A stretch of DNA of 64,000 bases from Trichoplax adhaerens (Eukaryota > Animalia > Placozoa), in assembly GCF_000150275.1 (NCBI RefSeq), contig NW_002060951.1, forward strand, positions 2,528,491 to 2,592,490, given 5' to 3'. The position numbers and the translations under genes are program-made. Below the pieces are notes generated by a model. It worked only from the letters and a program-made list of their open reading frames with translations, was not told the origin of the DNA and made no database searches. This document shows positions 1 through 64,000 of this stretch, in pieces. Position 1 is the first letter of the stretch. Every line of letters begins with the position of its first letter.

Positions 1-643
1 GCTAGGCTATTCCATATACAGTAAGTAAGGTACATTCGAGACCCGATTTTTATAGAAAAATTTTGAAATACTCGTATACATGTATAGATAGCGCTAAGTA
101 TCTGTTGAAGATTAAGGTGAACATATTGTTTTAGGCTATATTTAATGCTATTTTTACAACGTATAGTATAACACTACTGAACTAGTACTATAATATATAA
201 TTGGTATAATTAACGGATATAATCTTTCAATACATCGATTACACAATATACTACAAAATATCATAGCGTATGACAGGGGAAGATGCACTGGAAACCAGCT
301 ATGTCAACTGCTATTGATATATTTTACGCTTAATTTATAAGTTTACTTAGAAAAGAATGAATAGTTATCTAATTTTTGTATAAGTAAGTTGTGATTATTT
401 TCGACGTACAAAATTTATATACTAGGTCCACGGTGACATTACATTTAGTATTGGCTACAATGCTCAGCTAGTAACAGTATAGTAAGTAGGATCAACTGGT
501 TTTAATAATTAAGAAGAAATAATATTAAATAAACAAAAATATTGCTTAACCTGGGTACAGTAGTTATATCTCGTCAAATGGTGAACGTTTGCATTTACAG
601 TACTATACATAACACTATAATCTATTTATAAGGTATATCTCAC

Positions 644-1529
644 CAACAAATGCTTTGCTAAACTTCGTAGTTTGGCCGAGTGAATTGCTACAAGGTATAC
701 ATATGGTGAAACACTTTTCTTGAGCTGCAGATAGTTGATTGAAGAATTGATTCTGTATTAAGACGGGAATGCAGTAAGACGTGACTTAAATTATGCAATC
801 ATTAGTATCATATCATTGTCCGAGAGTACTCTCTCATTCCGCTAACATTATACAGCAGTATGCACTTATGAGGGATAGTAACAGTACAGTAAAGCATCAC
901 CAGTGCATTGTACTTTTAGATGTACCTGACTTTACATTGGTAAAATGTCCCATAGGCCATAAAATGCTGTAATCTACTGCATCTCACTATACTGCACTCG
1001 TTTCAAGTTGAACTTATGCATACGTTATTTTATATTTACGTGGCGTAAAATGTACTATACTGTATTCATTCCTAAACATTCTGCATAATCCTGTAATCGT
1101 AGATCTACTGTGTTTCACTTGTTTTTTACTTTTTTATAGCAATGTCGCCTTCCGTAGTAAACTTGATCAAAACTCCATCAGTCTGCCTTAAGTAGGCTCA
1201 TAATACGGTAGAAGCCTATTTGAAACCTTCAGAATTACTGCATAAATTGATCCATAGCAAGTTAGGGATCAATAACGATTGCAAGTTAGAAATAATCAAT
1301 AACCTCGGTTTCATCTATGACGCAAGTCCTCTATGCTGTACGGAAATATTATACTGTATTTTGCCTTTAAGCCAAAAGGGTTCTCAATACCGGCCGTACA
1401 GTACAAGACAAGTACTGTACAACAGACTGTAATATCACCTAGTATAATATGTTATTCGTTGATCTTATAGATATATTGCACCTGTAGCGCCTGATAAAAC
1501 GGATTAAATTCTAGATCTTCGCTCGCCAT
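644..1529 (-). CDS. ANKRD27: 5' exons of an ANKRD27/VARP-like gene; continues beyond the left edge
   Basis: Manual translation. Exon 1529-1482 is MASEDLEFNPFYQALQ|gt and exon 724-644 is (A)QEKCFTICIPCSNSLGQTTKFSKAFV|gt. These resemble the VARP N-terminus (EDL..NPFY.ALQ ... VLVPC.GSL). A small intervening exon was not resolved. Confidence 0.6.
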
Positions 1530-1602
1530 GTTAAGTATTCTGTCATCTTCTTAATAATTTTTAGTTCCTCTAGTTGGGTTCGATTCGAAACCAACGAAGC
1601 TA

Positions 1603-1830
1603 TAGTACTGTACTGTATACGGTAGAGTACAGTACGGTACTGTACGCAAGCAGGGATTTCTTGAGAACTCCTACAGTATGGAATCACTAAAACGGAGCCT
1701 ACAGTACAGTACAGTAAGACTTTTCTTTACAGTATTGTACTGTACTGAACTGTACTGTACTGTACTGTACAGTACTGTACAGCAGCAGAATTGTGCTCGC
1801 TCAAGTACGGTACAGTACAGTACAGTACGT
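1603..1830. repeat. Mixed (CAGTA/CTGTA)n pentamer array in the ANKRD27-like / NB-ARC-TPR divergent promoter
   Basis: Directly visible, e.g. tgtactgaactgtactgtactgtactgtacagtactgtacag. Confidence 0.9.
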
Positions 1831-1922
1831 TCAAGCGCTTATCGATTCTCGAATCTAACTAAAACTCGCCATGCAATTTTTGTGATATACGAGTACTAAG
1901 ATCTAAGTGTAGATTTGGTAAA

Positions 1923-4900
1923 ATGGCTAGGCAGATTGGTATGGTATTTTTGCGTCCGTCTAGATTGCGTATAGGTTTTCTTTTACTGAAGCCTAACATC
2001 CTCTTCAGTCAAGAAATTCGACTAGTTAATACAAGTACTAATGGCCAAAGCATGATCAGTAAATACATGGACAGAGCTCGCAATGTTTTCAATGAGCCTT
2101 TCGTTAAAATATCATTGATGGCTCTAGCTGCGGTTATGTCAGCTACAGCTCTATATGAATATTTATATCATGGCCCAGCTAAAAAGAAGAATAAGTTAGG
2201 AATTCAAATTTTACCAGCTTCACCAAATCATTTCTGTATCGAGGTATTTGCGTAAAAGTTTATAAACTGCTTTAGCAAATTTATCTGCGAGTACAGTACA
2301 GTATTCGCAAATGATACGTTGTATACGCAAGAAATAATAGACATGTCTTTCCTAAATTCCATATCATGATTATGCTCATAATCAAGTTATACTGTTGATT
2401 CGCTGTTCGTTTGGCTCAGATATTGTATATTTATAAATTGAACTAGATGAGTAGCTGTATTGTTGATGTACAGTGCCCTTAGGCCCCCTTACAGTATACG
2501 AGTAGGAATGATGAAGTCCAAGTAGTGATTGCCCCGAGACATTCATACGCATTTTGTCTCTTTCACCTTTCTGATCTCCGACAACAATTTGTAGAACTTA
2601 GTAATTAAAAAATGCTATCTACCAATCCTGAAAAATCGTCAAAGCTGCAAATAATGCTAAAATTCTATACTATACGGTACATTGTAAAGAGCATCCCTGT
2701 TGCTTCTCATATTACCGTACGAGTATTAGCAGTGTAAGATTGAAAACTACAGTATATAAGCACCCGTATACAGTAAGCTACGTGCATCTTCTCAGGTAAA
2801 TACGCTTTTACAGGAATTGGAGCATTTCTGTTTAAGAATGGAGGGTTCATATATGCATTTAAAAATTTCGTATAAAACTAGTTGTGGTTTAAATTTCGTA
2901 TACTTATGTTCTTATGATTAGCAGATATGCCTAGAATTTGCATGCATACATCAGTAACGTAAATCTATTATTATATTATTTGTCCAATCATTTAGAGAAA
3001 CGAATATATTTCACACTTGGAAAGCGAGTGTGGAAGTCTTCTTCGCTCGCTCTTCTTTAAGGATATAAAAACGATATTTCTAACTGGCCTAACAGCAAGT
3101 GGGAAAAGTCAGATTGCTAGATTCTATGCTGAGAAGTATTCTAAGAAATTTAGGTTTCCAGTAATAAAGCCTCCGGTTATTGGTAAATATGACATGACTA
3201 TGATTCAATTTAAATCAAAGTATCTCAATAAGTTTCTATCGAAACATGGTCTGATGTAATAAAAATTGCATTTAAATTTATGTCTGTAATATTACTCTAC
3301 TATATTCTAGCAACTCTTTCTGGTAATAGTATAGAAGATTACTTATCATCAATAAGATCATTAGCAATTGAATTGGGATCTACGCCCTCAGAATGGTCAC
3401 GAGAATCTGACAATGGTATTTTATTCTCAAACCTTCCCGTTCCGCGTCAAATAGAAATTCTTGTGGAAGAAGTTTCTCAGAAGTTAAAAATGGCTGGTAG
3501 ATGGTTATTAATTATTGATGATCTAAAGTCTGATTGTGGTATAAAGCAAGCGTGGTGGCCACAACCCGACCAAGATAATATTTGGGGTAAAGGTTGCGTT
3601 TTAATAACATGTGAAGAAGCATTAACGCCTAAGGTTATCGAACAGACTTACAAAGCATCAAGAATTCTGAATGTAGACAAAAAGTAGGAATTATGTTGTT
3701 TGAATTATTTAGCCTTGTAGTGATACACAAAAAAATACAGCTTTTTGATTTTTGGCGTACATTTCGTTCTCATGTGAATTGTTATATTTTAGGTTAACGG
3801 AGTCGGAGGCACTGTCCTTATTACATCAAATGAATGAAGATAAAGTTTCTGCCAACGCGGCTACGTTAGTGAATGAATTGCTGTATTCGCCTTTAGCTAT
3901 ATCTCTTGCTGCCAGTTACATAAAATCCAAAAATGAAAACACAGCACAAGATAGTATATATGACTGCAGCAATTTTATTGAGGAATTTAAAGCGATAAAA
4001 TCCGATATTTTACGACACTGGAACAGTGATCGGCTCGAAAATAACGCATCTTTTACTGATAAAATTGTTGCTAGTATGTGCCTTCAGCAATATGGTAAAG
4101 CTGATTCACAGATGCACTCCACATTTGATATTTTGGGTGCGCTAGAACCTAGAAGACCCATTCCAATGGCTATGGTAGAAACTTTCATAAGAGACAATGA
4201 AGTTCTGAACTTTAGGCTTAAGTCACGTACAACTAAATTAGATACCACTAATAGTGACCTTAAGTCATTAGAAGTTACCCCACCAGGAGAACAAATATCG
4301 AGTATTGAAAATATAGATAATTCAGAAAATGAAGACTCAGACGACTCTGGTGTAATTCGTACTTTCATTACTAAAGGGAAGGAAATTTATCGTACTTATT
4401 TCTCAAATCCATCTTCAAATAACGGAGATAAGAACCCAAAAGAGATTCAAGATGACAGTAGTCCTATTTATCGGTGTCCTTTACTCTCATGTAACTTAAA
4501 TGGCGACATTAAAACGGTATCTATTCATCCTGTAATACACTCTGTTATGCAAAAATGGTATTTTCTAATGACTATACCAATAATGGAAAAACTATATGTA
4601 TCTGAACAAAGAGTTGAAAGTAAAAGTTCGTGGTTTGGCCAAATTAAAAAATTTGATGAAACTGCGTGCCTAGAAGGGTATCGTGGAAGATTATGCGATC
4701 AATTCAATTTAAAATTAGAACCATCTAATTATGACGAACTTCGTAATGTGACTGATCAAACTAATTTAATACATAAATTAGTAACAGCATCGAACATGTT
4801 GCACACACCTTATAGCAAAGCACAACAGTATTCTCTGCTACGTCGTATCGGTAAATCTGCTATAACTGTCACGAAAAATCGCCGTTCGGAAATTGTATAT

Positions 4901-5662
4901 CGTAAATCATGTAAGTTACTTCTTCCACATTTCGCTTATCTGATGAGACATCTACAGGTGGTCGATTTAAAGAATTTCTCAGAATTGTTAGATATAGTAG
5001 CTATGATTCATTCAGATGTATTAAGTGAGGACTTACGCAGCGTTGAAATGTTTAAAAATTCATTACTTATAAAAAGGAAAATACATGGAGATAAACATTA
5101 CGAAACTGCTCACACTTTAACTCTTTTAGGAATAGTTCTGAATTCCCTTAATAGATTGGATGATAGCAAAACAACTTTGGAAGAAGCTTTATCAATCTAC
5201 AATTCGTTACCCACCAAAAAGATGCCGGACCCACAACATGTCCGAAACCTTGCTACTACTCTATCTACGCTAGGTGTCGTTTGTAGCAATTTAGGAGAAC
5301 ATAAGCGCAGTCGTGACTTACTAGAACGTGCTCTATCCTTAATGCAATCCATTCAACCCCAGAATGCACTCGGTTTGGCAAACGACGAAATATTTAATCA
5401 TGCCGCTGATGTAGCGACAATGTTAACAGATATTGGCCATTCATACTTACTTAATGGTGAAACAAGCTATGGCCATCGACTGTTGCAATTTGCACTAAAT
5501 ATTCATCAAAATATCCATGGCGAAGAACATTATGAAGTAGTTCGAACCTTAACGGTCCTAAGTATAGCTCAAATGATCCAAGGGTTTCATGAAGATAGCA
5601 GAAAATCTCGTGATCGTGCAGGGGCTATTCGAGGATCTTTGAATGCTAACGTTTTAGTCTAA
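1923..5662 (+). CDS. STAND-class (NB-ARC-like) P-loop NTPase with C-terminal TPR repeats and an N-terminal presequence/TM segment
   Basis: Four exons join in frame with GT-AG introns: 1923-2243, 2996-3182, 3311-3683, 3793-5662. Walker A GLTASGKS, Walker B WLLIIDD, 'VLIT' sensor, YSPLAISLAASYI (GLPL-like). Kinesin-light-chain-type TPRs (HGDKHYETAHTLTLLG; HGEEHYEVVRTL). Confidence 0.85.
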
Positions 5663-8014
5663 GAACAAGTTTGTTATCGCATCGATGTTCCTCTTACTAT
5701 GACAGCTTTTAATAATTTTTGCTATTGTTTATCGAATTATCATATCGTTGTTATACTGTAACAGCTAAAATAATAACACTTTAAAAAGTAAACCACATAT
5801 CGATCGGTATATTGCCACATAATATAATACGTTCTCAGTTTTATCTTACCTTTCGGATCTGTATGCATGTTTTCATAACAGCGCTTCATAATGTCTAGAA
5901 TGTACTATTAAATTTTATCTCTACTGCTCGTAAGAGACAGTTTTGATTTAAAATAATGAAAATTATTTTAATAACATGGGCTATATCTTGATTTGGCTGC
6001 AAGAGAATAAAAGTTTTATTTATACAAAATATGGTAATAGCCCAAAGTGTTGATGTTGTAAAATATTTCATTATTTGATCAATCAGAATCTTTAGTATAA
6101 TTAGCTATTAAGCGACTTATTATCAGCTCTATTTGTACATATGTTTTAGTAGCTATGGTAATATTTTGTTTAACAATTAACAAAGCATTGTACTGTATAC
6201 ATTGTAAGTTACATTAACTTTACTGTGGCATAATTGAGCTTGATGAAGTGTGTTACATTTACAATGTACATGTACAGACCAGACTAAGGACATATCTACT
6301 TATCCAATGATGATTAAATAAGCCGTTATATCCCAGCATAATTTTCATTTATTTACCATTCAAAGTAAATATCTAAATTTTCTTGAGTATGAGTATATTG
6401 TATGCATTTTATAAATTTGCAACCTAACAACACGCTAAAATCTCTTACTTACTATTTTGTCTATACAGTCTAGGGTCGTTTAAAATTAGCTAAAGTCATG
6501 TTTTTAATTTATTGCGTCGATATTCTAATATTCAGAGCATTAGACATTATACCCGCGAAGTCTGTATCTTGTGTACTAATGTCGTCAGAAGGATAAAATA
6601 GTAAGTTAAAAGCGTGACTTTAGCCAGTTGTAAACGGCAGCGCTGTACGCAGGTATTCGTTTATCTGATGGTAGTAGATTACGATTGTAGTGATCAGCGC
6701 TATGTTCATATAACTCCCAGAAATCCTATGAATCGTTTCTAATTATAGAAATCTGTAGCCTGTAGCTACCTTGTTTAGGTAAAAATTGTATATTTTTGAC
6801 TTTGACATTATGCTAATTTTATTATATCCTATTACAGTATTTGACGGATAAAAAATCTACCAATATTCTTACTTACTACAGTACAGTATAATGACTTTAA
6901 AAACAAATGTATAGCGTCAAAGTTCGGAGTGGCATGTAACTCCGATGCAATGCACTACCGCATAGTAAGACAAAGCTAACAATCTCTATTTTGCTCCTTG
7001 TTGTTTAATCCTACACAGACTTAATATTTGTAAACTTACATGTGTGATACGAAATGATATTATAATTTATTCATTACACAGTAAACATTTACATATTAGG
7101 AAGAAATAAAATTTTAACGCTAATCTAAACTCAATAACAGTTTATAGTGACATTAATGTAACAATTCTGTGGTAGAGCTAAAAAACAGTAGCAACTATTA
7201 TTGTACAATAATACAGATTTACGTACAACGATTCAAGCAAAAATTTAAATATCCTGATATACAGGTATCCGGGTAACTACTATTTGTAACTATTAAAATT
7301 CAGCAAAAAAGTGCCGTGCAGAAGAACCGTTGCCCGTCTACAGTACGGACTACTTGTCTATGGGCACATAATTACTATACCGATAAAACATTGAACTAAT
7401 ACCCTAGTAAGGATTCATAAAATAAACCCATGTGAGGTATGGTAAGCATAACAAGCCGTCCAACATAAGCATCAAAGTACAAGGGAGAAAGGAAAAATTA
7501 TCTAATTACAATTATACACATTGAATGGTATATATTCGAGTTTTACATTGTTCAAAAATCCACCAATTCATCTTTCACTATAAAACTGTAGGCTTCCATG
7601 GTGAGACTTTCTTTTAAACAACTTATGGTACAAAATAATTATCGCAAGTTGGTTACAACTGTTCGAATATAAATAAATACAAAACACGAAAAGCGTAATA
7701 GATAGCAAGAAAAATTTCCGTTTGTTTAATAAATACTACGGATTTGTACAATGCTGTACCTGCTTACTATATAATGACCTGTATAGCATAATCTCCCTAC
7801 TGAACACTGCATCATTTACAAACTCATTTAAGAAACCGGCTGTCGATAGGGCAAACCTAAATTCATAAAATTTCATATTGTAACCTTCAACAATAAATTA
7901 CTATATTTGTTGTCTTCCAGTGTACACCACAGTATTTGACATTATCAAATGGTGTTTTAATTAACTTTGGTATCAAGAAACCTCCACTAGCAGTTTGGAT
8001 ATCGTGTTATAACT

Positions 8015-11000
8015 TCATTGCCACTGAGGAACACTTTGTGCCAACCGACGCATTCGTCTATTAAAAGTTGTTATGCATATGAATATATTAAAATTTTTAA
8101 CCTGAACGGTACTATACTACAACCGAATGAACGTTTTATCATGATACTGTTCACTGAGATTAATTATTAAGCTAATATATCCAAATGTACCGAGTATTCC
8201 TGTCCTGATCACGAATTTTCTTTTCCATCTCAGCATCTGTGAGTGTTTCCAATACCGGGGACCAGTGATCGACTTCAGTCACCGGACGAATAGCGTACTC
8301 TAGTTGAGGTAATTGAGTTTCGCTGAAGGCGTAAGTCTTCATGTGCCAAGCGATCTAATCCGATTGTTCACATAAAGTGAAGGAATTAATAGTCAAAATA
8401 ATCTAAATTGTGACTATACTGCCATGTGCTACGCTGTATTAATCTTACCTGCCCCCGAATGCTATAGGCGATAGCGGTTACAAATTCTCCGCCCAATCCA
8501 AGGTCTTTACACAGATTTAATGCGAATTCTTCCGGCGTATTATCAGAGTTCGATATGTCCCATTCGAACTGGTCCACCAAAGATACATTTCCAATGTTGA
8601 TATTTAACTGTAATACACGTATTTATTCGTGATCAGCAGGAATAAGTATGTACAGTATATCGGCTTGTAACCTTACAAACAAGATCCTTGATAACCGTAT
8701 ACTAGTAAGTATTACATTATAAATAATTATTAATAGAATATGCATACTTTGATAACTACTCTTTGATCTGTTGCATAATCTTCCAGAGGAAGATTTGAAT
8801 TTTGTTCTAATTGGTTTTTAATCGAGGTGGCAATGGCAGGAACAAAGGCAGGTGAAGGTAGCTCCAGGTCATCACATAAAACTTCGGCGAATTGCTCCGG
8901 TTGAATAAGTTTTTCTTCAATGGTAGCAAAAGAATGAAATTAAGAAATCGCTTTACCTAAAAGTTAGCTTTAACGAGTTACCATTTTTATTCCAAACAAA
9001 GAAATCTCGCAGTCGCTGCCCTTCAACATCTAGATCTATCCTAACTGGTACCAGATCTTCAGAGTCATTAGCAGCTTCGAATAAAGACGATGGGAAGTAA
9101 TCGGTATACCTATTAAAGAGAAATAGGAATTCTATACAGATAAATATTTATTTATATACCAAATATAGTTAAAGATGGGTAATAATGATCTCCTATGTTG
9201 CGTCATAAGTCTAAGAATAATTAATTAATGAAGTCATTAATTTTCTCTACATCTAAAACAAACGATGCGTACAAGATTGGGAAGCTCTTGGTTTTCCTAG
9301 CAGTAGATCTGGGTCGAATAATAGGGGTCGATAAAGCTACAGCATCCAAATGTGAAGTTGCAGGTAGCTGAGGGGTCCAGGCTGTGGTAGAACTTCTACT
9401 TGAACGAGCTGGCTTCGGCGGAACAGAATTTACGGTCGAATTTGATTCTGTAGGTGACATTTTAAATTTTTCGTCGTTTCCCTCGAGGATATCTTCTACT
9501 TCTGTCTGTTTTATCAATGTTACATTAGTAGCAACCAAAGTGTGATCTAGTTCAAATATTAAACCAAAGAGAAATTTATCAGATCAAGAATTGTTAATCC
9601 ATGTCGACAAATAGGTATCTCATGATACAAACTCCAAGATAGCTAATCATTAGGATTGCATTGTTCGGGTATCTATACTATTTTTACAGTTAAGTTAGTA
9701 CTGTATAGTAATGTGTCAGAAAATCAAGACATATATTGCACTCAGGTAACTGAGTGCCGCTAACGTCGTGCAGAGTACAGGTAAATAGAACCTTATAAAT
9801 TGCGTATTGAGCATAATATATTGCTATGATAATTATAATTGCTGTTGGGCACTAGGGATAATTTCAGTTAAATTATTCGTATACGATCTCATATGTATTG
9901 TACTTTGATCTAGTAATTTCATATTAGCAGCTATATTCAAATTATAACATTTATAGTATACTGTACATAAGCGTACAGCCAATAGCAATTAACAAAATGA
10001 GAAAACCAGTAAAATTATTGTTCAGCACGTCAACAGACTCACGTGTTTAAAATTTCTAGCAATGGGAATATTAGAACATTACAAGGGAATTTGAAAAACT
10101 GAAGTTACTAAACGGTTTATCATATGCAGCATGCAGTAAATACTGTATGTCTTGCAGCTGATACTGCAATTAGCAGACGTGCAGAGCTAGTTATTTACTT
10201 GTTGCATAATAAATAATGTTGTATAGAACGCTGTATATGACATTTCACGACATAAAATAAGTACTGCCACTTCGTATGCGCATGGTATGCGCAAGAATAT
10301 TTTAATTACGCCGGTGGTACGATGAGTGACCAAACATGGCATCATTATTAATTAGGACCAGTCATGTACGGTAGTGTTTAGAATGTTGATGCTGACAAAT
10401 TTCTGCTGAGTAAAGAATGATTAAGACCACTACAATTACTAACTAATTTCCGGAGGCGTACAGTAGCGGCGGAGTATAACATTTAAATAATAGTGAGTAT
10501 TCATATAAAATAGTGCTATAAACTGTATAGTTATCACCTGAGTTTACAGTTAGCCTTTAAGAAATTAAGGTATTCAACATTTGTAATTAGCTACATCTAA
10601 CATCCAACTCTCAGATCTTATTCAATCTCTTGACATAGGTAACTTCAGGTACAAGATAGATGCTATCTGTGATGGCGAATATAAGTAAAAATCTTATGAA
10701 AGGAAACCTATTCAACTGCTACAAATATCGACAAGCATCAAAGCATCATTGATTTCGAAAACTACTTACAAGTAATCAAGCATACGATTGTAAAATCTGT
10801 ACTTTGCGCCTTTCTACTTTCAATTGTACAGTACTGTACTATACTATACTATACTATAAGTACTACACTGCACATCAAGAAAAATTATCTATCCCTACTT
10901 ATTACCCTTACTTGGTGCTGGTTATATGATAACAAGAAACCTGCGCTCATAGGGCTGATTCCCACTCAGCAAAAGATAACTAGGAACATACAGTACTTCA

Positions 11001-12115
11001 GTGGCAATTAGGCCAATGAGCGCACATTTCCAGTTGGCATTTATCCAGCACCGTACTAAAGTCGCACCTTTTAAATTACAGTATACTGTAGTGTGCATCG
11101 ATATCTATCAATAAAATGTCTAGCATGGGACCTTATTGTGTAAAGTGCTGGATTTGCTTTATTTATTGTAACATACTTCTGTTGCAGCTATCTCAGGTCT
11201 TCACTGTAAATGCTTACTATGTCATTGCCAATAACGGCTAGCACTATATTTAATGATAGTATGCAAGTATACAGCGAAACAAGTAAAATAATCATTTCTA
11301 TCCAAAAAATACATATTTAAAACTTCGGCGTTTGTGACATGGTAGTCTATCTACTGTGCCATCGAGTTACATTTAATCTATTACTAATGACTACAGTATA
11401 CCGTACATAAATATGTGTTGTCAGCAGTCCTTGAACGTAAACATCTACTGTATTCTAGTGTGGCATGCATACAGTACAGTACTCGTAGAGTAACAGCAAT
11501 ATTGCTAGAACTTACATCTTTAAATCAAAATTAATGCACGGATACCGTCACTTAATAGCTGTATTTGATTTACTGTTGTATCCTATACTTACAGTATCTT
11601 AAGATTAAGAGGATTGTAAAGTCGATGACAAAAAACTCAATTTACTGGACACACTTTAGCATCCCTATCTCACTAACACTGTACTGTACAATACTGTACA
11701 ATGTACATTAAAGAGAACATAAGTACAGTGTACTGTATAGTATATATAAAGAAAGAATGCTACTACAGTTGGTAGTATCGTAGACTTTTAGATTTTTGGT
11801 AAAATCGAAAAGTCCGTGGTAGCATAAGCGAGTTTCCTAGTACAGTAATGGTAATGTTAGCTGTGCACAGTGCGAACAAAGAAACAAAGTGAACAGTGAT
11901 TAGCAAGGGTCAAAATAGCGCGAAATACCGAAGCCAATCTTTTTCCTCTCTTCGAAAGTTGCTACGCGACGCCACAGTCCCGGATATTTCTTGTACAAAG
12001 AACCCCGAAATAATCGTAAATACGTTCCAACTTCCGAACCAATCATATAATATTCTCCATCATCAGTCAACTGGAATGCTCGTGGCTTGCTGCCATAGGT
12101 TTTTGGCAGAGCCAT
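8015..12115 (-). CDS. SMARCB1: SWI/SNF subunit SNF5/SMARCB1
   Basis: N-terminus [12 protein letters not shown]...[23 protein letters not shown]; SNF5 repeat DQFEWD...[26 protein letters not shown]; spliced C-terminus [20 protein letters not shown]. Intron 1 spans about 9547-11928. Confidence 0.97.
10914..11052. other. Long imperfect inverted repeat (53-bp arms, no indels) in SMARCB1 intron 1
   Basis: Left arm ggtgctggttatatgataacaagaaacctgcgctcatagggctgattcccact. Reverse complement of the right arm ggtgctggataaatgccaactggaaatgtgcgctcattggcctaattgccact. Confidence 0.85.
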
Positions 12116-12163
12116 GTTTTATTCAGCTAGAAATGGAAACGAGCTATTACGCTACATTGCCTT

Positions 12164-13100
12164 ACAGTATAATGCTTTACAGTACAGTACAGTACTGTAC
12201 TGTAAAGTTTTAACTATACAGTACTGTACTGTACTGTACAGTACAGTACAGTACCGTACGATCCTTCTGGCTCTTTTCTGTACTGTACAGTACAGTACAG
12301 TGGCAGTTCTGTGTTGTACTGTACCCTGTACTGTACAGTACAGTACTTCACACTCATACTGTACAATAGCAGTTCTGTATTGTAGTACTGTACTGTATGA
12401 CTGTAAATGTTGAACTCCGTTTGTTATACTGAAGAAGTGTTTCATTCTTGTACTGCGATTTCTCTACTACGTATCCTGAGTGATTGCGTGGAATGTTCTT
12501 TAATTAATTGATATACAGTACAGTATACTGTACTGTATTACCCGTACATCCACAATGTCAAGAAAGATTGCAGATGTTCCTCCTTTAATATATGGCTGAT
12601 TTACGACCTTACATAACTGTTTCTAGGCAGAATTTTTTAGTAACAGACAATAAGATTCAATTACTTAATTTAGAATGAATCAGTCAGAATTGACCGCCTG
12701 CATTACGAAGTGTTTGGCACAATATTTTGACGAGATGTGACCGGAAATGTCTGTCCTTCCAAGGGAGATCAGTCCAGGTCTTCTTCTGGTAATGAGAATG
12801 GAGAGAGGTTTCAAAAAACTGAACTAATGTACTGTACTGTACAGTACATACTGTGGTACTGTCAGTGCTTGCCGTAGTACTGTGCCCTGTACACTGAGTG
12901 TACACTGTACACTGTACAGTATAGTAGATTTTTTGCAGTTCTTACAGATTCGTAAAGTGCAGTACTTTGTCATACTCACTCTACTATAAATTACTAAAGT
13001 TTCGGTACCATATCAGTACAGTATGTAACATGGACTACTAGAATTCCTCTTCATAGTCCATATGTAATACATGAATACTCGTATACTGTACTGTACAGTA
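12164..13100. repeat. Clusters of (CAGTA/CTGTA)n in the SMARCB1/CDK10 bidirectional promoter
   Basis: Dense arrays at about 12164-12404, 12514-12537, 12829-12925 and 13081-13100. Confidence 0.9.
12707..12777. repeat. Copy 1 of a dispersed 71-bp promoter element
   Basis: 58/71 identical and ungapped versus 57852-57922 (manual alignment). Confidence 0.85.
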
Positions 13101-13417
13101 GTAAAATTCAAAAATGAGATTGAAGGATATCTTTTTAAGAAGTAGCTAGTCGAACTAGAGACTACTCGACTCATTTCGAATTCACTCGGATCCACGCTCG
13201 TTATATTGTATTTTACGCACTGTATATACTTGCACTTTTTACTCTACAATGTAATCGTATAAAGAGATCATCGAAAACTTTCTGCCATGCACAATATTTT
13301 ATTGTTCCAGATTAGAGCTAGTGTTTCCCGTGCAAGCTACTTTATAATTTCATCACACGAACAATCTAGGTACTGTACGGCATTATAACTCCAAAACCTG
13401 TAAACTGGTTGATTAGA

Positions 13418-14677
13418 ATGGCTTCGAAAGATTCTACAACTGTATCCTTTACTTCCTTCGAATCTCCTAAAATGGTGGACTTGCCTTACCACTCTATATA
13501 TGGTAATTGCCGAAATATAACCGAATTCGATAAATTAAACCGAATTGGTGAAGGTAGCTACGGAGTTGTCTATCGAGCTCGTGACTTAGATTCTAAAGAG
13601 ATTGTGGCGATAAAAAAGATTCGAATGGAAAATGAGAGGGATGGAATTCCAGTTAGCAGTCTTAGAGAAATTACGCTCCTTGTCAACTTAAAGCATATCA
13701 ACATTGTAAATTTAAAAGATGTTGTTGTGGGAAAACAATTAGATAGTATTTTTTTAGTTATGGAGTACTGCGAACAGGATCTGAGTAGTTTGTTGTACGA
13801 TAACATGAAAGCTCCTTTCACTGAACCACAGGTTGGCTTATACTCGCTTTGATTGGTTTATTATTAATTCTTGATAATGAACTCTATTATCGATATGTTT
13901 TAGGTCAAATGCTTATCGCTACAATTAATTCATGGAGTACAATATCTGCATCATAATTTTGTCATACATAGAGATTTAAAGGTTTCAAATCTATTATTGA
14001 CCGATAAAGGCATTCTTAAGGTTGCTGATTTTGGACTGGCCAGAAATTATGGTCTTCCTGCTGCTGTAAGTGTTAATATTTAACATTTGTTTTACTAGTG
14101 TTCAGAGAGATTTGTGATAATTTGATCTCTGCAAACAGATCCTACGATTCCGCATAATTTCTGTTAGCATTAACCAAATTAATTTCGTGCACGCGTTTTT
14201 ATCATTTAGCCAATGACACCCACTATTGTATCTCTATGGTATCGTGCTCCTGAAGTATTGTTAGGGTGTACCAAACATACCCTAGCAGTTGATATGTGGT
14301 CGGTTGGATGCATTATAGCGGAATTATTTGATCATAATGTATTTTTAAAAGGTAAATCAGAAAAAGATCAGTTAGATCTGATGTGTCAAATGCTTGGAAC
14401 TCCGAATGAGGCTATTTGGGAAGATATTCGTGACATGCCTCTATATGGAAAGATTATCTTAAGGCAGCAACCATATAATAATTTAAAGCACAAATTCTCT
14501 TGGTTGTCAGCTGCTGGCCTAAACTTGCTTAATAGTTTGTTAACGTATGATCCAGGTCGACGAATAACAGCTGATGAAACTTTAAAGCTTTCGTACTTTC
14601 GGGAGTCTCCATTACCTATAGAACCAGAGATGATGCCAACTTTCCCTCAACGTCGCAACCGATCATCGAAAGAGTAG
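13418..14677 (+). CDS. CDK10: Cyclin-dependent kinase 10 (PISSLRE type)
   Basis: Exons about 13418-13831, 13904-14065, 14210-14677. Motifs [77 protein letters not shown]. Confidence 0.95.
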
Positions 14678-17600
14678 TCTAATAAAATAAAACTAAATGC
14701 ATGTTGCTTACTATCAAGCACGAATTTTACAAAGATAAATATCGTTTATGAATACCTACAGTATAATGCAGGCATTGATAGTAAAGCTATAATTGACGTA
14801 CGATACTAAGTTTGAATTTATTAATTACAGATTACTTTCTATACTGTACAATACTCAGCGTATGAGCTTGTAAATGTTTATATGATTCAGTGGTTAACAA
14901 GGAAAGATTTATGATACTTTTGATATGTTACTATTAATGTACTGATGCGAATTGTGAATCATTCTGTACGTGTACGTAGAGTATACTTCATAATAGTATT
15001 CAATATTCTGGACTCGATTAGGATTGTTTAAACCAGTCGTGATACAATCGTCCATATAGTCTTAAGAAGATCGTTGTTCTAAATATTTTGAAAGAGAAAT
15101 ACAGTAACCATAATTTGATATTGTACACGTCCAGTTAATCATAAATCTCTTTAAGTTATTAATTTGCTAATCTTCATATTGTAATTTTCATTAATATGAG
15201 AAATAAGCGCACTTAAATACTCTCTCATATGGCGTGTTTCATGTATACAAACTTAAAAATTAGTTCCAGATAGTCGCACATTAAGCAGCGTAAGGTCACT
15301 AAGTTTAACTGACTATTTTATCTACCAAGTATAAAAAATAATATAATATTGTTAGCTATTCTGAGACTAGGGTCTTGAACACATAAAGCTGATTGTAATG
15401 TTTTGAAATTGTGTAACTGATGGAAATTCGATACATTCAGACACAAACTTTTATATTAAAAACATGCTGTTACAACTGATAGACTATATGAATTAGTTTA
15501 GACTTATCATAACTGGCATATTATAGAATCTCTTTAATAATTAAAATTAATTAATTGACCAACTCTCCAATATAGGATATAGCATTTTAGAAAACCACTT
15601 GTTTTCCCTCGTACGCGTATGTATGCGATTGTTGTAGATGTAAATGTGCTCGAACTCAACCAGTTTGATGCCGCATCTGTTGTAATTATTACGGTCGCGT
15701 CATAACTTAGTATTGGACCAACAGATTCCATTCATGGGCAATGCTTTCTTTCACAATGTGTCAAATTTCACTGCTCAGATCGGTTCGAGTTGGCGTAACT
15801 GTTATGATAGCGTAAATACGAAATACGAAATATTACGCTGTTTGACGATAGGATAGGTAAATACGTGTGTATAGTACTGTACTCCTATGCAATATGATTT
15901 ATGTTACACACCCACTAATAAATGAAATGATCACAGAATGAAACTTAAACTTTGGAAGATTTAAAGGTTGATAGCGTGTAAAGGAGATTATTTGATATAC
16001 GGTAGTACCAAGTACTGTACTTGTAAAGTATAAAGAGTAGTTGTACAAATTTTGTTTAGGAGATATATTATAGGCGGTAATAAATTATAATTAATATAAT
16101 TAATAGGCGTACTACTTTTTTTATTAGTAAATATTTAAAAAATTACAAGGACGAGCCAAACAGAATTGTTCTCCTTTAAATATATGTGCATATTAATGTA
16201 CTCTTAATTGTCAAGATTTCCAAATTTAATTAACCAAAGTTCAGATGTTACTCTGTAAAGAATCTAGAGGACGATCATTCTGCGGCTTTACAAACAAAGA
16301 GTTGAAATATTGTGAGATACCCAATCGTTCTGATTGTAATAGTCCCTATTTACATATGCGTATGAATGCACGTGTATACAAATATATTAGTTATGATACC
16401 TTGTTTCACGTGCGTAATTGGCTGGCAAAGTCAGTAAAATTAGTAAGCGAGGTTATAAATGTGTATGATAATATGGAATTACTGTAATTTCAGCAAACTA
16501 ATTATCCTTTCATAGTAGGCAATTCGATATACTATACACGACTGTGAATTCATATAATCCATTACAATAGATTAAAAAATTTGGCTTCACTTAAAAAAAA
16601 TTGAGTGCTTCGAAGCTAAGAATATACACTTCAACAACCGTTCAGTGAATCTATTACAATCTGCCTAGGCTGATACACTGTCTCTTTAATAACAAATCAA
16701 ATATCATTAGATCTCATGACTCTTAAGACTCATTACACTGATTGCAGTGTAGTAGCCAAAGGTAAAATAAAATTATAATTAAGCCAACTAAAATTATGAG
16801 TAGGAGGAGGGATGTGTTAAAAAACTAAAATTGTATACTCCTAATTCCACTATATAAAATTTACATATATTCTGAAGCCATCGCAAATAATGATTAACAT
16901 ATAAGTATTTACTTAATGATGCATCGTGATACTAGTCCAATCCTTATGTGTGATGCTTAAAATCTTTGCAACGTACAATATTCGTATGTTACTGATTGCA
17001 ATATCCTTAATTCTCCATGTAGCTTCAATAAGTCCGTACTAAAAACTTCGTATATATCATATCAGATTTTAACTTTATCAAGGAATTAAGTTTTCGAAGA
17101 ACTATATCACCTTTATCAATGTCCTCGTATGTACCTATGATTAATGAGAAATCTATTGCCCTTGCAAAGGATGATAGCTCAAGTCATATCAACCCAATAT
17201 TCATAGCAAAACAACAACAGAATAATCGCTAATAGATTGGAGAAACTATAGGTGTATACTGACACAACTAGGGTGAATCATTTATTTTCTTTTAAAAACT
17301 AGCTCTAGTATGACTAGAGCAAACAGGTAATCAAGCTGACAAACTCCACCGCATACCAAAATCTATTTATTAAGAGGCTACCGGCATAAATTGTAGGCAA
17401 CATTTCTGTAGCAACTCCAGATATCTTGTAATATTGTAGCTACTGTCAATGACGAAGGTACGATAATAAAATACATGTTTTCTATATACCCTTTCAATTG
17501 TAACATACATCAACAGCCAATTTAATTAAAGTGTAAAAGCCAATATGTGTTATATTCGAGGTCACTGTCACTAGATACAACCTGTAGCATCTGCAAGAGG

Positions 17601-18176
17601 TAAGTTAATGCAGTCTATTTCTGATATCTTTGTCTCAAACATTGTACTTCAAGAATCGATTTTATACGTGAATATGGACTTTGCTCCTTACATTCATCAG
17701 TGTTAGTTATCACATTAAGATAAAAGGCGGTATGCATATTTAACCTTCTTTAAAAATACAATGTAAAGGTACATACGCACGAGTCAATATTTATTGTGCG
17801 ATTCCGTTGCAGAATAATGGATGAGTTCATGTCTCATCAGATTGCGTCTGTTCGGGTTCAGTAAGGCATTTTCTGAATATAACATTCCAAAAGCTCCAAA
17901 ACAATTTTTATCTCACCAGACAATTTTTGGAGTAAGCGCTAAAAATTGACAAGTTTACGACTAAACTCTATTAAACGCGTAGCATTCCTTTTCAGATTAG
18001 AACTAAAGTAAAGGTGGATAAAATTATTTGCTGCAATAATGTTTGCTGACAACATTTATCGTCGAATTATATAATTACTGCAATTAAAATTAATTAATTA
18101 TCAAGTATATAAAAGTTATCTCGCTAATGCTGATTTTTTCGCCTGATGTTTCAGTTTTTGCAGCTATCTTTCTAAA

Positions 18177-19737
18177 ATGGAAAACGAACTCGCACGCAAA
18201 TGGAAATTGGATCATAGTGAAAACTTTGAAGAATACATGGTGAAATTGGGCAAGTGAATATAAGTATTTAAAAAGCAGATCTTTCAAATGATCTTAAACT
18301 AGTTTAAATCTCGCTCTTTACGATTCTATGGACTGTAACAAAATGCCACGTTCAAAAATTATTGCTGATGATTCTTAATTACAACGATATAAACATCATT
18401 TTGTTGATACTACAACGAGATTAAATTGAGAAATGATAATAATGCTTGAACCAAACTGCTGCATAAGTCTTTATCAGTGCTGTAACAGCAAACATTGTAA
18501 CAGATTACTCATTGAATCACCTTTAAGCATTTCGTTCAGACTGTTCTTAGTCTACAGATCAGAAGTTTCAGCAATATAGCCGCAACATTGTTATTTATGC
18601 AATACTCGTATATTTTTCTGTAGTGCAGAAGTTTAGCGTCTTAATGTTATTAATAGTTAAAAGATCGACATTCCAGAATTACTGGTAAAATTACTCATAA
18701 AAAGATCCAGTCTGTTCAATAAAATTACGGTGTCGTTGTAAAAAATAATATTTCAACTAACTGCAAGTATGAACTGCGAGTTAATGTTAAACAAGATATC
18801 ACTATGCGTATGTCGTCATGCACGATACTTTGTACGTTTATAATTTAGTATAAGTAAGTTTTCAGAATTTTTATTCAAAATTGTTTATTGTTTGTATGTG
18901 ATATGCTTCTAGGCGTTAACTTCGTCAAACGCAAGCTTGCTAAAGCAACCACGAATGTAGTGCAAACCATTACTATCGATGGCGACAACATTAGAATTGT
19001 TATGACCTCTCCAGTAACTACAAAAGATACTACATTCATCGTTGGTCAACCAGTCGAGGAGACGACTTTGCATGGAGAAAAAGTGAAGGTACTGTATTTA
19101 ATTATGCTCTTAATCTTTAACATCTGTTATACCTGCTGTTAAAGTACCCCAATGACTAAAGTTTTATTAAATTTATTAGGATAATTTCCGAGTTTTGGCT
19201 GTATTAGCTATAGCGTTTTGTTGCTATATATTAGTATTTCAATAAGATGTGCTGTAGACAACGCTGATCTTATTAAAATTGTAGATAAATAATTCTTTCT
19301 TTAATTTTTAATTTAAGCCTTACGATACAGTCAGAAATTATGTATTAAATTTTAATCTCATTTAAAAAAATTTCATCATAGTCTACATCTCAACTGCAGA
19401 TATTTATTCGAATCTTTTATTAACAGTAAAATTTTTCACTAAAAATATTTACGTAGACTACCATAAGATGGGAAGGTGATAAGTTAGTAGCAGAATCAAC
19501 TGAATGCAAACAACCACTAACCAATACGAGACATGTAGAAAATGGCATGATGGTCAATGTAAGTCTTAAATAAACTCTACAACTATGTTACTTGATTAGA
19601 TTATGAATTTTAGAACGAAGGAAAGTTCTATACAGTACTATAAAAGCGGTTAATGAAATGCTTCAACTATTATCTGGTTTTCGTAGACTCTAACTGTTGC
19701 TGATGTGACGTGCCGAAGATTCTATAAGAGCTCATAA
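18177..19737 (+). CDS. Fatty acid-binding protein (iLBP) paralogue 1
   Basis: Exons 18177-18249, 18913-19088, 19457-19558, 19687-19737. KWKLDHSENFEEYMVKLGV...TCRRFYK. Canonical four-exon iLBP structure. TATA-like tatataaaag at about 18106. Confidence 0.92.
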
Positions 19738-21082
19738 GAATTCATTATATACGGATATATTGGTTTTAGTAGTATTATCAATAGGAAAAATTTTTAATCA
19801 AAATCATATTTTACATTCGAAGGGCAGTAACTAGCCTTTTTGAAATTGCTGTAAGTTGTAAATTGACCAATATCCGGTAACAGTAGAAGATTTCGCATAA
19901 TGTAATGTTCACTAGTAAAAATGTAACATGTTTAGGATCAAATTCGAGGAATCTGCTTTGCTCATCATTTATAACTTTTCTAATAGTATGCTCATTTTTC
20001 AAATGTTTCGCCATACAAAGGTTAACAATCCTATTCGCATTGAGTGCAGCTATTACGAATTATTTCTTGAAAGCTGAATCGCGTAGTTAAGTTGAGTGGT
20101 ATCTGCAGCTATAAAGAAGTTTCAAGATTTTTACAAGTATGATAATAAAGCCAGCTGCTATATGATACTGTTACAGTCGCATTTATCTGACAATAAAAGA
20201 TGATTGGTAAAAAGTGAGCTTTTCCTTGTTAAATAAAAATATTTAGTGAATAGTATATTATGTGATGATGCAACATACTATAAGTATCATCACTAGTCTA
20301 TGGTGCCAAAGTGCCATGCCGTACATGATATCAAGATGACATCTTTAAAATTAATATATCATGTATCACATATACTGTAATATGCACTTCAGTTTCGCCT
20401 TCCGTAATGGCCTTCAGGAAATCGTCGTGAAAATATAATTATAGCCTGCTATACTAATGATTTTGGGAATACCATACAAATGTGTACGAGAATGGCATCT
20501 GACAGGCTTTTAATGTTAAAACCGTGAGTATGTGAAAATTGATTTAATCTTATTTCGAACATCGAGGTATCGAAATAACTAGAAGATATCTACCAGTATT
20601 TAGTTATAATCCCAATTAAATAAAAAGGAATCTACAATATTTGGATACAGCTTCTAAAATTTAACTTTGACATTGACTAACGACTACCTTGCAACAAGCC
20701 TTTGATTGATTGATGAAATCATCTGTGTTTACGTTACAGTAACCGATAAATTTACACTATTAAAATAGGCATCAATGATAAAAATTATACTTTCCCTGTT
20801 CGCACTGATATTATATATAGAGAGAGACAGTATATGTCTAACCCATTTTTTATAAAGTGGAAAAAGATAAAAAAATAATGTAAACATTGTTAACAAATCA
20901 TTTTATTGGCATATGTTCATAATTAGTCTATGGAATACAAAAATGTGGGATGCATTAATGTATAGATTACTAAATATTAACCAAGTACAGGAATACCCTT
21001 TTTAAATCGAATAAAAATATAAAACAGTTTTTAATCAAAACGTCAGATTTCCCCGAAAGATTTATTTCTAACTTTATCAGCT

Positions 21083-22244
21083 ATGAAATCACACACGCAA
21101 TGTCCGCTTGTTGGGACCTGGAAATTAGATCATACGGAGAACTATGATTGTTATTTGAAACAGTTAGGTATACGCAGGAAACAATAAAATACCGAAGTGT
21201 CATTTGCATTTCGCTATATTAATTAATATTGCATATCTTTTCCAGATAATTATATCACTTCATGTAGCAGTAAAGTTCATTTCTACTCCTCTAATATTTT
21301 AGGGGTAAACTCAGTTAAGCGACACTTGGCTATGGTGACAACTAACATCCAAGAAGAAATCCGCCAAATTGATTTGCAAACATTTGTATGTAAAATTTGG
21401 TCACCCGTTCTTACAAAACAGACCACTTATAAACTTGATCAAGAACTATCTGAGAATACTTTGGTTGGCGAAAGAGTCAAGGTAAAATACGAAGGTTTAG
21501 TAAAAACCGATCACTTGCCGGTAATTTGGATTTCTTTCAAAGCAGTAATTTTAACTTTGCCTATACTATAATCCGGCTAAGTTTTAAACTTCACATATTA
21601 AGAATGAGTTATGGCAAAAGATTGTCTGTAAAAGTAAAACAATTCAATAAAAATTTAAAACAGAAATCAAATTACACGCGAACATTTGAGATAGAGTACT
21701 TTTCCATTATATTGGTATATTTTCAAACGATACTGTAGTACATTAAAAATCCTATACTTATTATTAATAAACTTACCACTACTGGAATTCAACTATCAGA
21801 AACGATATTTTTGATAAGAATTTACTATAACAATTCTTCTTTCCTTTCAGTATACCTCTCATAAATACCATGTTACATATTTAGTTACCAACTTTAAATC
21901 ATTAATGCTTAGTTTTGTAAGTATGTGTATTAGTGGATCACGAATACTATGTTTTGAATGTAGCCTTTGACATTTTTTGCATATGTAGAGTATTATGAGT
22001 TGGGAAGAAGAGAAACTCTTTATTCGATGTACAGAATCGCGACAGCCGCAGCATGATGTCAGATACCTCGATGACGGATATATGATACATGTAAGAAGTT
22101 ACTTACAGAGATGCGATTAAATTTAGTTCTATGATTCTTTATCACCTGATATCGGTTATTAAGTAATAACCTTAATCCTTTGAACAATAGGAATATGTCG
22201 TTAATAACGTTCCCACAAAGCATTTCTACTTAAGGGTTAAATAG
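21083..22244 (+). CDS. FABP/iLBP paralogue 2
   Basis: Exons start at 21083, 21303, 21989 and 22191. GTWKLDHTENYDCYLKQLGV...PTKHFYLRVK*. Confidence 0.9.
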
Positions 22245-25200
22245 GAGACCCGTAGCAAATTTTCTACTGGTAAATCTTTTACTCGTACTACAAAATTAGG
22301 CTGGCTTTAAACCTGGCAAATTCTTAGCTTATACATCTACACTGAAGAACCGAACTAATTTGATAATGCTACTAAATTCTTTTATCGTATTCAATTATAG
22401 ATACTACATACTATTAGGCAGCATTATAATTCGATACAGATAAATCAGTTTAATGACTGATTAAAAGCCAGATAACGTATTGTATCTGCCACCCTAAACA
22501 GACGTCACGCACCACGGTCCGACTAAATATACTGGATCCCCTTAACGATTAGACTACTTACAAGTTGAAATGTAACCAACTGCTACCAGGAAATGTTGAT
22601 GGATATTAATAATGTTTACATGCTATAATTGATATCCTTTTAAGTATCAGTTCATACTTAACAAGTGATTATAATATTTCCTCGGCATCCGATTTACAGT
22701 ATTTTAAAGTTATGCCTAAGACGAATTATGACATCTACTATTCTGTTTGTTCATGGGACGAAGATTAATTTATTACAGATAAGAATAATCAGTAAATGAA
22801 TTGCTGCATGCCAAAGCATATACATTAATTCTATTCGATCGAGCGATAATGAAAGCATTTCATTTGATCACCGTTTACATTGCTGCCTTAAAGGCTCCTA
22901 TAGTATAGCGATCGGTAATGGATAGAAAATTATCAGTTTTACACTACTGTAAAAGCCGGCTATCGTATGTAACAAGTTAAAAATAGCTTAAAATTCATTC
23001 TAGAATTATGTGTACTAAATACCTACATATTTGAACAGTAAACAGCAGAAAATTGAACTGAGTACGCGTATTTATATACGCTAGAGTACATTAGTTATTG
23101 ACTAAATAATTAAGCATTGGAGATTATAATTTTAACTTTCATTCCGTTAATATAGAACTATAATTTCAAAAATTTAAAGAGACTTCAATTACATTTTTTA
23201 TATTAAGGCAATTATTTTAAATTTACGTTATCGTATGAGAATATAATCGCGTGATGTTACATTATGTACAAGGTGGGTGAAAAGTAAAATTATTAGATTA
23301 CTAACATTTTATCCCCGTTTAAAATTAGCGGGAAACTATTTTTTTCTAACTTATGGTCGCTAAATCTATTCACAATAGATTGTAGAATTACGTAGAGTAC
23401 AATTTAACTGCTGCGTACAACTAAGTAAACGGGAATTGCTATACATATGTATATTTGTTGACTGTCGACCAATGCGTATGTTTAGCTATAGATATCTATA
23501 CTTATATCTAGCTGCTCTTTAGCTAGAATTCGCCAGCTCTCTAATAGCTGCTAATGCTATATTACTGTTTATATCGTTGACAATAAACGCTAAAAATGAA
23601 TTCACAAAGTTTAGTTTCATATGCACAACCATTTACTTCCTTGACACCTTTAATGGCTTATTATCTAGTTAGATATCATAGTCATTCCATTTAACGCCAT
23701 CACTTGTAATTAGAAGTCATCACATATACTGAAATCGTGGCACAGTATCTCTGTCACGAAGTGACAGGACGTTAAGCTAGTGCTTCTAAAAAATAACTGT
23801 GTTTTGCAATTGGTTTACTAGCTTAGTGAAATTATAAGTGCTGTATCGCTCTTCATATTATGTGATGATATGAAATTTTTAAAGTTTGATTTTAGAGGAT
23901 TGTAGTCGCGCACCCATACGTGATTATACGGATAGCTATATTTGATATAATTAGGTTGCCTTGAATAGATATTACCGTGAAGCTAATATTAGGTGATTAC
24001 TGACTACTATATTAGAAATTGTTGTTGACTAATAGCAGCCAGTCGACTAATTATGGTACAAGATTTACGTAGCTAGAAACACTGTAGTTGCTAAGATGCC
24101 CTTCGGAGAAAGGGCCTAGACGTTAATAGAAGAGTAGTGACATCTTAAGTAGAATGATTTAGATCGTAGAAAATAATGATGTGCTGTTAGAGAAAAGTAT
24201 TTTGTTTGATGACTCATGTCTGATTGTAGATTAATCAAGTTGTCATAAATGGATTTGACGAAATATTTATAAGAACTGCAGAGATGAGCTCACCGAGGAG
24301 AAGCGACTTCACTTCGCTTTGAGCTCGGAATACTTTAGATTTTAGACTAGATTCTTCTAGTGATTAATTATTTCTCTACTATTCCTAAAACCTTGTAATA
24401 AAAGCCTTTTTAGAAAATAGTATTTGACAAAGATAGTTACTGTGAGACGCATTTATTTTAAGGATCTATTAATCTTAAGTGAGGCTATTGTGCATGAACA
24501 ATTAGCGTTCTTACAGTTATATGAATAAACTTTATCGAATAATTAACTTTTAATTAAAGATTTCTACTTTGTATGAAAGGTTAAGATTTCCTTAATTAGA
24601 TCACTAGATTTATTGCTGCTTATGTAAATCTAAAGATATTTTATATCTTTAAATTTAGTTAGATATAAAAAAGCATCATGTACGCTATAATTTAAAATAG
24701 CTTTTATCTCTATTACATTAGAAAGATATTACGATTACTATGTTCATTCTATGATACCTGACCATAAATGAGACATCTTATAAGTGATTTAGACTAAGAA
24801 TGCTTACAGGATTTCGAGTATAAAAATAAACTAGTGAATTTCTACTTTTAAAGAGTAGAACTAAGGAAGAGTTAATATTCATAGCTTATATCTAATAGAT
24901 TTATAAATATAGAACTAAATGTATTGTGCTTTAAACATTTTAACTCTAACGCCGCATGCGGCATATTACTGAAGTCAAACGTTAGGCACATAATCAAAAT
25001 AGTCAGAAATGGCAGAGTGTAAACTCCACTTATAATCTAAGTACGGCATTTTATCCGGCACAGTGTACCATCACTGTAAAAACAAAAATAAATGATTTTG
25101 TCTAATTTACTACTTTGACAGCGCAATTGCACAAAGATAACTTTCGAGTTATTGCAAGAATGAAATATCAAAATTTTTTCTGTAGGATAGTGAAATAATT

Positions 25201-26537
25201 GCCAATTCTTAGTAACAAGACTTTAAGGATGATAATTGTTAGATTCGTTCTACGATGTCATCACTCCTAAAATTAGTAAGCTGTGCTTTGTAAATCTAGA
25301 TATTCCAGAGGAATGCGCCTGCCAAATGAAATTAGTAAGTCTGTAATTAATTGATATAATATTACCTATCGCTGCTGATTAGTAATTGGCATTGTGTATA
25401 TAAAATTAAGTATTGATACCATAAACAAATATACTGTACAATAGCCAAAGCGGATCTAGTAGAACGTTAAAGCTACGTTTATAGGTAATATAGGTTCGAT
25501 TTATTTCCGTGTTGAATAATTGACTTGTTTGCTAAATCACTTTCAAATTCCTTTAAAGTTGAATTATAGCTAGTAACAATCTTCAGTAACTGGGAGGTTA
25601 TACGATATGAGCATATGTTACAATATTTATATTTTGTCAATTGAATTACACAAATCTTCTCAAGTGAGATATTAATGAAAATGTTATGTACACAACAGCC
25701 ACATGTATTACACTCGTAATCTCAGATACAACACCATTACTACGTCAGTCTTTAAACTTCCTTTTGATTGCGTACTATTAATATATTGGTTCCGGTAATT
25801 GTTTTCCTGATATTCCTTTTACTGGTTTAAAATAAAGTGAACGCATTGTAGCAATATGATATTGTACATATAACACATATTACAAATATGAATTATTTTA
25901 CTGGAATTATTATATGCTAATTATTTGCCAATTACGGAGTAGCTACCCGAAAAAAATTTGTGGCCTGAATTTCCTCAGAACTTTTCAAGGATTTTTTAAG
26001 TTTCTATAGGTTCCATACAGTACGGTATGAGCCTTACCGTTGAAGTTAAAGCAATAACCAAAAAGTTGCTACGTAATCTTATTTCGATTGCAGTTCATAA
26101 AGCATTTCGAAAATTAATAAGATTTCATTATTCAATGACGAAATCTATGGTTAAATTACCTTTAGAATTCAAAGTGATACCTCTGATCCAGGAGGTTATT
26201 TATACGGTAATTCCAATACTACGGGTAATTCCTTCTAGGCAAACATGACCTTAATGATGATTGTGCTAAAGTATGCGCGTCTGCCTACAGATACCGTTAT
26301 TAAGTAAACGGATATACGTATCTCTTGTTTAGCTTAATAGTGCTTAAAATATCAGTATGTACGTATACAAAGTACTGTTAATGTACTGCATAAAGTAAAG
26401 ACAAAAATGTAGAATAAAGCAAAGGCGCATATTAAACGCCATATGCGATATGCAAGATAGTATATAAACGAAACATATGTGACTGGATCGTGCATTCTCC
26501 TTGGAAGAGCTAGGGTGTTCGTCTCGAATGTGAAAAA

Positions 26538-29240
26538 ATGGCGACCTTCAGTAGCGATAATCCCATATGCGGCAAGTGGAAACTTGACCATAGTGAAAAT
26601 TTTGAAGAATACTTGAAAGCTGCAGGTTTGTCTATATGCTATATCCAGTAACCCTGCATGATGGAAAATCATTACCTTAATGAGTCAAAAGAGATTCAAT
26701 TTTTTCTCACTAAAAGGACAATATATTATCATAAATTTTACCTTTAGGACTAAGACCATGCTTTTATTGATATCGAAAGAATCAGGAAGTGTAGTCAAAA
26801 TAAAAAATTTTTCATTCGCTTTTATAATACTACTGCTGTTATAAAACCCTGCAATTATTAGAATTCATTGTCAACTTCGAATCTATGCTAAAAAGACGAT
26901 TCGATCTTCCAGTAACCCTTGAAGAAGCTGTAAATTTTTCTTTGAACGTATCAGAATTAACATTTGCTCTCTTTTAGTTAAATCGATGCTACCTTCATGC
27001 CCACTTTTCTTCCCACTAACATAGCCGTAAACATACTTTCTTAGACTTTAATTTCAGATAGAAAATTAAGTTAACGTCTAACTGTTTAAGGACCGTTAAA
27101 TATGCAAGTATATTGCGATATTTCTATAGCTTTAATTACAAAAAAAGGAAAAAATTACTTAGGAGTAAAAGAATGAAAATTCAATAATTCTATTATCGGA
27201 GTATATCTATCATAGCCTGTAATTTTTAAATTTCTCGTTTTTATGAAAAATTTTTAGTATGCTTTCGTTAAGCTTTTTCTGTAAGATTCATCAGCCTGCT
27301 TCTCAGATTTCGATGGTATTACGATCTTACGTCATATACTTTACGACGCGCTTAAACAAAGACACAAAGCTAAATTATGAATCTGTAGGCTAAATTTAAT
27401 TGATAACTATAATAGGTATATTTTCTATAAGAAAGTAGACTGTAACGTGAGCATCGATATCAATCAGTCAAATCCTATGTAGTAACGTTAAGATTACGAT
27501 ACAATTTTAGAATAGCTGTAGCTAAAGAACCAATTTAATGTCTATAGGTGTTGGCGCTATTAAGAGGCAACTAGCCAAACGGACCTCCCACATTGAGCAA
27601 ACCATTAAATGCCTAGATGGTAATAAGGTCGCTATTAAAATTTGGTCACGTGTACTTACCAAGGAAGATACTTATGTAATTGATGAAGCGATTGATGAAG
27701 AAACCTTGGAAGGCGAGAAAGTGAAGGTAAAAGTTTTTAGTACATTATAATAACGGATGATTTCGGATCTTTATATTGTAATACTTGATATGATATAATT
27801 AATGCTAATGTTATTGGTAAAGTATCTACATTTCTATTTTAATGAGTGTATGACATACCTATAAAGATTTAATTAATTAATAGCAATTACTATTTAGAGA
27901 TTTTTTTATATTTATCCATTATATCTCTACTATAAATGTATGCTAAGCCCAATATTCGAACAAATTTCGATCGTGGGAGGCTGTTCTATCTTCATACGTA
28001 ATGCCAATCGGAAATATATATCGCATTTCAACAAGTTAAATTATATAATTACTGGAGATTAAAACAATTTCTAGTTTCTCAATAATACCATTTGTTACGG
28101 TTTTCAAATGCACTACGGCATTTTTACAACAGTATCTGAATCATTCGAGTTACTATTCATGATCATTAGAAAGTACTCGGTGTATAATACCATTAAAATT
28201 ATTAAGTGTAACGAGATGCTCCTAGACCATACTTTTAACAGTGCAGCATTCATCTCCTTCTTTAATACGTGATATACTCTAAATTTTAAGCATTAGGAAT
28301 ATTATATTATTTCTGATTAAAGTTTGTTTGCGGAACTTTTTTGTTAATTAGCTTGTATTAAGACAAACCACTCCAATGCATAATTTATTTCTGTTAATAA
28401 CGCATAGATTATTTAGTAGCATAAGTATGTACAAATACACATTTACTAATGTGCTATTCCAGTACTAGACTATGCGAGTGTTACTACATTGTAAGACAAT
28501 TTGAGAGTTCTTCGAAGTATCGTAACTGCATAATTCGATATCGGTCTATTCTATTACTCTGCAATTTAAACTGACTTAAAATGATAATAACTGTACACGA
28601 TGTTATGTCATTAATACCAAATACGATATCCTTTGTGAATGCTTAAGTATATGCATATCTGTTCATACAAGAATAATAAAATATACCACATTCATCTCTA
28701 TTTGTAAGATTAGATGGAATTGATGCACCTTAAAATTTCTAAAGTGGTACTAGCTGACTTTAGAAATCATGTATTATAATATTTGAAAGTTAACATAAAT
28801 TGGTCCATAAAGGGCTTCCTATAAGCATTTGTAAACTGTATTTCGAAGGCGTCTTCAATGATCGCTAAAGTCTTTATTAAGTTCCGAAAGAATAAGAGTA
28901 ATTTTCTAATTTGCTAGGGTACTATGACATTTGATGGAACCAAATTGACCAACACTATGGCGGGAACTAAAAAGAGCCCAGCTTATACTATCAGATACAT
29001 AGAGGGAGACAACCTCGTACATGTGAGTAGCTCTGTGATAAGCATTCCATATTCAATGACACTAGCTTAAAGTTTAGAAAGCTATTCCAGGCGTTTTAAA
29101 ATAATTTGTGACATTTAACCTATTCATATTCGAAGAAAATATCGAAAATGTTTCATTTATTTATTCTGTTATACTTAATTCATTAGGAATTTCATTATTC
29201 CGGTACAACCTGCAAACGTTTTTACAACAGAATGGAATAA
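26538..29240 (+). CDS. FABP/iLBP paralogue 3
   Basis: Exons start at 26538, 27548, 28918 and 29187. GKWKLDHSENFEEYLKAAGV...TCKRFYNRME*. Confidence 0.92.
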
Positions 29241-32200
29241 AGTATTTTATACAGCTTTAACAATATCTTGATTCCACGAATTACATAATTGTAGTTTTAA
29301 AAAATTAGGAAAGTAGTAAGTAGGTAGGACTACTAATATTTATTGAGGATAGAACCTTGATGAGTGAAGTTCTTAGTAAAGTTTATGTCATTTCGAGGTT
29401 TCTATCCTCTTTAGCCTTGATATTGTTATTTATTTAACTGTTGCTGTTAGTGTGTGCTACTGATGTTGTGATTATTGTTGTGGTCTGGATAGTAGAGGAT
29501 TTACTATCATTAAAGTCTAACCTTAAACTTTCTTATTTCGATCTTCTGCTTTATCTATTATGGACTTCACTAGTATTTTTATTCATTGTCGTTGCAATGC
29601 TATTCATTCTTAATCCCAGCTTCGAATAGCCTTTTCTATTGGTATTGCGAGTGTTTTAATTAATTTTGGTATGGTATATCTTATATTAGCTTCGAGTGAT
29701 TGAACAGCAACTTTGTTAGGAGTAGAATAATACTAAATCGGTTTAAAAGACGAATAAACTATATTATCACCAAATTTCTTATACTGTTTTTAGCAATTCA
29801 TAATTCGTAATTAGTTTGAACATTTAATAGATGATCATTATTTTAAATACTAATCGATACTATACCCAATTATTGAAAATATCATTTACTAAAATATGCG
29901 TCAATTAATATCTCAAAACTTTTAAAGTTTGAGAATAAGACCGTACTATAAGTAGACTGGTAGATTGATTATCGGCATGAAAGGAACCATGAGTAGTATG
30001 AATTGTTATAGACATAAAATGTGATAACGTCGTCCTTAATTGCATAGGTGACAAATATGAAGCACATATCCTAGAGAAATCCTATCAAATTATAGATTTA
30101 TTATCAATAAACTGTAATAGATTTTTCATCTAAATCATTCTTCTTCTTAAAGATTCAATATGCGTGCTGCGCATATGATTATCTTCATTATGAACTGGTT
30201 CAATATAAATACGCGTATCAAGTATAATTTATACAGTGCGTTTGCGCTTTCGTTTCTTAATTGACAGCTATTGAAGGCGCACTTCATCACTAATATCACG
30301 TTAAAGGCATCATCCAATCTAAGAAAAGTCTTGCTGTTACATTACTGAGCTAGGGACATACGCATGCTATAACCTAGGACTTCAAGAAAGTCATGAATGT
30401 CAATTATACATTTGATAATAAAATACGGAGAAATCTATGTACTGAAATTTCTGTATTACCCATTGGTATATAGTACAACATTTTAGTTCATGTAAATTGC
30501 CCAATGTTAAATTTAAAGAAGTGAGTGAATAGCAAAGCTGGTACGTAAATCCTTAAATTACTTTTAAGTAACTGTAATGATGCTTATTTTTGTAGTATCC
30601 AGTACAATGGAGATGTTTTAGCACCATCAGATGCTAATTTAATAAAATTAGTATTTTTAAAACGTAAATGTTGCATTCACGCGTTTAATTGCTAAATGAA
30701 CTCATTAAATTATCGCTAATCTTTTGATTACGCACAATCACAGTTGCATGTAACTGTATTATATGTACCTATTACTTTCTAATAAGCTCAAAGTAGTCCG
30801 GTATAAATATAAAAGAACGAAAAACTTAAATTTTATAATAAATGGATTATAATCTTAGGTATTCATACATTATTCTGGATTCCTATCGTTGAACCGTTTA
30901 TTTCAATTAAATCCCTAAGGTCTGACGTATGGAATAAATTCAAACTTGCAGTAGTCTTTGCTAAAAGGGACTGCTCAGTTAGTGTTTTATCAATATTTTG
31001 CTAAGAACTGAGATTAGCGGTACCGATAGATTAATTGCGGGATGTTTCTTTAACGAAGAGTATTTTTGATAGCGAACATATGTACTACATTTTCTATACA
31101 TTAAAGATTCAGTTTCAGAAGAGATAACACCCTAAATTGTGATAGCAGCAAAACTTGAGTATAAATACTAATAATGTAGTACATACCAACGATAGAGTAA
31201 TAGTGAATTGCAACAGTAAGTATATCTTTCTGAAAGAGTTAATCGATAGCAGTGATTGGTGCATCGTGCTATAGTTTAAACTTACTGTGTGTATAAAAAT
31301 AGATATTCGCATGCTATAGCTCGAGGATAAATAAGGCGAGTTGTAAGAATTGCACAAATCCGTAAGATAACCTTTTATGGGATATATACTGGTAAGATCA
31401 GCTCGAATGCCACTACCCCTCCGTTCTGGATGGTAGGACTTATAAACTCTATAAACGCCATAGCAAGCTTATACGAATTAAAGCAGTCACAGCGGAATCA
31501 ATAACGAATATACGACCCTTAATATTGGTTAACTAACTCGTTCAGCCGTGAAAAGTATTAAAAACTTTGATTGCAAATGTAAATTGGATAATCTAGGAGT
31601 TTTCGCATCCAATACTATTACGTTTAATATTTTAATAAGAGGATAAAATAATACTACGAGAAAATATTTTATTCCTAACTTCACCCAGGCGTAGAACAAA
31701 GCATATGTGTACTATAAATTTCCTAGCATGTTCTAAAGAAGAATATTTTCAACATGGTAAATTGATGATAGAGCGCCCCGGGGTAGCTTTCAATATATGT
31801 TAATGTAAAGCAATTGATTGGCTATTGATGTTTTATCTCTGCCCTTCAGTCGATGACGGTTATAAGTATTGTGAATTGCATATTCAGTACAGTACGTTTG
31901 TATCCAAGCTCTACAGAGTTAAGTTATAATTTATTAAATATATCGATTAATATTATACGGCTATATAGATTTTAAATCATTTACTTATATTACCTCGAGG
32001 TTCAGTTAGTGATTAGCGTAGAGTGAATTATTTTACAGCCTGACAAAATGAATTATCCTCATATTAATTATTGATTAACTTAGCAATAAACATATTGCAT
32101 TTTTGTGATACGGGAATAGTAAAATCAATAAAAACAATTAATCCCTAATATCTTGGGTGGTTCCTACCAGAAATTCTGTCGATAATATTCTACATATGAT

Positions 32201-32746
32201 TAATATGCGTAGATGGTTCCTCTATGATTTGTTCGGTTCTTATTATTTTTAATTAAATTATTAAAATCTAGTTTGCATTTATGTATAGTCTACTATTATT
32301 AAAATTGCATCGCTCATATGCGTTGAAGATATATTACGCAATAAAACTTACAGAATTGGCTATAGCCAATGCTATTGAACGCACCAGCATTTCTTTCAGT
32401 AACTGTTACCAGAAACTACATTTCATCTGATATAGGACGGGCCTTTACTAAGAATTACTCAGCGGGCCACCGTAAATATCATTATAAGAATTATATAGCA
32501 GTCTTAGAATTGCTAAATACAGTAATTGTTATCTATTGATTGATTTAAGCAATTAAGAAAGCCCTGACAGATAAAACGTAGCAAGTATTTATAAACGTAC
32601 TTAATTTCATAATTTCGTATCATAAAAAGAACTGACTTAAAAATTTCCTTGTCATATGCTAGATTGCAGTAGTAACGTGGACATAGCTTCGTTCCTATTC
32701 TGGTTTGACCTGCACGTGTTCAAAGCAAAGTTTTTATAACATCAGT

Positions 32747-34747
32747 ATGGCAGAATTTAACTCTGAAAATCCTTTAGTTGGCAAATGGCGCCTTGATCGA
32801 ACTGAAAATTTCGATGATTATTTGAAGGCCACAGGTAAATACGGAGATATAGCGTTCAAACTTTTGTAACTACTAATCTCAACAAAAGTCAAGTTGAGAG
32901 GGAATTGATGACCCAATCTTGTAGACTCACATACGGCGAGAATTTTTACTAGATTTTCATACGGTTTTAATCGGGCCTGTGGCATTACAGATAAAATCTA
33001 CCTGGAGGATTTCTCCTTTACTTCCATTTTAGAAAAACTAATATTTCAAACGATTTGATTTCTTCATATATCACCGCAATGTTACGAATTTTACAAATTG
33101 CACTACATGTAGAAGCTACTTCACGTACCTCAACTGATTAGACAATTAATACAAAATACCCAAATCGATAGTTAAAGTTTGTTGTATGGCATTTACATGC
33201 GATTCTTTCTTATGATGACAATTGTTAGCATGAAATCGTGGATGACAGATAACCCTATGACTGCTATGTTGAAAACATAACTTGAAAAACTTCATTATTT
33301 CTCAATATTATTTTATGACATTGATCAACTTTACTACAATACTTGAGATTTAAGCTTTTAACAGCATGACCGTTTAGCTGCACGATGCGAGTGCACTGAA
33401 TAGTAAAGAGGGACAAGCCGATACAATAAATGTTGCTGCTATTCAAAATTGACCATTTAGAAATTTCAATATCATTAAATTGTACATTACAATATAATAT
33501 GATATAGCTGCTACTTGTATGCATACGAAAATTGACGTAATATGCGGTAATTTGTAAGTATATTGCCGTAATAAAGCATCAACACGTGTTTGGATCTGCT
33601 GATCTTCCATTAATATTACAATAAAAAAACTACTTATCAATTTCTATTTCAAATGCATTTGTTCGATTTGAATTCTTAAAAATTACAAACTAATTTATAA
33701 AGCTAAAATAATTTATTTTATCCGGCAAATAATCTATGCACTTCCTGATTGAAAACTTTTTAGGTATAAATATAATTAAGCGCCAATTAGCCAAGAAAAC
33801 CAGTCACGTTGAACAGACCATACAATGTCAGGAATCTAATAAGGTCTATATCAAAATTTGGTCTCGAGTTCTGACTAAGACAGATACATATATTTTGGGA
33901 GAAGAAATTGATGAAGAGCTTTTAGAAGGAGAGAAAGTCAAGGTTAGAGCTAATATCTGAAATGTACGCAACTACTTAAAATCGCAATGCACAAAGTTAC
34001 GTGGCGTGAATTGTTTTACTGTTAAGATGAGCAGATGGCTCTTTGATGACGTATGCTCATTAGTTGCTACACTACGCTAGATATGGAAGTGAAGATATTA
34101 CGACAGCATTATGAAGTTAATTGTATCGAATGTTCCTACTTCGATACTTAATGCAATTTTTCCTATCATTAACGGAAGAATAATAACTTTTAACGGAGCG
34201 TGCAACATTTAAGTTGTGCTGCTGGTATTATCTTCTAGAATGCCATTTCCCAAACATTGTTTATAATGTAATCATATCACAGGCTCCTATTTATTAGCAG
34301 ATTATATTAAACTTTACATTAATGATACCTACGAATATAATGGTACACATCTATTTCATAGATTGTTAGGGAAAATCAGTTTTCTCATTAAGCATAAAAT
34401 CAAATAAAATCTTTATGTTATGATAATTTTAATGTACTGGACGATAGGGAACCATGACATACGAAGATGGCAAGCTGTTGGACAGCATTAAAGGGTCTAA
34501 GAAACCATGTTTTAATAGCAGAGTTATGGAAGGCTCTCAAATGGTTCATGTAAGATGTTATTATATTGATTTTTTCAATCGTATTTCATGATTATAATAT
34601 TTAAATTTGCCATGAAATTAAATTTCAGTTCTTAGCTGATACCGAACGTTCTAGGCATTTAGTAATATTTAATAAGCTTTTTATCTTGCGTAGGAATTTA
34701 CATACGATGGCGTTTCCTGTAAGCGTTTCTATAACAAAACAGAATAA
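32747..34747 (+). CDS. FABP/iLBP paralogue 4 (closest to paralogue 3)
   Basis: Exons start at 32747, 33764, 34448 and 34694. GKWRLDRTENFDDYLKATGI...SCKRFYNKTE*. Confidence 0.92.
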
Positions 34748-36287
34748 GAACATAATCGTGAAAGTACCATAGAGAACGTTCCGTATTTCATTCATCGACT
34801 AGCTTCAATCGGTTTATGACAATCATGAACATAAATTTTAATTAATTGCACTTGCTCATATTAGATTACAGATTTTGGACACGTTGGTAGCTCTTAATAT
34901 ATTATTAGTCGTATTCTGAATTAATTCCTATAGAGACCGGGAGCAAACATCGTTGATAAATTTTTACGCATAAAGATTGGATACTTCTATAATGTTTGAT
35001 TAAATACAATAAAGCATCATTATTAATTGATATAAACACTCCGTCAATTCGATCGTTTATTAGTTGGCTACTTTATTGTAAACGTCAAATTAAAGAATTT
35101 AATAGCAGTAATAGTAATAAGCCGCTAACGAGCAATACAATATAACTTGCATGTTAGAAGACTTATTTTATTTCCTATACTGAAGTTTTTAGAATGATCT
35201 TTTATGGTTCATATATGGTTACAATTTTTTGATTGTAAAAATGTCTAAATCATCAAAAAATAGCTCTATCTGAAAAAACGATAATTTACTTCTAAAATTT
35301 AAAATCTAGTAATACTATAATGATATCTGTTCTATAGGTTGATAGCCATACGAGTGAATTATAATTGGTACTCTATAAATACTGTGTACTTGGAAAATTA
35401 AATGCATGAAAAGTACCGTACATAATGTATAGCTCGCAAGATATTGATAAATTGAGAACATTTTATAGGACAGGTTTGTAAACACTGCTTATTTACTAAT
35501 ATTTATTGAGATTATTCTATAATAGTTTCATTCAATATTAATAAATTTATTCGCGATACACTCGGGTACCGTACTTGAATAAAATATTCTCGGTATATTC
35601 CTATAGCTGATTTAATTAATTCTTTACTGACCAAACATTAGTAGCTTTATTCTTGCAAAAGTAGCAAAAATTCTGATCTTTATAAATTTATTATAAACCC
35701 TTTGCTGTTATCATAATTTAAATTTTGATCAGCACACATTAATTATTTATGTATTACTCTAATAAATGTAAACATCTTCAATGCTATAATTGCTGAGAAA
35801 TAATAGTGTATTCATTTCTGTTTTCAAATAGCGATCAAAGATTTAAATATAATTGTCTTGTTATTATTGTTCGACCTTTTTACTTAAGGTAAATAATAAT
35901 GATGTTTTATCACAAATAAATAAGTCACTTGAAGAAAATTGAATTATTGTAGCTTTAGATTATAATAATATTTATCACTCAATCATGGATATCCTACTAA
36001 TCCAAAAATTGTTAGTAACAACAAATTAAGCATAGAAGGGTTTCTTATGTTTATCCTTAGATTTTATACTAACAGTGTGCTACGACAAATTAATTATCTA
36101 TCGATTATCATGAATATTTAGCGAGCTATACCGAACCTTCAAACTTATTAATCCATTTGAATTTAATCAATTTATCTATATCGGTAATATATTGATACTA
36201 AAGATAAAGCGAAAATTTCATGTGATTATAATAGTAATATTGATTAATTCAGTTTGCAAATCGTATTTAGTTTCAATTTAATGCGGT

Positions 36288-38860
36288 TTAATCTTCCTGA
36301 TCTTCTTTTTCTTCATTTGCATCATGTTCTGATGCTGGAGCATCAGCACTTCCGGGCTTCGGCGGAATAACTTTTTCAAATGGAGGAGCTTCGCCCACTT
36401 TCTTGTAATATCGTTTGCAAACAATATCACAGATTGTTAATGTCTATAACAGTGAAATACATAACCATCATCTCGTTAAAATTTTTACCATCATCATAAT
36501 TAAGACCTTCAATTTTTTAGGTTACTAGTATGTTGATAATATCGAATAAAGTAGTCTTAACGTTAATTAGATCCTTATTATCTTAGTTTCTGTAAAATTG
36601 AAGTATGCTGTATGAATCAAGGTAAGATCTATAACTCCGGAATTTGAGATGGATAAATACATCTGTGATTGAAATTATGTTCACTGTTACATAGAGCTGA
36701 GTTTTATACCTCAATAACATATTTCTATATTTTCCTACCGGTGACAAAGTGACAAGTGTCTGATATGTTGCTATATCGAAGTCAATGATAGTACATAGGC
36801 TACTGCTTTACGCTAAGCATGCCATACAGGAACGTATAACCTACACTTTACAATCGGTAGCTGCTTATACAAATTTGCTAACACGGTTGTCCGTATTAAA
36901 AGTTTATCAAGCGGTAGGACGTTTACTTCGATAGATATCTAGATACTGTCGTAGTTTTTATTACTGAAGCTTACACAATAAAGTTATTTGACAGTACTTC
37001 ATGAAAAATACCTGTTTGCAATAACAGTCTATCTATAATGAGCTACACTATTGTTATTTAGGCTAAGTTATAAGTACGCAGCGCTTCATTCTCACTATTA
37101 TAGTTCATTATTAACTATATTTACTTATCATTGAAATAAAAGTTTAAAATCTTTAATGCACTGAGAGGATAAAATATCGACCCTTCATTGGGCATTATAA
37201 ATGTTATCTAAGACTATCAGTACTATATTTAGTATTGCCTATAATACAGATATCGGTCACCGATATCAATATACAGAACAATTTCAACGTAAAGTATAGT
37301 GCATAATTATAATATATCCTGGGACTATAAAGAGAATTGAAATATGTAACTCTTATTTTCGGATAATTTAATCACTAGATTTCGACTACTTACATGGACC
37401 ATTTCCGAACCTTCTACTACCCTCTCAGTTTTTAGAATACCATGCTTGCTACCATTAGACGTGGACGTTAAAGTTTGTTCGTCATCGCCTTCAAAGGTAT
37501 AAGTTGTCTTGAAATAGATGTAACGAAATGTATTAAATATTTCCATCCGAGCTAATAGACGGTAACGTTATAAGTTAGAATAAGCCATCTAAGTTGGGTT
37601 ATATAGTATATTAACAGTGAATATGTCTAAACTTGACGGCATGGTAAGTTCAAAAATGTAACATCTAGTCAAGACTTTACCAAATAGAAGGTTAATATAT
37701 TATTACAAAGATACAGATTTTAATATGCGATAAATAGAAACGTTTTTTATATTCTAGATACTTCTTTATCTCATTAGTAATCATACTTACTAACGTAACC
37801 ATTTCATTATTGGTAATAAAAAGTGTAAATATGGAAGTTACATCGATATAAGTATATTGCTATAAGCTTAGGGTAGATTCTTTTATCAGTTTAAAAATTA
37901 ATTAAATAACGTCCATTTTTGTAGCAAGAAACCAATAGAATTTTACAACATTGTACTGACAAAATAATTTAGCATAGAATTTTTTCTAACTCTGTGATTT
38001 AGTTAGACTAGTGTTAAATACTAGTCGACTCTCGCTCGTAATACTTCATGTACTATACTTTTACTTTTTACTTTAAAATTTATCACAGTCACTTCACACT
38101 AAGTTAGGATCAATACAGTATAATTTGGTCGGCTTTCAGTTAGTGCTGCCAAGCCATTAGACTCAATACACGAAACCGGTGCGAATAGCCTTTTTCAAAT
38201 ACATGCTAGCATTATCAATTTACCTTCACTACTTCACCCTTAACGGTTTTCTCTGTAAGCTCTTCACCAAGTTCAAATTCAGCTAGATTGACGAATAAAC
38301 CATTTGTTGTTCTGATTGCCATTTTGTTACCTAACTTAACAATAATCTGAGTTGGCTTATATTTTTTTCTCCATGCTCTCCCTACTTTTCCAATACCTAA
38401 ATAAGAATGGTAAGAATTTTAGTGTTAGCTTGCTAATCTTATGCAAAGATATTTCTTCCTTTATTTTGAAACTTTTACTGAAGATGAATTCTAAGAACTA
38501 ATTCAAAGTGAAGGGATGAAATTTTGTCAATGTTATTCAGAATTGCATGGTATATTACTTTAATTTCAGTTAGGAAATTTATTTAATTAATATTCCTAGT
38601 ATTATACTCATAAATTAATTTTTACTGGGTCATCTTTGAAAATCTATTAACATTTTAAAGAGAATCTGGAACTATCTATCAGGAAATCAGAGTTTTCTAA
38701 AACAGCGATTAAATTGTATCGATAATTAATTAAACATGGCTAATATAGTAAATTAAAGACCATCCATTAACATCATTTTACCTATTTGGGTCATGTAGTT
38801 CTCAAAGTTTTCATCGCTTCGTACTAGCTTCCACTTTCCGATGACGTTCTTTTCTGCCAT
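36288..38860 (-). CDS. FABP/iLBP paralogue 5, inverted, with a C-terminal extension
   Basis: Exons about 38860-38782, 38396-38224, 37508-37393, 36443-36288. GKWKLVRSDENFENYMTQIGI...VCKRYYKK followed by a Pro-rich/acidic tail. Confidence 0.9.
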
Positions 38861-41232
38861 ACCTACAAATCAGTTCATGTTTTTCGATAACAGGTTCAGG
38901 TATGTATTAAAAAAGCAGCTTACAGAGAAAATATTAATAAATTCTTTACTTACTAGTTTTTATTATCTTTTAATTAAAAGATGAAAAAAATCGCTATAAG
39001 AGAAATGCTTAATTAATTAAAGGAATTTCTTCTAGTATCGTTATGTACTGTAAGCCAATTTGATGTAAAGAGATTTTTATACTGCTAAGCAAATTTGGGC
39101 AGTTGTCACGCTGATTGCCAACATATGGTGATGAAAAAACTGTGCAATTAATGAATACTGATAGTTCACCAATAAAAAGTCATTTCCACTTGGTGGTATG
39201 TGCAAATAAAATAAAATCTCCTACTGAAATCATGCGAATTGGAGAAGAATTAGTAAGGTCAAATAATGTCATAATGAGCTTTTGCACTCTTCCTTATGAG
39301 ATAGCCGGCCCATATGTTCCAATAGTAGTAGAAATTATTATGCGGTTACATCACGGACTACTTTCGAACTATTTCATTGCTATAATACAGTATAGGATCG
39401 TTAATTAATTCTATTACTAAGGAAGAAATGTTAGTTATGACGTAAAAAGAAACATATTGCCAATGGCCATGATTTTTTATCACATGGCATTCCAGTCACT
39501 ACAATAAACAATCTAACTGATAACTGAGAGTTTAGTGATAAAGTTAATCTTTCGTTCACGTTTTAAAGGTTACTGTTATTTGTTGGTTCAAATATTCCCA
39601 TCTAAACAATAAGTGATATATATGAAGGAGTATTACCGGTACGCATTGTGCTATATTAATAAAATGGTCGCATGATAGTTGCTTGAGACCAGTATTTATG
39701 AGACAGTGCAGTAAAAAAGAAAAAAGTAAACCGGTTATAAATTAATTTCTTACTGGTATTTACAGCTAAAAATTGATGAGCGATCTTCAGCTCATCAGTA
39801 AAGTAATAAGAATTAAAGAATACCTAATCGATATTTTCATTATTAGTGATGTTATGCGAACATATTTACAGTGTTATAAATTTTTTTAGAATCTTCTGCA
39901 TTTTTGATCCTATATGGTAATCCATGAGAACTAAGCTCTAAAATATTTTTAGATATGATTAAGTCTGTACATTACTATCGATTCGGTATATGACTTTTAG
40001 AGCAAAATTATTATATACCATTACATAAAACCTTTCCGGTAGAAAAATAATCGCTTAATTAATTTTTTATAATTTAATCCATTATTTTGTTCTACCATTG
40101 GGAAACTTTGAATAACGTATAGCCAACTTAGTACAGTCTTAGGATACTGTATACGAGGGAACATTCTCTAAACGTTTCATCAACCTTTAAGTGAAATTCA
40201 TCATAGTGCAGTAAGTAATTTAATGGTGGCTGTACTAAAGTGAATTGTGATTGCTAATGTGCTTTATTGGTATAACATTATATTGTTATAATGTACAATA
40301 ATATCACCGCGATATTTTATGGAATTGCATTATGAATAAACTATTTAAACCGTTCCATTCTACAATAATTCTGATCTTATCAGTTTAGTTATGCCATATA
40401 ATTGGACAACAAAACTACTCAATTTGCTTTACTTAGTTGCTTCTCTCTCAAACAAATCTACAATAACAATAATGGCATGAAAAAATGAGGTGCCTATGAA
40501 ACTACATATATTTGACAAGAAACAGCAAATATGTTATAGGTATCCACTTTTATAAGCGGATTTCGACGACATCTGAATTAAGCAAATTCAAGAAATATTT
40601 TGATCATAACCCTAACAAAATTGTTCTCAGGAAAAACAGCGTAGATGTAGACTGGTTGTCCTATCGTAAATACTTATAGATATTGCGTTAAAGACGCCGT
40701 TCACGATTATGAATAGTGGAAACTTCTTAATTTTATCCCTGAACTCAACCCCGACTCCAAAGCCTTGATCTAAGTAAAATCCTTAGTTACCAAATCTATG
40801 TTCGAATCTCTTAGCCTACATTTTTAAAACTTGAACATTAGGCAGATAACAGTTGAGATTATATAAACATCATTTAAATTATAGTCTTAAAAATCATTCA
40901 TGGTGATCCACCATAATATATCGTAAATTCACACATTTTGCATGAATTTTAGGCTTATATTAAAATATAATTGACATAGGATCTATGAAATAAGGACTTG
41001 ATTTAATATCAAGTCTTATAATGATAATTATAATACAACATTTAAATATAAGTTCGAAAACAGTACCAATTTGAAGTCATATTCGCACGTTTTGCCTCCT
41101 TAAATTATTTAGAATTTATTAGTTTGATGAATATCACTTATAAATCGGAGCATAAAACTATCACATTCGATAATAGCAAAAATATCTATTATTTCTTAAC
41201 GTGAAAGTTGCATTATAAGCAACACCTGGATA

Positions 41233-44200
41233 TTAATTGCTACTTTCGGTGTTAGTGTCTGCATCTTTAGTATGATATAACACACCATAACTTCCAACTA
41301 CTGTCTCCCAACTTTCATAACCAGCGTGCTCTAAATCAGCGCGAAGATTTGCCAAAACGGTGGCAGAAGTATCTATAAATTTAAAATCAAACCACACTCG
41401 TTCAGTACATCAAAACCATTGCATTATCTTTAAAATCGATTCCGTTACACTTTATAGAATAGCATGTCAGTATAACTATCACATACGCGTACTATGAGAA
41501 AATGTCCCTACCATTTCGAAGTAGCGTTAAAACACAGCCTCCACCACCAGCTCCAGTTAGTTTAGAATGAAAACCATATTTTGCCGTTATACGGCAGACA
41601 TTTTCAATCGCTGTGTGATTTACTCCAATAACGTTTAACAATTGCTGATTTATATCGATAAGCATCTAGATAGAAATGGAAACAAAATAAAAAAAATTAT
41701 GAGACGGAGTCCGTAATTGCATACTTTTTATCCAAGCTTATTTATGTTCTTCTTACCTCAAGGTGACCGTACGATTTTTCTAAAGGACAATCTTGACTAC
41801 CTGCACATAAATACGATCACAATGTGATATACTGCAATTGGGTACGACTTAAGAACGTTAATTTCTACTACATCAAAGCGTACCGTCTTGTGCTAAAAGA
41901 TTTAAACAGGTTTGACTTTCATTGGATATCGCTCCAATAGCATCCATGATCGGTTCAAAAACTGATGGCAACTACACCGAGATCAAAAGTTGCAAATTAA
42001 GGTATTTTAGTTCTTGTAATCATATCAATTAAGAATAGATGATAAAAAATCTTGATAGAAACACTAACTTTAATATAAACATAACTGCTTATAAGATTAT
42101 ATTAAATATGTTTTAAGTCCTTACTGAGTTAAATTTTTCCCTGACATTAGCTACCAATTTTTTTGTGCTTCGAGGAACCTTAGTATGTACTAGTAAAATT
42201 CGCAATTGTGGAATTCTATAAAAGGTGCATAAAATCGACATCAATTCAGATGAAAAGATCATAATTCTGTAAATAGCAAAAGTGACAAAGAATCGATCAT
42301 TCCTTACTGATCTAATGTCTTGATTGATCCGCTGATGAAACTTATAGCACCACCTAAATTAAGATTAACTGGTGTAAGTTACTGTGTATCCGATATATAG
42401 CCGATATAAGGGATACAGATTGTGTAGCCCTACCGAAAGTGCTGACAGAATTATCGATGCCAGATGGTGTACCATGTATTAACCGCTCAGCTTCGAAAGC
42501 CCATTTATTTATTAGAGTCATACTATCAATATCCCAGTGATAATTGCGGGAACTATCGAAATTTGTAAACATGCGACTATTATTCTCTTCAATGGGTTCA
42601 ATTAAACTAGAGGCCGTCAATAAACCAGCAGATAAGCAAACTGAGTATGCAGCTGAAGATCCCAATCCAGCTCCACTAGGTAGCGTAGATGTTAGGTGTA
42701 GATGGATGCCAGGTATATGTCTGCCAAACAGAGTACTAATTTACTTTCATTTGTCAATTTAGCAAGTTTGAATAATTCCATCAGGAAATTTAGTGTTACG
42801 AATTTGACTTTACAAAATAAATTCTTTGTAGTTAATTCCTGATTATTAGCTAAAATTTATTGCACACTGATATACCTCGATTTATACGCACTTCGCAGAA
42901 ATAAAATTATCAAAAATGTTAATATATATACTGCACTCTGTCTACTAATTACCCATCTGACGTTCTAATAATAGCCGCATATAAGAATAAAAATGTAAGA
43001 ATTGCAAGAGACTTGTTGTCTGTGGTATCTGCTTGAGTTCCAGCTAAGCTAACAAGGGCTGCCAATTGCTTAAAAGTTGGTGGTGATGGATTTAATGGAT
43101 TTCCTGCAAAATTTACAAATCATGCATTAATAATAGGATAATATTACAAATTAAAAATTTTTAAATTATCATAGTGAATGAAAAACTGTTTGATCATTAG
43201 TATGAGGTAAAACAAAAGAATAATCTGATAACAACGTCTTAAATAAAAATTTCACTTCAAGGTAATTTTTACATTTATAAACGGTACATGCGGCACGCAA
43301 TCCACAATTCATTGAGTTATTCATCAAATTTATATATAAAAAGAGTTCTGAAGGATAGTTACAAGAGAGCGTAATGAACTAATAGATAGCGCGAATAGTT
43401 GCTATTACACGAGTAAAAAATTCACCTAGTGGCAAATGTAGGGCCGCAGCGATAGTGTCACAGCTCCATTTACGCTTGATACTGATATCGGGTAGTTCTA
43501 TGATAATCGAGTTTTCGTCAGTGGCGGGGGTAAAATGTGCAATTGTACGGAGACCCAAGCTAGCGGCAATGGCATTCTGAAAAAATAGAGAATAGCAATC
43601 ATTGTATTAACACAATATGTTCACTATTCAAGTTAATAATAATCAAAATATTTGATGCTATATTATAGGAACTGATTAGGTATTACGAGATAAAAAGTTA
43701 ACTATCAATCAATCAATCAATTCTGTGATTATTCGAGCTGAGTTGATACTACGATTCCTTTTAGCCTATCAACACAGACAAGTCTAATGTGAAGATATTA
43801 ATATTATTATGAATATAAATTATAGGTAAAAATATTTCGGTAAAGCTTCAAAGACACTATTTATGCATGTAGCATCGAACAGATGCAATATGACATCTTG
43901 TGATACTGAAATACTGTCCACTGTATACACGTAGCTGCTGATCATACTGCTAAACTTTATATTAATACACTTAAAACAAAACTGGAGCTTCGTCGTACAT
44001 ATCCTACTGTAGAATCTGATAAATAGTAACAAATCGGCAATTATAATTATTTAGTCATACAGAGTTTATCTTGAAATGGTCATAGTTATCACATCATCAA
44101 TCTTTAGAAACATTCCTTATATATCAGATTATGACTAATGAAGAATATATCATAAATCAATCCAGAATTTAAGAGTGAATATCGACTTCGCACTTGCGAT

Positions 44201-44283
44201 ACACTAACTTTGCCATATACGACGGCATGTTCTCCATTTAAGATAACTTTACCAGGAGCAGAAACTATACAGGATCTCAGCAT
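41233..44283 (-). CDS. MVK: Mevalonate kinase
   Basis: GHMP kinase motifs SAPGKVILNGEHAVVYG, LPSGAGLGSSAAY, IHGTPSGIDNSVST and KLTGAGGGGC. Multi-exon; the introns inspected are GT-AG. Confidence 0.96.
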
Positions 44284-44544
44284 TTTAAAGCAAATCAAGA
44301 ATTGTGAAAATTTCTAAAACCTATAGGTGTAAAACTGTTAATGACCGAGCAAGCTTCTTAAGGGTTTCAAGACATCTGAATTTAAATCAATGTGCTGTAC
44401 TGTATATGTAAAGATTAAAGCTATACTAAGAAGATCGACAATACAGTAAACTCCTCGCACACGAAATTAGACCTTTGTTTTCTTCCTGATGTGCATATGA
44501 TACAAATCATAGTACAAACTTACCGTGCATTTATTAGAAGCACA

Positions 44545-45230
44545 ATTCAGTACAGTACTGTACAGTACTGTTCAGTAAAATCTAGGGTATACTGTACAGT
44601 ACTGTACAGTGTACAGTACACTACAGTACTCTACCGTAGAATTGATATTGATATTACGATGAATAGACCTAGTCACAGGGCATGCGTGAGAGACTGCGTA
44701 GTTGAAATGTAAGCTCATACGCAGAATCAATGGTAATCGGTTTGCAGCTGGATGCGAATAGTGAACAGTAAATTGTACAGTGTACCGCTGCAGACATGAG
44801 ACACAGTTGAAATGACTAGTAAAATAATCAGCCTCCATATATTATCGGACTAAATATTAGTATAGCGAACGACCGTTTCCTTTCCGTCTCTTCCTCTTTA
44901 CACTGTACTGTACAGTGTACCGTACAGTACTGTACAGTACTATGGCCCGTAATACAGTACTGTACAGTATTACGATCGTGTCCACACTTCTGTCTACTGT
45001 ACACAGTACAGTACAGTGTACTGTACAGTACTGTAGCTTACAACGCCACCATGGTAACCTTCGTGAATCGTCAAGTGACCCCCGTATAAAAGAGAGACGA
45101 TACTGTACACAGTGTGTACAATTACTGTCGTCACAGACTCAAATCCCGTTAGCTAACGTAGTAAAGCAGTCGTTTCACAAGAGCCTAACTGACCGTTATT
45201 GAATAAACTGTACTTTACTGTACTGTATGG
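44545..45230. repeat. (CAGTA/CTGTA)n arrays in the MVK/TCHP bidirectional promoter
   Basis: Dense arrays at about 44545-44630 and 44899-45035. Confidence 0.9.
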
Positions 45231-45423
45231 ATTGATTTCGGTACAGTAACCGTAATTGACTTTCAGTCGTTGTTTTAATCCGTACGTCACAGTACGTGTA
45301 AATGCGTACAAGCATTTAACAAGTTAATTAATTAAATTAAATTAAACTTAGGATTGAGTAATTCACTCCTACTAGAAATCGTTGATTATAATTATAACTA
45401 TCTGAAGTACTAATATTGGTGAT

Positions 45424-48400
45424 ATGGCATTACCGACACTACGCCCATACTATCTTTCTGCTCGCAGTTCATCGAGCAGCAGATCGATCACTGAGAAGTT
45501 AATGGTACAAAAAAGAAATCATAGCGAACAATTTCGAGACCAATGGTCAGAAAACTCGCGATATTTTCAAAAATCTGATCTTGATAGTAGCAAACAAAGT
45601 CAATGGTTTTCACACTACAACGAATCTGCTAATTCTCCAACTCCTCGAAATATGTAATTATATTAAATTAAGAATTAAATCACTTGAAATGCTTAAAAAT
45701 ATAGTAACATTAAATACATTTGAGTACAGATTTACTAACTCATCCAATATATTTTTGTTAGTAATATTATATCATTTGTGCAATATACTTGTAGTAATAC
45801 GATATAAGTCTAATGTCGTCAAAATTGAATTTGAAATTATGTGTCAGCCATCATTTTAGAGTAAAAAGTTTGATTGCATGTACTGCTTTACATAAATTTT
45901 TGACAATCTCGCATAGTTCGTATCATTTTACCAAATCTAAATGGTAAGTAACAAATGAATAGATCAGTTAGTAAACAAATAGTACTCCCAAAAGCTATTG
46001 CATTGATTATTACTTATGTATAAAAACTACATTATATAGCTGCTATTCACAAATCATTTAACTAGGCTTTCAACTATGAGTTTACACGTTAAAATAAGTG
46101 AATCATTCGCTGCAATACAAATATTGCTAAAATGTGTTGGTACCTGGGTATTTGTGTATGTACTTCGACAACTTTATTTTAATGTTTCGTACTATCCGAG
46201 TTTAGGGTTCTATACAGTATTAGCATGCCTGTTCTAAATGTGTTAAATTAAAATATTTCTACCAATTACCGTATTGCTGTTTTACTGATTGTAATATTCG
46301 TAATTATTATAATGTGTTTACGTTATAAGCAATTGTATATACGCGTATGTTATAAAGATAATATTCTACATCTTAGAAGTGATAGATCTGAAAGTAACCC
46401 TCAGTTAGAACAACGAAAAATGAAACTTGCTCGATTGTTAAGGAAAGATCAAGAACAATACGAGGTAACTTATCCGTCATAATTTTAATTATACATTGAC
46501 TTCTTGTATTAGCATAATGAAGAAAGCGAGATCATTTATTCTATTTGTGAAAAAGTTAATCGCATTTCTTATTTGGAGTTATTAATAACAGTGTCATCAC
46601 TATACTGTATGCGATATTATTGGTTTTCTACAATTCTTATTGATAGAATGCAAACTGCAGAAGATGATTATATATATAGCTTATTCGGTTAACTCTTATC
46701 ACTTAGTTGTTGGATCATCACCACCGATATTACACTTTATATACAGCGTACATTGGCATATCCTAATAATTCTATATATGTAATAGAAAAATTTTTATAC
46801 TTTTTATTTTGTACCGTTCAGCTAATGGTGTGCTACATGTACAAACATCAAGATATTTTATAGCTTCTTACATGTTATGTACTTATGTATCTCCATGTAC
46901 TGTATAATATAATATATTCATAGATAACTAAATTAAAGAAATATTAACATTAAGTAATTCATCCATTATATTTAGAAAGAATTGAAGGCTTTACGAGAAA
47001 ATGGTGCCAAAGATCGAATATTGCGTATGAAGCAAAAGTGCGTAATTTCAAATTTCTCTTAAACCATAGCATCACGGTCAAAAGATAAAAACAAAATATA
47101 CAGAAATGACGGAACATAATGTATAATTCTAACTCTTGAATAGGAGCGAAAATCTTAAATCAGCAAGAGAAAGTGCTCGCAAGCAGGTGTGAGCTTATAG
47201 TAAAATTAATTTATTATACAAGATAACATTATGGCTTTGATGCCAATACTAGCTAAAGGTCATCAGCTTATTCTTAAGCACAATAAAATTTAATATAGTT
47301 AGCTGATGAGAAATTGTTTGAGCACTGGAGGCAGAATTGCCCTGAACTTAGAGTTGCGGCACAAGAACAACATAAGAAGCACGTTATTAAAGGTTGGAGT
47401 CAGCAAGTTGAAGATAAGAAAGCGGTAATTGCAGCAAATTGCATGCATTAATTAATTAATGACTTTTTATAACTTCCATTGCTCTTAAAATAACTACTTC
47501 ATATTTTTCAATATTGCTTTTGACTTAAAAAGATAAAAGAAAAAATGAAATCCCAAAACAGACAGTATGTTACCATATTTTGAAATAATTTTGTCATCTA
47601 ATTTACAGGAACCAGAAAAACATCGATATCGTGTTATATCCAATAATTACATTCTGTGTTTCCGTTAGGTTTGAAGAGGAATATGAGCGTGATCGCCAGC
47701 GTGGATTACAGGAGGAAAATGAAATTGCCAATAAAAGAAGACTGTAGGTTCCATTATATCGAAGATTGTTATGTTAAACTAAAATAATATATTTCTTAAT
47801 TGTATAAAAAAAATTAGAGAAGAAGTTAGAGCTGCGGAAGCACTTGATATGCAAATTAGAGAATTAAGAACCAAAGAAGAAGAGGTATATAGTTGTTACC
47901 CTCGTACAATACAGGAAATGTGCTGTTTTCTGTTACGATTTCGTTTTTTAGAGCAAAAGAATAAAGCAAGAACAAGATCAACTTATGCAGGAACAATGGA
48001 ACCTGCAAAAAATGGTTAGCTCCTACGGTTGCTTTATAATTTGCTTTTACGTTTTACTTAACCTAGTATTTATGGCTTCAATAACGTAGGAGGAAGAGCG
48101 AAAGGAAATTCAGAAAAGACGAAAAAAGACTGAACATGGGTATAAATAGATTAAAAACATTCGGCATTATAGCCAATCGAAATTTTCTGAAAGAATTCTA
48201 AATTATAACATAGGTTTTAAAAATCATTATTTTTTAAAGTCGCTTTCTAGCTAGACAATATCGTGCGCAAATGAAGCGACGGTGTCAGCAAATACAAGAA
48301 GACCTGGTTGGTATCAAATGCTATCTGTAATATGCGAAAGATAGCACTTTTTAAACAACTATATTTTAATTAGAAGTCATTTCTGTCCCATATATGAATA

Positions 48401-50533
48401 ATGACTTAATCTACAAACATGAGTATCAGTGGCCTTATCATATTAATTATTTTTTATTGCATTCCTATAGGAAAAAGATATTCAGTTCCTAAATGCTCTG
48501 ATTGCTAAAGTTAGAAATAGTATTTGAGATTTAAATTTCGTTTGGAGTCCTTTATATATGCCTTATCAGTTTATTTTATAACTACTAGGAAGAAGAACAG
48601 CAAATACTACAAACCGAAAGAAGGGAAAAAGCACAAGCTGATGCCGCATGGATGAAACAGGTCACAATCTTTTCTAAGAATATTTTTGATTAGAATCTTG
48701 TATTGTCCAATGTTTTAATAACTGATCGTGTGCTGTGCTTATATTCACGTAAAATACAGTATGTAAATTATGTAACAACATCATATTTAGTACTAGCTTA
48801 AATCATAATTCAGTATAATATCAAGTATAATGCTATTGATAATTGTTTTTGTTTAGGTGATGGAAGAACAAATGCGCCTTGAGAAAGCCAGAGAAGCAGA
48901 GATGGAAATGTTGTACAGGTGACTGTGACTTGATCATAAAATAGTGAAGGATAGGCTCAAATACATAATTATCACTGTTTAAGAATTAAATGATGACATG
49001 TTCTTAGAGAAGAAGCTGGGCGGATGTGGCAGAAAAGGGAAGAAGAATGGGAAAAGGAGCGACTAGCACGAGAGAGGCTAATGGCGGAGGTGAGTACTGT
49101 ACAAATGCATAAGCGTACATTTTACTTTCTGTGTTTCTTTTAGACGAGCGCTATCGAATTAACAGACTAGCGTTTTATAATTTGAACTTTTTGGCATTAG
49201 GTCCTTTCTGAAAGACAGAAACAAGTGCGCGAGAAGATGGAAATAATCAAACAACAACAGGTATCATTTACTTCGAATTATTGAAAATGCTTTTCATAGA
49301 TTTAAAGATATGTTGAATCTTTTCTTTATTGTATTTATTATTTCTGCAAGAAATCACATGCTAATCAACAGTATTCATATCTTATCTATGTTTATGGAAG
49401 ATGTATGTTATCTCAATTTGTGTACATACTACTCTACCATTTTATAATTTAATTTAATTTGAAATCACATTAGCAAAATGCTTTTGAAGAGCGAGAGAAG
49501 CTATTGCAGCAATTAGAATTTCATAATGCCCTGACTGCTCGAGAGCAGGAGCAGCAAGACAAGCTAAAGGCAACGAGAATGTATGAGATTCAAAACCAGG
49601 TAATTATTGCTAATTCACGCCTATTAATGCTAACGCAGATGCTAAATTTTATTTTATTTTTAGTTCTTAAGAATAGTGAAAACTTCTTTGATATATTCTA
49701 CTGCTTTAATTAATTAATGTAACATTTTACGATGTTTACAGATTACATCTAGAAAAGAAAAACTAAAAGTCGACAAGCAAAGCAAACTAAATGAATTAAA
49801 TGATGATATGTAAGCACAATTTCCGTTAAATCAAATTGTATACCAGCATCTATACAATATTTACTCTGATTGACAGGGGTAGACATTTTATCTGAGCCAC
49901 AAAATCCTTTACTATATACACATCAAATATTTTTACATCTAGATCAATAGCTTATTGTGTAGGATATCTTGTGATCTTGTTTACTTCCTAATCTAAAAAT
50001 ATAAAATGTACTGTTTAGTATAAGACTACTTTCACGAAAGATATATTATTAATTTACTATCGTATAAGAGTGACATAATGAACTTTTATAATCTTATTCA
50101 ACAAAGTCTGTGAGCTGTATTGTAGTACATATAAATTTACTGTATCTCGGATTGTAAGAGCTAAATACGTAGTTATTACTTAAGCTTGAGGTAAGTATTA
50201 CGTCTTAAGCTATTATTTGGATTTGCTATTGCAGTATGGCTGAACAAGAATATAAGGAAGTTTTAAGAGATGAGGTGGAACGAATGGCAATAGCAGACGA
50301 ATCAGGGGTAACGAAATGCGTTTAATGCGTTGTGTAGATGATAATATTTCTTAAATCAAGCTTGTAAAATATCTGAGTTTGAGTTCACATTACTGTAAAT
50401 GCTATGTTTTCCCGTTTATATCCCAAGCTGCTGTAAATTTAAATACTATACGCTTGATGATATAAATAATATATCTCTATATTTTTATTAGTTACAGCAG
50501 ACATTTCGCCGTCGAAAAACGGCTTGGGAATAA
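45424..50533 (+). CDS. TCHP: Trichoplein keratin filament-binding protein (coiled coil)
   Basis: N-terminus MALPTL..Y...FRDQWSENSRYF.KSD..SSKQ..W; many short coiled-coil exons (EHWRQNCPELR; EKAREAEMEMLYREEA..MWQKREEEWEKERLARERLM); C-terminus RRKTAWE*. Confidence 0.9.
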
Positions 50534-51846
50534 GACAGTAATGGATGATGTTACTGTTCTAAGCTTTCACTGTACATACATTCAATTTACGACGGACACC
50601 AGCCTCTATCACTTTTGATATCATGGTTACATAAACTGAGCCCTTGTATCTCATTTATCTAATGAATAATCTATAACGAAAATATTTAAAGGCTTTAAAT
50701 TACTGTGTTTTAGATAGTTTTATTAGTCAGAAGACGTTTCGAGTCATGCATAGAATGTGTTTTACGTGTAATGTCTTGAATTTAAGACTGCGATACTTTA
50801 CGAATTAACCATTAATATAATAAAAGATACCAGTAATGATTGATATTGCAATTGTAATCAAGACTCATTAACCTGCTTTGAGGGCTGATAGCGCTACATG
50901 TAATACATGAACGTATACCTTGTACTGTAATATACCGAATATGACATAATAACACTTTCATGCAGCAAGCCAACGAAATCTGCTTATGTATTTTATTTTC
51001 TTAAGTGTTAATGTAACTGATATAATGTACTCGTATCACAATGCTTATCTTCGTTCTTTTGTTTCGTTTAAATAAAATTTTGCTTTTGTTTTATTATTTG
51101 TCTTGGACTTTTAGTCACTAGTTGTAATTTCAAGATAAATAGTAAAACTATCTAAATACCAATCAAATACAGTCCGTGTAGTAATTGACATTCGAATTTA
51201 CACTAGGCACAATGACATTTTGATCTTTCAAATTTTGCTGGTCAGAAAAAATTTAGAAGCAAGGATTGTTATAGTTTATCCTGTGCGTTAAATTTTCCTT
51301 ATGTTATAAGCAATTCATGGAGATAATTGGTGATAGTATACAGTATATGTAATCTGCGCATTAGATTTATTTTAAACTTTGGACTCCATCTAATTAGAAT
51401 CAAATATGGTCAGCTGTTACTGAAGCAAAAAAGTATTGATGATCACGGATCTTAAAAAATGATTTCGTCTCGCTCTTCAGAAGATGATACAGTCATTTTT
51501 CAAGTTGCCAACTGCCTATAAAAGTTCATAAAAGAAAATCAGTCTTGGCCACTGTTAGCGGTAACGATAGCGTCTGTTTTTTTTGTATGCTCTCAGTCAA
51601 CTGAAGCAAGATCGGCAGCTAAGCTTACACGTGAATATCTACCTTTATTCTGTTTTCTCACCACGTTATATAATATAATATAATACAGTACCTATACTGA
51701 TCTGGCACGGAACAGAACTAGTTGCCGTCAAGCTCTGATAAGGTTGCAATATAAGCGATACGAATACTGTACAGTACAAGAAATCATATAATTAGAAACA
51801 GAGACGCTAGTAAATCCGTAACAGCCACTTGTGGACATAATGAACA

Positions 51847-51866
51847 AAAAATTGAGAAAAAAGAAA
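51847..51866 (-). terminator. Pol III oligo-T terminator of tRNA-Phe
   Basis: TTTCTTTTTT immediately follows the discriminator base on the minus strand. Confidence 0.8.
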
Positions 51867-51968
51867 TGCCGAAACCCGGGACTGTTCAGGATTCATGCGA
51901 ATCCTCCGGATTGAACCAGGGACCTTTAGATCTTCAGTCTAACGCTCTCCCAACTGAGCTATTTCGGC
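51867..51968 (-). tRNA. trnF: tRNA-Phe(GAA) with a 29-nt insertion (candidate non-canonical intron) in the TΨC loop
   Basis: Reverse complement GCCGAAATAGCTCAGTTGGGAGAGCGTTAGACTGAAGATCTAAAGGTCCCTGGTTCAA[TCCGGAGGATTCGCATGAATCCTGAACAG]TCCCGGGTTTCGGCA. Removing the insert gives a canonical 73-nt metazoan tRNA-Phe. Confidence 0.95.
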
Positions 51969-52056
51969 TTACACATATAGAGCGATCCCTTTTGTTATAA
52001 GACATGATCTGATTATCAGATAGTGTGACAAGCGCGTGCGTGAAAAAATCAGGTCC

Positions 52057-52130
52057 GTACAGTACAGTACAGTACTGTTTACAAGTTGCGCTCCAAAGTA
52101 CTGTATTTTGTACAGTACAGTACTACAGTA
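52057..52130. repeat. (CAGTA/CTGTA)n array between tRNA-Phe and the CCDC117-like gene (divergent)
   Basis: gtacagtacagtacagtactg...tacagtacagtactacagta. Confidence 0.85.
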
Positions 52131-52539
52131 TAGCCACCAAGTTGATTGCGCACAGTACGATGCACGTTTCCAGTCTTCCGATACAGTCAATGACCACTAA
52201 AATAGTCAGCCTTTGCATTTTTGGCAGTTCTGTTTCTGGTCTTCATAGATACAAATCGTGCTGTTTCCTTGATCAATGATCAGTAACACTTATTCGCTGT
52301 TAGTAAATGTTGTGGTAAATTCAATTCTATTCTAAAATAATTAATCTGACTGTGAGTATAATACGTATCATTCTACATACGTAGTTATATTACCAACGAA
52401 AAATCATTAGTTTTCCCAGTGAACTACGGCATACATACACCTGATAAACTTGATCCGGCCAGCTCTTCTTACTATCTCTGTAGTCAGATTTCGAGGTCAC
52501 GGATAGTGAGTATAGTCTAATAAATGTGTATTATTAACG

Positions 52540-52829
52540 TACTGTACAAGTGTACATTATTGTACAATATATTGTGCCATTCAGTACGAAACAGTAAATA
52601 AATTAAAGAAATCGACAGAATCACGCGTGAATATTTGACGGTGAAAGCTCGCCCTTATTTAGTTATGGACTAAACGGTTATTGGAACACTGTACTTGCGT
52701 TATCCCAAACATTATTTTTGGACTGTTATTTAGTCTATTAGCCAGTATTCTACTGTCAGCCGTGTTTAAAATAGCCTATGATTACATTTTTTGCGTAATG
52801 CACAATTATATATGTACACTTGTACAGTA
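52540..52829. mobile_element. Putative ~290-bp MITE with terminal inverted repeats flanked by TA
   Basis: TA|CTGTACAAGTGTACAT ... ATGTACACTTGTACAG|TA is a perfect 16-bp inverted repeat plus TA. It extends degenerately (attgtgc/gcacaat). Confidence 0.5.
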
Positions 52830-53145
52830 GGAGGTTCTGTAACATCTGTGAGCAATGAGAGAGAAACTGCTAAATGAAATATATCTTTAACGTTTCAGGT
52901 GCAAATGAGTGAGTGAACTAATATTCGAGAAATCTATTGGGAATGTATGATCAATCGTAAACAAAAATTTTATCCAGTAGTGATTCGTATATCACATAAC
53001 GCGTAATCCCTGATCTGTATTTAGATGCCTAATTGCAGCATTACTGTACACATTACTGCACACTTTGAATTGCAGCATATTATAGCTTTGATTTGTTGAC
53101 CTCGGAATATCGACTGGCAATAAAATTTCATTCTAAATATTTTAG

Positions 53146-55765
53146 GTTACCGAAATCGATTCGCAATAGTAGCGGATTCCCCAGTATCTCTTCGAAGCAA
53201 TCTAAGCGAAAGGCATCCAGTGATGATGGAAGTCTCCTCGAAGAAGAGAGCAATCTGTACGACGTTTGTTAATAACTAACATATCAACTTTTAAATATCC
53301 TAAATACCATTGATGTGGTATTTTGAATATTTAAATGTAGATAGTTACAAATATTAGACTGCATAAGACGGAAATTTTTTTCAATTATTTTACTTACATA
53401 CTATAGTAGGGCACTTAATACTTACTTATTAGCCTTGGATCTGAATCTATACGTACTCGATGACGTAGATGTTAATAAATTCAATCTGATGCGAATATAC
53501 TACTGTATATTTGATTCATTACGATCCGTACAGTACAGTATTTTAGTTGCCTTACATGTTGTAATAAGTTTTAGTTATGATACTGGTAATTATAATTAAT
53601 TTGATTTTTTGGTGATGAAACATACATTCCACCCCATAGAATTAGAGCAATTATTACCCCTTCTTCATTGTAATATCTTGTGTGTAGTAGTTTATAAAAC
53701 ATTAAACATAGAAATTTTTGAACGTGATTGCTTACTTCCATTTATATAGAACGTAACTCACTTTGTCTATTTAGGGTTAGGCCAGCAAGGAAACAATTAA
53801 TATCTGAGGAAAAAATCGCAGCAAATTTAAGAAATTTGAGACTCGAAAATAATTATTCAAATGATACCGTTACTTATCAAGCGACTTTCGGTTCAGAAAC
53901 TGATACAACTAGTATTGCTCCTGAATCGAATTTATTGATTGACAGCAGCAAGCGTATAAATGGAAGACATTTTGACTGGCATACAGAAACGGAAGAGATA
54001 CCATATAATCAGCTTGCATCATCTATTAAACATGATAATCTAGGTGAAAAAATGGATTACTGTGGAACCCAAGACCTGGATGATGCTAACCGTTCCATGA
54101 AGATTACTAGCCGTGTACTAATTAAGGATCCTCTCGGAAATTTCGAGGATGATTCTTTTTCTGATGAAGAAATCGATCGGTTAGTAAGATTTTAATACGA
54201 CTAACCATTCCAATATCATATTAGGTCAGCATGCAAGCAACATCGCTATTGCATATCCTAAAATTAAATACGTACCATAAAAAAGAGAATCTAAAGACTA
54301 GACTCTGTCATGTACACTCATTGCATCGATTCTGTAATTTAGGTGTGAAGTGTTATGTCAAGTCTTGAATGTTGATTGATGCAGCGCAATATGTATTTCG
54401 AATGGCTGATCAGAATCTACTATAATGTATACAGCAGTTAATTCATAGCTGCACCAAGTTTATGATATAAGCAACATTGACGTACGCATATACGATAAAC
54501 TTAAGTTAAGCGTATATGCTTCTAGGGTTTAATTACATCAGAGTAAAATTTTTCAGTTAAACTTTAACTTTATGAGCTGTACAACTTATCGCTTCCCAAT
54601 AGTGATCACTAATTTGTTTAGACTTTAGGTAAAGCTCTTGATTGAATAGCAATTAATGCCTGAAGTAATAAAGTTTTCAATAAAACAGAAATACATTCAA
54701 GATTTATAGCATGATACTACTTATCTTATTTACTAGAAATCGCAATTCTGAAATTGTTGTTAATCGAGAAGTATTAGAGCGATTTCCTACCAGCGGAGAC
54801 TTACTAAAGGACTTCTTGCCGCAGATTTTAATCGAAAAATAGTGAGTAAAATGCACTTTAATTAGATAGTAACGTAATTTGCTGTTAAGGCTGGAATTTT
54901 AGATATTTATGTCATGATCTATGGTCATGGCAAGCACTTTTAAAAATCCTACAATTGTATTTATTGTATAAGGTTAGTGTATGAGCTAATGCATGAAGTT
55001 ATTATTGGGCTTTTATTAAATATCCTAAAGTTTAATTTATGCTCCTTATGTTATAACAGACTTTGTGGGTAAAATAATATAGATATTACAATGTTTCATA
55101 ATATTTAAACCATTTTGATCCGAAAATAGTTTATCTGTTAACTATTGAAACATTACTGAAAATTTTAAACTTTAATATTAAATGGAAATATTTATTTACT
55201 ATGGGACCACGTTATGAATTTTCGTACTTATTGGTATTGGTATAAAATATATTGGACCATATACTGTACCTCTTACACTATTTTATACTTTGCATTTTGA
55301 AAGTAATAAACCATGTTTGGAATTAATACCTTATACTCCGCAATCACAATTTATCCATAATGTCCTAAAGCAAACACAAGCGGTAAAATATTATTTTAGA
55401 AATCTCATAGGAGCTTCTTTATCACCTGATAATATCTTGATCTTAGGATTTTTCGATTAACTAATTGTAGAGTACGAGCACTGCCCAAAAAATGAGTTTA
55501 GAAGATTGTAACGAATTTTATACTCCTACAATTGATGATAAAGAACCTAATTCGGAACGTGATGTGCTTGTTGGGTAAGACAGTTTAATTTTTTTGCAAT
55601 ATCGAACGAAATATAAAACATCTATTGCATTAATCTCAATATTCTACTGCATGATCTACTGATACTTGTCATCTAATACATTATTAAATTGATTTACGAA
55701 GGGGTGATGAAGAACTTGATGACTACGACGATCTAATTGATGCCGATTATATGGATTTTACCTGA
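53146..55765 (+). CDS. CCDC117/HCFC1R1(HPIP)-like protein; 5' end uncertain, probably upstream at about 52400-52910
   Basis: Spliced KRKASSDD...VRPARKQLISEEKIAANLRNL (HPIP-like KQF.SEE.MA motif), NKPCLELIPYTP (CCDC117-like RP.MELVLW.P motif), and an acidic C-terminus ending YMDFT*. Confidence 0.55.
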
Positions 55766-56959
55766 CGGACTTCTTACACCCGATATCTGTCATTAGCAAG
55801 CACTGCATATTAAGTTTCTAGTAACACAAATGCAATTATGTTTAACAGTTTTAATTATGTTTGAACGTGATTAGGAAATACTGTTTAAATTGGGCATTAT
55901 AGCTAGAATTAAAAGTGGACCTTGCCGTAACTTTACTTACATGTACTGTATATGTTATTTTATATTATTACTTAATGTACCGAATTCTTTGATATGTTTT
56001 TGCAAATTGAGTTAATATGACTACCACAATTAACAATAAACTGGCATGTAGTAGTTATATATGTACTGATCCTCTTCATGAAAATGTTCAATGTATTGTG
56101 GATGAAAATTATTCATGGTTAAGTCACTCTTTTTCGAAATTTCTTCACCTTTTTTTCCATATATACGTAAAGTATTATAAATCATTTTCAAAGGTTGTGA
56201 CTTTCTAGCTACAAAAAAATATGAATGAAGATCTATGCCTTCTACTATGCAGTATAAACGTGATAAAATAATACTAATCCGGTGCATGTGCATTTTATAT
56301 ATCACTTTTCGGTAACGCCATAGGCTAGTACAAGTTCTTAACAGTTAATTTAGTCCTTGGACTTAAAGACAACATACGAGAGATCTCTATCTGCTGTAGC
56401 TGTTACTGCAATTTTATTTCATCGGATAATTTGGAAATATTCTGGTAATACTTAAAATGTTATCTAATTAATTATACAGTATAATTATCAAGTACAAACT
56501 AAAATATGTGAATATGTGATTCATCCAATTATCTACAGTACATTATTATACACATAAGCACATATGGGAGCTAATTTAAAATATGAGATTTTTATCAGTT
56601 GAAATAGCAATAGCATTTTTTCTTTTAATATCAGCATTTTCCTACATTTTTAAGTTCATAAGATTATTTTATACTTTACAGTAGACATTTCATATGGTAT
56701 AGTACAATCTACATGGTTCGAATCATCTTAAGGGTTACGAAATCAGCACAAATGTCTAATTTCACTAGATGCATAGTATATGAAAGTCTCACTGTTATGA
56801 TGGGCCAGTAAGCGTTCATACAGTACGCACGCCTAAGCGTCAATGTTATACAGGTAGTGTTACATAATGACTCAGTTCCAGATTTCGGTTCGGTTCGTGA
56901 GGATAGCAAGAAACAGCGCAGTGATAACACATTTTAGACTAGCGATTACGAAATTTTTA

Positions 56960-57226
56960 TTAACCAAGGCTAACATCAGTTTTTTTTAACTTGCTTGCGA
57001 CAATACTCTTTAAAACTTGCAATATTGCATTGGGTTGTACATTAGCACGAAGAAGATCTAAAATTGTCTTGAAAACGTCTTTATTAATCCAACAACCAGA
57101 TAATCTGCAAAGAGTATAAAGTTCATTATCTATAGTATGTCCAGAGATTAAATTCCCATTTGCACTTGCAGACAGTGTGGCTTTACTAACGCTGACTTCA
57201 TTTACCAGGAAACTTTGATCTGACAT
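56960..57226 (-). CDS. MZT2: Mitotic-spindle organizing protein 2 (MOZART2)
   Basis: ELYTLCRLSG..I..DVFK.ILDLLR.NV.P.A..Q.LKS matches the MOZART2 core. Single-exon ORF. Confidence 0.85.
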   Translation of the reverse strand: MSDQSFLVNEVSVSKATLSASANGNLISGHTIDNELYTLCRLSGCWINKDVFKTILDLLRANVQPNAILQVLKSIVASKLKKTDVSLG

Positions 57227-57639
57227 GCTAGAATCCTTAGTCTTTCCTTTATAAATGTTTAATAAATTTTCAACTGGTTTGCAATAGCTGGTCGGATCTA
57301 TGGCTTTCCGTTTAATAATAATAATAATAATAAATAATTATACTATACTGTACAGTGTACAGTATACAGTACTGTAGATTGCGCTTTACAGTACAGAGAA
57401 AGGGGTTTTGCAGTACTGTACATTACGGTAAGGATGATTACTGGACTGTGTAGTACAGTACTGTACTATGTTGTGTATTACTATCTACAGTACTGTAGTG
57501 TTAATACCAACAACGGTATTGAAAGTTCTTCCTACTCAATGTACTGTATTCATAGCATAGAGAAATTGAACACGTAGTTGAGGTTATTGTAAAACTAACT
57601 AACTACTAACTCCTACTCTCTCTTTATTGTATTGAAAAA

Positions 57640-57780
57640 CGGCGGCTGATATGTTACGGCCAACGTCGGTAATCCCAGCGTTTACTACGACGTTACCGGT
57701 AATGACGCCCGCGTTACTACGCCATTACCGGTAATGACTGGCCACTACTGGTATTACGCGGTATTAGTACGCGCGCCGTT
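57640..57780. repeat. GC/CpG-rich degenerate ~31-bp tandem repeat with TTACCGGTAA palindromes
   Basis: Units ggtaatcccagcgtttactacgacgttacc / ggtaatgacgcccgcgttactacgccattacc / ggtaatgactggccactactggtattacgc. Confidence 0.75.
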
Positions 57781-57851
57781 CACATTTATAAGACAATGTA
57801 ATTGCAAGTTTGTGTAACAGTAGGTTCATTATACTATAGTAGTGTCGTAAG

Positions 57852-57922
57852 GAAGTGTTTGAAACAATATTTTGACGAAATGAGGCAGAAAATGTCCGTC
57901 CATCCAAGAGTGATCATTACAG
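57852..57922. repeat. Copy 2 of the dispersed 71-bp promoter element
   Basis: 58/71 identity with 12707-12777. Confidence 0.85.
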
Positions 57923-58032
57923 TAAATTTGCTGCAACGTACTGTACGTACAGTACAGTACAGTAATTCGTAAACACTGACAGAATGGGTCGACTGTACTG
58001 GAAGAGAACGGAGTAGTCCATTCTGACTGGAT

Positions 58033-61000
58033 ATGGACTTCTTCGAAGATTGCGTATTTGAACAAAATGCAGAGACAGATAATGTGACCGATTTTGTCCA
58101 TGCTACTTCGATATGGATTAATCAGCCACATGTCGTAGACAAACGGCTTAACTGTGCTATCATCGAAAAGACATTAAGTTACAATGAATGCATCGAATAT
58201 ATGCGGCATTTGTGTAAGGATAAAAAATTGAATCCAGATTGGCAAAGATATATCTCGACCTTGCAAGATGGTACTCATGTTAACCGTGACGTAGAATTAC
58301 AGATCTTCATCAGGAAATTGATTCCAAAAAGAACTGACATTTTTTCATCTACTTCTGAAATGGTAATCCTAGGTCAGTCTTATATTCGTAATATATACAC
58401 TTCTTATTATGGATGCGAATGCATGCTATGCTTAGCGTACGTATAAGTACAGTATATGTGCACTCCTATACATCGATGCAAACGGACAGTGTACTGTATT
58501 ATAGGAATAAAAATCATACCAGTACCTAAAGTAAATTTAAAACAACCTCGAAAAAGGAAATGTAGTGCTACAATACTCATAGTTTTAGTAGTGATTACGT
58601 TGAATATTACCAACACGACGAATGAACATTTGTTCATGTTGGGTATAGGATCAAAATTATTATTATGGAATTTACAGTGCATGATCTGAAGCTTTCTCGA
58701 GATGTGTACGAATTAATGACTCCACATGTTATGATTTCATAGCCCTGTATTCTTGCCTAGCTTACATTATAACATTTCTCGTTATAGTGCATAAAATGCT
58801 CGTGATATTAACCCTGCTAGCAAACTGTGTTTTTGATATTTATTTTTATTATGCGTAGTAATGTTGGATTATGCAGCCTACAGTGTGCTGAGATTTTGTT
58901 CGATACTTAAATACAGGATTTCGTCTACTTTATCTAATAGGTGTAGATGGTGATAATGCTTACGCAAGCTTCATCGTGTTGCCATCTGAAAATAGCTGTG
59001 CGTCCTCTTATAATTATCAAGTCTCCTTCCGATCTGATTTAAACAAGTGTAGGTACGACTCTAGCAATACTGTAATTATAATATAATTATAGTTTATTAA
59101 TGGAAAGTTACGTATCATATATATATATATACTCGTATCAACGATACTATAGCAACGTAGAAAGCGTAATACGCGTACATACGACTTGCCAAGAAAATCT
59201 TTTCAACTGCTAGAGGTTCCGTTACAAATGATCTATAACTGCAATTGGTCAATGTATAGGATACAACTTAGATTGACATCTTGTCCGAATCAACAACGTT
59301 CCCTCCACTATTTGTCTAAAAAGCCGAGGCAAACAACTGAGTGGCTGAAGAGTCATTTAATGCCTAAACTAATTGCTTGGACGGAGCAACAAAGTATTTC
59401 GCGTTTAAGCAATAAAACACAGTTTCCTGTAACTACTTCGATATCCCTGGTAGAAAAAGAAGATTATGCGACGCTCTACCAAGACCTGAAACTGAAGTAT
59501 GGGAAAAAGTGGATTCAAGTATGCGCTATCGGGGCTTTTTTAGCCAGAATGATATCAAAAGCCTGTATTCCGTACAAAATTTGTTCTACAAATTATCGTT
59601 ATATCACTGATTACGCAAACCATCACTTTCTGACTAAATTTAAAAACGTATAGATATGGCCGGAGAAAACGGATCCGTTTAAATTTGTGTATGAAGATGT
59701 CTCTATTGCGACATACATCTTGGTTTGTGAAACATGAAACGATATTAGGGTGTATGATAAAAATATTTTTAAGTCACTCTGATTGACCGATTTCTCCTTA
59801 CATACTAGCTACTATGGAAAGCAGAAAGAGAAGAAAAAGGAACAAATGAGTTACAATCCTTTGTTGACCTAGGGTGTGGTAACGGACTATTGGTTCATAT
59901 ACTGCGATCGGAAGGGGTAAAGTCCTGGCAGATACGGTCGCTATACTTCAGGACGACTTAAATTAATTATAGTGAACATCTTTTTAGCATCCTGGGAAAG
60001 GAATTGATATTAGACGAAGGAAAATATGGGATTTTTATGGTAGTGATACAGTACTGGAGGTATATGACCATGCAGTTATGATTACTTATTGATGTATTTG
60101 ATTAGTTTGTTATTTGGGTAAGAGAGGATATGCTACTTTCTAAGGTTAAGGCATTTGTTCCCTCAAATGAGAGTATTTTCTCAGAAACTGATTGGATAAT
60201 CGGTAACCACTGTGATGAGCTTACTCCGTGGATACCAGTGATTGCTGCAAGGTACAGTAAAAACACGTATTTACTCCCACTAGAATTAAAGAACATACTC
60301 TGACGTTACTTACACTAATCATTATTATGCTTTAAAGTCGTTTGAGCATTCATTGCTATTTGTTTAACTTGTAGATCTTCCTACAATTGCCATTACTTTG
60401 TTCTTCCGTGTTGTCCATATGACTTTAATGGAAAGGTTTCAGTTAAACTACCAACGTATTAATTCTAAAGATATATAATATGGACGTGATGATAATGTAT
60501 AATACATACTTCTTTTCCAAAGCAACAGACACACAATATCACTACAATACGCAGTCATTTATGTAACGCAATATCACCTTTCAGGGACTTTATTTTTAAT
60601 TTTTCTTTACTATTAGTTTTCAAGGCGGCATGCTAAAGAAAGTCAATATAGAGCTTATCTTAACTACATTTACAACATAGGAAAAACGTGTGGATTTGAT
60701 GTAGAAGAAGATCGACTTCGATTACCTTCGACTAAAAGAGTAAGTGTTACACTATGAATGATGAATAGTCAGTCATTGCTATCCTAAGAGATATGAGATC
60801 AAACGTTATTTTTACAACCAATACGAAGAGTGTTTGCTTCCAGCAATATGTCGTTTACGCTAGATTTGCCATATTGGTCGCAAAAGGACGTATGAATTTT
60901 CAGAAAGCGCAACTCAAAACCGAATGATTTCTGAAATGTTGTCTAAGGTTCCTTCCACCTCTTCTAATAGAGTTTCTCTAGAACGAAAGCATATTAATAG

Positions 61001-61955
61001 TAGCGACGATAAAATGAACGCTGATCAAGAAAAAATCGTGATCAAACCCGCTGAAAATGATGCTGAGCATCAGCAATGGTCACGAAATTTTAAACCAAGA
61101 GAACCTATAGAGCTAACTAGTAATTGCAAACAGTTAAGCAGAAGTTTTAAGGATGAATTTGCATTTGCTGTAGCTAGCAGGTTGCTGGAATTACCATCAA
61201 AACGGGTATTAAAACCGATGACCGATGATCAAGAAAACGACGATGATAGTGATCGTGTCTGGAATAAAGGCGGTAAGTTATACCTTCAATTCAATTCCAA
61301 AAGAATAGCATAATTTTATACTGATGAACTTATTTCTTTTGCATGATATTAAAGGCGAGTTAACTTTAGATGCTGTAGCCTCATTATTTGAAAAACCCAC
61401 TATGCAGCAACTTAAGAAAGAATGTGGTGGTATAAAGACTTTATTGAAGTTATTTCATCAAGTTTTCATTGGTAAAGTGATGAAATCTAGCTTACCGTAT
61501 TAAAATTCTATGCATTATATTAGCTATTCAACCCTAGCTAGCAGTCAGCTGAATATTATAGTATTCTGTAATATTATGTGCTCACAGTTTAACAGTAATA
61601 GGTCGTGCCCGGTAGATCGGATGACCTTGAGTTTTCTAAAAGTACTTCTCAAAGTAGTCAGCTTATTGCATGTATTGGATAAGCAGGTAAAGCTAATTTT
61701 ATTCCTTCATATTATTATTTTATATTGCCTCAAGTTTCTGGTAATAAAGTAAAAATCAGAGACTGGTCATCGAGCGAAATTAGTGATCACTGTTGTTATA
61801 GTAAGTGTAAATCCGAGAAGGAAAAGCTGTATAAAACTAAACTATGTTGGTTCTATACTCATCACCCTGATGGTTGTCCCCTTAATGCCAGTACATGTTC
61901 ATATGCACATGGTGAAAGCGAACTAAAGGAAAGACCAAACTTTAATTCTTCTTAA
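58033..61955 (+). CDS. TRMT44: tRNA (uracil-44 2'-O)-methyltransferase
   Basis: Spliced YQDLKLKYG..W...WPEKTDPFKFVYEDVSIATYIL, FVDLGCGNGLLVHIL, DWIIGNHCDELTPWIP, FVLPCC, LRLPSTKRIC, and a C-terminal C3H zinc finger KTKLCWFYTHHPDGCP...CSYAHG. Confidence 0.95.
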
Positions 61956-62438
61956 TGCAAAACATACGTACGTCAAGGATAAAATATTGGGACATTTACT
62001 ATAAGTTGTGGCTATTAAGATTTTTGTAATTGTCTCATCACTCACATTACTTTATAAAGCACTGTCTGCGTACTAGAGTACCGTGATACAATGGAAGTTT
62101 TCTGTAACCCATAATTATACTATTAAAATTTTGTTTTCGATGAAATGCTGTAGTGAAAATTGATTTATTTAAATCAATTCCTCATTTGAATTGCCGATTA
62201 GATTCTTTACCATACATTGGGGTATTTACTATTGTACCATAGAGGTTTATTCACCTCTGTGTTTCGTACAATAAGTTTCTCTTTCGCTATTTCTATGGTT
62301 TCGTACGATTTGTAACTTATTATCTGTCATAGAGAAAAGCTATTCTTGAGTTTTTGATATTGTAACCAACTGTAAGTTTTATAACGAAGACCTTAAACAG
62401 GCTAAAAAATCAAAACCGATCCGAAGTTTGTCTAGACA

Positions 62439-62653
62439 TACTGTACTGTACTGCTGTAGTGTACAGTAAAGCTGATGTTAATAGAAATAGCTATTTACTA
62501 GTAATGCATACAGTACAGTAGCCTGAATTCGGCGGGTTTTTGAACTTATAGTACTGTACAGTACTGTACGTACATTACAGTACAGTGTGTACAGTATGTA
62601 ATAGGTGTTCAGGAGACTCTAAGGACACCACAAAACAGCAATACTGTACTGTA
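62439..62653. repeat. (CAGTA/CTGTA)n array, probably marking another promoter
   Basis: Direct inspection. The associated gene was not identified (assembly gap and window edge). Confidence 0.8.
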
Positions 62654-62839
62654 CTTTTTAGATAGTCGTTACGCAGATTTTCCCGAAGCAAGTTCACTTG
62701 TCAGCAAAGCGACGGGAGTTTGCACTAGTATTAATAAATCATGCGACTGCTTAATAATTGTAAAATCGTTTGCATGCAGGCCTCTAGACTGTGTCACTAT
62801 CACTACCTGGATAACGCGAAAGGAACTCTAAGATCGTAC

Positions 62840-62889
62840 NNNNNNNNNNNNNNNNNNNNNNNNNNNNNNNNNNNNNNNNNNNNNNNNNN
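62840..62889. other. Assembly gap (50 N)
   Basis: Run of N. Confidence 1.
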
Positions 62890-64000
62890 CTTTAGTTAGA
62901 TATGGTAATCGAATCAAGAAATATTAATGCAAAGTTATTTCAACGATACCTCAACGATATCGAAATATCTAAATTTTCCTTCTTTAATATTAATTAGAAT
63001 AACGGCAATCTTGTTATAAGTTAAACCTTCAGCGTGTTACGTATAATTATTGTAATTTTATAACTCCAGATCAAAAGTTGAACATAGATTATATAGCGTC
63101 ATGTGTGTAATAATGCATAAATTTTCTCAATCTCATAAAATGAATACGATAAATGTACCTGTATATAGTCAATAAATTTTAATGTTTACAGCTTAAATAC
63201 TGAAGCAAAGAATTCACATATCGATGCGAATACAATTTAAATAAATAGTAAGACTAGCGTTTGATTTTATAGAATTGCATATACGTCACGTTAAAGTTAT
63301 TAATAGAGCAAATCCTAGTTGCGTAAGTATTTTATTAATTGATATTTTCAAAAACGAGCCCCAAAAATTACATTAACAACTTAACGTGAATGGTGTAGTT
63401 TTCGGCGTGTACGTATATTTTTATGAGGGCTTTATAATAGTATCCGAGAGGAAATTGGAACTCCGTATCAAATACTTAGGTATCAACTGCAGATGTTTTT
63501 CATGATATGCTACATTCTCTTGCAAATTAATGACAAGCTTACAATTAACTACCCATTGCTTATATGTTACCTAAAATATACTTTCAGAATAATCAAATAT
63601 ATTAGCTATAACGTTGTATTCTAAATTGAAAAAATTTTTATGTTTCCTATAATTTCTTAGCTGACTTTATAGGAAACATTTTTACCGTATACAGCGTAAT
63701 AATTTCAAATTTGCGAAGGTATACATATCTGACCATTAACAATTTTCTAAAATTTTATTATTAATTTTTTATTTTGATCTTTATAAATATGTAAGGGGGC
63801 AATAAAGATGAAAGTGTTTTATCAGCTTTAGTTTACGCTATGAGTAGAAAGACTGCCATCCATTAAATCAAACAGCTTCAACTGATAATTTCACTACGTC
63901 TGAAAAAGTAACAAATTTAATACTTGACAAAGTAAATAATGATAAGATGGCTGATTTAATGTTATGTACATCATCTCAGTGGATGTAAAGTTGATCCTTC

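Follow-up and report, generated by a model that had tools for sequence, protein, structure and literature searches.

Can an animal make its tRNA-Phe from a gene whose T loop is interrupted by 29 extra nucleotides, and if so, what becomes of the insert? The question is raised by a tRNA-Phe(GAA) gene of the placozoan Trichoplax adhaerens that lies within the window analysed here, by which we mean the whole 64-kb stretch of DNA. To our knowledge, animals carry tRNA introns only between positions 37 and 38, and we know of no T-loop tRNA intron in any animal. The animal splicing endonuclease is believed to find where to cut by taking the body of the tRNA as its measure. Because nearly all tRNA genes of Trichoplax are single-copy, a lone tRNA-Phe gene cannot be dismissed as one bad copy among many.

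Undamaged Exons and Pol III Signals Around a 29-nt Insert

The interrupted gene is 102 nt long and runs on the minus strand from 51968 to 51867 of the window; excision of 29 nt leaves a 73-nt tRNA-Phe. [quoted passage not shown] The 3′ exon (51867–51881, minus strand) provides positions 59–73, which comprise the end of the T loop, the 3′ strands of the T and acceptor stems and the discriminator A73. In the 58/59 register the insert occupies 51882–51910 (minus strand), and shifts of up to 3 nt in the 3′ direction (as far as 51879–51907) are equally valid. It sits between positions 58 and 62 of the tRNA rather than between positions 37 and 38, where a canonical intron would lie.

The A box falls inside the 5′ exon at about 51950–51961 (minus strand). 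A B-box-like element, read directly from the sequence, spans positions 52–62 (51907–51917, minus strand) and survives intact, since the insert opens with the TCC that also begins the 3′ exon. Immediately 3′ of A73 we find TTTCTTTTTT at 51857–51866, followed by a second T6 at 51846–51851, so that the Pol III terminator region extends over 51846–51866 (minus strand). Upstream, at −32 to −27, is a TATA-like ttataa (51995–52000, minus strand), presumably a promoter element. Direct reading thus agrees with the preliminary description of the locus, made from the letters alone, in which an oligo-T terminator and an upstream ttataa had been noted. G20, G34-A35-A36 and A73, as read off the cloverleaf, are all present; we take these five positions to be the eukaryotic PheRS identity set. 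We saw no exon decay and no loss of Pol III promoter or terminator of the kind found in pseudogenes, as both promoter boxes (A and B) and the T runs are in place. The locus therefore is what it had been said to be, a pair of undecayed tRNA-Phe exons interrupted by a 29-nt T-loop insert, with a perfect cloverleaf on excision.

Removal of 29 nt after position 58, 59, 60 or 61 gives one identical 73-nt product. These four registers (58/59 to 61/62) are equivalent because TCC is repeated at both borders of the insert, and the excision of exactly 51882–51910 that had been proposed to restore the tRNA is the 58/59 register among them. We built the joined 73-nt product by script and assessed it with ARAGORN and ViennaRNA; ARAGORN assigns it to tRNA-Phe(GAA), with stems of 7/4/5/5 bp in a regular cloverleaf and a T loop of 7 nt. 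Such a spliced product would closely match a human tRNA, to near identity. Run on the full 64-kb window, ARAGORN reported no tRNA. The Rfam model RF00005 matches 51896–51968 alone, and its score of 36.4 bits is for the sequence as it stands in the genome, without excision. In that alignment, the 5′ strand of the T stem pairs with the start of the insert, forming a false T arm, and the acceptor stem is mispaired. Default tRNA finders had been expected to miss this gene or label it a pseudogene, and this is how ARAGORN, Rfam and the published tRNA table (Table 1 of PMC2655684) treat it.

The Insert Is Genuine DNA

The same 102 nt, insert included, are present with identical near flanks in the independently sequenced assembly of Trichoplax sp. 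H2 (GCA_003344405.1, contig NOWV01000331), a contig that we reached via the MOZART2 gene 5 kb from the tRNA. Public sequencing runs were searched with a 63-nt query in which every 31-mer touches the insert, and three of its words were sampled. Insert-specific words were matched in 20 runs, which belong to 8 studies and carry three organism labels; with three sampled words, this count is a lead and not a measurement. The neighbouring genes, TRIADDRAFT_59089 (trichoplein-like) and TRIADDRAFT_59090, are Trichoplax genes. An artefact of assembly or sequencing, or contaminant DNA, is contradicted by the H2 assembly and the public runs; we found nothing in favour of such an origin, consider it wildly improbable and reject it.

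The identity with H2 rules out an artefact and carries no information on selection. The H1 and H2 lineages differ at this locus by ~20 substitutions in 8 kb (about 0.25%), and at such near-identity undecayed exons are no proof of selection. One of the 20 runs, registered in 2025 as a marine metatranscriptome (paired Illumina RNA-Seq of cDNA), contains all three sampled words. This suggests the presence of placozoan RNA, possibly an insert-bearing tRNA-Phe transcript, in an environmental sample.

Neighbouring Genes and Other Placozoans

The MOZART2 (PF12926) gene is a single exon at 56960–57226 of the window (minus strand). Its orthologue, 69% identical, lies beside an INI1/SMARCB1-like fragment on a 2.4-kb ENA metagenome contig, and no tRNA is present on that contig. 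A 155-codon open frame of TRIADDRAFT_59090 (53728–54195, plus strand) is a conserved exon, with orthologues at 44–47% identity on scaffold_3400 of ERZ23499115 (ENA) and in the Logan assembly of SRR30664517, both from diverged placozoan-like organisms. Invariant blocks in these two distant orthologues include ISEEKI.ANLRNLRLE and DDSFSDEEIDRLV. The NCBI model of the gene in H1 (159 aa) matches only 28% of the conserved exon, and the H2 model is 289 aa; by this comparison of sequences, the H1 model looks incomplete. There is no Pfam family on record for the 59090 orthologues, a profile search with the exon returned no further members, and a search with the trichoplein-like exon returned only Trichoplax’s own protein.

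Short TACAG/CTGTA arrays flank the tRNA gene at 52057–52130 of the window, ~90 nt upstream, and at 51767–51790. Both diverged contigs end in or near TACAG arrays (at 100–160 and 1–40) upstream of the orthologous 59090, short of the tRNA site. From these sequences, the arrays seem to be conserved in position and to break short-read assemblies. A scan of JGI metagenomes with an insert-tolerant tRNA-Phe pattern gave 0 matches; one with the 19-mer of the 3′ junction gave three chance matches, all within bacterial coding sequence.

The Only tRNA-Phe Gene Found in the Assembly

We searched the whole Trichoplax adhaerens assembly (105.6 Mb in 1414 contigs, about 32% G+C) for further tRNA-Phe genes. 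BLAST with the whole gene matched a single locus, the interrupted gene itself. A 38-nt pattern reaching from the D arm to the anticodon arm, allowed up to 3 mismatches, likewise found only this gene across the assembly, as did, among tRNAs with a GAA anticodon, a degenerate pattern of D arm plus GAA loop with up to 2 mismatches. The Rfam tRNA model retrieved 50 loci, and the 49 others span all amino acids but Phe, mostly with one gene per anticodon. An intronless tRNA-Phe(GAA) gene, the possibility of which had been raised in the preliminary description, was thus not found in the 105.6-Mb assembly by BLAST, the two pattern searches or the Rfam model. A looser genome-wide pattern of anticodon loop plus T loop was uninformative, with 176 matches vs 155 for a reversed control.

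The absence of an insert-free tRNA-Phe gene from the assembly is the strongest argument that the interrupted gene is used. If it is the lone tRNA-Phe gene, the insert must be either excised or tolerated, and we know of neither for an animal tRNA.

The published record agrees with our Rfam-based set. A tRNAscan-SE census from 2009 counted 49 tRNAs, one tRNA-SeC and “one tRNA pseudogene”, and its Table 1 places the pseudogene symbol in the GAA cell, with no Phe gene in the list (PMC2655684). An intact synonymous gene elsewhere, which would be expected for a pseudogene, is found neither in the assembly nor in that census. Trichoplax tRNA genes are nearly all single-copy, with hardly any duplicates or tRNA-like sequences, and the absence of tRNA-Phe draws no comment in either of the two papers (PMC2655684, PMC2888827). 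Our literature search found no paper on Trichoplax tRNA-Phe or on any placozoan non-canonical tRNA intron.

Five other tRNA genes bear introns (Tyr-GTA, Ile-TAT, Arg-TCG, Arg-TCT and Leu-CAA), and all five introns, 18–57 nt long, lie in the anticodon loop. Since all of these are canonical, the T-loop insert is a singleton in the genome, and there is no sign of a general habit of non-canonical splicing.

The tRNA set has one further peculiarity. Isoleucine codons are served by a tRNA with a GAT anticodon at C1406:2414494–2414566, ~114 kb before the start of the window, and by the intron-bearing TAT gene. No Ile-AAT gene was retrieved, and the other boxes of the A34 type (Val, Leu, Ser, Ala, Pro, Thr and Arg) use anticodons that start with A. 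Ile-GAU without Ile-AAU is unusual in eukaryotes. The census table gives a matching pattern, Ile-GAT without AAT (PMC2655684).

The Insert Is Structured

The insert contains a perfect 7-bp hairpin at precursor positions 64–81 (51888–51905, minus strand), with arms AGGATTC and GAATCCT around a GCAT loop and pair probabilities of 0.86–0.91. Directly 3′ of it, GAAC at positions 82–85 (51884–51887, minus strand) is complementary to exon GTTC at positions 53–56 (51913–51916), providing a candidate 4-bp central helix. Both features had been described at the outset, and both stood up. We examined whether this helix fits the bulge-helix-bulge (BHB) geometry, defined as a 4-bp helix followed on each strand by a loop that is cut after its second base. 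It does so in the 58/59 register only, out of the four.

Neither feature is common by chance. A perfect hairpin of at least 7 bp arose in 0.5% of 20,000 shuffles of the insert, and an in-register 4-bp helix in 0.8% of them when restricted to Watson–Crick pairs (6.3% with G-U allowed). The insert is clearly non-random, which need not mean that it was selected. Its 3′ part resembles an inverted copy of the T-stem/T-loop strand, and to judge by this likeness the GAAC may simply have arisen when a local stretch was duplicated in inverted orientation. Given the palindromic hairpin and the inverted-copy 3′ part, a single fold-back or slippage mutation could have yielded both features.

Three other origins or fates were considered and rejected. 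A mobile or repeated element does not fit an insert that has no second copy in the genome, even with up to 3 mismatches allowed, and in which we read no terminal inverted repeats. Nor is the insert a copy of a canonical intron, as it shows no similarity to four of the five (Arg-TCT was left out of the comparison). Excision of the IRE1 type, as in XBP1, is rejected by reasoning: the IRE1 loop consensus requires a cut after G on both sides, which occurs in 0 of the 4 registers.

How Far the Fold Resembles a BHB

A BHB is defined as a 4-bp helix between 3-nt bulges (PMC10485636), and its relaxed forms (hBH, HBh′ and BHL) keep one 3-nt bulge or more, next to flanking helices that exceed 2 bp (PMC3728597). 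The Trichoplax precursor has the 4-bp central helix with symmetric splice sites in the 58/59 register, and exact excision restores the mature tRNA in all four registers. It has neither two 3-nt bulges nor one. Given the helices that are able to form, the loops beside the central helix are 7 nt (positions 57–63) and 5 nt (positions 86–90). The flanking helices, h of 4 bp (49–52/91–94) and h′ of 7 bp (64–70/75–81), can be drawn only across these enlarged loops; in a strict 3-nt register the outer helix shrinks to 1 bp and the inner helix to 0 bp.

With the rest of the cloverleaf held fixed, ViennaRNA gave −31.0 kcal/mol for the normal T stem (49–53/90–94) plus the hairpin, −30.0 kcal/mol for a false T arm (50–53/60–63) plus the hairpin and −28.1 kcal/mol for the BHB-like fold of the preliminary description. 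The last is thus 2.9 kcal/mol above the cloverleaf-plus-hairpin fold, and its central helix has a pair probability of about 0.02. The false T arm has the highest pair probability among the competing arms, about 0.5. In these models, the BHB-like fold is predicted to be reachable but disfavoured, and it falls outside the BHB/BHL class by the defining bulge feature. Of the BHB-like motif as originally proposed, therefore, the 4-bp helix and the symmetric cuts remain; the loops of 7 and 5 nt are not 3-nt bulges, and the fold is a minority one.

Comparison with Known tRNA Insertions

T-loop introns are known from Archaea, for example at position 59/60, and from the red alga Cyanidioschyzon, which has four (PMC4090602, PMC3728597). 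The Trichoplax insert resembles these BHB-type introns in being a short T-loop intervening sequence whose exact excision gives a canonical cloverleaf and in having a 4-bp exon–intron helix with cut sites placed symmetrically 3′ of each strand. Helices of at least 2 bp, which flank the central helix of those introns, can be drawn on both sides here too, only across the enlarged loops (PMC4090602, PMC3728597). It differs from them in its loops of 7 and 5 nt, which conform neither to hBHBh′ nor to hBH/HBh′ (PMC3728597), and in its host, since animal endonuclease is believed to rely on a ruler that measures the tRNA body (PMC10485636). Archaeal and Cyanidioschyzon hosts also have many such introns, whereas the Trichoplax genome has one candidate.

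The nucleomorph of Guillardia theta offers a eukaryotic setting with T-arm insertions. Its non-canonical introns, of 3–24 nt, lie in the D and T arms, and the T-arm insertions are mostly unable to form a BHB, yet they are removed, as seen by RT-PCR (PMC4090602, PMC3728597). Removal of an insert that lacks a good BHB thus has a precedent. The setting is not an animal nucleus, as a nucleomorph is what remains of the algal nucleus in a secondary endosymbiont, and several of its genes are affected.

Compared with canonical 37/38 introns, of which the same genome’s five measure 18–57 nt, the insert is of a similar size. It lies in the T loop instead of the anticodon loop and has no sequence similarity to the four introns compared. 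With tRNA pseudogenes that have D- or T-arm insertions, the gene shares a low covariance-model score and the tRNAscan-SE pseudogene label (PMC2655684). Such pseudogenes normally accompany many intact synonymous genes (PMC4090602). In Trichoplax, by contrast, our searches turned up no intact synonymous gene, and neither the exons nor the Pol III signals show damage. T-arm insertions are usually dismissed as pseudogenes on the strength of intact synonymous genes, an argument that fails here, where the assembly yielded none.

What Becomes of the Insert

Tentatively, and with somewhat less than even confidence, we read this sequence as a functional tRNA-Phe gene whose insert would be excised after transcription. 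On this reading, the interrupted gene would be the single working nuclear gene for the cytosolic tRNA-Phe of Trichoplax. RNA polymerase III would transcribe it from the intact A and B boxes to the T-run terminator, the 29-nt intervening sequence in the T loop would be removed from the transcript, and the exon ends would be joined to give an ordinary 73-nt tRNA-Phe. The likeliest machinery would be the tRNA splicing endonuclease and the RtcB ligase, which are already required for the five canonical introns. For the endonuclease, the substrate would be a relaxed BHB-like fold made of a remnant of the T stem, the 4-bp GTTC/GAAC helix and the 7-bp intron hairpin, with cuts after precursor positions 58 and 87. 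While the anatomy of the gene, its presence in two assemblies and many runs and its status as the only such gene found in the assembly are observed, as is the non-random structure of the insert, we infer that the gene is transcribed and that this enzyme removes the insert at these sites.

In support of excision, the genome encodes both the catalytic domain of the endonuclease (PF01974) and RtcB (PF01139). A eukaryotic endonuclease is able to cut archaeal-type BHB substrates (PMC4090602). Against excision, animal TSEN is described as reading the tRNA body with a ruler, which places its active sites at the anticodon stem, far from the T loop (PMC10485636).

In a first-look search, PF01974 was found at one locus only (C1408:4584798–4585139). 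An animal should possess both TSEN2 and TSEN34 as catalytic subunits, and the single locus probably reflects the sensitivity limit of an exon-wise search.

The gene could instead be a dead copy or allele, disabled by a fairly recent 29-nt insertion, with the working tRNA-Phe encoded in an assembly gap or on the other haplotype. We think this improbable, at perhaps one chance in four when put into words, yet several points lean towards it: these animals are largely clonal and may carry an insert-free allele on their other haplotype, the divergence between H1 and H2 is too small for decay to be visible, and the TCC/TCC border repeat and the palindrome fit a mutational origin such as slippage or inverted duplication. 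In the same direction, tRNAscan-SE called the gene a pseudogene (PMC2655684), Rfam gives it just 36.4 bits, and a eukaryotic tRNA gene with an odd insertion in the D or T arm generally passes for a pseudogene (PMC4090602). Against it, no other GAA-anticodon tRNA was found in 105.6 Mb, with all other expected tRNAs present, mostly in single copy. The insert form is also shared by the independent assemblies of both lineages, the gene keeps its B box and terminator, and the hairpin and the in-register helix are each rare by chance.

A gene that works and keeps its insert seems to us less probable again. The 29 nt would then persist as an extra 7-bp hairpin replacing the bulged T-loop nucleotides 59–60, and every Phe codon would be read by a cytosolic tRNA of 102 nt (plus CCA), a rather unlikely proposition and an architecture that we know from no cytosol. 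Nucleotides 59–60 form the solvent-exposed ‘variable pocket’ of the elbow, which varies in length in the T-loop motifs of other RNAs. Positions 54–58 of the T-loop motif are untouched by the insert, and in the favoured folds (−31.0 kcal/mol) the T stem coexists with the insert hairpin. The metatranscriptome run with all three sampled words lends weak support as well, an abundant insert-bearing RNA being, for an animal so rare in the environment, a likelier source of them than contamination by single-copy DNA. Set against this, the pseudo-T-arm (50–53/60–63), with its pair probability of about 0.5, would misfold the body, and we can recall no natural cytosolic tRNA with a comparable T-loop expansion. 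The elbow is, moreover, a contact site for several partners, among them the ribosome, RNase P, RNase Z, exportin and modification enzymes, and next to the insert site is G20, presumably an identity element for PheRS.

Implications

The initial observation is confirmed, and in its genomic context it is stronger than the preliminary description could know, whereas the BHB mechanism is weaker than described there. By the 2009 annotation, Trichoplax would tacitly have no tRNA-Phe at all, and we found no paper that addresses this gap. If the gene is a dead copy, the published assemblies and the tRNA census miss an essential gene. If the insert is kept, an animal uses an expanded tRNA. If, as we tentatively prefer, the insert is excised, Trichoplax could be the first animal with a non-canonical tRNA intron in the T loop, and in an essential single-copy gene, although we would not yet put that at an even chance. 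Such excision would bring processing of the archaeal and red-algal style to Metazoa, and it would imply that the animal endonuclease has a body-independent mode in vivo.
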